DNA of 64,000 bases, taken from contig CBDDCK010000005.1 of the NCBI GenBank assembly GCA_965225855.1, positions 1,472,001 to 1,536,000 on the forward strand, read 5' to 3'. Of the stretch, positions 1 to 64,000 are shown one piece after another. A program made the position numbers and the translations under genes. Each line of letters starts with the position of its first letter. Position 1 is the stretch's first letter. The notes under the pieces are model-generated. The model did not search any database. It had not been told where the DNA came from and saw nothing but the letters and a program-made list of their open reading frames with translations. Source of the stretch: Spirochaetia bacterium (lineage in GTDB: Bacteria; Spirochaetota; Spirochaetia; SP-2023).

Positions 1-220
1 GAGTTAATAACTTTGTCTGGTATTGCGAATAAGGTGCTACCAAAGTTTTCACTGTAATATCTGGCTTGCTTTTTGTAAAACCATCAATAATAGTTTGTTC
101 TACACCAATAGCTTCCGGGTCCCCCCAGAACGCATATATAATATTGTTATCCGAGCCCTTATTCTCTTTACAAGAAAGCAATAACACCAATATAAAAGCA
201 GATGTTAAAAAACTTTTCAT
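1..220 (-). CDS. Sugar ABC transporter substrate-binding lipoprotein, N-terminal part (runs off the window)
   Basis: Manual translation from ATG at 220 gives MKSFLTSAFILVLLLSCKENKGSDNNIIYAFWGDPEAIGVEQTIIDGFTKSKPDITVK..PYSQYQTKL. It has a lipobox LLSC, an N-terminus typical of family-1 solute-binding proteins and an AAGGA RBS. Not in the ORF track. Confidence 0.75.
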   Translation of the reverse strand, partial: MKSFLTSAFILVLLLSCKENKGSDNNIIYAFWGDPEAIGVEQTIIDGFTKSKPDITVKTLVAPYSQYQTKLLT

Positions 221-362
221 TTTTAATTCCTTGTTAAAATTTCTCATTAGATTTTTACCGAGATAATTACTTTACTTCGGTTTTACAGAACTATTCAATA
301 TATTGTAAAGCATAAATTTGTATATGTCCAGAACAAAAAATATTTTTTGTACCCACCACGGA

Positions 363-1481
363 TCAAGTTTTCATTAAAGTGGGATCAAACAATTTTGGCG
401 AAGCACTAAGCGGAAGTTGCACTTTGCTACCGCCATTCAAAGCCGATTGATAAATTGCTAGAATAATCTCTACAGATTTACGTCCCTCGTGGCCATTTAC
501 CAATGGTTTATCTCCCAAATTAATGGCTCTTAGGGCATCTTCAAAAACTCGTTTATGTCCTGTAAAATCGATCTCCCGAGGATCTGCTGCACCTAGACCT
601 ATATTCGCATCCAAGACTTGTTGACCATATTTCTTAATAATATCATGATCTTTGGCTAGCTTATGTTTGAAATCCCAAACTTTCAGCTTGTCATCTTGCA
701 TAAAAACAGAGCCGTCTGAGCCGCAAATATGAACTTCAGCCCCATGTCCGGTTGTCGAATAACAATTTGTTGAACCTTCTATCACACCAATTGCCCCATT
801 TTCAAATTCTAGGATAGCGACCGCGATATCTTCTACTTCTATTCTTTCGTGAATTTGTCGCTTGGCAAAAGCACAAAGAGAACGTATATCACCCGCAAGG
901 TAATACAACAGATCAATGGTATGGATAGACTGATTCATCAAAGCCCCTCCTCCATCTAATTGCCATGTTCCGCGCCAGGCTCCACTGTCATAGTATTCCT
1001 GGCTACGATGCCACTTTATATAGGCATCTACCATAGCTATCTGCCCTAAACGCCCAGCCTCAACTGCTTTTTTAAACTCGGTAACCGAAGCTAAAAAGCG
1101 ACGAGGATGGATTCCAGCCAAAATAACTCCATTCTTCTTACAAGCTGTAATCATGGCATCAATTCGTTCTAGGGTAACTTCTAAAGGCTTTTCACAAATA
1201 ACATGCTTACCAGCATCAGCAGCAGCAATTGCAGGCTCTAGATGGGCTCCGCTAGGGGTTGCAATCGTTATAATATCTAAATCAGAATGTTGTAAAAAAC
1301 TCTCGTAATCAGAATAAGCCTTACATTGATATTTTGCCGCTAGTCTATTTGCGTTTTCTTGATGCCGAGAAAAAACACATGAAAGATGAGCATACCTGAT
1401 AGCATTTATCGCCTGCGCATGAAATTCAGCAATCATGCCACAACCGACAATCCCAATACCCATATTTCTTTCTATTTGCAT
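363..1481 (-). CDS. Gfo/Idh/MocA family oxidoreductase
   Basis: GIVGCGMIA Rossmann motif, HVICEKP, GGGALMNQSIHTID. Confidence 0.92.
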   Translation of the reverse strand: MQIERNMGIGIVGCGMIAEFHAQAINAIRYAHLSCVFSRHQENANRLAAKYQCKAYSDYESFLQHSDLDIITIATPSGAHLEPAIAAADAGKHVICEKPLEVTLERIDAMITACKKNGVILAGIHPRRFLASVTEFKKAVEAGRLGQIAMVDAYIKWHRSQEYYDSGAWRGTWQLDGGGALMNQSIHTIDLLYYLAGDIRSLCAFAKRQIHERIEVEDIAVAILEFENGAIGVIEGSTNCYSTTGHGAEVHICGSDGSVFMQDDKLKVWDFKHKLAKDHDIIKKYGQQVLDANIGLGAADPREIDFTGHKRVFEDALRAINLGDKPLVNGHEGRKSVEIILAIYQSALNGGSKVQLPLSASPKLFDPTLMKT

Positions 1482-1597
1482 ATTTGTTTACTTTAAAAAC
1501 ATGTTATATGAGCAATATTACATCATAACTACTGCAACACAAAGTTGATAACATTAATCTCTTTCATAACAATACAGCAGAGGCACCGTAAAAGTTA

Positions 1598-1982
1598 TTA
1601 TCTTTTATTTTCTCTCTCACTAATTTTGTTCATCATAGCAATAAACCAACGACTACGACTAACAAGAGCAAACAAAATTAAGAGAATTAGAACAATACAG
1701 ATAGGCCTAGAAATAAAAGGTAGTATAGCCCCATCGGAAATAACTAAGGCTCTCCTGAGATTTTTATCCAGTATACTGCCTAAAATAATACCAAGAATCA
1801 TGGGGCTAAAGGATATTCTAATTCACGCATGATATATCCCAAAATCCCCAAAAAAATCATAATTTTTATATCAAAATCCCGGCTTGCCAGAGCATAAGAA
1901 CCAATGACGCAAAGCGTGAAAATGATAGGTACTAATTTTGTTCTCGATATTTGCAAAATTTTCACTAAAGATTTCACCATAG
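1598..1982 (-). pseudogene. tctA: 3' remnant of tripartite tricarboxylate transporter TctA, frameshifted and 5'-truncated by the element at 1983
   Basis: ORFs 1798-1980 and 1598-1801 join into the TctA C-terminus (IIFTLCVIGSYA...GILGYIM..LEYPLAP/MILGIILGSILDKNLRRALVISDG...FISRPI). Frameshift near 1800. The 5' part is absent. Confidence 0.85.
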
Positions 1983-2028
1983 TGATGCAGGACGTGATAA
2001 CTTTGTGCCATCGGACGTGATAACTCGA
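1983..2028. repeat. Right (gene-downstream) terminal sequence of the element, with two GGACGTGATAACT sites (1990, 2013)
   Basis: 46 bp identical to the reverse complement of 25775-25820. Confidence 0.9.
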
Positions 2029-2252
2029 CTCTTCTACTTTCCAGAATGGCTATAATTGATAAAAGCAGCCTTGATAAAAAAACTTACCAAGGCTATAATT
2101 GGCCAATGCAAGCGTTGCAACAACAAGATACAGCCTAATAGCCCAACAAAAAAGCCAACCAAGCATTGCTTACCGCATTTACTTGGTTGGCCTGCCAGCC
2201 AGCTTTCATTTAGCTGCTCTAAGAGCTATTGGGCAAGCGCAGTCAAACTAAA

Positions 2253-4637
2253 TTAATTACCAACCAAAATATTAGTTCTTCGGTCTGCTGGACTACCCAT
2301 TACAAATCCTGCTGCTGCTTCCAGGTTGTATTCACCAGTATCATCACTAATACCATTCTTAACCAGTATCTTCTCGGCTTCCGCTTTTACACTACCGCTT
2401 AAAGTAATATATAAGTTTGTTGCACTTGCACGAGAACCTGTGGCTGTGTTTTCACCTGCGGTTGCGTGCTTAGGTAATGTGTATCTCTTACTACTATCAC
2501 CGGATACAAGCGTCAATTTGCTAAAGTCCCACTCTGCAACTGTTGTCGGTAAATTAGTACCCTGAATCACTAACTCGCCTCTATTAGCATAGTAGATTGA
2601 GGCGATGATGCTGGCTACATACCCACTAACGGTAATAGGGTTACTTGTGTCTTCAGCGCTACCACCTGCAAATCCTGCTGCTGCTTCCAGGTTGTATGCA
2701 CCATTATCATCACTATCACCATTCTTAACCAGTATACTATTGGCTTTATCGTATTCAGTACCCTTTAAAGTAATCGTTAAGCTTGTTGCACTGGCTGCAG
2801 AACCTGTGGCTCTGTTTATACCGGTTGGTCTGTGCCATAATAATGGTTGACTCTTACGACCATTACCTGCGACAAGCCTCAATTTGGTGAAGTCCCAGCC
2901 TGTAACTGCTTTTGGTAAATTAGTGCCTGTAATCACTAACATGCCTGTAACAATATTGTAGGTTGCACTGGTAATTGCGGGTGCGGGGTTTCCACTAACG
3001 GTTAAGTCTTTGGCTGTATTTAAACCCGCCCAAGCACCAGTGCCAACGCTAAGTAACCCATCTTTTAGACCATTGCTATCCATACCTGTTTTGCCATTCA
3101 GAGTAGCTTTATGTTGATCGGTAAGTTTCAGCCAAAGCGCTGTACCATCGTTTTTCATGCGGTACTTACCTTTTGCAAGACCGCGACTATCTGGCCCAGT
3201 GGCATCGTCATCTGCAGTATAGGAACTTAAGGCTAGGCCATCTACCACGATGGTTTGGATTTGGGCTTGGGTCGCACTAGCTAAGTCAGTACCTTGTACA
3301 GTTAACAGCGCCGTGCCAACATTGTAGCTTGCACGGGTAATTGCGGGGTTACCACTAACGGCCAAGGCTTTGGCTGTATTTAAACCCGCCCAAGCACCAG
3401 TGCCAACGCTAAGCAACCCATCTTTTAGACCATTGCTATCCATACCTGTCTTGCCATTCAGAGTAGTTTTATGTCGATCGGTAAGTTTCAGCCAAAGCGC
3501 TGTGCCAGCGCTATGCAGGCGGTACTTACCTTTTGCAAGACTGCGACTATCTGGCCCAGTGGCTGTGCCATCTGCAGTATAGGAACTTAAGGCTAAGCCA
3601 TCTACCGTGATGGTTTGGATTTGGGCTTGGGTCGCACTACCTAAGTGAGTACCTTGCAAGGTTAACAGCGCCGTGCCAACATGGTAGCTTGCACCGGTAA
3701 TTGCGGGGTTTCCACTAACGGTTAAGGCTTTGGCTGTATCTAAACCCGCCCAACTACCAGTGCTAGTAAGCAACCCATCTTTTAGACCATTGCTATCCAT
3801 ACCGTCCTTGCCATTCAGAGTAGTTTTATGTTGATCGGTAAGGTAAAGCCAAAGCGCTGTGCCATCGCTTTTAATACGGTACTTACCTTTTGCAAGACTG
3901 CTACTATCTGCCCCAGTGGCTGTGCCATCTGCAGTATAAGAATTTAAGACTAGGTCATATACTTTGATGGTTTGGATTTGGGCTTGGGTCGCAGTTGTAG
4001 GACTTAAGTTAGAACCTTGTACAGTTAGCAGCGCCGTGCCAACATGGTAGCTTGCACGGGTAATTGCAGCTTCAGGCGACTGCTCTTCAGCTTGTTCGAC
4101 TTGTTCAGCTTGTTCGTCTTCAGTTTGCTTAGATGGCTGATTGTCATCGGATACTTTAGACTGCTTATCGGGTACATTCCTAACGGTTAAGTCTTTGGCT
4201 GTATTTAAACCCGCCCAAGCACCAGAGCTAGTAAGCAACCCTTTTTTTAGACCATTGGTATTCATACCCACCTTGGTCTGAAGAGCAGCTTTATGTGGAT
4301 CGGTAAGTCTAAGCCAAAGCTCTGTGCCATCGTTTGCAATACGGTACTTACCTTTTGCAAGACCGTTACTATCTGGCCCAGTGGCTGGGTCATCTGCAGT
4401 ATAGGAATCTAAAGCTATGCCATCTACTACGATGGTTTGGATTTGGGCTTCTGTAGGACTTAAGTCAGTACCTTGTACGGTTAACAGAGCCGTAGCAAAG
4501 TCGTAGATGGCATTATTGATAGACGGCCCAGAAGATGGCCCAGAAGATCGATCATCGTCATCGGGTGGGGCGCAGGCCAAGGCCATAAAGGCCAGTAGCA
4601 ATGCTACAGGCAATAAAAGTAGTTTGAGCTTATACAT
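2253..4637 (-). CDS. Surface lipoprotein with tandem beta-rich (Ig/IPT-like) repeats, allele 1 (4 type-A + 2 type-B repeats)
   Basis: GGAGG RBS before ATG 4637. Signal peptide MYKLKLLLLPVALLLAFMALA-C. About 120-aa repeats AITxAxYxVGTALLTxQGTxL and AITSATYNxxTGxLVITGTNLP. E/Q-rich linker. Confidence 0.85.
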   Translation of the reverse strand: MYKLKLLLLPVALLLAFMALACAPPDDDDRSSGPSSGPSINNAIYDFATALLTVQGTDLSPTEAQIQTIVVDGIALDSYTADDPATGPDSNGLAKGKYRIANDGTELWLRLTDPHKAALQTKVGMNTNGLKKGLLTSSGAWAGLNTAKDLTVRNVPDKQSKVSDDNQPSKQTEDEQAEQVEQAEEQSPEAAITRASYHVGTALLTVQGSNLSPTTATQAQIQTIKVYDLVLNSYTADGTATGADSSSLAKGKYRIKSDGTALWLYLTDQHKTTLNGKDGMDSNGLKDGLLTSTGSWAGLDTAKALTVSGNPAITGASYHVGTALLTLQGTHLGSATQAQIQTITVDGLALSSYTADGTATGPDSRSLAKGKYRLHSAGTALWLKLTDRHKTTLNGKTGMDSNGLKDGLLSVGTGAWAGLNTAKALAVSGNPAITRASYNVGTALLTVQGTDLASATQAQIQTIVVDGLALSSYTADDDATGPDSRGLAKGKYRMKNDGTALWLKLTDQHKATLNGKTGMDSNGLKDGLLSVGTGAWAGLNTAKDLTVSGNPAPAITSATYNIVTGMLVITGTNLPKAVTGWDFTKLRLVAGNGRKSQPLLWHRPTGINRATGSAASATSLTITLKGTEYDKANSILVKNGDSDDNGAYNLEAAAGFAGGSAEDTSNPITVSGYVASIIASIYYANRGELVIQGTNLPTTVAEWDFSKLTLVSGDSSKRYTLPKHATAGENTATGSRASATNLYITLSGSVKAEAEKILVKNGISDDTGEYNLEAAAGFVMGSPADRRTNILVGN

Positions 4638-4700
4638 AAGCAATACCTCCAACAATGGATAAAGATTGGCCAACCCATACGGGCTAGTCTGTAAATCCCC

Positions 4701-4726
4701 ATTTTGCTAGGGGGGTGTTGCGTCAA
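4701..4726 (-). promoter_or_regulatory. Putative sigma70 promoter of allele 1, poly-C6 in spacer
   Basis: TTGACG-CAACA-C6-TAG-CAAAAT, 14-nt spacer. Confidence 0.55.
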
Positions 4727-4883
4727 GGCCTTTATAAGGCTTTTTGTAAGTTTTTTTGTGTTAGGGCACTTTTTTTGTGTCTTAGTGTTGTAAGGTGGTT
4801 CAAAATCCATGCCAATCAAAAGGCTTGAGATTATTTGAGATACCTTGGGTAAAAATTTGTAATACGCTAGACGCAGTCCGGGC

Positions 4884-5305
4884 GTTGCGTTGCGTATGAT
4901 CGTACGAAACATCATGGCACAAAGTATAAGAATAAGAATTTGAGTTTTTTGTATCGCAGTACAGCCCAGTTTTTAGCAAAATAATACAATACAATTTTTT
5001 GCGATTTTTTTAGAGACTGCCACAGCCTCGTTGGAAAATCCCCAGGTTGCCAATCAAGAAAGCTAGTAAGGTTTTCAGTCAAAACCTTACTAGCTTTCTT
5101 CAGAAACCTTACTAGCTTTTTGAGACCGTGGCCCGTTACCATGATATTTTAAAAGCATATTGTTGCCGACAACCCATATGCCGAAAAACAAAAATTTTTT
5201 TACCTTTTTATTTTGGAAAGTAAGCCAATTTTTACCTTCCATTTGTCCCCAAAAAAATCCCGAGTTATCGCGTCTTATCCCGTTCAGTTATCATGTTCCG
5301 GATCA
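4884..5305. repeat. Conserved left arm of the element (about 420 bp), including the left terminal sequence
   Basis: Near-identical to the reverse complement of 36059-36492. Confidence 0.9.
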
Positions 5306-5886
5306 ACTATTTAGTCGGGGCTCTTCACGCAAACAATTTTGGCAATACAATGTTGATCGGGTTTGTTGCCTTGGGGTGTTGGTTGGGGGTGGGGCAGCTA
5401 TTGGTTTGGTGTTGGGGTGGGGCTATTGTGGCTTTTCATTATTGATCTGCTGTGGAGACCATATAAAAAGGTGTTGGGCAAGACTCAATAATTCTAATTT
5501 CTATAGAAATTAGATAAAACCAAAAAAGACGCAACAATTTATATCCCATATTGTTAAAAAATTCTGCGTCAAAATCCTTTTTGGTTGGCCTTCCCTTTTT
5601 AAAATAGTGTTAAATAACTTTTTCAACCAAACCAGCTTTTAAACAACGGGTGCAAATCTTCATACGCTAATCTTTGCTTTATATATGCCTTTAATGTTTA
5701 ACAAATTGGGCTTAAAATTCCGAGGAACACGCTTGACAACATGCTGACCTGCCCTTCTCTATTAGGGCTATTAGAATTCAAAAATTTGTAATACACTTGT
5801 AATACACAATAAATAATAAATTTTTGAAAATATCATATTATCTGGGAAATGAAAAATAAATTATGTAAACATTGAAGTTACAAAAC

Positions 5887-6663
5887 ATGAATAAAATTTT
5901 ATTTCACCAAAGCGAATTCAAGCATTCTGCTCATTTATCGCTAAATGCGAATGACTATAGAGCTCAACATTTACAAAAAATACTGAAAGCAAAAAACGGT
6001 AACTCTTTTGAAGCAGGTATTATCAATACAGAAATAACCGGTAAATTTCATATTGAAAACATAGCCTATGATAACTCTATCACTGGTTACTTTGTCGGAG
6101 GACATGACCCATTACAAAAACTACGTTGGCAAAATCTACGTATTGGCATTGGATTAACCCGCCCCCCCGTATTAAAACGCCTATTACAAGATTTTGCTTC
6201 TGCTGGAATCGAAGAAATCGCCTTACTGCAAACCAAACTATGTGAGGGTGAATATTCCAAAAGCCATATTTGGAATAAACTACAGCATTATCTAATTTTA
6301 GGCGCTGAACAAGGCCGAATCAATCGTTTACCCCGCTTAATTGTTGGCAATAATCAAGGCATCGGCTTAAACGAATATCTTGAAAAAATTAAGGAACTCC
6401 AACAAAAGCAAATTGTACTACCAAAAAATTGCATTATTCTCAATGAACATGGAACTCGCCGATACACATTACCAGAGATTCCAAATGCCACCAAACCAAT
6501 GTATATAATCTGCTTGGGCCCAGAAAGAGGTTGGACAGCAAATGAATTACAAACATTTCAGGATAAAAATTTTACAAGCTGTAGTTTCGGAACAATTACT
6601 TTAAGAACAGAAGTTGCTGCACATTTGGCATTAGGTTTATATTTACTGGAAACACAAAGATAA
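5887..6663 (+). CDS. rsmE: 16S rRNA m3U1498 methyltransferase RsmE
   Basis: C-terminal SPOUT motifs ICLGPERGWT and GTITLRTEVA; MNKILF N-terminus; HLQKILK. Confidence 0.85.
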   Translation: MNKILFHQSEFKHSAHLSLNANDYRAQHLQKILKAKNGNSFEAGIINTEITGKFHIENIAYDNSITGYFVGGHDPLQKLRWQNLRIGIGLTRPPVLKRLLQDFASAGIEEIALLQTKLCEGEYSKSHIWNKLQHYLILGAEQGRINRLPRLIVGNNQGIGLNEYLEKIKELQQKQIVLPKNCIILNEHGTRRYTLPEIPNATKPMYIICLGPERGWTANELQTFQDKNFTSCSFGTITLRTEVAAHLALGLYLLETQR

Positions 6664-6952
6664 CAAAACACTCTCCATCAAATATTACTGTATATACACA
6701 GCCCCTGAAAACTTCTAAAATGTTTCCTAAATTTTTAAAAAATCTAAATTAGGAATACCACCCCAACCAAATAGATATTTTTCGGCCTAATAAAGCTTGT
6801 CCTTTCGTGCTTTCCGAATTATCTTTATCATAGCCTTAAGCCTTTAATTTTAAATACAAATAGGCTAATGGAAAAAAGCCAAATTTAGCGATAGTGCTTT
6901 GCAAAAAGCAATCTTACAATAGCTAAGTCAAGCTCAATATTAAGGATGGAAC

Positions 6953-7531
6953 ATGCCCTATTTACCCAATATTTTTGAACGACAAGGCGGAGTTGAACGT
7001 GGTTACGATATATACTCACGCCTATTGATAGACCGTATTGTTTTTTTGCAGGGGCAGATACACGATGAATCTGCAGATGCTGTAGTCGCGCAATTATTAT
7101 TTCTCGATTCCCAAAATCCAGAAAAAGAGATCAGCTTGTATATCAATTCTCCGGGCGGCTCAGTAACGTCTGGCTTAGCTATCTACGACACAATTCAATA
7201 CATTCGCCCCAAGGTACAAACTTTTTGTTTAGGGCAGGCAGCATCTATGGCAGCTGTAATCCTTTCTGCAGGAGAAAAAGGTTCCCGTTTCATTTTACCT
7301 TCTAGCCGTGTTATATTGCATCAACCTTGGGGTGGCGCAGAAGGCCAGTCCAGAGACTTGGCCATTACAGCTAAGGAAATTGTTCGGCTAAAAGAATTAT
7401 TGATAGGATATGTTGCCAAAAATACAGGGCAAACTTATGAAGTAATTGCCAAAGATATCGATCGCGATTTTTATTTGCCTGCCAAAGAATCAGTTGAATA
7501 CGGTATTGTAGACCAAGTAATGCAACGTTGA
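6953..7531 (+). CDS. clpP: ATP-dependent Clp protease proteolytic subunit
   Basis: YDIYSRLL, YINSPGGSV, GQAASMAA, ILHQPWGG. Confidence 0.97.
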   Translation: MPYLPNIFERQGGVERGYDIYSRLLIDRIVFLQGQIHDESADAVVAQLLFLDSQNPEKEISLYINSPGGSVTSGLAIYDTIQYIRPKVQTFCLGQAASMAAVILSAGEKGSRFILPSSRVILHQPWGGAEGQSRDLAITAKEIVRLKELLIGYVAKNTGQTYEVIAKDIDRDFYLPAKESVEYGIVDQVMQR

Positions 7532-7568
7532 ACAACGAAAAACTGAGTGTTAAAAGAAGGTGTAATAT

Positions 7569-8906
7569 ATGGCTAGAAAAAAAGATAAAGGAAATTTAAG
7601 CTGTTCTTTTTGTGGGCGCAGTAAAACAGAAAGCAAACAGCTTATTTCCGGTAAGAACGGCTACATTTGTGATGCATGCGTGGCAGCATGTGCGGTGCTA
7701 CTAAGTGAAGATGCCAATAACGATGAAGAGCTTATTCTCGATGAAAAGGCAGAAGGGATGGAAGAAAATCTACCCAGCCCAATCGAAATCAAAGAATTTC
7801 TCGACCAATACGTAATTGGTCAAAATCACGCAAAAAAAGTGTTATCTGTTGCTGTTTACAGCCATTACAAACGCATTAATAACATGGCTAGTAAAACTGA
7901 AATTGGTGATGGTATTGAGCTAGAAAAATCAAATATTTTGCTGATTGGCCCTACTGGTTCAGGGAAAACTCTTTTAGCCAAAACTCTAGCCAAGAAACTA
8001 AAAGTTCCTTTTGCTATTGCCGATGCAACAACTCTTACCGAAGCCGGCTACGTTGGTGAAGATGTAGAAAACATCCTGCTCAAATTAATCCAAGCTGCAG
8101 ATGGTAATATTACAGCGGCTGAACACGGTATTATTTACATTGATGAAATTGATAAAGTAACCAAAAAAGGGGAAAATATTTCTATTACCCGCGATGTTTC
8201 TGGTGAAGGTGTTCAACAAGCTTTACTCAAAATTATTGAAGGGACAGTTGCCTCTGTACCACCACAAGGAGGGCGTAAGCACCCTAATCAAGAAATGTTG
8301 CGCCTCGATACCTCAAATATTTTGGTGATTTGTGGAGGGGCATTTGTTGGTTTAGACAAAATCATTGAACGGCGTGTTGCCCGTAACCCCATTGGTTTTG
8401 GGGCTTTGGAAAGCCGTGACCACAAAATTCACGACAATTTAATGTATCAAGTTTTGCCCGAAGATTTAGTCAAGTTTGGCCTAATTCCTGAATTTATCGG
8501 TCGCTTACCTGTAATTTCAACGCTCAATGACCTAGGCGAAGCCGACATGATTCGCATTCTCACCGAGCCAAAAAATGCTGTGTTGCGTCAATTTTCAACA
8601 TTAATGAACATGGATGATATAAATTTACAAGTAGAAGATGCGGCTATTCAAGCTATGGCTAAGCAAGCTTTAGATCGAGGCACAGGTGCTAGAGGCTTGC
8701 GTTCCATTTTGGAAAATAAGTTGTTACCGGCTATGTACGAATTACCCTCGGTCGAAGATAAAAAGTGCGCAGTTTTAACTGAAGAATCGATCAACAATGG
8801 TGATATTCAGCCTCCTGTATTACTTGGCGATGCGATTGAATCGGAAATAGCTGCATGGCCCAAAAAATTGTATGAAGCTAAAACTCAACAAAAATTCGCC
8901 TCCTAA
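7569..8906 (+). CDS. clpX: Clp protease ATP-binding subunit ClpX
   Basis: CSFCG...YICDAC zinc finger, [28 protein letters not shown]. Confidence 0.97.
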
Positions 8907-11457
8907 TCAAACCAAGCTTAGTTCATCGGGTAAGTTACCTTATTTACCAATCTATGGGCCAGTACTTTATCCCTATACCAAAAATGATTTAGTTGTTGGA
9001 AAACCAGAATCCCGTTTTGCCATTGAGCGGGCTTTGGCAGAAGACCATAATATTTTACTTTGCTATAAAAGGGAAAAAGAAGATAGCGGGCATGTGCTGA
9101 AAGAATTAGCTCCCGTTGCAACTTTATGCCATATTAATAATTTTTTGCGTTATCCAGATAATTCAGTGCGCATATCGGTTGAAGGTGTTGCAACTGCAGA
9201 ATTGCTGGGCATACAGAATCATAATTCTAAAGTTCAAATGGCAAACTTTAAAATTAATAGTTCAGAGCATAGTCAAAAAATTAAGGACAAAAAGGCTTTT
9301 GCAACGATTTCTTTAGTTATTAAAGAAGCTTTTTCGGAATACGTGCGAGACAACAGCCAGCTGCCCCATAAACTGCTAAAATTAGTCAGCGATGCCCAAA
9401 CACCTTTAATGCTGATGTCGCTCATTTGCAGCAATGTAGAAATGCCTCGCAGTCAAAAGCTCTACTTTCTGGAACATCTAGGCTCTCTTCCGCATTTGGA
9501 AGAACTAGGCGTAACTTTAGGTATCGAAAAAGAAATTTCCCAAATTAAAGAAGGGCTCGGCAGGCGAGTCCGCCAACGTTTAGATCAACATCAAAGAGAA
9601 TTTATTCTGCAAGAGCAGATGAAAGAAATCCAGCGCGAGTTGGGCAATGAAGAAGATGACCCTACGGGTAGCCGAGAGCTGGATCGGCGCCTCCATAGCA
9701 AACATCTACCCCAAGGAGTTCAAGAAAAAGTACGCCGCGAATTAAAGCGTCTACAAAGTTTACAACCAGCTTCTCCTGAATCTGGTATTTTGCGTGCCTA
9801 TTTAGAATTGATAGATGAATTGCCATGGCATCAGCTTACTGAAGATCGCATTGACATAATGGGAGCTCAAGCTATTCTTGATAGTGAGCATTACGGCCTT
9901 GAAGATGCCAAGGAGCGAATTCTAGACTACCTTGCTGTTCGAGGTTTACAAGTAGGGCAGGAAAAACTAGATAAAACAGAACAAATCGAATATAGCGAAA
10001 CTTCCTTATATGGCAATGTCCAATCCAAAAATCGCTTGCGTGGGCCAATCTTGTGTTTAGTTGGGCCTCCTGGAACGGGTAAAACTTCGCTTGGCGCATC
10101 TATAGCCAAAACTTTAAACCGTAAATTTGTAAGGATCGCATTGGGGGGGCTGCATGACGAAGCGGAAATTCGGGGCCATCGGCGCACTTATGTTGGAGCT
10201 CTGCCGGGGAAAATAATCCAAGCTTTTCGCCGAGCCCAAACCTGTAATCCGGTAATTCTACTCGATGAAATTGACAAAGTTAGTGATAATTATATTCGTG
10301 GTAACCCTGCTTCTGCTTTGCTCGAAGTATTAGACCCCGAACAAAATCATTTGTTTACCGATCACTATTTGGAATTGCCTTATGATCTTTCTAGGGCTTT
10401 ATTCATTATGACCGCTAATAGTCTTGAAGAAATTAATTTACCTTTGCTCGACCGAATGGAAGTAATCGAAATCCCAGGCTATACGGTTTATGACAAATTA
10501 AATATTGCACATAAACATCTAATACCAAAGCAGTTAAAAGAGAATGGAATCACCGATAGCAGCCTAATCATACCAGATGCTATTCTCTGGCAGTTAATTA
10601 GTGAATACACTGTGGAATCTGGTGTGCGTACATTAGAGCGCGTAATAGCCAAATTGATTCGCAAATTGGTAAGAGCCTTTTTACGCGAACAAGAAACCCT
10701 TCCGGGATCTTATGCAAAGAATAGTGCTTTTTTACACTTAGGCCAAGAATTGAGCCGGATCGATGCCAATAGTCCAGACTCATGGCCCAACTTGTTAATA
10801 GGACACAAATGGGAAGTTACAGCCAACATGCTCAACGAATATCTGGGTATTCCGTTGGATGATCCTTGGGAACAATTACAAGAAAATCCCATCAAGGGTT
10901 TTGCTTTGGGGTTAGCTTGGACTGTAGCAGGGGGGCGTTTGCTTCCTGTGGAAGTGCTTCAAATACGGGGCTCTGGTTCTTTGACGCTCACCGGTAAATT
11001 GGGCGATGTAATGAAAGAAAGTGCCCAAATAGCGTATAGCTTAATCCAGCAATTATTTGAAACCTACAATATCCAGCATGAAAGTTTAAATAGCCAAGAT
11101 TTGCATATACACGTTCCGGGAGGAGCAATATCTAAAGACGGCCCTTCTGCAGGGATTACAATTGCCACGGCAATGTTGTCTGCACTTTCTGGTCGGCCCG
11201 TGCGTAAAGATGTCGCCATGACTGGGGAAGTTACATTGACCGATCAATTATTGTCTGTAGGCGGTATACGGGAAAAGGTTTTAGCCGCTCATCGTCAAGG
11301 TATTCGACAAGTGTTGTTGCCTAGAAAAAATAAACGGGATACAGAAAAACTACCACAACAAATTTTAGAAGTAATGGAATTTCATTACTTTCAATCTGTA
11401 ATTAAAGCCCTGCAATTTTTGTTACCGGAGCCAACCAATAATCCAGAATCTCAATAG
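8872..11457 (+). CDS. lon: Lon endopeptidase La
   Basis: [30 protein letters not shown] catalytic Ser, GGIREK. Confidence 0.97.
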
Positions 11458-11933
11458 TCGTCTATAATTCGGCTAGACTAGATCATCTAAATATATTATT
11501 TGGTAATGAAAGGTCTCATCTCTTGAAGGATTGTAAGGGGGCATGAAGAATTAAATGTGGGGTATTTGAGGAAATTGTTGAGTTATAGCCTGTTTATGTG
11601 GCTCTCAGAGGGTGCTTGACGGGGTTTTGAATTTGAAATTAATGGCAACTTTTTGCTATTTTCTAGTATAATTTACAATAAAAGTTGCAGGTTTTCAAAG
11701 TGATTTTTTGTTGTTTTTTGAAGGTGCGCCGGTTTTTACCTGCGTTTTTTTGTGTCTTTTTGGGTTGGTTATTTATTGGTGATGATAAAATGTTCTAGTG
11801 ATGCTAGTTAGTATGGCTTGGCCTTGGTGGCGTTCGTGGACGGTTCAAATTTTTTGTTGTGAGCCAAGCACTTGCCTTTATTTTTAATTACCATTATATT
11901 GACCCAATACAAATCAACTAAGGAGATAATCCA

Positions 11934-12047
11934 ATGGATAATTTAGGCGAAGTAAAAGAGATTCTAAAACAGTTGAGCTTATCTCAAGCCCGATCGCAAT
12001 CAAAATCCGAGAAAGAAACCAATATTGAGAAACAGCCTAGTCCATAA
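11934..12047 (+). CDS. Small 37-aa ORF or truncated gene remnant (MDNLGEVKEILKQLSLSQARSQSKSEKETNIEKQPSP)
   Basis: Strong RBS AAGGAG and an upstream TTGCCT-N17-TATATT promoter-like sequence. The stop codon lies inside the first palindromic repeat at 12041. Confidence 0.4.
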   Translation: MDNLGEVKEILKQLSLSQARSQSKSEKETNIEKQPSP

Positions 12048-12104
12048 CTATGGACCGACCTAATCCATAGTTATGGACTTGCTCAATTCATAACTATGAA
12101 ACTA
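12036..12104. repeat. Three palindromic units with a 23-bp period
   Basis: TCCATAACTATGGA (12041), TCCATAGTTATGGA (12064), TTCATAACTATGAA (12087). Confidence 0.75.
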
Positions 12105-12432
12105 CAGCAGAACAAAGATAAAATAATTTAGAGCAAATCTTGTAAATCTCTGTTCCTACATTATCTCTAAGCTGGTCCAGAATAACCTTTGCTGTTTGGC
12201 TGTATCTACAATTTATTTCGGTTTGTACAAAGTCAAGCGAAAATATAAAATAGCTGGTACATTAGCAGGAAAATTCTGTATTATCTAACCCTTAGTGCTT
12301 ATTGACGTGTTTGCCTTGAAGTAATGCCGCGGGAAGCTTAAAAATACCACTTTGTGGCTTATTGAGCTTGGCACAATCAACTCCTATTGCCAAAATGGTG
12401 TAATTAATTATCCCTTTAGTTAAAGAAAGATT

Positions 12433-13446
12433 ATGAAAGTATCTATAGTTGGAATCAGCGGTGCTGTTGGCACTACCTTGCTACAACTTTTTGAGAGCCA
12501 TAGTACAGAAACAGAACTACAGCTTTATGGTTCGGCCAAATCTGCGGGCCAAACACTCAACTATAAAGGTCAGCAGCTACCAATCCTTGAATTTCAATTT
12601 GAAGCCGTGGCCAACACAGATATAGCTTTTTTATGCGTGTCGGATGAATTTTCCAAACAATATGCCCGCAAGCTGGCACAACACTGCATTGTAATAGACA
12701 GCTCTTCGGCTCTGCGTTATGAAGCCGATGTACCGTTAATAATCCCCGCTATCAATGACCACCACTACCAAAAACAAAAGCTCATTGCCAACCCTAACTG
12801 CTCCAGTACTATAGCACTCATGGCACTAGCTCCCCTAGAAGCGCATATTGGTTTGCAGCACGTGCAACTAACAACATACCAAGCATCCAGTGGTGCCGGC
12901 GCCCCTGCCATAGAGGAACTAAAGCAGAAGGTACAGAAGTTTACAACCTATGGTGATGATAAGCATAGTGTATTTTTCCATCACAACTTAGCCTACAATG
13001 TAATCCCCCAGATTGACAATTTTTTAGATAACGGCTACACTAGAGAAGAAATGAAAGCCACTTGGGAATTGCGCAAGATTCTAGGACAATCAGAGCTTCC
13101 GGTGGCGGCAACTTGCGTTCGTGTCCCCACCCTGCGCTCGCATTCACTGGCTGTTAGCGTCAAACTGCAGCGTGAAGTAGAGCTAGCCCAGGTACGAACA
13201 TTGTGGCAACAAATGCCCGGCTTAAAAATCGTAGATCAACCAAACAGTAAATGCTACCCTATGCCTCTATCCAGTACTATGTGCTATGATGTGGAAGTAG
13301 GCCGCTTACGTTATAGTCTTATCTACGGCAAAAGCGGTTTAGATTTCTTTGTTTCTGGTGACCAATTGTTGCGTGGGGCAGCCCTTAACGCCTATGAAAT
13401 ATTCTGTTTAACCCAAAATAAAGCATTCCCTAAATCACTTACTTAA
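12433..13446 (+). CDS. asd: Aspartate-semialdehyde dehydrogenase
   Basis: VGISGAVG, IANPNCSS, TYQASSGAG, NGYTREEMK, TCVRVP, GDQLLRGAALNA. Confidence 0.95.
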   Translation: MKVSIVGISGAVGTTLLQLFESHSTETELQLYGSAKSAGQTLNYKGQQLPILEFQFEAVANTDIAFLCVSDEFSKQYARKLAQHCIVIDSSSALRYEADVPLIIPAINDHHYQKQKLIANPNCSSTIALMALAPLEAHIGLQHVQLTTYQASSGAGAPAIEELKQKVQKFTTYGDDKHSVFFHHNLAYNVIPQIDNFLDNGYTREEMKATWELRKILGQSELPVAATCVRVPTLRSHSLAVSVKLQREVELAQVRTLWQQMPGLKIVDQPNSKCYPMPLSSTMCYDVEVGRLRYSLIYGKSGLDFFVSGDQLLRGAALNAYEIFCLTQNKAFPKSLT

Positions 13447-13489
13447 ATAATAGCCACAACCGTGACTAGAATCAAATATCGGCGAGGTT

Positions 13490-14041
13490 TGATTTGTGGC
13501 TAGTGAAGTATCGCAAGCGCGATTTGCGCGATTGCAATAACAAATCGCTAACTTACCCTCTTTAGAACTACGGCGGGACAATGCTTGCCCATTGGCCCAA
13601 ACCTACAAAGCCCAGCAGCCCCAAGCTCAATTATTTAATGCAATCTTGCTCGATGCCCCTTGTTCCTCGGAACGGTATCTACTACAACAATCCCAAATCA
13701 AGCCGAAAGTTCGTCAACAATGCAGCGTCTCTCGCAGCAAACACCACGCGCAAACACCGCTCGCTTGTTTGTGTAGTGCCTTGGATTGCATTGCTTCAGG
13801 GGGCTATTTACTTTATGATACCTGTGCTTTATCGCCGATGAAAAATGCTATAGTAGTGGCAAAAGCACTCAAAAAACGGCGACATTTAAACATTGTTGCC
13901 GTTGCAATTGCCCTCGAAAACTACCGCAATTGGGTTTTAGAACCACAATATAGCCAGCAAATCCCCTTGGGTTACAGCCCGTTGCCAAACTACAACAACG
14001 GCAGTAGCCACCTATATTTTTGCCTATTGCAAAAAAATTAG
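13490..14041 (+). pseudogene. RsmB/NOP2-family RNA m5C methyltransferase remnant
   Basis: ILLDAPCSSER and GGYLLYDTCALSPMKN motifs. An upstream fragment VASEVSQARFARLQ* is in a broken frame. N-terminal half is missing. Confidence 0.75.
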
Positions 14042-14124
14042 CCACTAAATATATACGATTCTATAGACATTGATAGAAATATTTGCTATTATCTATCACT
14101 ATAATATTGGCTCTACTATTATGA

Positions 14125-15204
14125 ATGTTTCCTGAATCGTCTATGGTATTGAATCTGGCTATCGCTGATAATTTGATTATTTTTCTATTGTTTTTGAATC
14201 GGAGAATACCAATACTTATGCGTCATTACGTAAAGAAATGCTTACCACCTGCCTTATTACAAGCCCTACAACAATATAAAGGCCAGCAGAGAACCATAGA
14301 ACAAGGACAAGAACAACCCGTATTAGTGCAGCATTTATTTAGGGAAAATATTGGGCAAACCCCACATACCTTGGCCTTTGCTCGCTACAATATTGCTTAC
14401 TATTACCGTATATTTGCCGGACATTTCATCAAAGCACAACACTTATACCGCTATTTTAGTGCAGAAACTTTGTCGGCAATCGCCACGCAAAGCACAGAGA
14501 TAGTACATGCAAAGCTGCGAGCAAAATCTTTTGGAGCGCAACATTTTTATTTGCGAATCAGCAATATCGCGGTTATGCCTTTGCCAGATAAAGATGCTAT
14601 CGTGGAGAAATTCACCGGTATACACGGCAACACAATCCGCAAAGCCCGTAAAAATGGTTACCACGTATCGGCGATAGCCTACGATGATCACTTAGATGAT
14701 ATTTACGATATAAACCGATCGAAGAGCCAACGCCAAGGGAGACCGATGAGCCAAGACTATTTGGAATATCCCGAAAAGCGCACAGAGCCACTGGCCAAAG
14801 CGGGGATAGTCTACCATTCATTTGGTTGTTTTGATGGCGACAATGTGCTGCGTGCCTACCTAAGCTACTTTAGATTGGGCAACATTCTGCGCATTGATCG
14901 GGTGCTAGGCCATGGCGATCATCTGTGCTATGGCATTATGAATTTGTTGTTTGCCCAGTCTTCCGTACTATTAGCTGCACAATACCCTAGCCATTATTTA
15001 AGCTATTTAACCATGAATAACATAGGGGATTTTAAAGCACGTCTGGGCTTTATACCTTACAATGTTCTGCTATTGATACCATCATTCAGCGATAGGCCAG
15101 AACTTATGCGCTTATTCAAAGAAGTAAAGAAAGCGAAAACTAAAGACTTACGCGGTGATTGGCTTTCCCGTTATTTACGAAAGGAGAATTTACTATCAAA
15201 GTGA
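14125..15204 (+). CDS. Hypothetical protein, probable GNAT/FemAB-like fold (start may be ATG 14218)
   Basis: NTIRKARKNGY, DDIYDINRSKSQRQGRPM, RVLGHGDHL..GIMNLL, FKARLGF resemble acyltransferase-like glycan-modifying proteins. Confidence 0.55.
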   Translation: MFPESSMVLNLAIADNLIIFLLFLNRRIPILMRHYVKKCLPPALLQALQQYKGQQRTIEQGQEQPVLVQHLFRENIGQTPHTLAFARYNIAYYYRIFAGHFIKAQHLYRYFSAETLSAIATQSTEIVHAKLRAKSFGAQHFYLRISNIAVMPLPDKDAIVEKFTGIHGNTIRKARKNGYHVSAIAYDDHLDDIYDINRSKSQRQGRPMSQDYLEYPEKRTEPLAKAGIVYHSFGCFDGDNVLRAYLSYFRLGNILRIDRVLGHGDHLCYGIMNLLFAQSSVLLAAQYPSHYLSYLTMNNIGDFKARLGFIPYNVLLLIPSFSDRPELMRLFKEVKKAKTKDLRGDWLSRYLRKENLLSK

Positions 15205-16019
15205 TCAAATTTATTTTAAAGTGCCTTGGTGCTAAATTATTGAAGAAAGGTATAGAGATAATCTACCATCGCTTTATGCAAGGCTACAACTACCGCTTGC
15301 GTTTAACGCATGATCGAGAATACTTTGCTGCCGAGAGTTTTCACCATTGGAATCAATCTACCGATGTCCAAAGGACGGGCAAAAAGTTTGATGCAACCGA
15401 AGATAGGGAATTAAACCGGCGTTCTTTGGAATTGATCACAGAGATTTTGGCACCATTCCTCACTAACAAAGGGGGTGAAGAATATAAGATACTAGATTAT
15501 GGCTGTGGCTTAGGCAATGCCGTAGCCCACTATCAACAACAAGGCTTTGATATAATCGGGGCAGAAATGAGCCAGGCTCTGCGCCAGCATGCAATGGAAC
15601 ATTATCAAATACATACTATACCACCCAAACAATTATTTAGCGAACATCGGGGGCAGTTTCATTTAATTTTCACCCAAAGTTTGCTGCAGTACATACACCC
15701 TGCCAGCATATTGCAGTTTCACAATCAGCTATATTGTTGTTTGGCACCGGATGGCAAGATTGTGCATATCAGTTGCCCTTCCTTTAATAAACGCCATTTG
15801 TGGATTGGTCATGGCCAGCACAAATTGGCCCAAACCGCCGCCTTACCGTTGTACAGTACCAATCCTCCAAGCTTTTTTATCCGCGAAAGCCAGTTGCAAG
15901 ACGTGGCTTTACAGCTTGGGTTACAGTTTGAAACGCTAGTCCAGCCGGCTTGGTACCAACGCTACCACCCAGACAAACAAGAATGGTATCGTTCAAATTT
16001 CTTGCTATATAAACCCTAG
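15201..16019 (+). CDS. Class I SAM-dependent methyltransferase
   Basis: KILDYGCGLG motif I, GAEMS, LAPDGK. GTG start overlaps the upstream stop (GTGA), with RBS AAGGAG upstream. Confidence 0.85.
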   Translation: MIKFILKCLGAKLLKKGIEIIYHRFMQGYNYRLRLTHDREYFAAESFHHWNQSTDVQRTGKKFDATEDRELNRRSLELITEILAPFLTNKGGEEYKILDYGCGLGNAVAHYQQQGFDIIGAEMSQALRQHAMEHYQIHTIPPKQLFSEHRGQFHLIFTQSLLQYIHPASILQFHNQLYCCLAPDGKIVHISCPSFNKRHLWIGHGQHKLAQTAALPLYSTNPPSFFIRESQLQDVALQLGLQFETLVQPAWYQRYHPDKQEWYRSNFLLYKP

Positions 16020-16053
16020 CAAGCAATAGACCCCATTTACATTTTTAGCTATA

Positions 16054-17499
16054 TTGCCCCAGGTGAACTTTAAAGATCGAATATGTGCCCCTTGGCACGA
16101 ACGCATTCACGAACAAACTATCCTATGGCGTGGAGGTCTTCACGGCTTTGAACGAGAGCTTTTCCGCCTAGAAGCCGCAACGGGTCTACCAAGCAAAACC
16201 ACCCATGATCAACTATTTTCAGAATCAAAGCAAAGCAAACAAATTGAACATTTTCGGGGTAGCAACGCTGAAAAATCTCGCTTGCGGGAGTTACTACCCC
16301 GCGCTTTAACTTTGGATTTCAGCGATCAACAGATTGAATTAATTGGCCAACCCCATGCACAAATTGCCAATGCCGAGGCGGATATTGCTTTATTACTGCG
16401 TTTTGTCGCAGGAGAATTAGAACGCCAACAAACGAAAGAGCTGCTATGGGCTTTTTCTCAACCGCCGCTATTTAGTGCAGAAGCACTTGCAGCCGTGCGG
16501 CTGGCTAGCTTTGGTATGGCAGAAGATGCCGAGCATAAAGAACAATATCGTAAGGAGCTACTTTTTCGCTACGGCCGTGCTAAGCAAAGCTGGACGGGCG
16601 TACATTATAATTTTTCCCTAGAGCCGTATTTATTTAAGGATTTAGAGATTTCCCCTTGTAAGACTTACGTCCATTTAGCACGCAACTTATGGCGCAACCT
16701 TTGGCTATTAGAGTTGCTATATGGTTGTACCCCTAGCCTACCAGCTTTTTATGTAGAACAAATCCAAAAGCATTTTGCCAAGGGCGGGAAATCTTTAGCA
16801 GCACCGTCGCCCAATGCCTTTTCTCTGCGTTCAGACGTAAACTATGGCTACCGCTCACCAGAACAACAGCAGCAATACTTAGACTACTCACACCCGTGTG
16901 CTTATTGGCAGAGCATTGAGTATATTGCTACCGTACCTAGCCCATTCTTTGGCAAACTGGGTTTATCGAATACCAATATCATTCAAGACTCTCGTGAGCT
17001 TTATGTCCCGTTTCGCTTAAAGCAACTTCACTGCCACGGCGATGAATGCTGGGATAAAGAAACTGGCTTAGCCGATTATATTGAGCTTCGCATCCTCGAT
17101 ATTGACCCATTCTATAGTGAAGCCAACTATAGTGGTATTTACCTACCAAGTATTTATTTAAGCCACTTGCTATTACTTCATTCGGCCCTTTTGGAAGCCC
17201 CAGCCCTAGGTAGGGAAGAATTGTTACGCTGTACCAAACGCGAGCAATACGTAGCTAGCCAAGGGAAGATACTTTCTAAGCAGCTAGAAATAGAGGCTCA
17301 TATATTGCTAGATGAATTGGGCGAAATTTGTAATTTATTAGGTTTTCCACCAATATATAGTGAGGCCGTGCAAAATGCAGAAAAAATACTTAAAGAACGC
17401 TGCTTTCGGGCGGTAGAGTTTAGCAATAAGTTCACTATGGAAGCTAAGGTCTTACAAGCACATAGCCAAGATTGGACAGATTTTTTATTGCGAAGGTGA
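16054..17499 (+). CDS. gshA: Glutamate-cysteine ligase (GshA-like, N-terminal half of a split GshAB/GshF)
   Basis: HGFERE, LDFSDQQIELI, RYGRAKQSWTGVHYNFS, FSLRS..YGY, RELYVPFRLK, YIELRILDIDPF. Confidence 0.85.
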   Translation: MPQVNFKDRICAPWHERIHEQTILWRGGLHGFERELFRLEAATGLPSKTTHDQLFSESKQSKQIEHFRGSNAEKSRLRELLPRALTLDFSDQQIELIGQPHAQIANAEADIALLLRFVAGELERQQTKELLWAFSQPPLFSAEALAAVRLASFGMAEDAEHKEQYRKELLFRYGRAKQSWTGVHYNFSLEPYLFKDLEISPCKTYVHLARNLWRNLWLLELLYGCTPSLPAFYVEQIQKHFAKGGKSLAAPSPNAFSLRSDVNYGYRSPEQQQQYLDYSHPCAYWQSIEYIATVPSPFFGKLGLSNTNIIQDSRELYVPFRLKQLHCHGDECWDKETGLADYIELRILDIDPFYSEANYSGIYLPSIYLSHLLLLHSALLEAPALGREELLRCTKREQYVASQGKILSKQLEIEAHILLDELGEICNLLGFPPIYSEAVQNAEKILKERCFRAVEFSNKFTMEAKVLQAHSQDWTDFLLRR

Positions 17500-17504
17500 T
17501 TGAT

Positions 17505-18575
17505 ATGGAAACAAGATTCCCTTTTGGTTTGGAAGGCCATCGAGACTTAGAATTATCTACACAAGTACTATTAAAAGCGGCAATAGAGCATGGTTTACAA
17601 TTTGAAGTACTCGATCGAAGCAGTAATACTGTACGTTTAGACGATAATAAAGGCCGTAACGAAATAGTAATACAGGCCACAAAAACCAGCAAAGATAGTT
17701 ACCTTTGTGCAGAAATTATGAGCTTAAAGAATGTAACAAAAGTTCTATTAAGTGAGGCAGGTTTGCCCATAGCCCAAGGCCAAAACTACCAAGGCCAACA
17801 GGGGCAGAAGCAAGCTTTACAAGATTTGGCTAATTCTATTACTGGCTTAGATGGGCCTTTTGCAAATTGCTTTAAAGGGTCTTTAGGTTGTATCGTTAAG
17901 CCTAATTCAACCAACTATGGCTTGGGTATCAGTCGGCTAGATAGCCAATGTACTAAGCAGGATTGTCAGCATGCTTTGGAGCAGGCTTTTAACTATGATA
18001 CTAACGTGTTAGTGGAAGAATTTATCCCTGGTAAGGAGTACCGTTTTTTGGTAATTGGCGGCAAACTACAGGCAGTGGCCCACCGAATGCCTGCTAATAT
18101 TACGGGAGATGGCCATAGCCATATTGCCGAGTTAGTCCAACAAAAAAACCAAGACCCTTGGCGCATAGGTGCGCAAGGTGGGCATATTAGTCCACTGGAA
18201 ACTATTGAGATAAACTCTACTGAGCTAGCCGTCCTTAAGGAACAAGGCCTAACGCCGAATAGTGTATTATCGGCAGGGCAACAGGTCTTTTTACGCCACA
18301 ATTCCAACATTAGCACTGGTGGAGATAGCTTGGATATAACGGACAAAGTACATACTAGCTATAGCCAATTAGCCGAGGCTTGCGCCCATACATTAGGGGC
18401 CAAAATCTGTGGCATAGACGTTATTAGCAAAGACATCACAGCCAACCCAATAAATACAATTCATGCGGTTATTGAAGCAAACTTTAACCCGGTATTATAT
18501 ATCCATGAGTATCCTGCTATAGGGCAGCCACGCCCTGTAGCTAAGGCAGTTACGGCCCTACTATTTGACAGATAG
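17505..18575 (+). CDS. Glutathione synthetase ATP-grasp domain (C-terminal half of a split GshAB/GshF)
   Basis: DLELSTQVLL, QATKTSKDSY, IVKPNSTNYGLGIS, GKEYRFLV, NSNISTGGDS, IEANFNP are all GshF C-domain motifs. It has its own RBS and ATG. Confidence 0.88.
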   Translation: METRFPFGLEGHRDLELSTQVLLKAAIEHGLQFEVLDRSSNTVRLDDNKGRNEIVIQATKTSKDSYLCAEIMSLKNVTKVLLSEAGLPIAQGQNYQGQQGQKQALQDLANSITGLDGPFANCFKGSLGCIVKPNSTNYGLGISRLDSQCTKQDCQHALEQAFNYDTNVLVEEFIPGKEYRFLVIGGKLQAVAHRMPANITGDGHSHIAELVQQKNQDPWRIGAQGGHISPLETIEINSTELAVLKEQGLTPNSVLSAGQQVFLRHNSNISTGGDSLDITDKVHTSYSQLAEACAHTLGAKICGIDVISKDITANPINTIHAVIEANFNPVLYIHEYPAIGQPRPVAKAVTALLFDR

Positions 18576-18614
18576 GCCCTATCTATAAATCAATCAACAT
18601 AAAAACCTAATTCT

Positions 18615-19481
18615 CTAAAGGTCTTTTCTATTGGAATAATGGGAATCTACTGGTACTGTCCCCATCGGGTTTAAACGCAAAGGATTATTTCCAATGTGCA
18701 TAATGCTTTTATAGTAATGCTCTTTATAGATAGCAATATCTACCGTACTGCTAAGAGCTGGAATAGATAGCATTTGCTTTAGATACTTAGATAAAGCAGG
18801 ATAGTCTCTTATTAAACGATAACTACATTTAAAGAGCGGAAAATAGATTTCATCAAAACGCACTAAAGTGGCAAATAGATACAAATCACTCTCGGTCAAT
18901 GAATCTCCAAACAAGTACATCTGCTGGCTCAAGCGGGCTTCCATCTCATCTAAAGACAAGAAGAGCTTTTTTACTTTAGCTTTGTAATCTGCTTGCTCTG
19001 TGGCAAAACCAACCAAATAAACCGCCCGATTGATATGATTGTGGAGCCATTCATTTAGTTTATCTATCTCCATAGCGAAAGCTTCTGGATACAAATTCAT
19101 AGGCACATCATAAGTGCCATTCATACCCCGAACAAAAAAATGCGTTATATCCGTAGAGCTAGTAGACAATATTTGCGGTGCCGACAAATCAATCAAAAGC
19201 GGCACAGAAGGGCGATATTCGGTTGCAGAGTCTAAGCGTTTATAAACCGCAGATAAGTACGTTTCATTAAAAGCAGGTTCATCACTCGGCTCTATCGCCC
19301 AACCCTCTATATTCTTGATATTGTTCATCCGCGTGTAGCTTAGCTTATCCTCTAGGCCAAGCAATGAAAGCGTTGCCAACACGCGATGACAAAAAGGGCA
19401 AGCAGATGCAATATAAAGGTGCAAATTAGAATCCTTGCTAAATGTGGGGAACACAGTTCCTCGATTGCTATTATTATTCAT
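18615..19481 (-). CDS. Glutathionyl-hydroquinone reductase / Xi-class glutathione transferase (YqjG-like)
   Basis: LYIASACPFCHR, SVPLLID, INRAVY..GFATEQ, LFATLVRFD.IY..LFKC. Confidence 0.88.
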   Translation of the reverse strand: MNNNSNRGTVFPTFSKDSNLHLYIASACPFCHRVLATLSLLGLEDKLSYTRMNNIKNIEGWAIEPSDEPAFNETYLSAVYKRLDSATEYRPSVPLLIDLSAPQILSTSSTDITHFFVRGMNGTYDVPMNLYPEAFAMEIDKLNEWLHNHINRAVYLVGFATEQADYKAKVKKLFLSLDEMEARLSQQMYLFGDSLTESDLYLFATLVRFDEIYFPLFKCSYRLIRDYPALSKYLKQMLSIPALSSTVDIAIYKEHYYKSIMHIGNNPLRLNPMGTVPVDSHYSNRKDL

Positions 19482-19551
19482 TGTTACCTTCCTTACCTTT
19501 TTGGTTAGGCTTAGTAGCCTTGGTTATTGGTTACCCTTTTATTACCTTTGA

Positions 19552-20286
19552 TTACTCTTGCTTGAGTTCTCTTTGTTGGCGCACAAACTTATCACCATTC
19601 CATTCAAACCAAAACTCTCGGATAAGTTTGCGATTTTCCCACCTAGATTCTGCCCAAGTCCAAGGCTCGGCACGAATACCATTGTCAACTGCCCATAACT
19701 GTACTGGCCGATTTTGCTCTGTAGAGAAATGCTGTTCAGGTGCTAGGAAATCATTATCCAGAGGTATAACCAAACCAAGCTCGGAAAAACCGTTGCCATC
19801 TCCTTCAATCTTAGTCAATTGGTAATCTGCAGAAAGGTCATAAAACGAAAAGGAATGAGAATGGCCATTAAACCCAGTAACAGAGGCATTTTCAATTAGA
19901 TAGCCTTCACTCTTTTTATATGCTTTTAACCGAACCCTATCGGTTTCATTGGCGCATAGCTGAATCCAAATATAATCGGCACCAGCTTGCTCAACAAACC
20001 AAAGGCCCGATTGCTCTGCAATCGTCAGCCCTGCGCACCTTGACTGGCGCGAATATACTGCTAAGTCGGAATCAATAAGCTTTTGCTTTCCATTTCGATA
20101 CATTTCATCAGAAGTTACTATTTCCGAAGCATCGACTGCTTTTAAGAATTGCAAAAGAATATCTTTTGTTGTTTCTTCTTTGGTTTCTAATGCCATAGAT
20201 TTAGAAACACAGGAAGTCGCTAAAGTAAGCCCTAAAACAATACTCCCCAAAATACCCAAAACACCAACCGTATTTCTCGTAAACAT
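19552..20286 (-). CDS. Hypothetical lipoprotein
   Basis: Hydrophobic signal ending LATS-C; 244-aa ORF with no recognised domain. Confidence 0.6.
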   Translation of the reverse strand: MFTRNTVGVLGILGSIVLGLTLATSCVSKSMALETKEETTKDILLQFLKAVDASEIVTSDEMYRNGKQKLIDSDLAVYSRQSRCAGLTIAEQSGLWFVEQAGADYIWIQLCANETDRVRLKAYKKSEGYLIENASVTGFNGHSHSFSFYDLSADYQLTKIEGDGNGFSELGLVIPLDNDFLAPEQHFSTEQNRPVQLWAVDNGIRAEPWTWAESRWENRKLIREFWFEWNGDKFVRQQRELKQE

Positions 20287-20319
20287 AAAATCAATCGAAA
20301 CCCATACAATAATACTAGC

Positions 20320-22248
20320 CTAAAAGCTCTCAATAACCAACATAGAATAGGGCGCAAATATAGTTTGAATTGAGCTGCCTGTCAACAAATTGGTTTGGCC
20401 GTGATAGCTGGCTGGCAGCACAATACTTTGCTCTCCTCGGTTGAATAAGAACAAACAACTTTCCTTTGCCCTATCTTGGCTATCATCATCTTCTGGGTGG
20501 AAACGCTCAAAAGCCAGAATATCCCGATGTTCTAATTCCAGCCAGCGCAAACTGCCATATCGCAGCACAGAATGGCTTTTGCGCAGTGCAATCAATGTTT
20601 GGACATGCTGCAGAATATCAAAGTTCCATTGATTGCGTTGCCAAGGCATACAACGGCGGCAGTCCGGGTCGCCCGCACCATCTAGGCCCAGCTCCGTACC
20701 GTAGTAAATAACGGGCACACCGACATAGCTTAGCATCATACCGAGGAGCAATTTCACCATTGCCACATCGCCGTAACAACGGTGGAACAAACGGGCGGTA
20801 TCGTGGGAATCCAGCATATTCCATTGCACTTGATTGACTTGCGGACTATAGCGCAACAACAGTTTATTAAACAATCCACGCGCCTGCTGCGAAGTAATAC
20901 TCTGATTGAGGAAGAAGTCAAAGCTAATATTCTGAAAGGGATAGTTCATCACACAGTCAAATTGATCGCCTTGTAACCAAGGGCGTGAATCATGAAATAT
21001 TTCGCCAACTATTAAAGCATCATTTTTTACCGCACGAACGCGCTGGCGAAACTCACGCCAAAAATGGTGATCGACTTCATTGGCTACATCTAGCCGCCAA
21101 CCATCAATATCATACTCTCGGACCCAATATTCTGCTACGTCCAAAAGATACTCCCTAAGCTTTGGATTTTCCGTATTGAGTTTGGGCATCATCGGGGTAA
21201 AAGCAAAAGTCTCGTAAGGCAGAGTCGTCCAACCATCGGCATCGATTCCCATAGCCCAAACCTCCACTTCTTCATTACAGGTTAAAGCAGCCAGAGAGTT
21301 TGTGTTTTTTTGCTTGAGAGCTTCCCGTTGTTCCGAGGCTTTCGTTTCTAAACTAGCCCATAGTTGATCGGCACTAGCCACGGGATAACGCAAAATATGA
21401 AACCAATCTTTATAGCGGGAGTTCTCACCATTTTTCTGTACATCTATAAAGGGCTCAAACCCAGGCCCACAATGGTTGAATACCGCATCGAGTATTACTC
21501 GGATTCCCAAACTATGGCACTGCGCTACCAACTGACGAAAGTCTTCATTGCTGCCAAAGTCTGGGTCAATTTGTTTGTAGTCTATAGTATCGTATTTGTG
21601 ATTGCTATGCGCTTGGAAAATGGGAGTCATATATAACAGGTTTATACCTAGTTCCTGTAAATAAGGTAATTTTTCAATGATACCTTGCAAGTTACCGCCA
21701 ATACGTATTTTACCGGTTGGTTTGCTGCCCCAAAGCGGTAGAGTTTGTTCCAGTTCAGCACTTGAATAGCTGCGGCCAAAACGGTCGGGAAATATCTCAT
21801 AAACGACTGCCCCTTTGGCCCATTCAGGCACTTCGTGAATATCTATGGCATTAAAATAAGGAAACTGAAAGGCATAATTCCATATTGTGCCATTGGCTTG
21901 TAGGGTGGCTAATTCACTTAGGCCAATTTCGGTATAACTATAGACTGTAGAGTTTTCCTGCGGGCTTGCCATGGCTTGTAGTTTAAAATAATAGGCAAAG
22001 CGTTTGACTGGTATATCGCAGAGTGTGATTTGATAATAATCAAATTCCTTGTCGCGAAGTATTGGTTGCATTATTCGTTCTGGATATTGAATTTTACTAG
22101 CCCCATATCGAGGGAACGAAACCAAGATAACTTCTTTTAAGTTATTGGCCTTACAGCGCAGCGTAAGCTGCAATGTATTTTGGTTTAACAGGGCACACCA
22201 AGCACTCTTTGGCTGATGGAATAAAGCAGCTTCATCAATGTGTTTCAT
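20320..22248 (-). CDS. GH13 neopullulanase/cyclomaltodextrinase-type alpha-glycosidase
   Basis: YEIFPDRF, SNHKYDT.DY, DAVFNH, DGWRLDVANEV, GEIFHD, LDSHDT, DPDCRRCM. Confidence 0.93.
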   Translation of the reverse strand: MKHIDEAALFHQPKSAWCALLNQNTLQLTLRCKANNLKEVILVSFPRYGASKIQYPERIMQPILRDKEFDYYQITLCDIPVKRFAYYFKLQAMASPQENSTVYSYTEIGLSELATLQANGTIWNYAFQFPYFNAIDIHEVPEWAKGAVVYEIFPDRFGRSYSSAELEQTLPLWGSKPTGKIRIGGNLQGIIEKLPYLQELGINLLYMTPIFQAHSNHKYDTIDYKQIDPDFGSNEDFRQLVAQCHSLGIRVILDAVFNHCGPGFEPFIDVQKNGENSRYKDWFHILRYPVASADQLWASLETKASEQREALKQKNTNSLAALTCNEEVEVWAMGIDADGWTTLPYETFAFTPMMPKLNTENPKLREYLLDVAEYWVREYDIDGWRLDVANEVDHHFWREFRQRVRAVKNDALIVGEIFHDSRPWLQGDQFDCVMNYPFQNISFDFFLNQSITSQQARGLFNKLLLRYSPQVNQVQWNMLDSHDTARLFHRCYGDVAMVKLLLGMMLSYVGVPVIYYGTELGLDGAGDPDCRRCMPWQRNQWNFDILQHVQTLIALRKSHSVLRYGSLRWLELEHRDILAFERFHPEDDDSQDRAKESCLFLFNRGEQSIVLPASYHGQTNLLTGSSIQTIFAPYSMLVIESF

Positions 22249-22381
22249 AGTATTCTATCTCCTATTTAAACCAATGGCCATAATAATAGCAATATTGTTT
22301 GCACAATTCAATAGCCATACCCTTTACCCCATAAATAACCATGATAGTTGCTAAAATCAACAAAGCAATCTTTCGATAGCA

Positions 22382-22529
22382 CTTGTTGCAACCGATAACA
22401 AATGCTTGTTCCAACCGATAACAAGAACTTGTTCCAACCGATAACAAGAACTTGTTCCAACCGATAACAAGAACTTGTTCCAACCGATAACAAGAACTTG
22501 TTCCAACCGATAACAAGAACTTGTTCCAA
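22382..22529. repeat. Tandem repeat of the 23-bp unit CTTGTTCCAACCGATAACAAGAA, about 6.4 copies, no spacers
   Basis: Units start at 22382 (degenerate), 22405, 22428, 22451, 22474, 22497, and a partial at 22520. Each has an internal inverted repeat CTTGTT/AACAAG. Confidence 0.95.
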
Positions 22530-22705
22530 TAAATTTTTATAGAGAAACAATATATATATTTTATTATCCATAAAATTATAAAATATAATCTATCCCATTT
22601 TCTATCTATGCTCTTTTTAGTTACAATGCGCACAATATAGCTTAGCCATTGCCTAGCTATGGCCTTAGCTATGGCTAAGCTATACCCAATAAATGTGAGT
22701 GCACT

Positions 22706-23220
22706 ATGATTCAAGATATACTAATTATTCATCATTCCCATACAGATATAGGCTACACCGAGCTGCAAGAGAAGATTATCCAAAAGCATGTTTACTACAT
22801 ACGCCATTTGCTGCAAGAGTTTCAAAACACAATATCAGAACAAGGTAGTTCTACTTTTAAGTGGAATAGTGAGACTTACTTCTGCGTGGAACAGTTTCTA
22901 CAACAAGCCAGCCCAACAGAACAACAACTGTTCTATGACTTAATCAAAAACAACAATATTGGCATTTCTGCCAACTACCTAAACTTTACCGACCTAGTCG
23001 ATTCCCTTGTATTGCACGAACGAATATGCGCAAGATGAAATAGCCCAAGAACTATGCCAAAAGTGGCAACGAGAAAGTGAAAATAATCTATTACTTTTTG
23101 CCGAATATACCTGTGGGCATTCTGCCAGTATAACAGACCCTTACGATGATATGGTCAACACCTTAGATATAAGGAACATTTCCTACGCTTCTAAGGCCTA
23201 TGAAGCTGCGGCCTGCTGGT
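22706..23220 (+). pseudogene. Degraded GH38-like glycoside hydrolase paralog (internal deletion, frameshift, 3' truncation by element copy 2)
   Basis: IIHHSHTDIGYTELQEKII...FKWNSE...NYLNFTDL, then a jump to LLFAEYTCGHSASITDPYD. These match distant parts of the intact gene at 32229-34646. Confidence 0.85.
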
Positions 23221-23346
23221 TGCAACAGCCACAGGAAATTATTCCCGTGGCTGTTTTGCCTACAACACTAAACAACACTAACACACAAAAAAAGTGCCAA
23301 CACACACAAAAACATAAAAAAACTTGTAAAAAAGCTTATATGGGCC

Positions 23347-23373
23347 TTGACGCAACACCCCCCCTAGCAAAAT
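23347..23373 (+). promoter_or_regulatory. Putative sigma70 promoter of allele 2, poly-C7 in spacer
   Basis: TTGACG-CAACA-C7-TAG-CAAAAT, 15-nt spacer. Confidence 0.55.
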
Positions 23374-23436
23374 GGGGATTTACAGACTAGCCCGTATGGG
23401 TTGGCTAATCTCAATCCCTTTTTGGAGGTATTGCTT

Positions 23437-25509
23437 ATGTATAAGCTCAAACTATTTTTATTGCCTGTAGCCTGGCTACTGGCCTTTATGGCCTTGGCCT
23501 GCGCCCCACCCGATGACGATGATGCATCTTCTGGGCCGACTTCTGGGCCTGCAATCACCAGTGCAAGCTACGATGTTGACACGGCTCTGCTAACTGTACA
23601 AGGTACTGACTTAGGTAGTGCGCAACAAGCGCAAATCCAAACTATCAGGGTAGCTGGCCTAGCCTTAAATTCTTATACTGCCACAGCCACTGGGGTAAAT
23701 AGTAACGGTCTTAAACAAGGTCAGTACCGTATTGCAAACGATGGCACTGCGATTTGGCTTAGACTTAAAGATGAACATAAAGATACTCTTAAAGCTACTC
23801 TGAATGGCAAACCCGATATGGCTAACGATGGTCTAAAAAAAGGCTTGCTTAGCGTTAGCTCTGGTAGTTGGGCGGGTTTAGATACAGCCAAAGACTTAAC
23901 CGTTAGGAATATACCCGGTAAGCAGTCTAAGACCGAAACTGAAGATAAGCAGTCTAAGACCGAAGTCGAAGAAGCTGAACAAGTCAAAGAAACTGAAGAA
24001 GCCGAACAAACCGAACAAGACCAACAAGCTGAAGAGGAGTCGCCTAAAGCTGCAATTACCCGTGCCATCTACGATGTTGGCACGGCTATCTTAACTGTAC
24101 AAGGTACTCACTTAAGTAGTGCGACCCAAGCGCAAATCCAAACCATCAAAGTATATGACCTAGTCTTAAGTTCCTATATTGCAGATGGCACAGCCACTGG
24201 GCCAGATAGTCGCAGTCTTACAAAAGGTAAGTACCGTATGAAAAGCGATGGCACAGCGCTTTGGCTGAAACTTACCGATCGACATAAAGCTGCTCTTGAG
24301 GCCAAGACAGGTATGAATAAGGATGGTCTAAAAAAAGGGTTGCTTAGCGTTAGCTCTGGTGCTTGGGCGGGTTTAAATACAGCCAAAGACTTGGAAGTTA
24401 GTGGAAACCCCGAAGCTGCAATTACCAGTGCAACCTACCATGTTGGCACGGCTCTGCTAACTTTACAAGGTTCTAACTTAAGTCCTACAACTGCGACCCA
24501 AGCGCAAATCCAAACTATCACGGTAGATGGCTTAGCCTTAAGTTCCTATATTGCAGATGACACAGCCACTGGGTCAGATAGTCGTGGTCTTGCAAAAGGT
24601 AAGTACCGTATTAAAAGAGATGGCACAGCGCTTTGGCTTTACCTTACCGATCAACATAAAACTACTCTTCAGGGCAAGCCCGGTATGAATAAGGATGGTA
24701 GAAAAGTCGGGTTGCTTAGCGTTGGCACTGGTATTTGGGCGGGTTTAAATACAGCCAAAGCCTTGGCTGTTAGTGGAAACCCTGCAATTACCAGTGCAAC
24801 CTACCATGTTGTTACAGACTTGTTAGTGATTACAGGTACTAATTTACCGTCAACAGTGGATGGCTGGGACTTTAGCAAATTGAGGTTTGTATCCGGTGGT
24901 GGTCTTGAGAGTCAACCATTAAAAAAGCACTCAACTACAGGTGCACACAGAGCCACAGGTTCTGCAGCAAGTGGCACATTCTTAGCGATTATTTTAAAGG
25001 GTTATGAAATACTGAAAGTCCGTAATACATTGCTTCTGAATGGTCTTGGTGATGATGATGGTGCATACAATCTGGAAGCAGCAGCAGGATTTGTAATTGG
25101 TAGTAGCGCAGCAGACACAAGTAACCCTATTACCGTTAGTGGCTACATAAGCTCTATCAGCTCCGTACGCTACTATCCTAATAAAAGCGAGCTAAGGATT
25201 TACGGTAGCAAGTTACCGAAAACAGTTGCAGACTGGGACTTTAGCAAATTGACGCTTGTATCCGGTGATGGTAATAAGAGATACTCATTACCTAAGCACG
25301 CAACAGGTGCTGCAAACACAGCCACAGGTTCTAAGGCAAGTAGAAGCGGCTTAAAGATTACTTTAAGCGGTAGTGTAAAAGCGGAAGTCGAGAAGATACT
25401 GGTTAAGGTTGGTCTTCGTGATAATAATGGTGAATACAACCTGGAAGCAGCAGCAGGATTTGTAACGGATAATCCAGAAGACCCAATCACTAGTGTATTC
25501 AAGCACTAG
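23437..25509 (+). CDS. Repeat surface lipoprotein, allele 2 (3 type-A + 2 type-B repeats)
   Basis: GGAGG RBS, lipobox ALA-C, paralogous to 2253-4637. Confidence 0.85.
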   Translation: MYKLKLFLLPVAWLLAFMALACAPPDDDDASSGPTSGPAITSASYDVDTALLTVQGTDLGSAQQAQIQTIRVAGLALNSYTATATGVNSNGLKQGQYRIANDGTAIWLRLKDEHKDTLKATLNGKPDMANDGLKKGLLSVSSGSWAGLDTAKDLTVRNIPGKQSKTETEDKQSKTEVEEAEQVKETEEAEQTEQDQQAEEESPKAAITRAIYDVGTAILTVQGTHLSSATQAQIQTIKVYDLVLSSYIADGTATGPDSRSLTKGKYRMKSDGTALWLKLTDRHKAALEAKTGMNKDGLKKGLLSVSSGAWAGLNTAKDLEVSGNPEAAITSATYHVGTALLTLQGSNLSPTTATQAQIQTITVDGLALSSYIADDTATGSDSRGLAKGKYRIKRDGTALWLYLTDQHKTTLQGKPGMNKDGRKVGLLSVGTGIWAGLNTAKALAVSGNPAITSATYHVVTDLLVITGTNLPSTVDGWDFSKLRFVSGGGLESQPLKKHSTTGAHRATGSAASGTFLAIILKGYEILKVRNTLLLNGLGDDDGAYNLEAAAGFVIGSSAADTSNPITVSGYISSISSVRYYPNKSELRIYGSKLPKTVADWDFSKLTLVSGDGNKRYSLPKHATGAANTATGSKASRSGLKITLSGSVKAEVEKILVKVGLRDNNGEYNLEAAAGFVTDNPEDPITSVFKH

Positions 25510-25660
25510 TGTATTCAAGTTTTAAATTAAAGTAGGATTTGGTTGTTGTAAGCAATGCTTGCATTGGCCAATTGCAGCCTTGGTAAGTTTTTTTATCAAG
25601 GCTGCTTTTACCAAGTTATAGCCTTGGTATAAAGTATTGTTCCGCATTGGTGCAATACAT

Positions 25661-25700
25661 CTTTCCGCCTTGGATCAAGGCCTTGATCCAAGGCGGAAAG
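25661..25700. repeat. Perfect 40-bp palindrome with no loop
   Basis: CTTTCCGCCTTGGATCAAGG|CCTTGATCCAAGGCGGAAAG; identical copy at 38621-38660. Confidence 0.95.
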
Positions 25701-25820
25701 CTATATCATAGCAAGGCTAGAAAAATTTATTAAGGCTGCTTTTGCCAATTATAGCCTTGGTAAGTAGAAAAAAATCGAGTTATCACGTCCGATGGCACAA
25801 AGTTATCACGTCCTGCATCA

Positions 25821-26013
25821 TATAGGATATGGTGGCCAAGCTAGAATATTAAGTGTGTTAAGCAAAATTAGTAAATACTGTTTTATTGATCTGCCCGATG
25901 TTCTCCGACTAGCAGAGAAGTATTTGTCTCATTTTCATATGGATATGGACTGTTGTTATAAAACCCTAAACTATGTAAAAGATATCTCTCAGTTCCAGGC
26001 AGTATTTATATAA
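25821..26013 (+). pseudogene. 5'-truncated putative sugar O-methyltransferase fragment
   Basis: IGYGGQARIL..YCFIDLPDVLRLAEKYL resembles the EIGxGYGG SAM-binding region of sugar O-methyltransferases. It begins exactly at the element end. Confidence 0.6.
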
Positions 26014-26032
26014 TTATTTTTACATCTAAATA

Positions 26033-27934
26033 TTATCTAACCCCCTGATTATTACAACCCGTACGCACATAGGCTTTTATTACAGCTAGTTGCTGCCCAC
26101 TATGTACTTCATTAGCTGGCTCCAGAATATAGCCTCCCACGGCTGCAGGAACAATAAACGTCTCAGCGTAATGGACTTCAAAAGGCTCAAAGGCATCATA
26201 TGGGCTTTTCACCCAAGCCGCTTCGCCTTCTACCAGATTTAAAACGTGCACACTGCCTCGTTCTGCGCCACCAGTATCATGCTGCGTAGGGCAATCAAAC
26301 CAATAACGCCGAGTCTCAATAAACTCCAGTGCATGTAGGCCTGTGCGCTCCGCTTGCTTGGCTCCACAAAGGTCTGCGCCTGAAAGTTGTTCAAAACAAT
26401 TCACAAGATTTTTTTCTACCCACTTAGCCTTCCTGCACCAATCAATATTCTTGCTGCCATGCTCTAAGTGAATAGGGCGTGGGCTACCGTCTAAGTCCAT
26501 GCGATTCCAGTCCCAAAGCTTAAACGTAAAAATATACGGAGTCGCACTAATTTCTAAAACTATAGAATCTGCACCCGAACAATGCGGGGTTCCTGCGGGA
26601 ATTAAAAAGTGATCGTGCTTCCTAGCTGGCAATGTATTTATATATTTTTCTGCTGGAAACAGCTTAATCGCATCCGCTTGTGCCTGACGCAAATCCTTTA
26701 GCATGGCTTCTGGTATAACACCTTCTTGCAAACCCAGATACACGTGAGTTGCTTTATCGGCTTCTGTATCTAAAATATAATAGCTCTCATCTTGCGTGTA
26801 ATGCATACCAAACTGTTGCTGAATATATTCGGTTTTTGGATGCACCTGAAGGCTCAAATTCTGTCCGCCCATAGTATCAAGAAAATCAAAACGTATCGGA
26901 AACTCTCTACCAAACCGAGCATAAACAGGGCCTCCCAAAAAGATTTCTGCCTGACAAAATACCAAGTCCGTAGCTGGGAACTCCAGTATTGTTTGTCCGT
27001 ATTGCATTTGCAAACTATTCTCTTCGGGCACACAGTCAAAACCCCAAGCATAATTAGTAGGCTCTTCACGCTGAGCTGTATTGCGGCGATAGTTTTGCAG
27101 TCCGCAAACCTCACGCATCCATTGCCCTCCCCACACCCCTGGGTCAAAAAACGGCACCAAACGAACAGGTTGCTGGGCAGCTTGCTGTAAACCAACAAAG
27201 AAGCTGGCTGCATCTATCATCTTAGGTTCTTGTTCGGTAGCTAAAGGCGCACGCGCGCTGCAATCAATTACCCAATTCCAACGTTGATACGCCGCCTGTT
27301 TATGCCTGTCCAAAACCCGCCAATCGACAAAATAACTATGTTTATATTGCTCTCTGGGTGAAGTATCTAAACTTTCTCCCACATTTTTTACACCCAAATT
27401 ACACAGCAAACCTTGGTGCTGGCGTTGCTGGATTTCCCAGCGAGGTACACTCAAGTGAGCCACAGTATCTTTAGATTCCGCAAAGCAAGCAGCCCCTGCC
27501 CCTAAAAGCACAGCCTCTTGCTTGGAATCACGCAGTTTTTGTAGCTGTTTTTTTAGTTGATCACTGCGCTCAGGGCAAAAATAATCTTGTATTTGCAAAC
27601 GCGTTATATAACCAAAAACAGCATCATCGCCTAGATATGGCTCTACGAGTTGGCCAATATAAGCCGCATCGCGAAACGCTTGCTCGGTGTGTAGTACGGC
27701 AACTTGGGGGGCGTAACTTTGTAAACTTGCGAGCACATTATCTTCTAAGACCCCCTGATAGCAGTCAAGAAATAATAGGCCCGAGGCTGGCTCTGTTTTC
27801 GCAAAGTCCTCATCTCGCAGCGTACCCCAAAGCCTCTTCCAAATCTCTAGCCAACCGTTGTATACCGTAAAATCCCCAGAAAGAACAACTTTGGGTTCTA
27901 AATCATAATTTCTATAACCTTTATAACGTGACAT
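26033..27934 (-). CDS. Class I mannose-6-phosphate isomerase-like protein with N-terminal extension
   Basis: PFFDPGVWGGQWM, FPIRFDFLDTMGGQNLSLQVHP, YTQDESYY, IPAGTPH, LEISATP. Confidence 0.85.
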   Translation of the reverse strand: MSRYKGYRNYDLEPKVVLSGDFTVYNGWLEIWKRLWGTLRDEDFAKTEPASGLLFLDCYQGVLEDNVLASLQSYAPQVAVLHTEQAFRDAAYIGQLVEPYLGDDAVFGYITRLQIQDYFCPERSDQLKKQLQKLRDSKQEAVLLGAGAACFAESKDTVAHLSVPRWEIQQRQHQGLLCNLGVKNVGESLDTSPREQYKHSYFVDWRVLDRHKQAAYQRWNWVIDCSARAPLATEQEPKMIDAASFFVGLQQAAQQPVRLVPFFDPGVWGGQWMREVCGLQNYRRNTAQREEPTNYAWGFDCVPEENSLQMQYGQTILEFPATDLVFCQAEIFLGGPVYARFGREFPIRFDFLDTMGGQNLSLQVHPKTEYIQQQFGMHYTQDESYYILDTEADKATHVYLGLQEGVIPEAMLKDLRQAQADAIKLFPAEKYINTLPARKHDHFLIPAGTPHCSGADSIVLEISATPYIFTFKLWDWNRMDLDGSPRPIHLEHGSKNIDWCRKAKWVEKNLVNCFEQLSGADLCGAKQAERTGLHALEFIETRRYWFDCPTQHDTGGAERGSVHVLNLVEGEAAWVKSPYDAFEPFEVHYAETFIVPAAVGGYILEPANEVHSGQQLAVIKAYVRTGCNNQGVR

Positions 27935-28946
27935 TTTCTTCACCGTGCATGAGTAAATATAATCCCCCATAGAGTCCTGCTTCGTTGGCAAATCCTTGTT
28001 TCAAGAGGACTTTTGTACTAGCAGGCCAACTCTGTTGCCAAGTAGATTTTCTGGCATATAAATCGCAGTATTCTTGTAACCTATCCAAAATATGCAAACC
28101 ATTATCCTGCATAACTCCCCCACTGAGAACAATACATTCTGGATCATAAGCAAAAATATAATTCACTAAAGCCGCCCCCCAAATGTGAAACAAATGTTCT
28201 TCCACAACTTTAAATTCTTTGTTACCTGCTTGTGATTTCGCAAAGATTTCTGAAAATGTGCCTACCTTTTGGAGCTTCTCCAATTTTAAAGAATTCAAAG
28301 AATCTAAAGAGGCTAAAGGATTTAAAGAAGACTGCCCAATCAATTTTTCCTGTATTGCAGCAAGTGCTGAAGTGCTAGCCAAAGACTCTGTACAACCAAT
28401 ATTGCCACAGCTGCAACGCCCTGCTGTGACATCAACCGTAAAATGCCCACCAAGGCAACCCGCTAAATCATGAGCTCCTCGCAGCACTTTATCGCCTATG
28501 ACTACCGATGTGCCAATGCCCGTACCAAGTGTCACACAAACCAGATTTTGATAACCACGCCCTGCCCCATACTGCCATTCTCCTATACATGCCAGCCGGG
28601 CATCATTATCTACAATAAAATTATCTGTCCACTGCGCAGACCAACGATAGCAATCCCAGTTTGCAATATTCTCATATTTGCCATTAGAAGGAAATAAAAG
28701 TTTCTGCTTGCAGTCCACCGGCCCGGCGTAAGCTAACGCTAAACCCGCCAATTTTCCACCGCCCTCGCAATGCTCTTGTAGCAAAAAACAAATTTCGTTC
28801 TCCAATGCCGCAAGCCAAATTTCTGTATCGTTACTATCTACAACATTAAAAACCCTTTGGTCTACCAGAGAGTCCTCCAAGAAAAGTCCCACTTTTATAC
28901 TTGATCCACCGAGATCCACTGAAATATAAGACTGGAGTTTTTTCAT
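27921..28946 (-). CDS. ROK family sugar kinase
   Basis: VDLGGSSIK, DNDARLACIGE..YGAG, TLGTGIG, CSCGNIGCTESLAS. Confidence 0.92.
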   Translation of the reverse strand: MKKLQSYISVDLGGSSIKVGLFLEDSLVDQRVFNVVDSNDTEIWLAALENEICFLLQEHCEGGGKLAGLALAYAGPVDCKQKLLFPSNGKYENIANWDCYRWSAQWTDNFIVDNDARLACIGEWQYGAGRGYQNLVCVTLGTGIGTSVVIGDKVLRGAHDLAGCLGGHFTVDVTAGRCSCGNIGCTESLASTSALAAIQEKLIGQSSLNPLASLDSLNSLKLEKLQKVGTFSEIFAKSQAGNKEFKVVEEHLFHIWGAALVNYIFAYDPECIVLSGGVMQDNGLHILDRLQEYCDLYARKSTWQQSWPASTKVLLKQGFANEAGLYGGLYLLMHGEENVTL

Positions 28947-29108
28947 TTTTCTAAGTTTTACGTGGCTTCGCGTGATTTTGTGCTATACAACCTATATACA
29001 GGACTTAGGGCCCCTTTACAGTTGGCACATCACAGGCTCTCTCGCGTGGCATTCCAAGTGAGCAGCATACTAGGTTCACAGGGGAATTTGATTCTTTATT
29101 ATGACCTG

Positions 29109-29939
29109 CTACTTGCTAGTATAGACAATGCTTTGTTCAAGGTTTTTTTGTAAGTATAAGAATAAAATCACTGAGGGTATACTCACTAAAACACATGAAA
29201 TTAAAACACCCGGAACGCTTTGGGAAATATTTGTTAAGGCTGCAATAGTTGTCATTACCGGTCTTATATCATTTGATTTCGTAAAAGTCATTCCAAAAAG
29301 TAAGTCATTCCAAATCCATGAACACTGAAATAATAATGCCACAGATATTGGCGAAGTCGCCATCGGCATAAACAGTTTATAAAATATACACCAGTTGCTC
29401 GCTCCGTCTATTTTAGCAGACTCTACAATCTCTCTCGAAATTCCGCGAAAATAATTTCTAAACACAAATGTAGCAAATGGAATCACAATGGCAATATATA
29501 CTATCAACATGCCAAGCCGGGTATCGTAAAGTTTTACGGCTGTATACAGTTTGTAAATAGGAATTAAATACATTTGGAACGGCACGATTGTTCCGCTGTA
29601 TATCAATAAAAACCAAAACATTTTGTGCTTAATGCTCAAGTGCGTTAGGCCATAGCCAGCAAGAAGTGAGAAAAAAATGCCAATGCCACCACCAAATGCA
29701 GAGTACAAAATACTACTGGTAAATGGCACAAGAATATCTAATTTTTCTATGGCATAATAGATATTTTCAATGAAATTCATCTTTTGGGGAATCGAGAAAA
29801 AACCATCTAGGGCAAATTCTTCTGGTGCTTTGAATAAATTTAAAACCGCGAAAAGCAAAGGAAATATCCAAAGTATAGATAGACACAATAATATTAGGTT
29901 GATAATTAATTTGCCTATATTCGGTTTACGCCAGTTCAA
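29109..29939 (-). CDS. Carbohydrate ABC transporter permease (MalG-like)
   Basis: EIVESAKIDGAS EAA loop, WNDLLFG. Confidence 0.92.
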   Translation of the reverse strand: MNWRKPNIGKLIINLILLCLSILWIFPLLFAVLNLFKAPEEFALDGFFSIPQKMNFIENIYYAIEKLDILVPFTSSILYSAFGGGIGIFFSLLAGYGLTHLSIKHKMFWFLLIYSGTIVPFQMYLIPIYKLYTAVKLYDTRLGMLIVYIAIVIPFATFVFRNYFRGISREIVESAKIDGASNWCIFYKLFMPMATSPISVALLFQCSWIWNDLLFGMTFTKSNDIRPVMTTIAALTNISQSVPGVLISCVLVSIPSVILFLYLQKNLEQSIVYTSK

Positions 29940-30811
29940 GTCTGCGATCCTCCCGCACTAAATGATTTTTGTAAATAAAAGTAAGACACAAGCAACATCA
30001 CGACAGAAAGCAGCACCGCAATTGCAGAACCATATCCCAGATAACCATTTTTGAAAGATTCGTAATACATTGTCAGAGCCAGTGTCTCTGAACTGCGGAA
30101 AGGGCCTCCTTTCGTCATAACCCAAACATTTTCAAAAATTTTGAAGCTATTAATAATTCCCATCAATATAACAATTTGTATTGTGTTAGAAATCATTGGC
30201 AAAATAATTTTCACATACAACGTAAAACCCTTCGCCCCATCGATTCTAGCAGCTTCAATCAATGAGTTATCAACACCTAAAATTCCAGTAATAAATAGAA
30301 TTAAATATAAACCAACCCCTTGATATAAACCAACACTTATCATAACAAATGTATTTAGGTAGGGTATTGCTAGCCAGTTTCTCACGAATGAATCAAACCC
30401 AAGAAATTTAAATATCTGTGGCAGCCCCGAGATAGAAAGCAATATACTCATTACAAGAGCAACAACTGTGCCAGCTAATGCATTTGGGAAGTATAAAATA
30501 TTTTTAAACAAAGTTAAGTTCCAAGAGTTTACCACTAAAATTGCCAATAACAAAGGTATTAAAAAGGCTGTTATAAAAGATGATAAAACCCAGATTAACG
30601 TATTGGTAGCTGAGACAATAAAATTAGCATTATTAAACAGCTCTGTATAATTATTTAGCCCTATAAATTTCATGGAGCCTAAACCATTCCACTCAAAGAA
30701 ACTAATATATACGGTAAATACAATAGACCAAATAAACAGTATAGAGATTAAAATCACTGCGGGAGCTATATATAAATAATCGATATAATTCACAGATTTC
30801 TTTTTATGCAT
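29936..30811 (-). CDS. Carbohydrate ABC transporter permease (MalF-like)
   Basis: FIGLNNY, LIEAARIDGA, MTKGGP. Confidence 0.92.
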   Translation of the reverse strand: MHKKKSVNYIDYLYIAPAVILISILFIWSIVFTVYISFFEWNGLGSMKFIGLNNYTELFNNANFIVSATNTLIWVLSSFITAFLIPLLLAILVVNSWNLTLFKNILYFPNALAGTVVALVMSILLSISGLPQIFKFLGFDSFVRNWLAIPYLNTFVMISVGLYQGVGLYLILFITGILGVDNSLIEAARIDGAKGFTLYVKIILPMISNTIQIVILMGIINSFKIFENVWVMTKGGPFRSSETLALTMYYESFKNGYLGYGSAIAVLLSVVMLLVSYFYLQKSFSAGGSQT

Positions 30812-30932
30812 ATGAATACACTCGCATTTAGAGCTATTTAGCTCACTGCAGTAAATTTTATACTGTATAACAATAACATGAATTACAATTTACAAGCAGT
30901 GGCTATTAGGTGTCTGAGCTATTATAAAAAAA

Positions 30933-32180
30933 TTAGTTCCAATACTTCTCTGCTGCTTGTTGCAGAGTAGAAGTGGTATCTTGCGCTGTACTACCTCTAT
31001 AAACAAATCTGGACAATTCTGTTAGAACAATATCGCGTAAAGCTACAGGCGTATTTTCATAGTAGCGCAGCACTAACTGATATTTTGCTGTATCTGCGCC
31101 AAGCTCTACATATTTGGCAAGCACTTTATCCTTAATGTCAACAGCAGAACTTGTTATAAGCCCTCGCTCGTCAGTTAAATATTGTGCAATTTCTTTCTTA
31201 TAATAGTTTCTTAATACCGCTTTGGCCGTTTCTTTTTGTGCGCTATTTTTAGGAACTAAAATAGGAGCTACTTCATAAAATACGGTCATTTTGTCTGTAT
31301 TTGAACTTACATTAGGCAGAACAAAAATATCATACTGTTTACCGGGGACTAATTTAAACTCCTCCGAGAGCCCTGTTACAATATAGCTTTCCTCCATCAT
31401 CATAGCAACTTCTTTTCTTGCGAATGAAGGATTTAAATCATTTTGTAAATGCATTGGCTCAGAAAAATAGCCTTTATTTAGCATATCTTCCCATGTTTCA
31501 AATACTTGCAATACTTTAGGATCTTCAAACGATATTGAGCCATTAGAAACCCCGTGATATAAATTTACATCAAATGATGCCAGAAGCTGCTGAAACCAGT
31601 AAAACCCTGCCCAGCTATCATCTTTCTGACCAATAGGAATGATGCCTGCTGATTTAAATATTCGACATATCTCTAAAAATTCCTCAAAGGTCGCAGGAAC
31701 ATTAACACCATATTCTTCAAATAATTCCCTATTATAGACGATGGCAAAGTTCAAAGAATTTTGTGGAGCCCCATATATTTTCCCCTCAAATGTCATAGCA
31801 TCTGCTAAATCTCTATTTACCCCATCTTTTACATAATACTCCCACTCACTGCTCAAATCTTCTAGCAAACCTTCCTTAGCAAGGTCCGCTAGCGAAGAAC
31901 CTGTCCACCAGGTAAACATTCCTGGGGCAGCATCTGTTACAATCGTTTGTTTTACAGCGCTGGTATAAGCCGCAGTGTCGGTATAATTGACATAATCAAA
32001 TTCCACGCTTTCATTTAAACTGGCAACTCGTTTGGACAACTCATTGACAATGTCTTCTGTGAATGGCTTATCTGCCCAATACTCTAGTTTTTTGCCTTCC
32101 GCTTTATTTTCTACGGTTTCTTTTGCACATCCCAAAACTAGAATGAGAAAAGATAATGTGGTGAACCATAACTTGTTCAT
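30933..32180 (-). CDS. Carbohydrate ABC transporter substrate-binding lipoprotein
   Basis: Lipobox VLG-C; APGMFTWW, GKIYGAP, YNRELFEEYGV..PATFEEF. Confidence 0.9.
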   Translation of the reverse strand: MNKLWFTTLSFLILVLGCAKETVENKAEGKKLEYWADKPFTEDIVNELSKRVASLNESVEFDYVNYTDTAAYTSAVKQTIVTDAAPGMFTWWTGSSLADLAKEGLLEDLSSEWEYYVKDGVNRDLADAMTFEGKIYGAPQNSLNFAIVYNRELFEEYGVNVPATFEEFLEICRIFKSAGIIPIGQKDDSWAGFYWFQQLLASFDVNLYHGVSNGSISFEDPKVLQVFETWEDMLNKGYFSEPMHLQNDLNPSFARKEVAMMMEESYIVTGLSEEFKLVPGKQYDIFVLPNVSSNTDKMTVFYEVAPILVPKNSAQKETAKAVLRNYYKKEIAQYLTDERGLITSSAVDIKDKVLAKYVELGADTAKYQLVLRYYENTPVALRDIVLTELSRFVYRGSTAQDTTSTLQQAAEKYWN

Positions 32181-32228
32181 TGCTTTACTCCTTATAAATA
32201 GCCATTATGATTTGATTTACAAAATAGC

Positions 32229-34646
32229 TTAAATTCTTATTGAAAATAAATTAATATTTTGTTCACGACACTTACGGAATAATGATTTGACATCACTATC
32301 TTCATATACAAAGACTGAATAATCAAACTCGTAAAACCCGCCTAGGTCTACTTTAAAATTGGTTTCCCAAAAGTTATTCATAATCCATGAATAACTTGTA
32401 CTGGTATTAAATTTTATATCCTTGCCACTACATAACTGTATAGGTGATGCTTCAAGTTGGTCAAATACGACAAGCGGTGCATCTTTAATAGTTATAACCA
32501 TGGATCGTGTTTGACCTACTAAACAAATGCCATTTTGCAATAAATAAAATTCTTTATTGCTTCCTGGAAGTTGGTCAATACCAGGCCTTATAATACAACC
32601 AGATTTATCGATGTATTTCACTTCTTCTTCACCGGTAGTAAAAGGCAGACTAACATAAAGATTTTCTGGAGCCACTTCAGAAGCTTTGTGTATGCGAATA
32701 GTGCAGTCTATTCTGGGTATATCCTCATAGACTTTCATAATGATACTATATAGTTTAGTTCCCTCTAGCTCGTAATTTAATTGTATCGTGTTGTATATAT
32801 CACCTATATCTAAGACATCGAAAGACAATAACTTTGCACTGTAGCGTAAAGTAGAGGAGCTTTTTCGGTTGCGTCCCATGTTTCGGCGAACTGTACAAAC
32901 ATCACTAGTAATAGGTGTAAATTCATAAATTCCAGTAAACGCTTTGTACTCTGACAAGGGCCTTATTAAATCAATACAATCTTTTTTATAAATAATAGAA
33001 CGAATCCCCGAACTGTTGTCCAGTTCAATTCTAAATTGCTTTGTCTCTAGTGCATTGCGCTCTTTAGAATTTGCAATGTCTTCTACCCCATCAGCTCCTA
33101 TATAAGCATGATTTTTCACGGTATTAATCTGGTGTAATTCCTTGGTTCTCAAAAATACTTTTTGGGTTTCTTTAGCTTGCAATTTTGTGTAAATATAAAT
33201 TTCAAAACCAGCAGTAATTCTTTTTATTTGGCTATTTATAACACAATTTGTATCACAATCTACAACTTCAAAATGCTCTCTTGGAATCTGAACCGCTTTT
33301 CTATCGCCAATACGATCATGAGTATATAACAGCAGTTTCACGCAGCCTTCTACAGTATGTTCAAAAGGATTGATTAAAAGATACTCTTTATTCCCATTGG
33401 CCGATATGGATTTTTCCCCATAATGTTCTAATACATTAATTAACAACTCTGATAAAATTTTATTAGAGTTAATTGCATACAAAGATTTTTTTAATTCAAG
33501 TTCATTTACTTTTGAATCCCAAGGCTCTAGGACAGAAGAACTATAACCCCAGGTATGTTCTGCATACATCATCATATCCTGCTTAGCTAAGTCCAATAAT
33601 TGCTCATTCTCAATCTTATCTTTTTCTGATAGTAAGCTAATAAGCTCCAATTTTCTCTCTGAATCCTTATATAACTTTACAATTCCGGGTGTAGAACCAA
33701 CTCCATCTGCCCACCAATCATTCCAGTCTCCTTTATGTGTTACAATCTTTCCTACTTTTGACTTTGCGATTGCAAAAAACTCATCTAGTGTAACCATTTG
33801 AATCACTAATTGATTTCCCACATTTGTCATAATTTCAGAACATCTATCTACAATTCCCCGATTGGGATAGGAGTTATCCGTGATGCCACCCGATACCATA
33901 ACAGGAACAAAATCAAAACTATAATTTTCTCTATCTAAATTATTTAGATACCTAGTGATTCGCGTACTTGCTATTTGCACCGGATCAAAAGCTGTGGGAT
34001 AATCTGAAAATTCATCGTGAATTGTATAAGAAGTTTCCCCATAAGGAGATAAACACAGTTCGTTCCCCAAATGATAATGATCAGAAATCCATGTAAAAAG
34101 TGTTTTTCCACTGGGAGCTTCCCATAGGATAGGTTGCTGCTTCTTATATATTGGAAACATACCATGATGGGTATGAATACAACTTATTAAATTTTGCACT
34201 CCTGCATCTATTAATTGATCCGCAAATCCCCAGCTATAACCATTAATATCAGCCGTCATCGCACTACTAATATTGACTCCTAAGGTTTGAGAATATTTTT
34301 TTACTTTTGCAAGCATAGATCGAACCACACTATCACTAGCCAGCTCTGTCATATTTAAATAATTACCAGAGAGACCTATATCCCCTTTTTTAACATAAGA
34401 CTCAAACTTTTGTTTTTGCTCTTCGGTTGCCTTCGCATAGAAATTTTGTACCTGCCAGTAATTTTCACATTGCCATTTAAACCCTATGTTGTCCTTATAT
34501 GTATCATAAATATTATCAAGTATATCTATTACTTGAAGAATAAAGTCCACATGATATTTGATAATTTTTTCTTGAGGGTCTGTGTAACCTATATCAGTAT
34601 GAGAGTGATGAATAAGGTATATATGCCATTTTCTTGCAAGCTTCAT
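32229..34646 (-). CDS. GH38-like glycoside hydrolase (probable alpha-mannosidase)
   Basis: IHHSHTDIGYT, AMTADINGYSWG, DWNDWWADG, YAEHTWG, MNNFWETNF; clustered with kinase and phosphomannose isomerase genes. Confidence 0.8.
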   Translation of the reverse strand: MKLARKWHIYLIHHSHTDIGYTDPQEKIIKYHVDFILQVIDILDNIYDTYKDNIGFKWQCENYWQVQNFYAKATEEQKQKFESYVKKGDIGLSGNYLNMTELASDSVVRSMLAKVKKYSQTLGVNISSAMTADINGYSWGFADQLIDAGVQNLISCIHTHHGMFPIYKKQQPILWEAPSGKTLFTWISDHYHLGNELCLSPYGETSYTIHDEFSDYPTAFDPVQIASTRITRYLNNLDRENYSFDFVPVMVSGGITDNSYPNRGIVDRCSEIMTNVGNQLVIQMVTLDEFFAIAKSKVGKIVTHKGDWNDWWADGVGSTPGIVKLYKDSERKLELISLLSEKDKIENEQLLDLAKQDMMMYAEHTWGYSSSVLEPWDSKVNELELKKSLYAINSNKILSELLINVLEHYGEKSISANGNKEYLLINPFEHTVEGCVKLLLYTHDRIGDRKAVQIPREHFEVVDCDTNCVINSQIKRITAGFEIYIYTKLQAKETQKVFLRTKELHQINTVKNHAYIGADGVEDIANSKERNALETKQFRIELDNSSGIRSIIYKKDCIDLIRPLSEYKAFTGIYEFTPITSDVCTVRRNMGRNRKSSSTLRYSAKLLSFDVLDIGDIYNTIQLNYELEGTKLYSIIMKVYEDIPRIDCTIRIHKASEVAPENLYVSLPFTTGEEEVKYIDKSGCIIRPGIDQLPGSNKEFYLLQNGICLVGQTRSMVITIKDAPLVVFDQLEASPIQLCSGKDIKFNTSTSYSWIMNNFWETNFKVDLGGFYEFDYSVFVYEDSDVKSLFRKCREQNINLFSIRI

Positions 34647-34857
34647 AGAAATCCTTTGCGCACTCCTTCACTTAATTTTTTACTTTGTTATTTTATTCTC
34701 GCACAAAAATATCAAACTGTCAACAATAAATATCAAATAAATACCAATAGTAATAATAATGATACATTAAAACGTATTAAGTTGAAATATATCTACAATA
34801 AAATAATTATGCATAGATACTTGAATAAAAAGTAGAGTATGATTATTGTATCAATAC

Positions 34858-35637
34858 ATGTCAGTTTCTAAAAAAAACACGGATTACCTCGATAACCAAA
34901 TTATTAGTTATCTCAAAGTTCACAAACAAATACGTACAGCCGAAGCTCTTAAAATTTTTCCCGCTTCGCGTATGACTTTATATCGAGCTTTCAAGCGCTT
35001 GGAAACAAAAGGGTATTTAGAGCCCGAACACGGCAAAGTTTACTTAAACCCAGCCATAGAAATTGAGCCAGACTTTGTGAGCAAAACGATTATCAACATA
35101 AAACTAAAAGATAAAATTGCACGATGGGCTGTGGAAGAATTTGTTTCTGAAGGTACCATCGTTGCTTTAGAGTCCGGCACTACAGTAGCTAGTTGTATTT
35201 CATATCTAAAAAGCAAACGGCCAGGAAGCTTACTTAGTAATGGTATTAATGTAGTGCAACTTGCTGCTGCTGAAAGTTTGCCTGATACTGATATTTATTG
35301 TTCTGGCGGCAAACTGCGCCGGCAATCTATGAGCTTTATCGGCTCTGAAGCCCAGCGCTTTTTCTCTGTCCATCACGCTGATATTGCCTTTGTCGGAGCT
35401 TCTGCAATTGATCCCAAACTGGGAATTATGGATACAGAAATTGAGATAAAAAGACAAATTTGCGACAATGCATCTCGTTCTATCTTACTTGCAGATAGTT
35501 CTAAATTTGGCAAACGCTCTTTATTGCGCTTTGGAGATTTAAGCTCTGTTGATACAATTGTTACAGATTCGCAAATCAATCCTGAGGTGGCCACCCAAAT
35601 CCAACAAATGAATGGCGTTAAATTTTTTATTGTGTAG
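34858..35637 (+). CDS. DeoR/GlpR family transcriptional regulator
   Basis: HTH SRMTLYRAFKRLE, IVALESGTT, LLADSSKFG, IVTDS; divergent from the sugar operon. Confidence 0.9.
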   Translation: MSVSKKNTDYLDNQIISYLKVHKQIRTAEALKIFPASRMTLYRAFKRLETKGYLEPEHGKVYLNPAIEIEPDFVSKTIINIKLKDKIARWAVEEFVSEGTIVALESGTTVASCISYLKSKRPGSLLSNGINVVQLAAAESLPDTDIYCSGGKLRRQSMSFIGSEAQRFFSVHHADIAFVGASAIDPKLGIMDTEIEIKRQICDNASRSILLADSSKFGKRSLLRFGDLSSVDTIVTDSQINPEVATQIQQMNGVKFFIV

Positions 35638-36621
35638 AAAATAAAACAAATTTCTTTTGTGCATTGCCAAAGGGCCTGGGCAAGATTAGATAGGATTTTG
35701 ACGCAAAATTGAAGCAGGACGCGGCATAAATTTGTATCTTTGAAACAATCACTTATGGAAATTTGTCCTTTGGTGCCCGAATTGGCTCAAGTTGTGGTAC
35801 AGTTTTCGTAACGAAGGTAGAGATTTGACTCAATGAGTCGCCCAATGAGCTATGCCATCATTTTTTACTGCTACTGTAGTTTGGGCTATTTATGAACGAA
35901 ACTCGGGGCACGGAATATTGAATCAAGTGATATTGGCTAGCATTGTTTTAATCCATTATCTAAGAAATCATTGAACAAAAAAGCAAATTCCAAGTGGATT
36001 CACCTGAAAAATTTACTTGGTAAAACCTGCAAGTAATTTCAAATGGAACTCCGCTTTATGATACGGAACATGATAACTGAACGGGATAAGACGCGATAAC
36101 TCGGGATTTTTTTGGGCACAAATGGAAGGTAAAAATTGGCTTACTTTCCAAAATAAAAAGGTAAAAAATTTTTGTTTTTCGGCATATGGGCCATTGTCGG
36201 CAGTAATTGGGCAACAATATGCTTTCAAAATATCATGGTAACGGGCCGTAGTCTCAAAAAGCTAGTAAGGTTTTCAAAAAAGCTAGTAAGGTTTTGACTG
36301 AAAACCTTACTAGCTTTTTTGATTGGCAACCTAGGGATTTTCCAACGAGACTGTGGCAGTCTCTAAAAAAATCGCAAAAAATTGTATTGTATTATTTTGC
36401 TAAAAACTGGGCTGTACTGCGATACAAAAAACTCAAATTCTTATTCTTATACTTTGTGCCATGATGTTTCGTACGATCATACGAAACGCAACAGCTCTTC
36501 TATACTTTAAACCATCACTATTAAGCAAACAGCCACAGGGAATTATTCCCGTGGCTGTTTTGCCTACAACACTAAAACATAAAAAAAGCACAAAAAAACT
36601 TACAAAAAGCTTGTATGGGCC

Positions 36622-36649
36622 TTGACGCAACACCCCCCCCTCACAAAAT
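36622..36649 (+). promoter_or_regulatory. Putative sigma70 promoter of allele 3, poly-C8 in spacer
   Basis: TTGACG-CAACA-C8-TCA-CAAAAT, 16-nt spacer. Confidence 0.55.
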
Positions 36650-36713
36650 AGGGCACTATACAATAGCCCGTATGGGTTTTGTCAATCTCAAGCCATTTTT
36701 GGAGGTATTGCTT

Positions 36714-38501
36714 ATGTATAAGCTCAAACTATTTTTATTGCCTGTAGCATTGCTACTGGCCTTTATGGCCTTTGCCTGCGCCCCACCCGATGACGATGAT
36801 CGATCTTCTGGGCCGACTATCAATAACGCCATCTACGATGTTGGCACGGCTATCTTAACCGTACAAGGTACTGACTTAAGTCCTACAACTGCGACCCAAG
36901 CGCAAATCCAAACTATCAGGGTAGGAAGCCGAACAAATGGTGTAGCTTTCAGTTCCTATACTGCAGATGACGATGCCACTGGGGTAAATAGTAACGGTCT
37001 TGAAAAAGGTAAGTACCGTATTAAAAGCGATGGCACAGCGCTTTGGCTTAGACTTACCAATCAACATAAAGCTGTTCTTGAGGCCAAGACAGGTATGGAT
37101 AGCGATAGTCTAAAAAAAGGGTTGCTTAGCGTTAGCTCGGGTGCTTGGGCGGGTTTAGATACAGCCAAAGACTTAACCGTTAATATACTCGGTAAGCCAT
37201 CTAAGCAAACCGAAGCCGAACAAGACGAACAAGCCGAAGAAGAGTCGCGTAAGCAAACTGAAGACGAACAAGCTGAACAAGTCGAACAAGCTGAACAAGT
37301 CGAAGAGCAGTCGCGTAAGCAAACTGAAGACGAACAAGCTGAACAAGTCGAACAAGTCGAAGAAGAGTCGCCTAAGCAACCTAAAGCCGAAGAGCAGTCG
37401 CCTAAAGCCGCAATTACCCGTGCAAGCTACCATGTTGGCACGGCGCTGCTAACTTTACAAGGTACTCACTTAGGTAGTGCGACCCAAGCCCAAATCCAAA
37501 CCATCAAAGTATATGGCGTAGTCTTAAGTTCCTATACTGCAGATGACCCAGCCACTGGGCCAGATAGTCGCAGTCTTGCAAAAGGTAAGTACCGTATGAA
37601 AAGCGATGGCACAGCGCTTTGGCTTAGACTTACCGATGCCGATAAAGCTACTCTGAATGACAAGAAAGGTATGGATACCAATGGTCTAAAAGATGGGTTG
37701 CTTAGCGTTGGCTCTGGTGCTTGGGCGGGTTTAAATACAGCCAAACCCTTAACCGTTAGTGGACACCCTGCAATTACCAGTGCAACGTTTAATGCTGTTA
37801 CAGGCTGGTTAGTGATTACAGGTACTAATTTACCGTCAACAGTGGATGGCTGGGACTTTAGCAAATTGAGGTTTGTCTCAGGTATTGGTATTGAGAGTCA
37901 ACCATTAAAAAAGCACTCAACTACAGGTGCAGACAGAGCCACAGGTTCTGCAGCAAGTGGCACATTCTTAGTGATTATTTTAGAGGGTGAAGCAAGAATA
38001 AAAGCCTCTAATGCATTGACGCAGAATGGTCTTGGTGATGATCATGGTGCATACAACCTGAAAGCAGCAGCAGGATTTGCAGGTGGTAGCGCAGCAGACA
38101 CAAGCAATAACCCGATTACCGTTAGTGGCTACAAAAGCTCTATCAGCACCGTATACTACTATCGTAATAAAGGCAGGTTATTGATTTACGGTAACAAGTT
38201 ACCGAAAACATTTACAGAGTGGGACTTTAGCAAATTGACGCTTGTATCCGGTGATGGTAGTAAGAGATACCCATTACCCCAGCACGCAATAGGTGAAAAC
38301 ACAGCCACAGGTTCTGCAGCAAGTACAACAAGAGTAACTATTACTTTAAGCGGTAGTGTAAAAGCGGAAGCCGAGAAGATACTGGTTAACGATGGTAAAA
38401 GTGATAATAATGGTGCATACAACCTGGAAGCAGCAGCAGGATTTGTAACGGGTAATCCAGAAGACTTAACAAATCAGATTGTGGTTAGTGCTAGTAAGTA
38501 G
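36714..38501 (+). CDS. Repeat surface lipoprotein, allele 3 (2 type-A + 2 type-B repeats, expanded E/Q linker)
   Basis: GGAGG RBS, lipobox AFA-C, paralogous to the other two alleles. Confidence 0.85.
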   Translation: MYKLKLFLLPVALLLAFMAFACAPPDDDDRSSGPTINNAIYDVGTAILTVQGTDLSPTTATQAQIQTIRVGSRTNGVAFSSYTADDDATGVNSNGLEKGKYRIKSDGTALWLRLTNQHKAVLEAKTGMDSDSLKKGLLSVSSGAWAGLDTAKDLTVNILGKPSKQTEAEQDEQAEEESRKQTEDEQAEQVEQAEQVEEQSRKQTEDEQAEQVEQVEEESPKQPKAEEQSPKAAITRASYHVGTALLTLQGTHLGSATQAQIQTIKVYGVVLSSYTADDPATGPDSRSLAKGKYRMKSDGTALWLRLTDADKATLNDKKGMDTNGLKDGLLSVGSGAWAGLNTAKPLTVSGHPAITSATFNAVTGWLVITGTNLPSTVDGWDFSKLRFVSGIGIESQPLKKHSTTGADRATGSAASGTFLVIILEGEARIKASNALTQNGLGDDHGAYNLKAAAGFAGGSAADTSNNPITVSGYKSSISTVYYYRNKGRLLIYGNKLPKTFTEWDFSKLTLVSGDGSKRYPLPQHAIGENTATGSAASTTRVTITLSGSVKAEAEKILVNDGKSDNNGAYNLEAAAGFVTGNPEDLTNQIVVSASK

Positions 38502-38620
38502 GGTTTTGTTGTTGCAACGCTTGCATTGGCCAATTGCAGCCTTGATAAATTTTTTATCAAGGCTGCTTTTATCAATTATAGCCTTGGTATAAAGTATTGT
38601 TCCGCATTGGTGCAATACAT

Positions 38621-38660
38621 CTTTCCGCCTTGGATCAAGGCCTTGATCCAAGGCGGAAAG
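38621..38660. repeat. Perfect 40-bp palindrome, second copy
   Basis: Identical to 25661-25700. Confidence 0.95.
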
Positions 38661-39085
38661 CTATATCATAGCAAGGCACTAAAAAATTTATTAAGTCTAC
38701 AAACTTTTTTAGTAATAGCTTTGAACAAACCCCTTACAATAATTATTACCAGAACGTTGCCATAACAATTAAGAGAGTCTCTTAATGCCTAACAAGAGAA
38801 TTTCTTAATAACTAACAAGAATTTTTTGTAACAAGATAAACTTTGGCCAAGCCTTGCTTGCCTTTTGGGTGGGCTATTAGACTGTGTTTGGTTGTTGCAA
38901 GGCTTGCATTGTCCAATTACAGCCTTGGAAAGTAGAAGAGTCGAGTTATCACGCCTAAGCTGCAGTTTGGGTATGTAGAGGGAAGGAAGCTGGGGTTTAA
39001 TCATTTCAATTAAGATTTCAATAAAATGTGATTTTCGGTATAATAGGCAAAAAGCTCTCTTTGTAATTTTGTAATAAGGATTCAA

Positions 39086-40675
39086 ATGCTTGACGATCGA
39101 ATAGTGCGCGTTCGCTATGCGCCCTCTCCTACAGGTTTACAACATATTGGCAGTGTCCGTACGGCTCTGTTTAATTACCTTTTTGCTCGTAGCAGTGGGG
39201 GGCGTTTTATTCTTCGCATTGAAGATACAGATAATATCCGCTCGGAAGAACGCTACATTCAAGATTTATATCAGTCTTTAGAATGGCTGGGCATTCAACC
39301 CGATGAAGGGCCTATAGAAGCTGGTTTTAAAGGAGGGGATTTTGGTCCCTACATGCAATCCCAACGCATAGAGCTTTATCAAAAATATGCCCGCCAATTG
39401 CTGGACGAAGGGAAAGCTTATTACTGTTTTTGCAGTTCTCAACGCTTAGAGCAATTGCGAGAGCAACAGCAACAAACAAAATCCTCATGGCAAGGTTATG
39501 ATCGCCATTGTCGCAATCTCGATCCTGCAGAAGCTACAGCGCGTTTTAATCAAGGGCAACCTTGCGTGCTTCGCTTTGCTATACCTCTTGAGCTTACGGC
39601 TAGGGGAGCTGCACCTGTAACGGTGTTTACTGATTTATCATTGGGGCAAATCGAACGGGCCAATAGCGATATAAATATCGACCCAATAATCCTTAAAGCA
39701 GATGGTTTCCCCACCTATCATTTCGCCAATGTAATTGATGATCATTTAATGCAAATTAGCCATGTATTGAGAGCACAAGAATGGCTATCCTCTAGTCCAC
39801 TGCATATTTTGCTATATCAGGCTTTTGGCTGGGAACCGCCTAAATTTTGCCATTTACCTATGGTTATGGGCAACAATGGTGCTAAACTTTCTAAACGGCA
39901 CGGCTCAACTTCTTTAATAGAATTTCGTAAGGCTGGCTATTTGAGCCATGCTATTATCAATTATGTAGCACTGCTGGGTTGGGCTTTTGACGATAGCCGA
40001 GAGTTTTTTAACTTAGCTGAATTGGAACAATGTTTTGATTTGTCTAAGTTAAGCCGTTCACCGGCTACATTTGACTACCAAAAGTTGGAGTGGTTTAACG
40101 GCCAGTATATCCGTAAATTAGAAGTCCACAAACTGCAGCAACTGCTACACAAGCAAAATATTTGGGCAGGGACTTCCTTTACCAAACCCCAGAATTTTGA
40201 ACAAAGCTTGGAATGGATATTGCCTCTGTTACAAGAGCGACTAAAGTTTCTTAACGATGCACCTAATTTGGCAGCATACTTTTTCAGTCAGCCAGAATAC
40301 TTTAAACCTATACTTGCGGTGCCTAAAAAACACAATATAGAAGAGACTTTAGCACTTTTGCAAAAAGGCCGTATAGTGTTGCAGCAGCTTTGTGCCCAAA
40401 ATGGCAGTAAAGACTGGCATAACTTTGCAAGTTTGCTAAAAGTCAAACAAAATTGGGAGGCTGCTTTTCGTGCAGCAGCGGCCGATGCGAAATTAAAGAT
40501 GGGGCCTTTGATGCAACCCATACGCTATGCTATCACCGGTAATATAGCAGCACCACCGCTACTAGAATCCATGCTAATTATAGAACGATTGGCGGGCGCT
40601 GAGGAATTATTTACTCGGCTTGATACCTTAGCCCAGTTGTTGAGCAATTTGCAAAGTCAATTAGATAAAGATTAG
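39086..40675 (+). CDS. gltX: Glutamate--tRNA ligase
   Basis: RVRYAPSPTGLQHIG, LRIEDTD, PTYHFANVIDDHLM, KLSKRHG. Confidence 0.96.
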   Translation: MLDDRIVRVRYAPSPTGLQHIGSVRTALFNYLFARSSGGRFILRIEDTDNIRSEERYIQDLYQSLEWLGIQPDEGPIEAGFKGGDFGPYMQSQRIELYQKYARQLLDEGKAYYCFCSSQRLEQLREQQQQTKSSWQGYDRHCRNLDPAEATARFNQGQPCVLRFAIPLELTARGAAPVTVFTDLSLGQIERANSDINIDPIILKADGFPTYHFANVIDDHLMQISHVLRAQEWLSSSPLHILLYQAFGWEPPKFCHLPMVMGNNGAKLSKRHGSTSLIEFRKAGYLSHAIINYVALLGWAFDDSREFFNLAELEQCFDLSKLSRSPATFDYQKLEWFNGQYIRKLEVHKLQQLLHKQNIWAGTSFTKPQNFEQSLEWILPLLQERLKFLNDAPNLAAYFFSQPEYFKPILAVPKKHNIEETLALLQKGRIVLQQLCAQNGSKDWHNFASLLKVKQNWEAAFRAAAADAKLKMGPLMQPIRYAITGNIAAPPLLESMLIIERLAGAEELFTRLDTLAQLLSNLQSQLDKD

Positions 40676-40684
40676 CAAAGCCCT

Positions 40685-41758
40685 ATGGAAAAATTAGGTT
40701 TTATCGCAAGGCATTTAGAGTTATTGGAAGAAACAATAATCTATCGCTTTCTTGATCGCGTACAATTTGCGGCACACCCAGAACTATACCAGCCACAAAC
40801 GATGGACATTCAGCTAGCTACTAAGAACGATTTAGGGCTATCTTATCAAGATGATTTTCGGCAACCTGTTCCCTACTATGTCCCAAATGATTCAGCAGAA
40901 TACTCTTCCGAAGAAATATTGCGCCTTAGTCTGCTGGGTTTACGCTTGAGAGCCCATGAGGCAATGGAACAAGAATTTGAACGCTATAACGTGGTAGAGG
41001 AGTTTCCGTTTAGCCCTTTTACCCCACCATTCTCTGCTGCATTTTTGGCCGAAGCTAAGGCCAGAGCTCAAACAACTTCACCAGCTATCTTACAAAAATT
41101 AGGGTTAGCTAAAACTTCATGTAGCTTTGAAGCAGATTTGCCATTGCCCCTAGCTATTATTCGGGAAATTAGCCAATGCAAGTCTATTTTACAGTGCTAT
41201 CTGGCCTTTCTGTACCGCTATTGCCACCAGCCCAAAGGCCGCAACAAAGAACAAATACCAACGCAACAAACCATGCAGATAGCGTTACACGCATATAAAG
41301 AACACTATGATTATGGTTCTGCTCTCGAGCACGATGTAATGGCATTGCAGGCTATATCGCGGAGAGTGCACTACGGTGCTATTTATGTTGCAGAGAGCAA
41401 ATTCAACTCTCAAGAGAAGCTACTTAGACCCTTGATCAAACAATGGCAAGAATCTTGTAATAACTCAAATTATAAGTATGGAGAATATCTAATCAATAAT
41501 AAGGACGAAGCAATCGAATATCAGGAGCGTATCTTAGATTTAATTATTCGCCCAGAAATAGAGAAAAATATCTTACAGAGAGTTTATGATAAGACTCTTA
41601 CTATTCAATTAGGTAGTCAAGGCCAAGCAGAAACAAATAATAATATTACTTTGCATCGTTTTTATCTACAACCCGATGCCCTTCGTGATTTTTATGCCAA
41701 CTGTGTTATTCCGCTAACCAAGCAGGGTGAGCTTGCTTATCTATATCGCCGTGTATAA
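40685..41758 (+). CDS. Chorismate mutase, eukaryote (ARO7/plant) type
   Basis: LELLEETIIYRFLDRVQF, EEFPF, YGSALEHDVMALQAISRRVHYG..VAESKF, VIPLTKQGELAYLYRR parallel yeast ARO7 motifs. Confidence 0.8.
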   Translation: MEKLGFIARHLELLEETIIYRFLDRVQFAAHPELYQPQTMDIQLATKNDLGLSYQDDFRQPVPYYVPNDSAEYSSEEILRLSLLGLRLRAHEAMEQEFERYNVVEEFPFSPFTPPFSAAFLAEAKARAQTTSPAILQKLGLAKTSCSFEADLPLPLAIIREISQCKSILQCYLAFLYRYCHQPKGRNKEQIPTQQTMQIALHAYKEHYDYGSALEHDVMALQAISRRVHYGAIYVAESKFNSQEKLLRPLIKQWQESCNNSNYKYGEYLINNKDEAIEYQERILDLIIRPEIEKNILQRVYDKTLTIQLGSQGQAETNNNITLHRFYLQPDALRDFYANCVIPLTKQGELAYLYRRV

Positions 41759-42962
41759 AAGCTTGTGGCAGTGGCAAGCAGAAAAATTATTGAACAAGTT
41801 ATATAAACCTGTTCAGGACTGGTTTGCCCAACACGGTAAAAAGTATCCTTGGAGTATTAGTTCTGTAAAATTAAAACATTCAAATAATAAACTTAATGGC
41901 ATAAGATCGCATGCTATAATCGATAGCAGACCCTATAGCCAATCAGTTGTAATTGATGATTTTCGCGATGAGAATGTGCATATGCTGCCGAGTAGTTATG
42001 CTGTATGGGTCTCGGAAGTAATGTTGCAGCAGACGCGCGTGGAGACTGTGATACCATATTATAACGCTTGGTTGCAGCGATGGCCTTCATTGAGCCAGCT
42101 AGCTACCTCCGCAGAAGAACAAGTTTTAAAGCAATGGGAGGGTTTAGGGTACTACAATCGCGCACTCAATATGCGCAAGTGTGCGCAAAAATGCGTGAAT
42201 GAACAAGGGCGCACAGAGCTACCAATAAGTAGTATTGAGCTGCGAAAGCTACCTGGGATAGGTGAATATATTGCTGCTGCGATAGCCAGTATCAGTAGTA
42301 ATGAAGCGGTATTAGCTTTGGATACCAATGTTAAACGGATTTTTAGCCGACTCTACCAAGAACAACCTAGCTCTGCCACTATAAAGGCTTGGCAAAGGCA
42401 GCATCAGCAGGCGTTGCAGCTTTGTCTTTGGTGTGGTAACGCCAATGTTGCATTGATCCAACTGGGGCAGCAATTATGCAAAGCAAGCAAACCCTTGTGT
42501 GTTGTCTGCCCGTTACAACCCATTTGTCCAGCAGCAACCCAAACGGGCAAAGGCAATTGGGACGTATTCCCTAGCCCGAAAACTTACCAAAAACACAAGT
42601 GCAGCAGCCAGCGATTATTGTTGTGCGCTGAAGGTAAATATTTATTGCTGCGCAAACGCAGCGGCCATTTATGCCATTTATGGCGTCTTCCCGAAGCACA
42701 GCAATTGGGGCTATCTGATTCCAAATTATTCCATCATACATATCTTGGGTGTTTTCATCATGCCTATTTACAAACCCAAGAACAAATAAAAGTATGGGCC
42801 TACAATACTATTAGTTTCTGCTATGAATGGGAGGTTATTCTAAACCAACAAGCCCACCAGTTTGAATGGTTATGGACGGAAGACTTTTCCGCATTGACTT
42901 TGGCAGGCCCCTATCGTAAATTTTTAGCAAGAACGGCCATTCAAACTAGATTAGTTCGATAA
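41727..42962 (+). CDS. mutY: A/G-specific adenine glycosylase MutY
   Basis: WVSEVMLQQTRV, WEGLGYYNRA, LPGIGEY, C-x6-C-x2-C-x5-C FeS motif; exact start uncertain. Confidence 0.92.
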   Translation: MSLLIYIAVYKSLWQWQAEKLLNKLYKPVQDWFAQHGKKYPWSISSVKLKHSNNKLNGIRSHAIIDSRPYSQSVVIDDFRDENVHMLPSSYAVWVSEVMLQQTRVETVIPYYNAWLQRWPSLSQLATSAEEQVLKQWEGLGYYNRALNMRKCAQKCVNEQGRTELPISSIELRKLPGIGEYIAAAIASISSNEAVLALDTNVKRIFSRLYQEQPSSATIKAWQRQHQQALQLCLWCGNANVALIQLGQQLCKASKPLCVVCPLQPICPAATQTGKGNWDVFPSPKTYQKHKCSSQRLLLCAEGKYLLLRKRSGHLCHLWRLPEAQQLGLSDSKLFHHTYLGCFHHAYLQTQEQIKVWAYNTISFCYEWEVILNQQAHQFEWLWTEDFSALTLAGPYRKFLARTAIQTRLVR

Positions 42963-43420
42963 GAACATATAATAAAAGACTATCTGTATTAAAGTAAGTA
43001 CCTAACTAGAATCTATAATTGTCAAATCTTAGGTAAGATTAGTTAAAATCGAGATACAGATTTTATTTAAATTTGATATAAATTCTTACTTTTTTGTTGT
43101 ATCTAAAAACAATCCTTTAACATAAATCAAAATTTTCATCTTAGCCCGTCAATTGATTATATTTTTAGCCAAATATCAAAAAATTTATTTTCTTTATTTT
43201 TTGTGAATCTTGCAAAAAATAGAATCGATGGTATTTAAAATTTGGCTTCTAGAAAATTTGTGTTTTGCAATATTTTTTCATTGTCCAGAATGAAGTTAGA
43301 TGGTAATTTTACCGTCTATTTTTTGTTCAGATATTTTATTCTTTATTTATAATAAGCGATTCTTCAATCGTTAGGAAAACAGAAATTAGAATAAAAAAAT
43401 TGGGTAAACTGTGTTTTTTT

Positions 43421-43490
43421 TAAAGAAAATGTTATATTACCCGAATCTTTGTTAGAGCACGGATGCTCCTAACCAATTCCACGGAGGATG
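43421..43490 (+). promoter_or_regulatory. Sigma28 promoter and CsrA-binding leader of flaB
   Basis: TAAA-N15-CCCGAATC. Hairpin GTTAG-AGCA-CGGA-TGCT-C-CTAAC, and a second ACGGA overlapping the RBS GGAGG. Confidence 0.7.
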
Positions 43491-43495
43491 ATACT

Positions 43496-44347
43496 ATGAT
43501 TATCAATCACAATCTGTCTGCGATGAATTCACAACGTCGCAACAATCTGGCCGATATTGCTACCGGCAAAACTATGGGCAAACTATCTTCAGGTCTGCGC
43601 ATCAATCAAGCTAGTGATGATGCTGCTGGTCTAGCTATTTCTGAGAAAATGCGTTCTCAAGTTAATGGTTTGAATCAGGCTTCTAGTAATGCCCTTCATG
43701 CTATTTCTTTTATTCAAACAACTGAAGGTTACTTAAGTGAAACAACCTCTATTTTGCAGCGTCTACGCCAATTGTCCGTACAATCTGCCAACGGTATTAA
43801 TACACAAGAAGATCGCAGGCAAATACAAGTTGAGGTGTCTCAGTTAGTAGATGAAGTCGATCGTATCGCTAGCCAAGCTCAATTCAACACAATGAATATG
43901 CTCACAGGTGATTATTCTGCAGATCAATCTGCTACAAATTCTATGTGGGTTCATGTCGGTGCCAATGCTGATCAGCGTGAGCGTTTGAATATTGCTACTA
44001 TGACAGCAACCGCTTTGGGTATTCGCGATGCAGGTAATCAAAATTCAATTTCTTTAGAATCTTTGGATTCTGCGAATAATGTAATTGCCACTCTCGACAA
44101 AGCATTGGAAAAAGTTAGTGCACAGCGTGCTGATTTGGGTGCTTATCAAAATCGTTTTGAAATGGCTATTGAAGGTCTTGATATAGCTGCTGAAAATTTA
44201 CAAGCTGCTGAATCTCGTATTCGCGATTTGGATATGGCTCGTGAAACAGTTAAATTTACTCGTGATCAAATCCTAAGTCAGTCCAGTATGGCAATGTTAG
44301 CTCAAGCAAATCAGCGTCCGCAGCTAGTGTTACAACTCCTTCAGTAA
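43496..44347 (+). CDS. flaB: Flagellin (periplasmic filament core protein FlaB)
   Basis: [53 protein letters not shown]. Confidence 0.96.
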
Positions 44348-44387
44348 GAATTTCTTAACTTATAGTTAGAAGTTTTAGTTTATAGGC

Positions 44388-44441
44388 GCGTAATTACCGA
44401 AAAGATATTAAATAATTTTTTGTTCGGTAATTACGTATTTT
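44388..44441 (+). terminator. Stem-loop after flaB
   Basis: CGTAATTACCGAA ... TTCGGTAATTACG followed by a T-run. Confidence 0.65.
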
Positions 44442-44442
44442 T

Positions 44443-44904
44443 ATGGGTGTGTCTTACGATATTGGTCGAAAAGGTGAGGATATATCCTTAAAATATTTTT
44501 GTAATTTAGGGTATTATTTACTGAAGCGTAACTTTCGGGTTCAATCTTCTAATCCTTTAAGTGAGATTGACTTAATATTCTTAGATATGAAAGGGACAGC
44601 CCCTGTTGATCGTAACGATATTTTTCCACTGATAGGCATTGAAGAGCCTGATCTTTTATATGATTTTGTTGTAAAGCAATCCTCTTGTCTGGAAATCATA
44701 TTTGTAGAAGTAAAATATTGGAAGGCGTATCCTATATCTGATTTATGTTATAATCTCAGTCCTGCTCGACAGCAGAGAATGTTTAATACAGCCGACTGTT
44801 TTTTGCAGGAAAATCCTATATATAGCCATTGTCCTAGGCGTTTTGACCTAGCCATTGTACAAAATGATAATAATATAAAGCATATTAAAGCAGCCTTTCC
44901 GTAA
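44443..44904 (+). CDS. YraN family (UPF0102) nuclease-like protein
   Basis: GRKGED, RNFR, EIDLI, IFVEVK, RFDL. Confidence 0.85.
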   Translation: MGVSYDIGRKGEDISLKYFCNLGYYLLKRNFRVQSSNPLSEIDLIFLDMKGTAPVDRNDIFPLIGIEEPDLLYDFVVKQSSCLEIIFVEVKYWKAYPISDLCYNLSPARQQRMFNTADCFLQENPIYSHCPRRFDLAIVQNDNNIKHIKAAFP

Positions 44905-44921
44905 AAATTCGGAGTTTTATA

Positions 44922-45062
44922 GTGAAAATTGCAAAGAAAATTGATCTAAGGCGAATTGAAAAACTTCGAAAAGAGATTTATAAACCAGAATATCAAAAGC
45001 AAGCTATCCAAATGATTGCGTTAAACTTAACAGATGCGCTTGCTCGCAAAGATAGTGAGTAA
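44922..45062 (+). CDS. Small 46-aa protein (MKIAKKIDLRRIEKLRKEIYKPEYQKQAIQMIALNLTDALARKDSE)
   Basis: GGAG RBS plus GTG start; amphipathic helical pattern; below the ORF-track cutoff. Confidence 0.55.
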   Translation: MKIAKKIDLRRIEKLRKEIYKPEYQKQAIQMIALNLTDALARKDSE

Positions 45063-45096
45063 GGCTTAAAAGTCCTAATCCCCTGACTATCTAATA

Positions 45097-46035
45097 TTAA
45101 AGTGCTAAAAGTCTATCTAGTCCTAGTGCTGCACCGCTAGTATTAGGCAAGTCTTGCCATAAATTTAGTGCAGCTAAATCATAACGTGGGTAAATACAAT
45201 CGCTGGATTTCTTTAGATTTGCTATAAAACGAGTTCGATATCGATTCAAATATTGTATTCTATTCTCCTCACCACAAGCATTCGCCAATTCCAAACCGTT
45301 TAAATACAATTCCCAGCGGTCAACCCAGCCTTCCTCTAGGTATTTAGCCGGCAATGGCGTTATATCTGGATAAGGATAGAGTGCGCAATATGGCAGTTCC
45401 TTAGCCATATACGGTTCAAGAAAATCAACCAGAAATAAATGAAATAAATCATCTAAATTTAATTTTGGGGATCGTGTTCCTGCCACTTCACTATATAATT
45501 GCTGTAAACCTTCTAAACCTAGTTCCCAATAGCAATTAAATTCTAAACCCAAAGCACGTTTACACAGTTGCTCAAAACTCAATACTATTGGTTGGGTCCC
45601 CAGAATAATTTTCAGTGTATGAGACGGCTTTAATTTTTGAGCGATGTTTTGTAATAATTCATCTAACAAGCTCAATAATTCCATTGTGGTATAATCAAGG
45701 CCATAAAACTCCAACATGAGAAATTCCCAAAAATGGATAGAATCTTGCTCATCTTCTTGACGGAAGCAATGAGCTAATTGGTAAATAGAGCGGGCTCTAC
45801 TCTCCGAATCCCATCGACATAACAGCTCTTTCATGGCTAATTCTGGAGATGGTAGTAAATAGCGATCGCAATAAGGTAGATGAAAACTATGCACATGTAA
45901 TTCTGGCACAAGAGCAGATTGCATTATCCCTGTATCTACTTCAATAAAATCTTTTCTATTAAAAAAAGAGCGAATAAGTTGTAGAATTTCTGCTTTTTGC
46001 AAAATTTTATGTTCCAATCTCAATTCAGAAGACAT
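45097..46035 (-). CDS. epmA: EF-P lysine aminoacylase EpmA/GenX (class II aaRS paralog)
   Basis: YLLPSPELAMKELL, YQLAHCFR.E, EFLMLEFY, RWELYLNGLELAN, SGAALGLDRL; no anticodon domain. Confidence 0.88.
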   Translation of the reverse strand: MSSELRLEHKILQKAEILQLIRSFFNRKDFIEVDTGIMQSALVPELHVHSFHLPYCDRYLLPSPELAMKELLCRWDSESRARSIYQLAHCFRQEDEQDSIHFWEFLMLEFYGLDYTTMELLSLLDELLQNIAQKLKPSHTLKIILGTQPIVLSFEQLCKRALGLEFNCYWELGLEGLQQLYSEVAGTRSPKLNLDDLFHLFLVDFLEPYMAKELPYCALYPYPDITPLPAKYLEEGWVDRWELYLNGLELANACGEENRIQYLNRYRTRFIANLKKSSDCIYPRYDLAALNLWQDLPNTSGAALGLDRLLAL

Positions 46036-46039
46036 GGTG

Positions 46040-46447
46040 TTAGATACGATAGATAACTAAACTAATAGCAATAACAGATGCATAGGCAAACATTAAAATA
46101 GAAGAAAATTCTAAAGGAAAGGCGGCAAGAGGTGCTAAAACCGTATCGAGAAAACGCAATATAACCGTATCCAAAAACATGCCGGGCACACAGAGACTAA
46201 TGGAAGCGACCGGCGCTTGGCTTGGCAATGTTCTCGTTAGCCTTAGGCACAGCAAAAATAAACTAGTCATCACTACGAAAATAATGAACAGTAGCGCGAT
46301 AAATAAAAAACCGCTGCCAAACAAGTTTAGCATTGCTGCCCCACCAAAATATGAAGCCACCGTAAATAAAATAAAAAACACAATACCAATAAGGCAAAAT
46401 CGACTGACTATACTGCGAAAATCTTGATTAAACTGGCGTTGTTGCAT
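46040..46447 (-). CDS. Small membrane protein (about 4 TM)
   Basis: Hydrophobic 135-aa ORF with a VPGMFLD motif. Confidence 0.65.
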   Translation of the reverse strand: MQQRQFNQDFRSIVSRFCLIGIVFFILFTVASYFGGAAMLNLFGSGFLFIALLFIIFVVMTSLFLLCLRLTRTLPSQAPVASISLCVPGMFLDTVILRFLDTVLAPLAAFPLEFSSILMFAYASVIAISLVIYRI

Positions 46448-46505
46448 GAATAAGTACTTCCATCAAAAAATCTAGCGTTACTCTATGTAAGCCATCACCA
46501 TGGCA

Positions 46506-47381
46506 TCAGCTTTGATTGACTATAATAAAAGGTAAGAAATAATAATACAAGGGGGCAACGAATAACAAAGAGTCAATTGAATCTAAAATACCACCGCGGC
46601 CTCGAATGAGTACACCCGAATCTTTGACACCAGCAGCACGTTTGATTAAAGATTCTACCAAATCGCCTAAAATAACGCAGCAGCCGATAGCTAGAGCAAG
46701 AACTGGTAAATACCAAGAAAGCTGAAAAATATCGGGCCAAACTAGCGCAAAAAGTACAAAGGTCAAGATACTGGCAAGTATTCCTCCTAAAAAGCCTTGC
46801 AAGCTTTTATTTGGGCTTACATCAATTAATCCTTTATTTTTGCCAAATAATATGCCAAAAAACCAAGCTAAAGAATCATTGGCTTGAACGCAAACTACAT
46901 ATAATAAAGCTAATAAGGGACCTGAAGAATAAGCCGTTAAAGATACGGCATAGGTCCCCAAGAAGCTGGGATAAAACAAAATAATCAAATAACCAATGCC
47001 TATAAATAAACGCTCTTTCATACTCCATTTTTTGATAAAAATAGGCAAAGCTAAAGATGCTAAGGCCACAATCACAATCAAGCTAGACAGAGCTCTGTAT
47101 TTATCGGCAATGGGAAAAATAATTTCAAAATAGCGTATGGCAGGTAATGAAGCCCCCATCATTGTTGCTGGCAATAATTTTACTTGAAAACCAAGTACGT
47201 TTAGAAGTTTCGCCATTTCTTTGGCTGCTAAGCTGATAAAGACAACGACAACCAAATTAAATGGTAATTGTTGGTAAAATGGCAGCATAATAATCGTAAT
47301 GAGTAGAGGCACTGCAATCACAAACAACAATAAGCGTTGCCCTATATTCTGGCACTTACTTTTGTCCAGTAAACCTTGCAT
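46506..47381 (-). CDS. cdsA: Phosphatidate cytidylyltransferase
   Basis: NDSLAWFFG, SPNKSLQG, GDLVESLIKRAAGVKDSG..I.GRGGILDSIDS. Confidence 0.95.
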   Translation of the reverse strand: MQGLLDKSKCQNIGQRLLLFVIAVPLLITIIMLPFYQQLPFNLVVVVFISLAAKEMAKLLNVLGFQVKLLPATMMGASLPAIRYFEIIFPIADKYRALSSLIVIVALASLALPIFIKKWSMKERLFIGIGYLIILFYPSFLGTYAVSLTAYSSGPLLALLYVVCVQANDSLAWFFGILFGKNKGLIDVSPNKSLQGFLGGILASILTFVLFALVWPDIFQLSWYLPVLALAIGCCVILGDLVESLIKRAAGVKDSGVLIRGRGGILDSIDSLLFVAPLYYYFLPFIIVNQS

Positions 47382-47475
47382 TTAAAACCTCTTCTTTACC
47401 TTAAATTCAATTTTTACCAAAAATCTTCAAACAAAAACAGTCTAGTGAAAATGCCTATAATAACAGTGATCAAGT

Positions 47476-48186
47476 TTATTCTTCAGTAGAAATAATTGCG
47501 CCAAAACGGCGTTCTCGCTTGACAAAATTTTTTAAGGCCGCTTCAAATTCTTGTGCGGTCCAATCGGGCCACAGCGTATCGGTAAAATATAGCTCGGCAT
47601 AGGCAGAAGCCCATAGTAAAAAGTTACTGATGCGCTGCTCGCCTCCTGTACGGATCAGTAAATCCAAAGGAGGCAATTCCCCTCCGTGGTAAAGATTTTG
47701 TTTTAAGGTTTCCAGTGTAACAATCTCTCCTGCCTGTCTCAATTTTTCGGCAGCATATACTACTTCATTTTGACCACCGTAATTAATTAAAAGATTTATC
47801 GTGAGCCCATCACCAAAATCTTTCGTTTGTTCTACCACATAAAGAATTTCATCTTGCACTAGCTGCGGTAACTCTTCTAAAACTCCCGAATGCCAAACAC
47901 GAATTCTGTTGTCAATATAAAACTTTAATTCATTGCGTAAATGTTTTTGCAAAAGGCCCATAAGATACTCAATTTCTCTTGAGGGACGCTTCCAATTTTC
48001 GTGGGAAAATACATACAAAGACAAAAAAGGTAGTTTTAATTCCGATGCTCGCCGCACAATATTTTTGCTAACTGTAACCCCTTCACTGTGGCCAAAAATC
48101 CGGGCCTTACCACGATGCTTAGCCCAACGGCCATTGCCATCCATAATAATCCCAACATGCTGTAACGCAATCATCTTAATTTCCAT
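47476..48186 (-). CDS. uppS: Undecaprenyl diphosphate synthase
   Basis: HVGIIMDGNGRWA, FSHENWKR, LLIRTGGEQRISNFLLW, RRFG. Confidence 0.96.
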   Translation of the reverse strand: MEIKMIALQHVGIIMDGNGRWAKHRGKARIFGHSEGVTVSKNIVRRASELKLPFLSLYVFSHENWKRPSREIEYLMGLLQKHLRNELKFYIDNRIRVWHSGVLEELPQLVQDEILYVVEQTKDFGDGLTINLLINYGGQNEVVYAAEKLRQAGEIVTLETLKQNLYHGGELPPLDLLIRTGGEQRISNFLLWASAYAELYFTDTLWPDWTAQEFEAALKNFVKRERRFGAIISTEE

Positions 48187-48195
48187 TCATCAGAA

Positions 48196-48741
48196 TTATA
48201 TTTCTAAAATTTCTTTCTCTTTCTGTTTTAGAATATAATCGACTTTTTTTACCATTTTGTCGGTAAAATGTTGAATTTCTGTCATTTCATGCTTTTGTGT
48301 ATCTTCGCCAAGTTCTTTATTACTTTTAGTATGATCATTCATTTCTCGGCGAATATTTCGCAATGAAACACGGGCTTTTTCGGCTATCGTTTTTGCTTGT
48401 TTCACTAATTCTTTGCGCCGCTCTTGTGTTAGGGCTGGAATTTGCAACCGAATATTTTTGCCGTCATTGTTGGGTACTAGCTCCAAATTTGCCACCTGAA
48501 TAGCACGTTCAACATCTTTTAAAAGGTTGCGGTCAAAAGGCGCAATCAAAATTTCACGAGCTTCCGGAATACTAATATTGGCAACTTGCTTCAATGGGGT
48601 AGGGGTACCATAGTAATCGACCATAACTTTATCGAGTAACTGTGGAGTAGCCCTGCCCGTACGCAAACAAGCATAATCATGTTCTAAACTGGTGATTACT
48701 TTCTTCATTTTTTCAGACATTTCATTGTCAAACAAACCCAT
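48196..48741 (-). CDS. frr: Ribosome recycling factor
   Basis: LRTGRA, VDYYGTPTPL, LTQERRKEL, RVSLRNIRR. Confidence 0.96.
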   Translation of the reverse strand: MGLFDNEMSEKMKKVITSLEHDYACLRTGRATPQLLDKVMVDYYGTPTPLKQVANISIPEAREILIAPFDRNLLKDVERAIQVANLELVPNNDGKNIRLQIPALTQERRKELVKQAKTIAEKARVSLRNIRREMNDHTKSNKELGEDTQKHEMTEIQHFTDKMVKKVDYILKQKEKEILEI

Positions 48742-48835
48742 AAAATACCCCTAATGTATACAATAATATTTTTTAGAATTGAAAGTTAAGTAGACAAGAC
48801 TTAACCATTGCCTCCTGAAAATGTAGCGCAAAGAA

Positions 48836-49678
48836 TTAAGCTTCAGCACCCACTTTTAAAATTTTATAACCTTTTAACGTTACCGCTGTCCCATTCTCTT
48901 TGGAAAAATTTTGCAACACTTTTGTAACACTACTTTTCGGTTCTTTGACAAAACCTTGCTCTGCAAAGCAGCATTCAGCCAACCATTTTTTCATTTGGCC
49001 TTTCAAATATCCCTCACGAGCTTTTTCTGGAATATTTTCCTTCTCAGCGCGCTCGCGAAAAATTTCTTCTTGTTCTGCTATTTCTTGCTGGTCGACTTCA
49101 GAAGAATTTAAGAAAGTAGGTTGATAGGCTGCTGCATGCATAGCAAGGTCGCGCCCCAGTTGATGCAATTGAAGCGCATCATAAGTATTGCTAGCTTCGC
49201 AATGCAACACCACAGCCGTACCAATCGAACCATTGTTATGTGAATAACTGACAACTGTATCTCCTGCTGTAACGGCAATATTGGCAATGCTGCCGATATT
49301 CAAATTTTCATTTAACGTGAGAACCGCTTCTTGTACTTTGGTTGTCAAAGTTTCGTTGGTCGTATGTAGATTCTCTTGCAAAACCTGCTGCGCAACAGCT
49401 TCGCCTAACTTGCGAAATTCTTCATTCATGGCGACAAAATCCGTTTCACAACGAATTTCCACCATTACCAGACGTTCTTCGTTTTGGGCAAAAAAGACCG
49501 AACCTTCAGAAGTTTGGCGATCACTGCGTTTGGCCACACTGGCAAGCCCCTGCTTTTTTAAAATTTTTTCAGCTTCTGTAAAATCACCGGCCGCTGCGAT
49601 GAGCGCATTTTTACAATCCAACATACCCGCGCCGGTTTTATCGCGCAGCTGTTTGACATCTTGTGGACGAACACTCAT
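48836..49678 (-). CDS. tsf: Elongation factor Ts
   Basis: VKQLRDKTGAGMLDCK, CETDFVA, LAMHAAA. Confidence 0.96.
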   Translation of the reverse strand: MSVRPQDVKQLRDKTGAGMLDCKNALIAAAGDFTEAEKILKKQGLASVAKRSDRQTSEGSVFFAQNEERLVMVEIRCETDFVAMNEEFRKLGEAVAQQVLQENLHTTNETLTTKVQEAVLTLNENLNIGSIANIAVTAGDTVVSYSHNNGSIGTAVVLHCEASNTYDALQLHQLGRDLAMHAAAYQPTFLNSSEVDQQEIAEQEEIFRERAEKENIPEKAREGYLKGQMKKWLAECCFAEQGFVKEPKSSVTKVLQNFSKENGTAVTLKGYKILKVGAEA

Positions 49679-49679
49679 T

Positions 49680-50495
49680 TTATTTTCCCTCCTTTCCCCG
49701 AGAATCATAAATTTCTACATCTTGCTGCTGGGCTTCATAGTTGGCCATTTCTTCAGCAGGAGTCATAAGACTATTTTTTTCTTCGTGCATACTTTCGATA
49801 ACTTCTAGCCCAATTTCATTCTCCGCATCGAGCACAGCAGAAGAAATAGTTTGGGTAAAAAGCTGGATAGCGCGAATAGCATCATCGTTACCGGGGATAG
49901 GGTATCTTACGCCTTCGGGGTTACAATTGGTATCCAAAATAGCAATAACAGGTATCCCCAGACGATTTGCTTCGGCAATAGCAATATGTTCTTTGCGAGT
50001 GTCTACCACAAAAATTGCACCGGGCAGTTCTTTCATTTCTTTGACACCAACTAGCGTTTTTTCCAGTCGTTCTTTTTCTTTTTGTACTAAAGAAATTTCT
50101 TTTTTCGTCATCGAATCAAAAGAACCATCAACACCCATTTTTTCTAATTTTTTCAGGCGATATAAAGAGTGTTTGATGGTGGTAAAATTGGTGAGTATTC
50201 CCCCCAGCCAACGGTGGTTTACATAGTGCATATTACAGCGTTCAGCTTCGGACTTGATAACTTCTTGGGCTTGTTTTTTCGTTCCGACAAACAAAATACT
50301 TTTTTTCTTAATCACAATTTCTTTAGCGGCCATGTATGCATCTTTTAAACAAAGCACTGTTTTCTGTAAATCGACAATATGTATGCCATTGCGCTGCGTG
50401 AAGATGTATTTCTTCATGCGCGGATCCCAGCGCTTAGTCTGGTGTCCAAAATGCACCCCAGACTCTAAAAGACTTTTCATAGAGACAGTTGTCAT
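49680..50495 (-). CDS. rpsB: 30S ribosomal protein S2
   Basis: LLESGVHFGHQTKRWDP, RWLGGILTN, PGNDDAIRAI. Confidence 0.98.
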   Translation of the reverse strand: MTTVSMKSLLESGVHFGHQTKRWDPRMKKYIFTQRNGIHIVDLQKTVLCLKDAYMAAKEIVIKKKSILFVGTKKQAQEVIKSEAERCNMHYVNHRWLGGILTNFTTIKHSLYRLKKLEKMGVDGSFDSMTKKEISLVQKEKERLEKTLVGVKEMKELPGAIFVVDTRKEHIAIAEANRLGIPVIAILDTNCNPEGVRYPIPGNDDAIRAIQLFTQTISSAVLDAENEIGLEVIESMHEEKNSLMTPAEEMANYEAQQQDVEIYDSRGKEGK

Positions 50496-50874
50496 CTATT
50501 TCCTCCTGCTGAAACTTCAGAATATATTTACCAAAATTCCTTGTACTGCTTACAATGGGCCGTCCCACGAGCAGCACGCCTTTCTCTGAATCTCACAAGT
50601 TTCCTTGTGGAAAATAAAATTACATAAAATAATTTGGGGAATGCTAGCGAATTGTTCTGACTTATGCAACGGAAATATATAGAGAGTAACTAGTTTAATT
50701 TAGAAAAATTGGGTCTGGACAAAGTTAGAGGGGATTTTGACGCAGAATTTTTAACAAATCCCATGCCCCCTACAAATAAATAGCAGAAGTAAGGCATAGC
50801 TATACCCAAATGATCATCCCTAAAGCAAAGAACATAAATTTTGTAACCTAGTCTGTTAAGTTAAAGATGCAAAG

Positions 50875-51333
50875 CTAACGACTCTGTAATTCTGTAATAA
50901 TCTGGACAAATTCTTCTAGTGAATTAAATTTTTTATAGACCGCCGCAAAGCGCACATAGGCGATAATGTCAAATTCGCGCAAATAACGCAAAATCGTTTC
51001 GCCGATTTCATCGCTTGTCAATTCCTTCTTATTGTAACTTCGCTCGCTAAAATGGGCCTCCAACCTACTGAAAAAGTCTTCAATTTTATTGACGCTCAGC
51101 TGGCGTTTTTCAATAGAACGGCTAACTCCATTGCGCAATTTCTGCCAATCAAAATCCTGAATCTGGCCATTTTGCTTGCGTACACGCATCGTGATGGCAT
51201 CAATTTCCTCATGTGAAGTGAAGCGAAAATGACAATCACTACATTCGCGCCGCCGCCGTATTGAAGTAGCTTGGCCACTTTGGCGCGAATCCAGTACTCG
51301 ATTATCCAAACAAGAACAACGTGGGCATTTCAT
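50875..51333 (-). CDS. nrdR: Transcriptional repressor NrdR
   Basis: MKCPRC..VLDSR..IRRRREC..C..RFT, ATP-cone, IAYVRFAAVY. Confidence 0.95.
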   Translation of the reverse strand: MKCPRCSCLDNRVLDSRQSGQATSIRRRRECSDCHFRFTSHEEIDAITMRVRKQNGQIQDFDWQKLRNGVSRSIEKRQLSVNKIEDFFSRLEAHFSERSYNKKELTSDEIGETILRYLREFDIIAYVRFAAVYKKFNSLEEFVQIITELQSR

Positions 51334-51462
51334 AATCCCAAGATATTTGGCCTAAAGCCAAAAAACAACAAATCTTTTTATTTTTTTCTTGCCACCTCTT
51401 AGTAAATTGCTTAGATTTACAACACAAACGATAAGCCAAATATTCTCAAACATAAGGAGTAA

Positions 51463-53118
<1,656 letters not shown>

Positions 53119-53131
53119 ATTCCTACAAAAC

Positions 53132-53194
53132 AATAAAAAGGAATCCAGAAAGTACATATCTATAGCTCATACTTTCTGGGTTCCTTTTTTATTT
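53132..53194. terminator. Long stem-loop after groEL
   Basis: AAAAAGGAATCCAGAAAGTA ... TACTTTCTGGGTTCCTTTTTT. Confidence 0.75.
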
Positions 53195-53398
53195 CGATTA
53201 TTCTGTTAATAGTTTTTTTGAGTATCCGATAATCGCTATAGCCTTCATCTAGAAGCCTAGGTATATCAAGAGTATAGTTTTGCTGGCAAAGGTTGTTTTT
53301 CGCTAACGATAATAATTCTAAACAAACTCTTGGTTGGCGACATAAAAACGTTTTTATGAAATACCTATAAGTACTCAAGGAGAATACCCTTCTAAGCC

Positions 53399-53851
53399 AT
53401 GGAATTTTATACGCTAGTCTCATTAGTTTTTTTAGCGATTATAATGTGGTGGTACGTTGTAACCCGTTACAATCGAGAGCCGCTTGAACAAAATTCCATT
53501 TTAGAATTTACCAGTTATCAATTGGAAGAGTTAATCAGCAATGAAGCAATCAATTATTATTTAATTGATGTACGGACCGAGGAAGCCTATCGCCGCGGAC
53601 ATATTCCTACAGCGATCAATATCCCAGCCCGAACTTGCAATGGATTATTGCCTACAGATGACTTATTTATCCTAGTAGTTGTCTATGGTGCGAACCGCAA
53701 AGAAGCCCAAGAAGTGGCAAGGATTTTAAGCGAATTTGGTTATTTCAACGTTCACATTACAGATGCTATAGCCCGCTGGAAGGGCAATATTCAAGAAGGT
53801 GATTACCAAGATTATGTTGCAGAACACGATACAGATGTTCACTATGTTTAA
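53399..53851 (+). CDS. Rhodanese-like domain membrane-anchored protein
   Basis: LIDVRTEEAYRRGHIPTAINIP; N-terminal TM; the usual active-site Cys position reads VVYG. Confidence 0.85.
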   Translation: MEFYTLVSLVFLAIIMWWYVVTRYNREPLEQNSILEFTSYQLEELISNEAINYYLIDVRTEEAYRRGHIPTAINIPARTCNGLLPTDDLFILVVVYGANRKEAQEVARILSEFGYFNVHITDAIARWKGNIQEGDYQDYVAEHDTDVHYV

Positions 53852-53935
53852 TTTCCCAGTATTTAAGTTTATTGAGCGAAACTTAAACCTTTTGAGCTTG
53901 TCTAATAATCTTAGCATAGCTATATTCTCCGAACG

Positions 53936-54598
53936 ATGGATTTCAACTTCAGTGGCTCTTTTGTTGAAAAGCTACAGTACGGAATTTTTATTTTCAGTAA
54001 TTTTTTCGATCAAAGTGGCCTACTCAATATTCTAATTTTGCTTAGTACGATTGCAATGTTTGCGTTGGTAATTCAAGGCTTTCACTTTTTGCGCAGGCAA
54101 GAAAAAGATGAGCAACAACAAAATTTAACTTTCCAACTAATGCAAAATATAGTGCGGTTGCGCTATCGCTATCGTTCTTTGCGCAGCCCCTTAATCCAAA
54201 CTTTGGAATACCCTCCTAAATTTCAAAATAAAAATCCAGCCAGTCTACATCTCCAAGATGAAGCTCAAATATATCGCCACGTTTTTTTGAAACGCTGGCA
54301 ACAATTCAGCAGTGAATGGGATAAGATGTATGACCATATTTTACTTAGTGAAATATATTGGAAACCTTGGTGCGAAAAAGAAATCCAAGATTTGCAGCGG
54401 ATGATTAACGAATTGAAATACAATATTGAACAACTAATCGTCTTTAAAAAATACGAACTGTTGCATAGCCCTTCAGCCGACCCTATCCATTTAGAACAGC
54501 TCAACTATTTAGTTTTCCTCCAAGGCGATCAAGACCCACATTTAAAACGCTTCCAAAAGAATACAGAGAAAATCCTAAAATTTTTACAAAACTCTTAA
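53936..54598 (+). CDS. Hypothetical single-TM protein
   Basis: 220-aa ORF with one hydrophobic segment followed by a helical domain. Confidence 0.65.
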   Translation: MDFNFSGSFVEKLQYGIFIFSNFFDQSGLLNILILLSTIAMFALVIQGFHFLRRQEKDEQQQNLTFQLMQNIVRLRYRYRSLRSPLIQTLEYPPKFQNKNPASLHLQDEAQIYRHVFLKRWQQFSSEWDKMYDHILLSEIYWKPWCEKEIQDLQRMINELKYNIEQLIVFKKYELLHSPSADPIHLEQLNYLVFLQGDQDPHLKRFQKNTEKILKFLQNS

Positions 54599-54614
54599 AT
54601 TCAGCAGGAAAAAT

Positions 54615-56165
54615 ATGAAAGCTATAGAGCCACAATATAATACTTTACAACTTTATAATAGCGATGGCCAACAATTGGAAAGATTTGTGCCGCACCAATC
54701 CAACCAAGTAAAGCTATATTGTTGTGGACCAACAGTCTATGGTTATGCCCATATAGGCAATTTGCGGGCTTATACCGTACAAGACATACTGCGTCGCTGT
54801 CTATTGGCCTTGGGCTACCAACTCAATCATGTTATGAACATCACCGATGTTGGCCATTTAACAGACGACGATGACTATGGTGAAGATAAAATACTCGTCA
54901 GTGCTCGAAAAAAAGGGAAAAGTGCAAAAGATATTGCCCAATATTATACCGATGCATTTTTCCAAGATTGTGCTGCTCTCAATATTGCAAAGCCGGAAAC
55001 TATTTGCTTGGCCAGCAATCATATAGCAGATATGCAAAAATTCATTGCAGAAATAGAGGCCGCTGGTTTTACCTATTACAACAACGGTAACTTATACTTT
55101 GATACTGGTAAGTTAGATGACTATGGTCGGTTGGTATGTCTTGTAGGGCTCAAGCACATTTCAGAACAAGAATTATTCTCGCGTACAGGACCCGATAGTG
55201 CCAAAAAAAATCAGCGAGATTTTGTACTATGGTTTTCCAACGGTAAATTTTCAGACCAAGCAATGCAGTGGGATTCCCCTTGGGGGAGAGGATATCCCGG
55301 TTGGCACATTGAGTGCAGTGCTATGGCTCGGCATTTTCTGGGTACTCAAATTGACATCCACTGTGGAGGTGTCGATCACAAAACTGTGCACCATCCAAAC
55401 GAAATAGCTCAGTCAGAAAGCATCATGCAGTTAGGGCAAAAACCTTGGGTTCGATTTTGGTTTCACAACGAATTTGTTACTATGAAAAACGACAAACAGG
55501 ATACGGATAAAAAATCTAAAATTTCCAAAAGTAATGGCAACGCTTTAACGCTACAAGATTTACAAGACAACGGCTACAAAGCTTTGGATTATCGTTATTT
55601 CTTATTGGGTAGCCACTACCGCAGCCAAGTGCAATTTCATTTCCAAGCCCTTGATGGAGCGCAAAAAAGCCGAAAGCGGCTCCAGCAAAAAGCCATAGAA
55701 TTACAAGAACAATGTAACAAACAAATTTCTAAAAATTCAGTCACTCCAGAAAATTCCCTAAAAAACGCTCAAATAAATTGGGAACATTGTGTCAAAACGG
55801 TTAGGAAAATTCAAAACGGAGAAATGAGCAAACCATATATTCAAGAGTTTTTAACATCTTTACTACAAGATTTGAATACCCCGCAAGCCATAGCTTGTTT
55901 ATGGAATGCAATAAAAGATAAAAAGCTATCTCCCCAAGAAAAGCTTACTACACTAGAATTTGGCGAAGCATTTTTACAAATTGGCTTGTTTGACAACAAA
56001 GAAACAGCCGAAATTCCCCCACAATACCTAGAGCTGCTGAACCAGCGCGATATAGCCCGCCATGACAAAAATTATTTACGCGCCGATCAAATCCGTACAG
56101 AACTACAAAATATGGGCTATCAAATTGTCGATACCGCCCAAGGTTCAACCTTAAAGCAATCATAA
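54615..56165 (+). CDS. cysS: Cysteine--tRNA ligase
   Basis: YCCGPTVYGYAHIGN, MNITDVGH, GYPGWHIECSAM, HCGGVDH, KISKS. Confidence 0.96.
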   Translation: MKAIEPQYNTLQLYNSDGQQLERFVPHQSNQVKLYCCGPTVYGYAHIGNLRAYTVQDILRRCLLALGYQLNHVMNITDVGHLTDDDDYGEDKILVSARKKGKSAKDIAQYYTDAFFQDCAALNIAKPETICLASNHIADMQKFIAEIEAAGFTYYNNGNLYFDTGKLDDYGRLVCLVGLKHISEQELFSRTGPDSAKKNQRDFVLWFSNGKFSDQAMQWDSPWGRGYPGWHIECSAMARHFLGTQIDIHCGGVDHKTVHHPNEIAQSESIMQLGQKPWVRFWFHNEFVTMKNDKQDTDKKSKISKSNGNALTLQDLQDNGYKALDYRYFLLGSHYRSQVQFHFQALDGAQKSRKRLQQKAIELQEQCNKQISKNSVTPENSLKNAQINWEHCVKTVRKIQNGEMSKPYIQEFLTSLLQDLNTPQAIACLWNAIKDKKLSPQEKLTTLEFGEAFLQIGLFDNKETAEIPPQYLELLNQRDIARHDKNYLRADQIRTELQNMGYQIVDTAQGSTLKQS

Positions 56166-56187
56166 AAAGGCTATAACACCAAACAGC

Positions 56188-58311
56188 ATGAACAAAATAT
56201 TTTATAGGAGATGGCTATATCTACTAACGCTTGGCATGCTCTCGGCAATTTCTTTACTATTGTATTTCAAATATTTTATTGAATATGATGCCCTAGAAAT
56301 AAACGACTACCAGCAAGAAGATCAGGAAGAACGTATTATACTCTATATCAAAGGCCAGAATTTTGGCAAGCTGGATGAAACACAAATTTACATCAATAAC
56401 AGCGAAATCAACCAAGGGAATTTGCTCAAATGGAATGATAAAGAAATCCAAATTTTTATTCGCAAACCTTTTATTTCGGCCCAGATTCAACTAAAAAAAG
56501 GGAATAAAACAAGCCAGTATATCCCTGTCTGGAATGAACAATATTTACCAAAAGTTCAATACAACCTGCAAATACAAAACTACCCCGTGTTAGAAACCTA
56601 TCGTTTGATTTCAGAACACCCAAACGTTTTAGAAATACGAGGCAAAAATTTAGGCCTCCGCTACCAAGCTCAATGGCTTTTATTGAACCGAAAACTCAAT
56701 AATACCAGTAATGTTTATTTTGATGCTTCATTTTTACAAGACTATCGCATATTAACAATTTCTGAAATTCTCTACTGGAGCAACCAGATCATCCGTGTTC
56801 AAATTCCCCAAGAAGTTGCTGCTGGCCCCATTTTTCTAGTTCGGCAGGCCAAGAATAAAATTTTCAATAGCAATAACTTATATATACCTGCTGCACCCAA
56901 CCGTATTAGCCAGCAAGCAGATCCTACAAATAGTATGACTCTACGTTTATTGTTACTCTATCATAAAGAAATATTTCCCAAACCAGAATTATGGCAAATA
57001 CCAGAACAAATGCACAAACAGAACGCAAACATACAAACAAAAGAAGTATACAACAAACTCTACCAAAAATACCAAACATTCTTAGATGAAAATACAAAGA
57101 ATGCACCTGCCGAATTACCAAACCAAGAGAATAACAAAGATATTCTTCAACAAAACCAACTCTCAAAAAATCAAGATGGGAAAGCTCAAAATACCAAAGA
57201 GCAAGACGCAAAAAATGTATTCTCCCTACTCTTGCCTTTATTCTTGCGCCTGCATTGGCCTCGAAATGAGCTAAACCAATCTTGGCATAGCCTTACCAAT
57301 GAAAATGAATTAAACCCAATGATCCCCGCACAAAATTTTAATTTGCAACCGTTACCAAAAAATATAACGCAAAACAATGAAGCAATGCCCGTAATCAATT
57401 GGCTATTGATTCCACATTCACAAGTCAGTCCTCTAGCACAACGCAGCCTTTTTCTCGAATTATCGTATAGTTTTTGGCAACAAAACCCACCAGTAAGTAG
57501 CCGCAATAAAAATTACAATAGAAAAGAGCTCGCTTATTTGCAATATCAATTTCGGAACAATAAAGCCATCAGCACAAAATACCAAGTACCCTACTGGCAA
57601 TTTAGCAACAGGCTCAAAAACCAAGCCATAAGCCCTTACCAAAAAGCTTTAAAAATTTACAGCCAAACCGTACGCAAATGGAATATAAAATCGGACAACC
57701 TAAATCAATTATTTAAACTATCTTCCAAAACCCGATTAGCGCAATTGTCTCGATGGCCAAACCAATATCTAGCCCCAAGTCAAGAAAAAGAAGTCTCGAA
57801 AGATTCTCAACAAAACGCTCAAAAAAATTTCATTTCCAGTAATGAACCCAAAAATTTACGGCCAGAACAAATATTATTATTATTATTACACAACATGACA
57901 GAATTAAACATACCAGCAAGAATCATTGCTGGGTCAATTTCTACCCTATCGCAGAGCCCAATGAAATTATTCCCCTATTTTTGGCTAGAGATTTACCTAC
58001 CTGAGTTTGGATGGTTTCAAGCCGATCCAATAGCCGCAATTTTAGCCCGGAAAACTCTCTCCAATATTTCCCAAAATTCTGCCAACAATTTTTCTGTTCC
58101 TAAATTTTGGGGAAATTTATCATCACACATAACTAATAAAGTGAAACAGTCCAATCAAATCAAGCTAGCTTTTTTTGCGCTGCAAGAGATATGGCAAAAT
58201 TTTGATGATAATTTTTCTTTTGAACAATTGTCCAAACAGCAAACACAACAAGAATCACCACAGAGCAAATCGCTATTTAGCTGGCAGCTACAAAGAATTA
58301 ATGAGAATTAA
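56188..58311 (+). CDS. Membrane-anchored protein with IPT/TIG-like repeats and a degenerate transglutaminase-like domain
   Basis: IKGQNFG..WNDKEI and IRGKNLG..WSNQIIRVQIP repeats; NIPARIIAG...WLEIYLPEFGWFQADP. Confidence 0.7.
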   Translation: MNKIFYRRWLYLLTLGMLSAISLLLYFKYFIEYDALEINDYQQEDQEERIILYIKGQNFGKLDETQIYINNSEINQGNLLKWNDKEIQIFIRKPFISAQIQLKKGNKTSQYIPVWNEQYLPKVQYNLQIQNYPVLETYRLISEHPNVLEIRGKNLGLRYQAQWLLLNRKLNNTSNVYFDASFLQDYRILTISEILYWSNQIIRVQIPQEVAAGPIFLVRQAKNKIFNSNNLYIPAAPNRISQQADPTNSMTLRLLLLYHKEIFPKPELWQIPEQMHKQNANIQTKEVYNKLYQKYQTFLDENTKNAPAELPNQENNKDILQQNQLSKNQDGKAQNTKEQDAKNVFSLLLPLFLRLHWPRNELNQSWHSLTNENELNPMIPAQNFNLQPLPKNITQNNEAMPVINWLLIPHSQVSPLAQRSLFLELSYSFWQQNPPVSSRNKNYNRKELAYLQYQFRNNKAISTKYQVPYWQFSNRLKNQAISPYQKALKIYSQTVRKWNIKSDNLNQLFKLSSKTRLAQLSRWPNQYLAPSQEKEVSKDSQQNAQKNFISSNEPKNLRPEQILLLLLHNMTELNIPARIIAGSISTLSQSPMKLFPYFWLEIYLPEFGWFQADPIAAILARKTLSNISQNSANNFSVPKFWGNLSSHITNKVKQSNQIKLAFFALQEIWQNFDDNFSFEQLSKQQTQQESPQSKSLFSWQLQRINEN

Positions 58312-58378
58312 AATACTCAAACCCCAGAGCAAAAACCCTAGCAAAAATTCCTACAAACTTTAGTGATAAATTTACAAG

Positions 58379-59905
58379 TTATAACTCACGGCGCAATTGC
58401 TCTGGTGTAACTCTATCCCAGTTTCTGCCCTGAATTTCGGTAATATCTTCTGCATTATTGAATTGAGCTAACAATCTTTTGAGACGTGGTTTACAAAATT
58501 GGCCTTGACAAAAACCCATCGTAACCCGGGTTCTCCACTTTAAAAAATCCAAATTCTGCGCAACAGAACAAAATGCCGAAGCTTTGTTTCTCTGTAACAC
58601 CTCGGTAATTATGCGGCTTTGAACTTGTTCACATCGGCAGACCAAACATTCAGGATCGTCCAAAGGTAAATCGGTATAAGTTTTTATTTGTTTTCCAGAA
58701 ACAAATTCTTTATGCCGTTGACTGGGGATATACGGCTTGCGTTGATGATGAAACCGAGATTTTGCTGTAAACCTACTACCTTGGTCAGCCCAAATTTTGG
58801 CCAGCTTTTGAACCAATTCTTGTGCAATGGGTAGGGCCGAAGTCAGGCCAGGAGAAGCAATACCTAATAATTCACAATGTGTTTGTTGATAGCGAATTAA
58901 AAAATCTCCGGGGCTAAGCACATTGCCCTTCATCATTTTTAATCGAGGCCTCATGCCCGCATAGCTACGAATGACTTTATTCTTTGGAATACCGGGCACT
59001 AAGTTTTGGCCTTTGCGATATATATCTTGTAGATTCGGCAGGCAAGTAGACAAATCACTAGGGTCGTTCACAAATTCGGCATCGGGGCCTAGTATAAGGT
59101 TGCCATGGTAAGTTGGGCAAACCGTTATCCCTTTACCCTTAATTTTATCGGGCAGCGGGAACAACACATGCTTCACCATTTGGCCACAACTGCGGTCAAA
59201 AACCAGATATTGGCCCTTGACCGCCTGCAATTCATAATCGTAACTCTTCAGCATTTGCGAAATTTGCGGCGCCCCCCAGCCCGCAGCATTGATAAGATAA
59301 TGGCAAAAATAATGTTTAGACTTCAAATCATCATGTTGTATCGTTTCTAATGCATAACCATTTTCTGTTGGCTCTAGTATACGTAGTTCTTCGCCCAAGC
59401 ATAGCTTAACATGATTGGCAACAGCATTTTCAGCCAAAGCCAAACAAAATTCTGGCCCGATCACAACTCCGCTTTCAGCAGCATACAAGGCATAGCTTGC
59501 TTCCGAATTAAGCTTGGGTTCGTGTTCGCGAAGTTGGTTCGAGTCCCATAATTCCAACCCCTGAACACCGTTTTTTATACCGTTATTTCGCAACGCTTGT
59601 AGTTTTTCTTTATCACTTTCATGGAAAGCCACTACCAGCGCACCACACTTGCGAAAACCAAAATGTAACTGCTGATTTAAAGCTTCAATAGAAGAGACCC
59701 CATGCAGTGCGTAGCGGCTTTTTACCGAACCTACCGTATCATCAAAACCAGCATGGATAATACTTGTATTACCACGGGTGATACCCGTTGCCACATCTTT
59801 ATCCTTTTCAAGCCATAAAATGCGTAGTTCATAACGCGACAATTCTCGAGCTATAGCTGCCCCAAGCACTCCTGCCCCAACAATGCAAACATCATATTGT
59901 TCCAA
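58379..59905 (-). CDS. FAD-dependent oxidoreductase with BFD-like [2Fe-2S] tail (glycerol-3-phosphate dehydrogenase/oxidase type)
   Basis: IVGAGVLG, NTSIIHAGFD, IASPGLTSA, VCRCEQV, RTRVTMGFCQGQFC; downstream of glpK; TTG start inferred. Confidence 0.85.
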   Translation of the reverse strand: MEQYDVCIVGAGVLGAAIARELSRYELRILWLEKDKDVATGITRGNTSIIHAGFDDTVGSVKSRYALHGVSSIEALNQQLHFGFRKCGALVVAFHESDKEKLQALRNNGIKNGVQGLELWDSNQLREHEPKLNSEASYALYAAESGVVIGPEFCLALAENAVANHVKLCLGEELRILEPTENGYALETIQHDDLKSKHYFCHYLINAAGWGAPQISQMLKSYDYELQAVKGQYLVFDRSCGQMVKHVLFPLPDKIKGKGITVCPTYHGNLILGPDAEFVNDPSDLSTCLPNLQDIYRKGQNLVPGIPKNKVIRSYAGMRPRLKMMKGNVLSPGDFLIRYQQTHCELLGIASPGLTSALPIAQELVQKLAKIWADQGSRFTAKSRFHHQRKPYIPSQRHKEFVSGKQIKTYTDLPLDDPECLVCRCEQVQSRIITEVLQRNKASAFCSVAQNLDFLKWRTRVTMGFCQGQFCKPRLKRLLAQFNNAEDITEIQGRNWDRVTPEQLRREL

Positions 59906-59940
59906 TGATAATAACCTATATTCCCTCAAATATTTTTCGT

Positions 59941-61434
59941 TTAGACTTCCCAATTTTGGGAACGCAAAACCGCTTTTTGCCAACCAGAGTATAATTTTTG
60001 TCTTTCGCTTATAGCCATGGTGGGAATAAATTTTTGATCTTCTGCCCAAGTGCGGGCTATTTCGTCTTTACTACTCCAAAACTTTACCGCTAAGCCTGCC
60101 AATAAAGCAGCCCCCAAAGCAGTCGTTTCGACAATAGCCGGGCGAACAACAGTTTGGCCAATAATGTCAGCTTGGAATTGCATTAAAAAATTATTTGAGC
60201 TCGCACCGCCATCGACCCGTAATTCTGGCAATTGTATCCCTGCATCTTTAACCATACTATCGATAACATCTTTTGATTGGTAGGCAATGCTTTCCAATGC
60301 AGCACGGATAATATGTTCTCGCGATATGCCCCTTGTAAGCCCCACAATCGCACCACGGGCATACATATCCCAATACGGTGCGCCTAAACCAGAAAAAGCA
60401 GGCACAACATAAGCACCCTGGGTATCCTTTACCTTAGAGGCGAAATATTCGGTATCTTTGGCATCGTGAATAATTTTCAATTCGTCTCGCAGCCATTGAA
60501 CAACAGCACCTGCAATAAAAACACTTCCTTCTAAAGCATAATCCAATTTTCCGTCTAGCCCCCAGGCTATCGTTGTAAGCAGGCCATTTTCTGATTTTTT
60601 CATTTCAGAACCTGTCTGCATCATAATAAAGCTGCCTGTACCATAAGTGTTTTTGATCATACCGGGTTCAAAACAGGCTTGCCCAAATAGTGCTGCTTGT
60701 TGATCCCCCACAATACTGGCAATGGGGATTTTCGTATTACTCCCCCCTAAGCCGACAGTAGCATACACACAGCTACTATCTTTTACTTCCGGTAACATAT
60801 TTTTAGGGATTCCAAGAGTATCCAGTATTTTTTGATCCCAGATTTTTGTTTTTATGTTAAACAATAAAGTCCTTGCAGCATTGGAATAATCAGTTACATG
60901 AATTTGCCCTCGTGTCAAATTCCAAATGAGCCAGCTATCAACCGTGCCAAACAGCAATTCCCCTTTTTCTGCTTTAGCTCTAGCACCACTAACATTATCG
61001 AGTATCCATCGCACCTTTGTGCCAGAAAAATAGGCATCCAACAGCAAACCTGTAGAATTTTTTACATGCTCTGCAAAACCAGGTTTTTGACGAAATTGCT
61101 CGCAAATTTGTGCTGTTCTTCGGCACTGCCAAACAATAGCATTATATACGGGTTTTCCTGTATTTTTATCCCATACAATTGTGGTTTCCCTTTGATTAGT
61201 AATACCAATTGCAGCGATTTCTTTATTTGGTATTGCTGCTTGCGCCAAGATTTCGGTAATAACCGATCTTTGGGAAGACCATATTTCCATTGGGTCATGC
61301 TCTACCCAACCAGGGTGGGGGTAGTATTGGCTAAATTCCCGTTGCGCCAAAGCGATAATTTTTTGCGCACGATCAAACACAATCGCTCTGGAACTTGCTG
61401 TACCTTGATCTAAGGCAAGAACATACTTAGGCAT
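59941..61434 (-). CDS. glpK: Glycerol kinase
   Basis: [44 protein letters not shown]. Confidence 0.97.
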
Positions 61435-61723
61435 CTAAGCCTCCTTAAAAAGGAAGATAGGAACAGATTTTTGTTGCTTTGAAGGCCTCCGATTTGATGA
61501 ACAGAAAAGCGGGCGCGGTGTGTTGCGTGATATTCGCAAAATGCCACCATGCCCTAAGCATTTAATAAACCAACAGCAAAAGAATTTGAATAGAGTAAAA
61601 CAAATTCAAAAAAAACAACAACCAAAGCAACGCCTGCGTGATATATTCAAGATTTAAGTTTTCTTATTGCAGTTTATCAACTTTCTCTTGGTTAGGCCCG
61701 TAATCTGCATGATTTGCGCCACA

Positions 61724-62060
61724 CTAAAATCCTCGGCAAGCATATTTACCGTGGTTTTTGGCATAAGTTATCGCCGCCACTAGGCTATCCATCTCTAGCT
61801 CTGTATCGGCAATTTGGCTTAGGTCGATTAGGCAATATTGCATTTGGGGGATATATTTACTTGGCACAGGGCCTGTAGCAATCAAGTCAGCTACTTGAGT
61901 GGTCACCATTGTAGAGCGCGATTTTGTAAATTAGGTCGAACTCGGTTTGTTTTCGGTGCTGATAAAGCTCTTGTCGACTGCTTGAAGGCTTTCGGGCCCT
62001 AGGTTTTAGGCTATTTGTTGCTTAACCAAGCTGCGCATAAATTGGCAGAACACTTGGGGG
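61724..62060 (-). pseudogene. Rpn / PD-(D/E)XK transposase_31-like remnant
   Basis: Fragments FMRSLVKQQIA*NLGPESLQAVDKSFIS..DLIYK and KYIPQMQYCLIDLSQIADTEL, with stops, frameshifts and an internal deletion. Confidence 0.55.
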
Positions 62061-62146
62061 TTACACAATAGAGCTTTGTAGGCTTTGTCTTAGGGGTAGT
62101 GAATGTCTGGTTGTGCTGATTCTACCATTCTCACGCCCTACAAGAG

Positions 62147-62532
62147 CTATTCTTCACGGACTAAACCAATACCCACTATCCACGGGTGATCGCTCTGCTG
62201 TATGCCCTTGGGCCACTTGCTGCGCTGCTTTGCCATTGGGGACTCATAGAACATGCTGCTCATATAGACAATGCTGGATATGTCCCAAGCACTTAGGTCT
62301 TGATTAAAGGAAGAGGCCCCCGTGAACATACTCCACATATTGGTAACGCTGGAGGTGTCTGACTGGGAAATATCGCTGTTAAAATCGCTAACATAGAATA
62401 GGTCGGCCGTATCGCCAGCTTGTTTCATTAGGGCCTTGAGCTGGGCCTTAGTCTGGGGCTTGACCTTGTAGGCAATAGCCTTACAATGTTCTAGCCGGCC
62501 TTGTTTGCTGTTTATTGCTATACATATTGCAT
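62147..62532 (-). pseudogene. BspA-like / DUF285 surface repeat protein remnant
   Basis: YKVKPQTKAQLKALM..FNSDISQSDTSSVTNMWSMF.GASSFNQDLSAWDISS. The GGAGG-ATG at 62532 is followed by a stop after 4 codons. Confidence 0.7.
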
Positions 62533-62787
62533 CTACCTCCTAGGTATAATAGCACAGCATTTGCGTTTATCGGGCAGTAGTATCAAGCTATTTACGTTAT
62601 TTTCCCTAAATAAACCAGAGAACCAATTCTAAATCGTCAATAGAAATCTTCCTAGAGCGTAAGATAAATTCTTATAGAGCAACAAGAGATTTCTTTATCG
62701 TACGTCATTGCTAGCCTAGCAAAGTAAGCTCTAGGCTTTGCTTTAGCCTTTGGGTTATTTTTCGTTAGGTGGGCTTAGTATATGATT

Positions 62788-64000
62788 CTATAGCCAATGT
62801 TGTCGTAGTAGCAGCAGTAATTCAGCAGCAAAATCGCGTTTGCTTTGTAAGCTCAAATCGTATTGGAGTAATTGTTGCTCCTTGGCTATGTTGGGTTGCT
62901 TGTCCGTGGGGGTATCGGGCCTAGACGGGGCAAAGATGAGCTTGGCTTGGGCTTGGTTGCCTTCTAGGTTTTGCGGGCTGTTTAAGACAATAGCATCGCA
63001 GCGTTTGTTGTGCAACTTGGTAAAGGCATAGTCAATAGCTTTGGGTAGCTTCATTTCTTGCCCTTGCTCTGGCTCTGCTTGTAGAGGCCCATCTTCCAAG
63101 GCAAAGCCCAACACTTTTTGCAAGGGCGTTTTATGCTGGCCCCAATAGGCTAAAATATCGCTAGTGGGCCTTAGCTTTAGGGAATAGTGCTGTCTACCTT
63201 CATGCTTTTTAATCTTGCTGCTATGGTATTGTACCGGACGGAAGTCGCACACTGCGGCCACGGCTATGGCCCAATTGCAAACAGCAAAATGCTCGCTAGC
63301 ATGCTGGGCCATTTCTGCAGCACTATGGCAATGCACTACATGGATACCAAACAGCTGCTGTGATAGCGGGTCATGCAACGGCTTGCCAAAGGGATTGGGC
63401 TCAATAGTGGATATTAAAGTAACTTCTGCTCCAAGGTCTCGCGCAGCACAGGCCAAAGCTATCCCCGTTTTGCCACTACTGCGATTGCTAATATAGCGCA
63501 CAGTGTCTATATGCTCACGGGTAGGGCCGGCAGTCAGCAGTAGCTTTTTACCTTCTAGCGGGTGTTCTTTAAATCTAAGTTGGGACTCTACATAGTAATA
63601 TAGTTGCTCGGCTTCAGCCATACGCCCTGGTCCACTGGCTCTGCAAGCAAGGAAGCCTTGTCCGGGCTCAATCAGCGTACAACCTTGTTGCTGTAAGCTG
63701 GCGATATTTTGCTGTAGCACTGGCTTGTACCACATCTCGGGGTTCATGCTGGGGGCAAATAGCAGGGGCTTGGCTTTAGTTGTAGGGCGCTCTGGGCTAT
63801 TGCTATTGGCTATTAGGCTTGCCCATCCGCTTGGGCTAATGGTCCAAGCGGCAAACAAAGTACTTAGCAAATCATCGGCAATACCACAAGCGGCTTTGCC
63901 TATCCAATTGTAACTAGCTGGGGCTATTAAGAATATATCGGCTTCGTCTACTAGAGCAATGTGTAGCACTGGGCTAGTGTTGAGTTGTGTTTGGTACAAA
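62788..64000 (-). CDS. coaBC: Bifunctional phosphopantothenoylcysteine decarboxylase/synthetase (5' end outside the window)
   Basis: APASYNWIGK.ACGIADDL, APSMNPEM, TAGPTREHIDTVRYISNRSSGK.G, AAVCDF, GFALE. Confidence 0.95.
   Translation of the reverse strand, partial: LYQTQLNTSPVLHIALVDEADIFLIAPASYNWIGKAACGIADDLLSTLFAAWTISPSGWASLIANSNSPERPTTKAKPLLFAPSMNPEMWYKPVLQQNIASLQQQGCTLIEPGQGFLACRASGPGRMAEAEQLYYYVESQLRFKEHPLEGKKLLLTAGPTREHIDTVRYISNRSSGKTGIALACAARDLGAEVTLISTIEPNPFGKPLHDPLSQQLFGIHVVHCHSAAEMAQHASEHFAVCNWAIAVAAVCDFRPVQYHSSKIKKHEGRQHYSLKLRPTSDILAYWGQHKTPLQKVLGFALEDGPLQAEPEQGQEMKLPKAIDYAFTKLHNKRCDAIVLNSPQNLEGNQAQAKLIFAPSRPDTPTDKQPNIAKEQQLLQYDLSLQSKRDFAAELLLLLRQHWL

Follow-up and report, generated by a model that had tools for sequence, protein, structure and literature searches.

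The window examined here is a stretch of 64,000 nucleotides (G000:C5:1472001-1536000) from a spirochaete genome of 2.71 Mb, which is assembled in 5 contigs and is 94% complete. It contains three copies of a gene for a large predicted lipoprotein, each accompanied by one or two short sequences that resemble the ends of a transposable element (Table 1). An earlier, sequence-only reading had interpreted this arrangement as three copies of a transposase-free mini-transposon whose only cargo is the lipoprotein gene. All three lipoprotein copies are indeed present, but only copy 1 has both ends. The individual ends were recovered where they had been described, with a right end at 1983, left ends at 5305 (minus strand) and 36059, and a truncated right-end remnant ending at 38953; the 43-nt reverse complement ending at 25820 is identical to the right end of copy 1 (0 mismatches). 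The similarity of left and right ends was confirmed as well: they match as an inverted repeat at 16 of 20 positions, with two sites 23 bp apart.

Copy 1 abuts the remnant of a tctA gene, of which the last 60 codons and the stop are preserved; no other close piece of this gene was found genome-wide. The flanks of the copy differ (AATAGT versus CTATGG), so that it has no target duplication. Moreover, its homology with other copies continues for approximately 530 bp beyond the left TG. The sequence-only reading had itself regarded homology past the TG/CA termini as evidence against a mobile cassette, and for this copy the objection applies. The outer flank concerned is common to four other left ends (five in all), which indicates that the arm was copied past the terminus.

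Table 1. Features of the three lipoprotein loci, numbered from the first nucleotide of the window.
Feature	Position	Strand	Remarks
tctA C-terminal fragment, cut off at copy 1 right end (target remnant)	1801..1980	-	Pfam TctA positions 362-420 of 423
Copy 1 right end, phage-derived	1983..2053	+	92% identity to the last 73 bp of the prophage
Copy 1 right end, putative transposase sites	1990-2002 and 2013-2025	+	
Copy 1 3' arm	2054..2252	-	Terminator-like hairpin at 2066-2095
Lipoprotein gene copy 1	2253..4637	-	794 aa; signal peptide with Cys22, repeated ~120-aa A and B domains, acidic linker
Copy 1 putative promoter	4701..4726	-	TTGACG-CAACA-C6-TAG-CAAAAT, 14-bp spacer; function inferred
Copy 1 5' arm	4727..5197	-	Non-coding mosaic
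Copy 1 left end, phage-derived	5198..5305	-	Prophage positions 9-106 plus terminal TGA; 92% identity
Copy 1 outer arm	5306..5835	-	Common to other copies; homology extends past the left terminus
Copy 2 putative promoter	23347..23373	+	C7, 15-bp spacer
Lipoprotein gene copy 2	23437..25509	+	690 aa; without upstream left end
Copy 2 right end	25758..25820	-	
Copy 3 left end	36059..36166	+	
Copy 3 putative promoter	36622..36649	+	C8, 16-bp spacer; sole C8 among 105
Lipoprotein gene copy 3	36714..38501	+	595 aa
Copy 3 right end, truncated	38898..38953	-	Inner site kept, terminus lost

A mosaic lipoprotein family and its putative promoters

According to tblastn searches, the genome contains 113 loci of this lipoprotein family, 98 of which have open frames of at least 520 aa from an MYKLK start. 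They are dispersed as singletons with a median spacing of 17 kb and, together with their shared arms, make up 350 kb or 12.9% of the genome. In contigs of four public runs (two studies), the depth on the lipoprotein genes is tens to more than 100 times that of their flanks. This ratio is not a copy number, but it indicates that the expansion is not peculiar to the present assembly. The family was found neither in the 40 relatives searched, nor in 3 congeners by profile search, nor in metagenome contigs.

Nearly all copies have a cysteine at position 22 that follows MALA or MAFA. Each protein contains an acidic linker and 1-8 A-type plus 0-4 B-type domains of about 120 aa, with two of either type being the commonest arrangement (32 of 98). 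These repeats are similar to tandem domains of giant proteins in which DUF4347, cadherin-like, Calx-beta or RTX domains are present too, and they are therefore adhesin-like by association. No relative was identified among solved structures, and a weak match to Pfam CrtC was set aside. The matches of the lipoprotein in the Atlas are unnamed.

The copies are recombinant mosaics with a diversifying tip domain. In 80 of 103 copies, the 5', middle and 3' parts each have a different nearest neighbor, and some blocks of 450 nt are shared exactly. The distance correlation between the first and the last domain is 0.06, compared with 0.67 and 0.45 in odd-even controls. Uncorrected pairwise pN/pS values for 96 copies, which derive from non-independent pairs and can be inflated by recombination, are 0.80 for the first domain, 1.37 for the first B domain and 1.74 for the last B domain. 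Alignment columns exceeding 2 bits number 23 of 103 in the last domain and 1 of 137 in the first. As predicted from these features, the product would be anchored by a lipid and form a stalk of adhesin-like repeats whose outermost domain is hypervariable; it might serve host attachment or immune evasion.

A common putative promoter pattern precedes the genes in 105 of 105 scored copies. TTGAC(G/T/C) and five bases are followed by a run of C, three more bases and a hexamer similar to CAAAAT, which in one variant reads CATAAT. A consensus scan limited to spacers of 16-18 bp missed this promoter in copy 1 (4701..4726). Among the 105 paralogues the run comprises mostly seven (81 copies) or six (21 copies) cytosines, and C5, C8 and C9 occur once each. 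The C9 tract, which belongs to the copy at C5:800637-803084, gives a 17-bp spacer; no other C/G run of nine exists in the genome. A coding A7 tract examined as control is constant in 96 of 99 cases. In X1 and X3, a run shorter by one base accounts for about 10% of the pooled contig depth, a value that is not assignable to one locus. The poly-C spacer could act as a slippage switch with a low default state at C7 and an on state at C9. We put this idea forward only tentatively, because C7 is short and the -35-like and -10-like hexamers were assigned by consensus only.

Cassette ends and the resident prophage

The genome-wide count of ends that the sequence-only reading had proposed as a check yielded 31 left and 32 right ends, far more than expected by chance. 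Of these 63 ends, 57 face a lipoprotein gene. Of the other six, three are right ends of prophage copies, one is solitary, one is located upstream of a gene, and the last is a left end directed toward a contig end. One of the 31 left ends starts with TA; otherwise TG...CA termini with repeated internal sites are found, and 8 right ends have a single site, including two with a target duplication. Both ends are present at 17 of the 113 lipoprotein loci, only the left end at 13, only the right end at 10, and none at 73. Left and right ends co-occur with an odds ratio of 9.5 (p = 4e-6). The 17 paired cassettes are units of 2.3-3.7 kb with one lipoprotein gene each and no transposase inside.

The genome has a single rve match, a protein of 586 aa (C5:1273165-1274925), whose gene is followed by that of an AAA ATPase. 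Both proteins, MuA-like and MuB-like and annotated as phrog_310 and phrog_296, respectively, are encoded by a 36.1-kb prophage (C5:1257678-1293766) with genes for terminase, portal, repressor, a Mor-like activator, protease, capsid, sheath, tail, and baseplate. The nearest phage relatives of the transposase belong to the B3/BcepMu group, and the closest titled record is from Candidatus Haliotispira prima (54% identity). The acidic residues in its three DDE-like motifs, which we take to be the DDE triad, align with those of B3. In the assembled prophage the A and B frames are open and the portal, tape-measure and baseplate frames are split; its left terminus is incomplete, with the terminal TG missing. 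Two further partial prophage copies lie at the ends of contigs C3 and C4.

The right end of the prophage equals that of the cassettes, and its left end matches the cassettes from position 12. The phage sequence kept in the left arms of the cassettes forms a nested series of about 73, 106, 172, 212, 271 or 690 bp, and in the right arms it spans 52-73 or 350 bp. Judged by this sequence identity, the cassette ends derive from the resident B3-type Mu-like prophage. The sequence-only reading had expected a non-autonomous cassette of DDE type that carries a lipoprotein gene and has its partner elsewhere. The prophage, having the same ends, bears this out. Among the relationships that had been suggested for the ends (IS21, Tn7/Tn5053 or Mu-type elements), the Mu type is supported by this B3/BcepMu prophage, whereas an IS21 partner was rejected because no IstB exceeded the cut-off and the sole rve match is the phage transposase. 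A Tn7/Tn5053-like partner was discarded on the basis of the 6-bp duplications and the lack of local 5-bp matches, in a search that covered neither the TnsA nor the TniQ family. Likewise, IS4/IS5-type and HUH partners were dismissed as PF01609 and PF01797 gave no match. Two tyrosine recombinases are encoded in the genome.

The system combines the properties of a B3-type phage and of mini-Mu elements, with repeated GACGTGATAACT sites (putative transposase sites) inside TG...CA termini and a DDE transposase beside an AAA ATPase in a 36.1-kb phage. Phage B3 generates duplications of 6 bp, and Leptospira has B3-like transposable prophages with a size of 36-39 kb, TG-CA ends and 6-bp duplications (PMC8705779). 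In contrast to the cassettes, the elements described there are whole prophages and not miniature derivatives with host cargo.

Transposition and probable later exchange among the copies

A perfect 6-bp target duplication flanks 5 of the 17 paired cassettes (0 matches in 100,000 flank permutations); the remaining 12, window copy 1 included, lack a perfect one. Three non-local 6-bp flank matches are close to the null mean of 1.35 and were not counted as evidence. The 58 distinct end flanks show a target bias of the form NNTANN, with a central TA in 24 of them versus 8% in the background and no bias beyond 6 bp, which indicates that the unpaired ends are transposition junctions too. Furthermore, a coiled-coil gene that is present in several copies is split by the cassette at C1:5963-8996; the paralogues of this gene are uninterrupted and colinear, although the duplication at the cassette is imperfect. 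From the duplications and the target bias it follows that mini-Mu transposition accounts for part of the expansion, but not for all of it.

There is no sign of very recent jumps, since no near-identical whole cassettes with both ends were found. At the duplication site tested, X1 and X3 contigs enter the left end and one X5 contig, from a strain with about 2% difference, enters the right end; this insertion is therefore not recent. The comparison of empty and filled sites, another check suggested by the sequence-only reading, revealed no empty site among the joints listed for four public runs (C5:38001-57500). In congeners, the genes that flank the insertion are not neighbors.

We consider it probable (roughly 0.7) that at least 40 loci were seeded by a natural mini-Mu, which the B3-type transposase of the resident prophage moved, and that flanks and domains were afterwards scrambled by recombination among the copies. 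In such a scenario, two ends of a B3-type prophage would have come to flank one member of the surface-lipoprotein family, and stepwise deletion of the phage interior would have left the nested arm remnants. The MuA-like transposase and the MuB-like ATPase of the prophage, presumably acting in trans, would subsequently have copied the 2.3-3.7-kb cassette to many sites, cutting targets of 6 bp with a central TA. Once inserted, the approximately 100 copies would have exchanged flanks, arms, and domains through recombination and segmental gene conversion, a process that removed most duplications and produced the mosaic genes; here the mosaicism is an observation, and the mechanism and the order of events are our reconstruction. 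At least 40 of the 113 loci bear the mini-Mu signature, and the other 73 might stem partly from the loss of ends and partly from a route of the recombination type. Since a third of the approximately 100 intact patchwork copies adjoin phage ends, the phage enzyme probably helped to scatter this large and variable surface-protein repertoire. The original idea that a trans-mobilized cassette spreads the lipoprotein family is consequently supported in part, by the duplications at 5 of 17 cassettes, but it is too broad for the 73 of 113 loci without ends, where no hidden direct or inverted repeats above shuffles were detected (55 tested).

These 73 end-less loci have ragged boundaries, and their origin separates our reading from one in which mini-Mu transposition placed every one of the 113 copies and deletion afterwards took both ends from 73 of them. 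Their upstream arms agree with such a loss: in the 73 copies that lack a left end, the inner arms of left-ended copies account for a median of 87% of the upstream arm. A few of them (loci 17, 73, and 92) keep inner phage-left pieces, and ended and end-less lipoprotein genes are equally alike. Yet the ends are nearly all-or-none: cuts inside the terminal sites occur in just two cassette remnants, fewer than gradual erosion alone would leave. The downstream arms, moreover, reach a median coverage of only 58%, about 17 copies have a different, TGTAA end-like module, and about nine have a coiled-coil neighbor gene. Placement of every copy by transposition is therefore unlikely in our view. The TGTAA module is reminiscent of the right end of coliphage Mu, but a comparison with phage sequences yielded chance matches only.

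The opposite extreme is a spread by recombination only, with the Mu ends as hitchhikers that came from phage insertions beside existing copies and were then copied by gene conversion. The five left ends with the same outer flank, window copy 1 among them, and the mosaic genes would fit such a process, and a precedent exists in congener G002, where 123 matches belong to another lipoprotein family, most of them arranged in tandem, and each prophage end occurs once. Congeners expanded other lipoprotein families, and, judging by G002, Mu ends are not needed for expansions of this kind. In the present genome, however, the 58 distinct end flanks with a target consensus, the five matching 6-bp duplications, the fixed inward orientation of both ends, and the interrupted gene call for many independent transposition events of whole units. 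Spread by recombination only is strongly disfavored by the duplications and appears quite improbable. Least credible is that an unassembled IS21- or Tn7-like element moved the cassettes or that the repeats arose as an assembly artefact. A completeness of 94% in 5 contigs and a search that covered only some transposase families would leave room for this, but the same ends bound the prophage, no IstB exceeded the cut-off, the duplications are 6 bp long, the four public runs are also deep on the genes, and the copies are too different for collapsed duplicates.

Related systems and possible antigenic variation

Mini-Mu elements have served as laboratory tools, and insertion cassettes with IS or Tn3 ends have been described. 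In Xanthomonas, the TALE mobile insertion cassettes have Tn3-family ends and 5-bp duplications, and their mobilization in trans was proposed (PMC4337579). The resemblance to the spirochaete cassettes is twofold: a repeat-rich family of host-interaction genes is flanked by the ends of an autonomous element, and some copies have a target duplication, some a solo end, and some none (PMC4337579). Like mobile insertion cassettes, the units described here consist of a passenger between element ends, with a target duplication (5 of 17) and a cognate transposase that has the same ends. They differ from the TALE cassettes in that their ends come from a transposable prophage and their duplications are 6 bp long; moreover, a single genome contains about 100 of the genes, which encode a surface lipoprotein. 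Engineered mini-Mu(LR) with a helper was reported to amplify in the chromosome, accompanied by inversions and deletions (PMC3145075). Both systems have left and right ends around a passenger; MuA/MuB act in trans on mini-Mu(LR), and we assume the same for the cassettes. In contrast to mini-Mu(LR), the latter are natural and of B3 type, have two sites per end (apart from the 8 right ends with one), and carry cargo under apparent selection.

No natural mini-Mu with a surface-gene family was found in the literature searched, which included few subscription papers. If our reading is true, a natural mini-Mu would connect phage transposition with the way in which antigenic-variation gene families arise, and the singletons of this genome versus the mostly tandem arrays of congener G002 offer a testable case of family dispersal. 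The B3-type transposase and its minimal ends (about 52-106 bp) are also candidates for a genetic tool in spirochaetes.

Segmental exchange among surface-protein paralogues, as seen here, is known from Borrelia vls and vmp and from Treponema tprK. Conversion of this type is defined by one expression site and promoterless silent donors, and the present family was not assigned to it on account of its 98 full frames, the promoter motif at 105 loci, and the lack of a single expression site. Conceivably, though we have doubts, the grounded prophage of this possibly host-associated spirochaete acts as an amplifier for antigenic variation: the mini-Mu would seed about 100 adhesin genes, conversion would reshuffle their tips, and the poly-C switch would keep all but one or a few of them low. 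The retained left ends might in addition let phage particles carry cassettes between strains.

Promoter-spacer phase variation through homopolymers between -35 and -10 has been described for tp0126 of T. pallidum and porA of Neisseria, with an optimum of 17 bp (PMC7864442), and the vlp family of Mycoplasma hyorhinis has one promoter tract per member (PMC10502178). A homopolymer between the -35-like and -10-like hexamers is likewise present in 105 of 105 copies of the family analyzed here; unlike in those systems, the tract is short (C7) and precedes about 100 dispersed genes, on which its effect is putative. Congeners G001 and G002 show a parallel design to the poly-C promoter tract, with heptamer repeats after the start. 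Of the genes sampled, 6 of 6 in G001 and 12 of 13 in G002, with start codons assumed, have these repeats out of frame.

Stretches bounded by phage ends

Two large stretches on contig C5 of the Spirochaetia genome lie between ends of the Mu-like prophage (Table). The first, L014, measures 14.1 kb and is enclosed by one left and one right end. Besides two lipoprotein genes it holds a MATE gene, the operon of an ABC transporter of the peptide/nickel type and remnants of prophage; its flanks are 5/6 identical, and it is possibly a composite unit. The second has a right and a left end with 26.5 kb between them, holding four lipoprotein copies and host genes, and its flanks match perfectly over 6 bp. 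This arrangement more likely stems from recombination between copies than from a single jump. In another case, right ends stand on both sides of one lipoprotein gene, whose upstream arm contains a MuB scrap.

Positions of stretches, modules and repeats
Feature	Genome	Position	Setting
Stretch L014	G000	C5:1027022-1041147	
26.5-kb stretch	G000	C5:1590138-1616622	
Gene between two right ends	G000	C5:1594979-1598895	
TGTAA module	G000	window 11532 onward	
Coiled-coil repeat gene	G000	e.g. C5:54191-54493; also C5:1104888-1113673	
23-bp tandem repeat, ~8 units	G000	window 22355-22538	intergenic
Reduced contig depth		L040:3900-7577	next to cassette
7-nt tandem repeats	G002	C1:257001-277000	lipoprotein family
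7-nt tandem repeats	G001	L034-L038	lipoprotein family
Lone Mu-type end	G003	C1:1792526-1792545	

Other modules and strain heterogeneity

A second end-like module, starting with TGTAA, occurs at approximately 23 sites across the genome, for which neither a partner nor a duplication was found; it borders about 17 lipoprotein loci and is also found alone. Arm modules distant from lipoprotein genes form 99 intergenic clusters, some within the prophage, and a multi-copy coiled-coil repeat gene (about nine loci) follows some of the lipoprotein copies devoid of either end. Beside one cassette, in stretch L040, contig depth in the sequencing runs X1 and X3 falls below that of adjacent unique DNA and one contig departs from the reference at position 3900, which is strain heterogeneity.

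Compared genomes

The further compared genome G003 contains a single Mu-type end, and no transposase match was found in it. The congeners G001 and G002 have lipoprotein families of their own, in which 7-nt tandem repeats lie directly past the start. The genes with these repeats are mostly out of frame; the repeats are candidates for frameshift phase variation.
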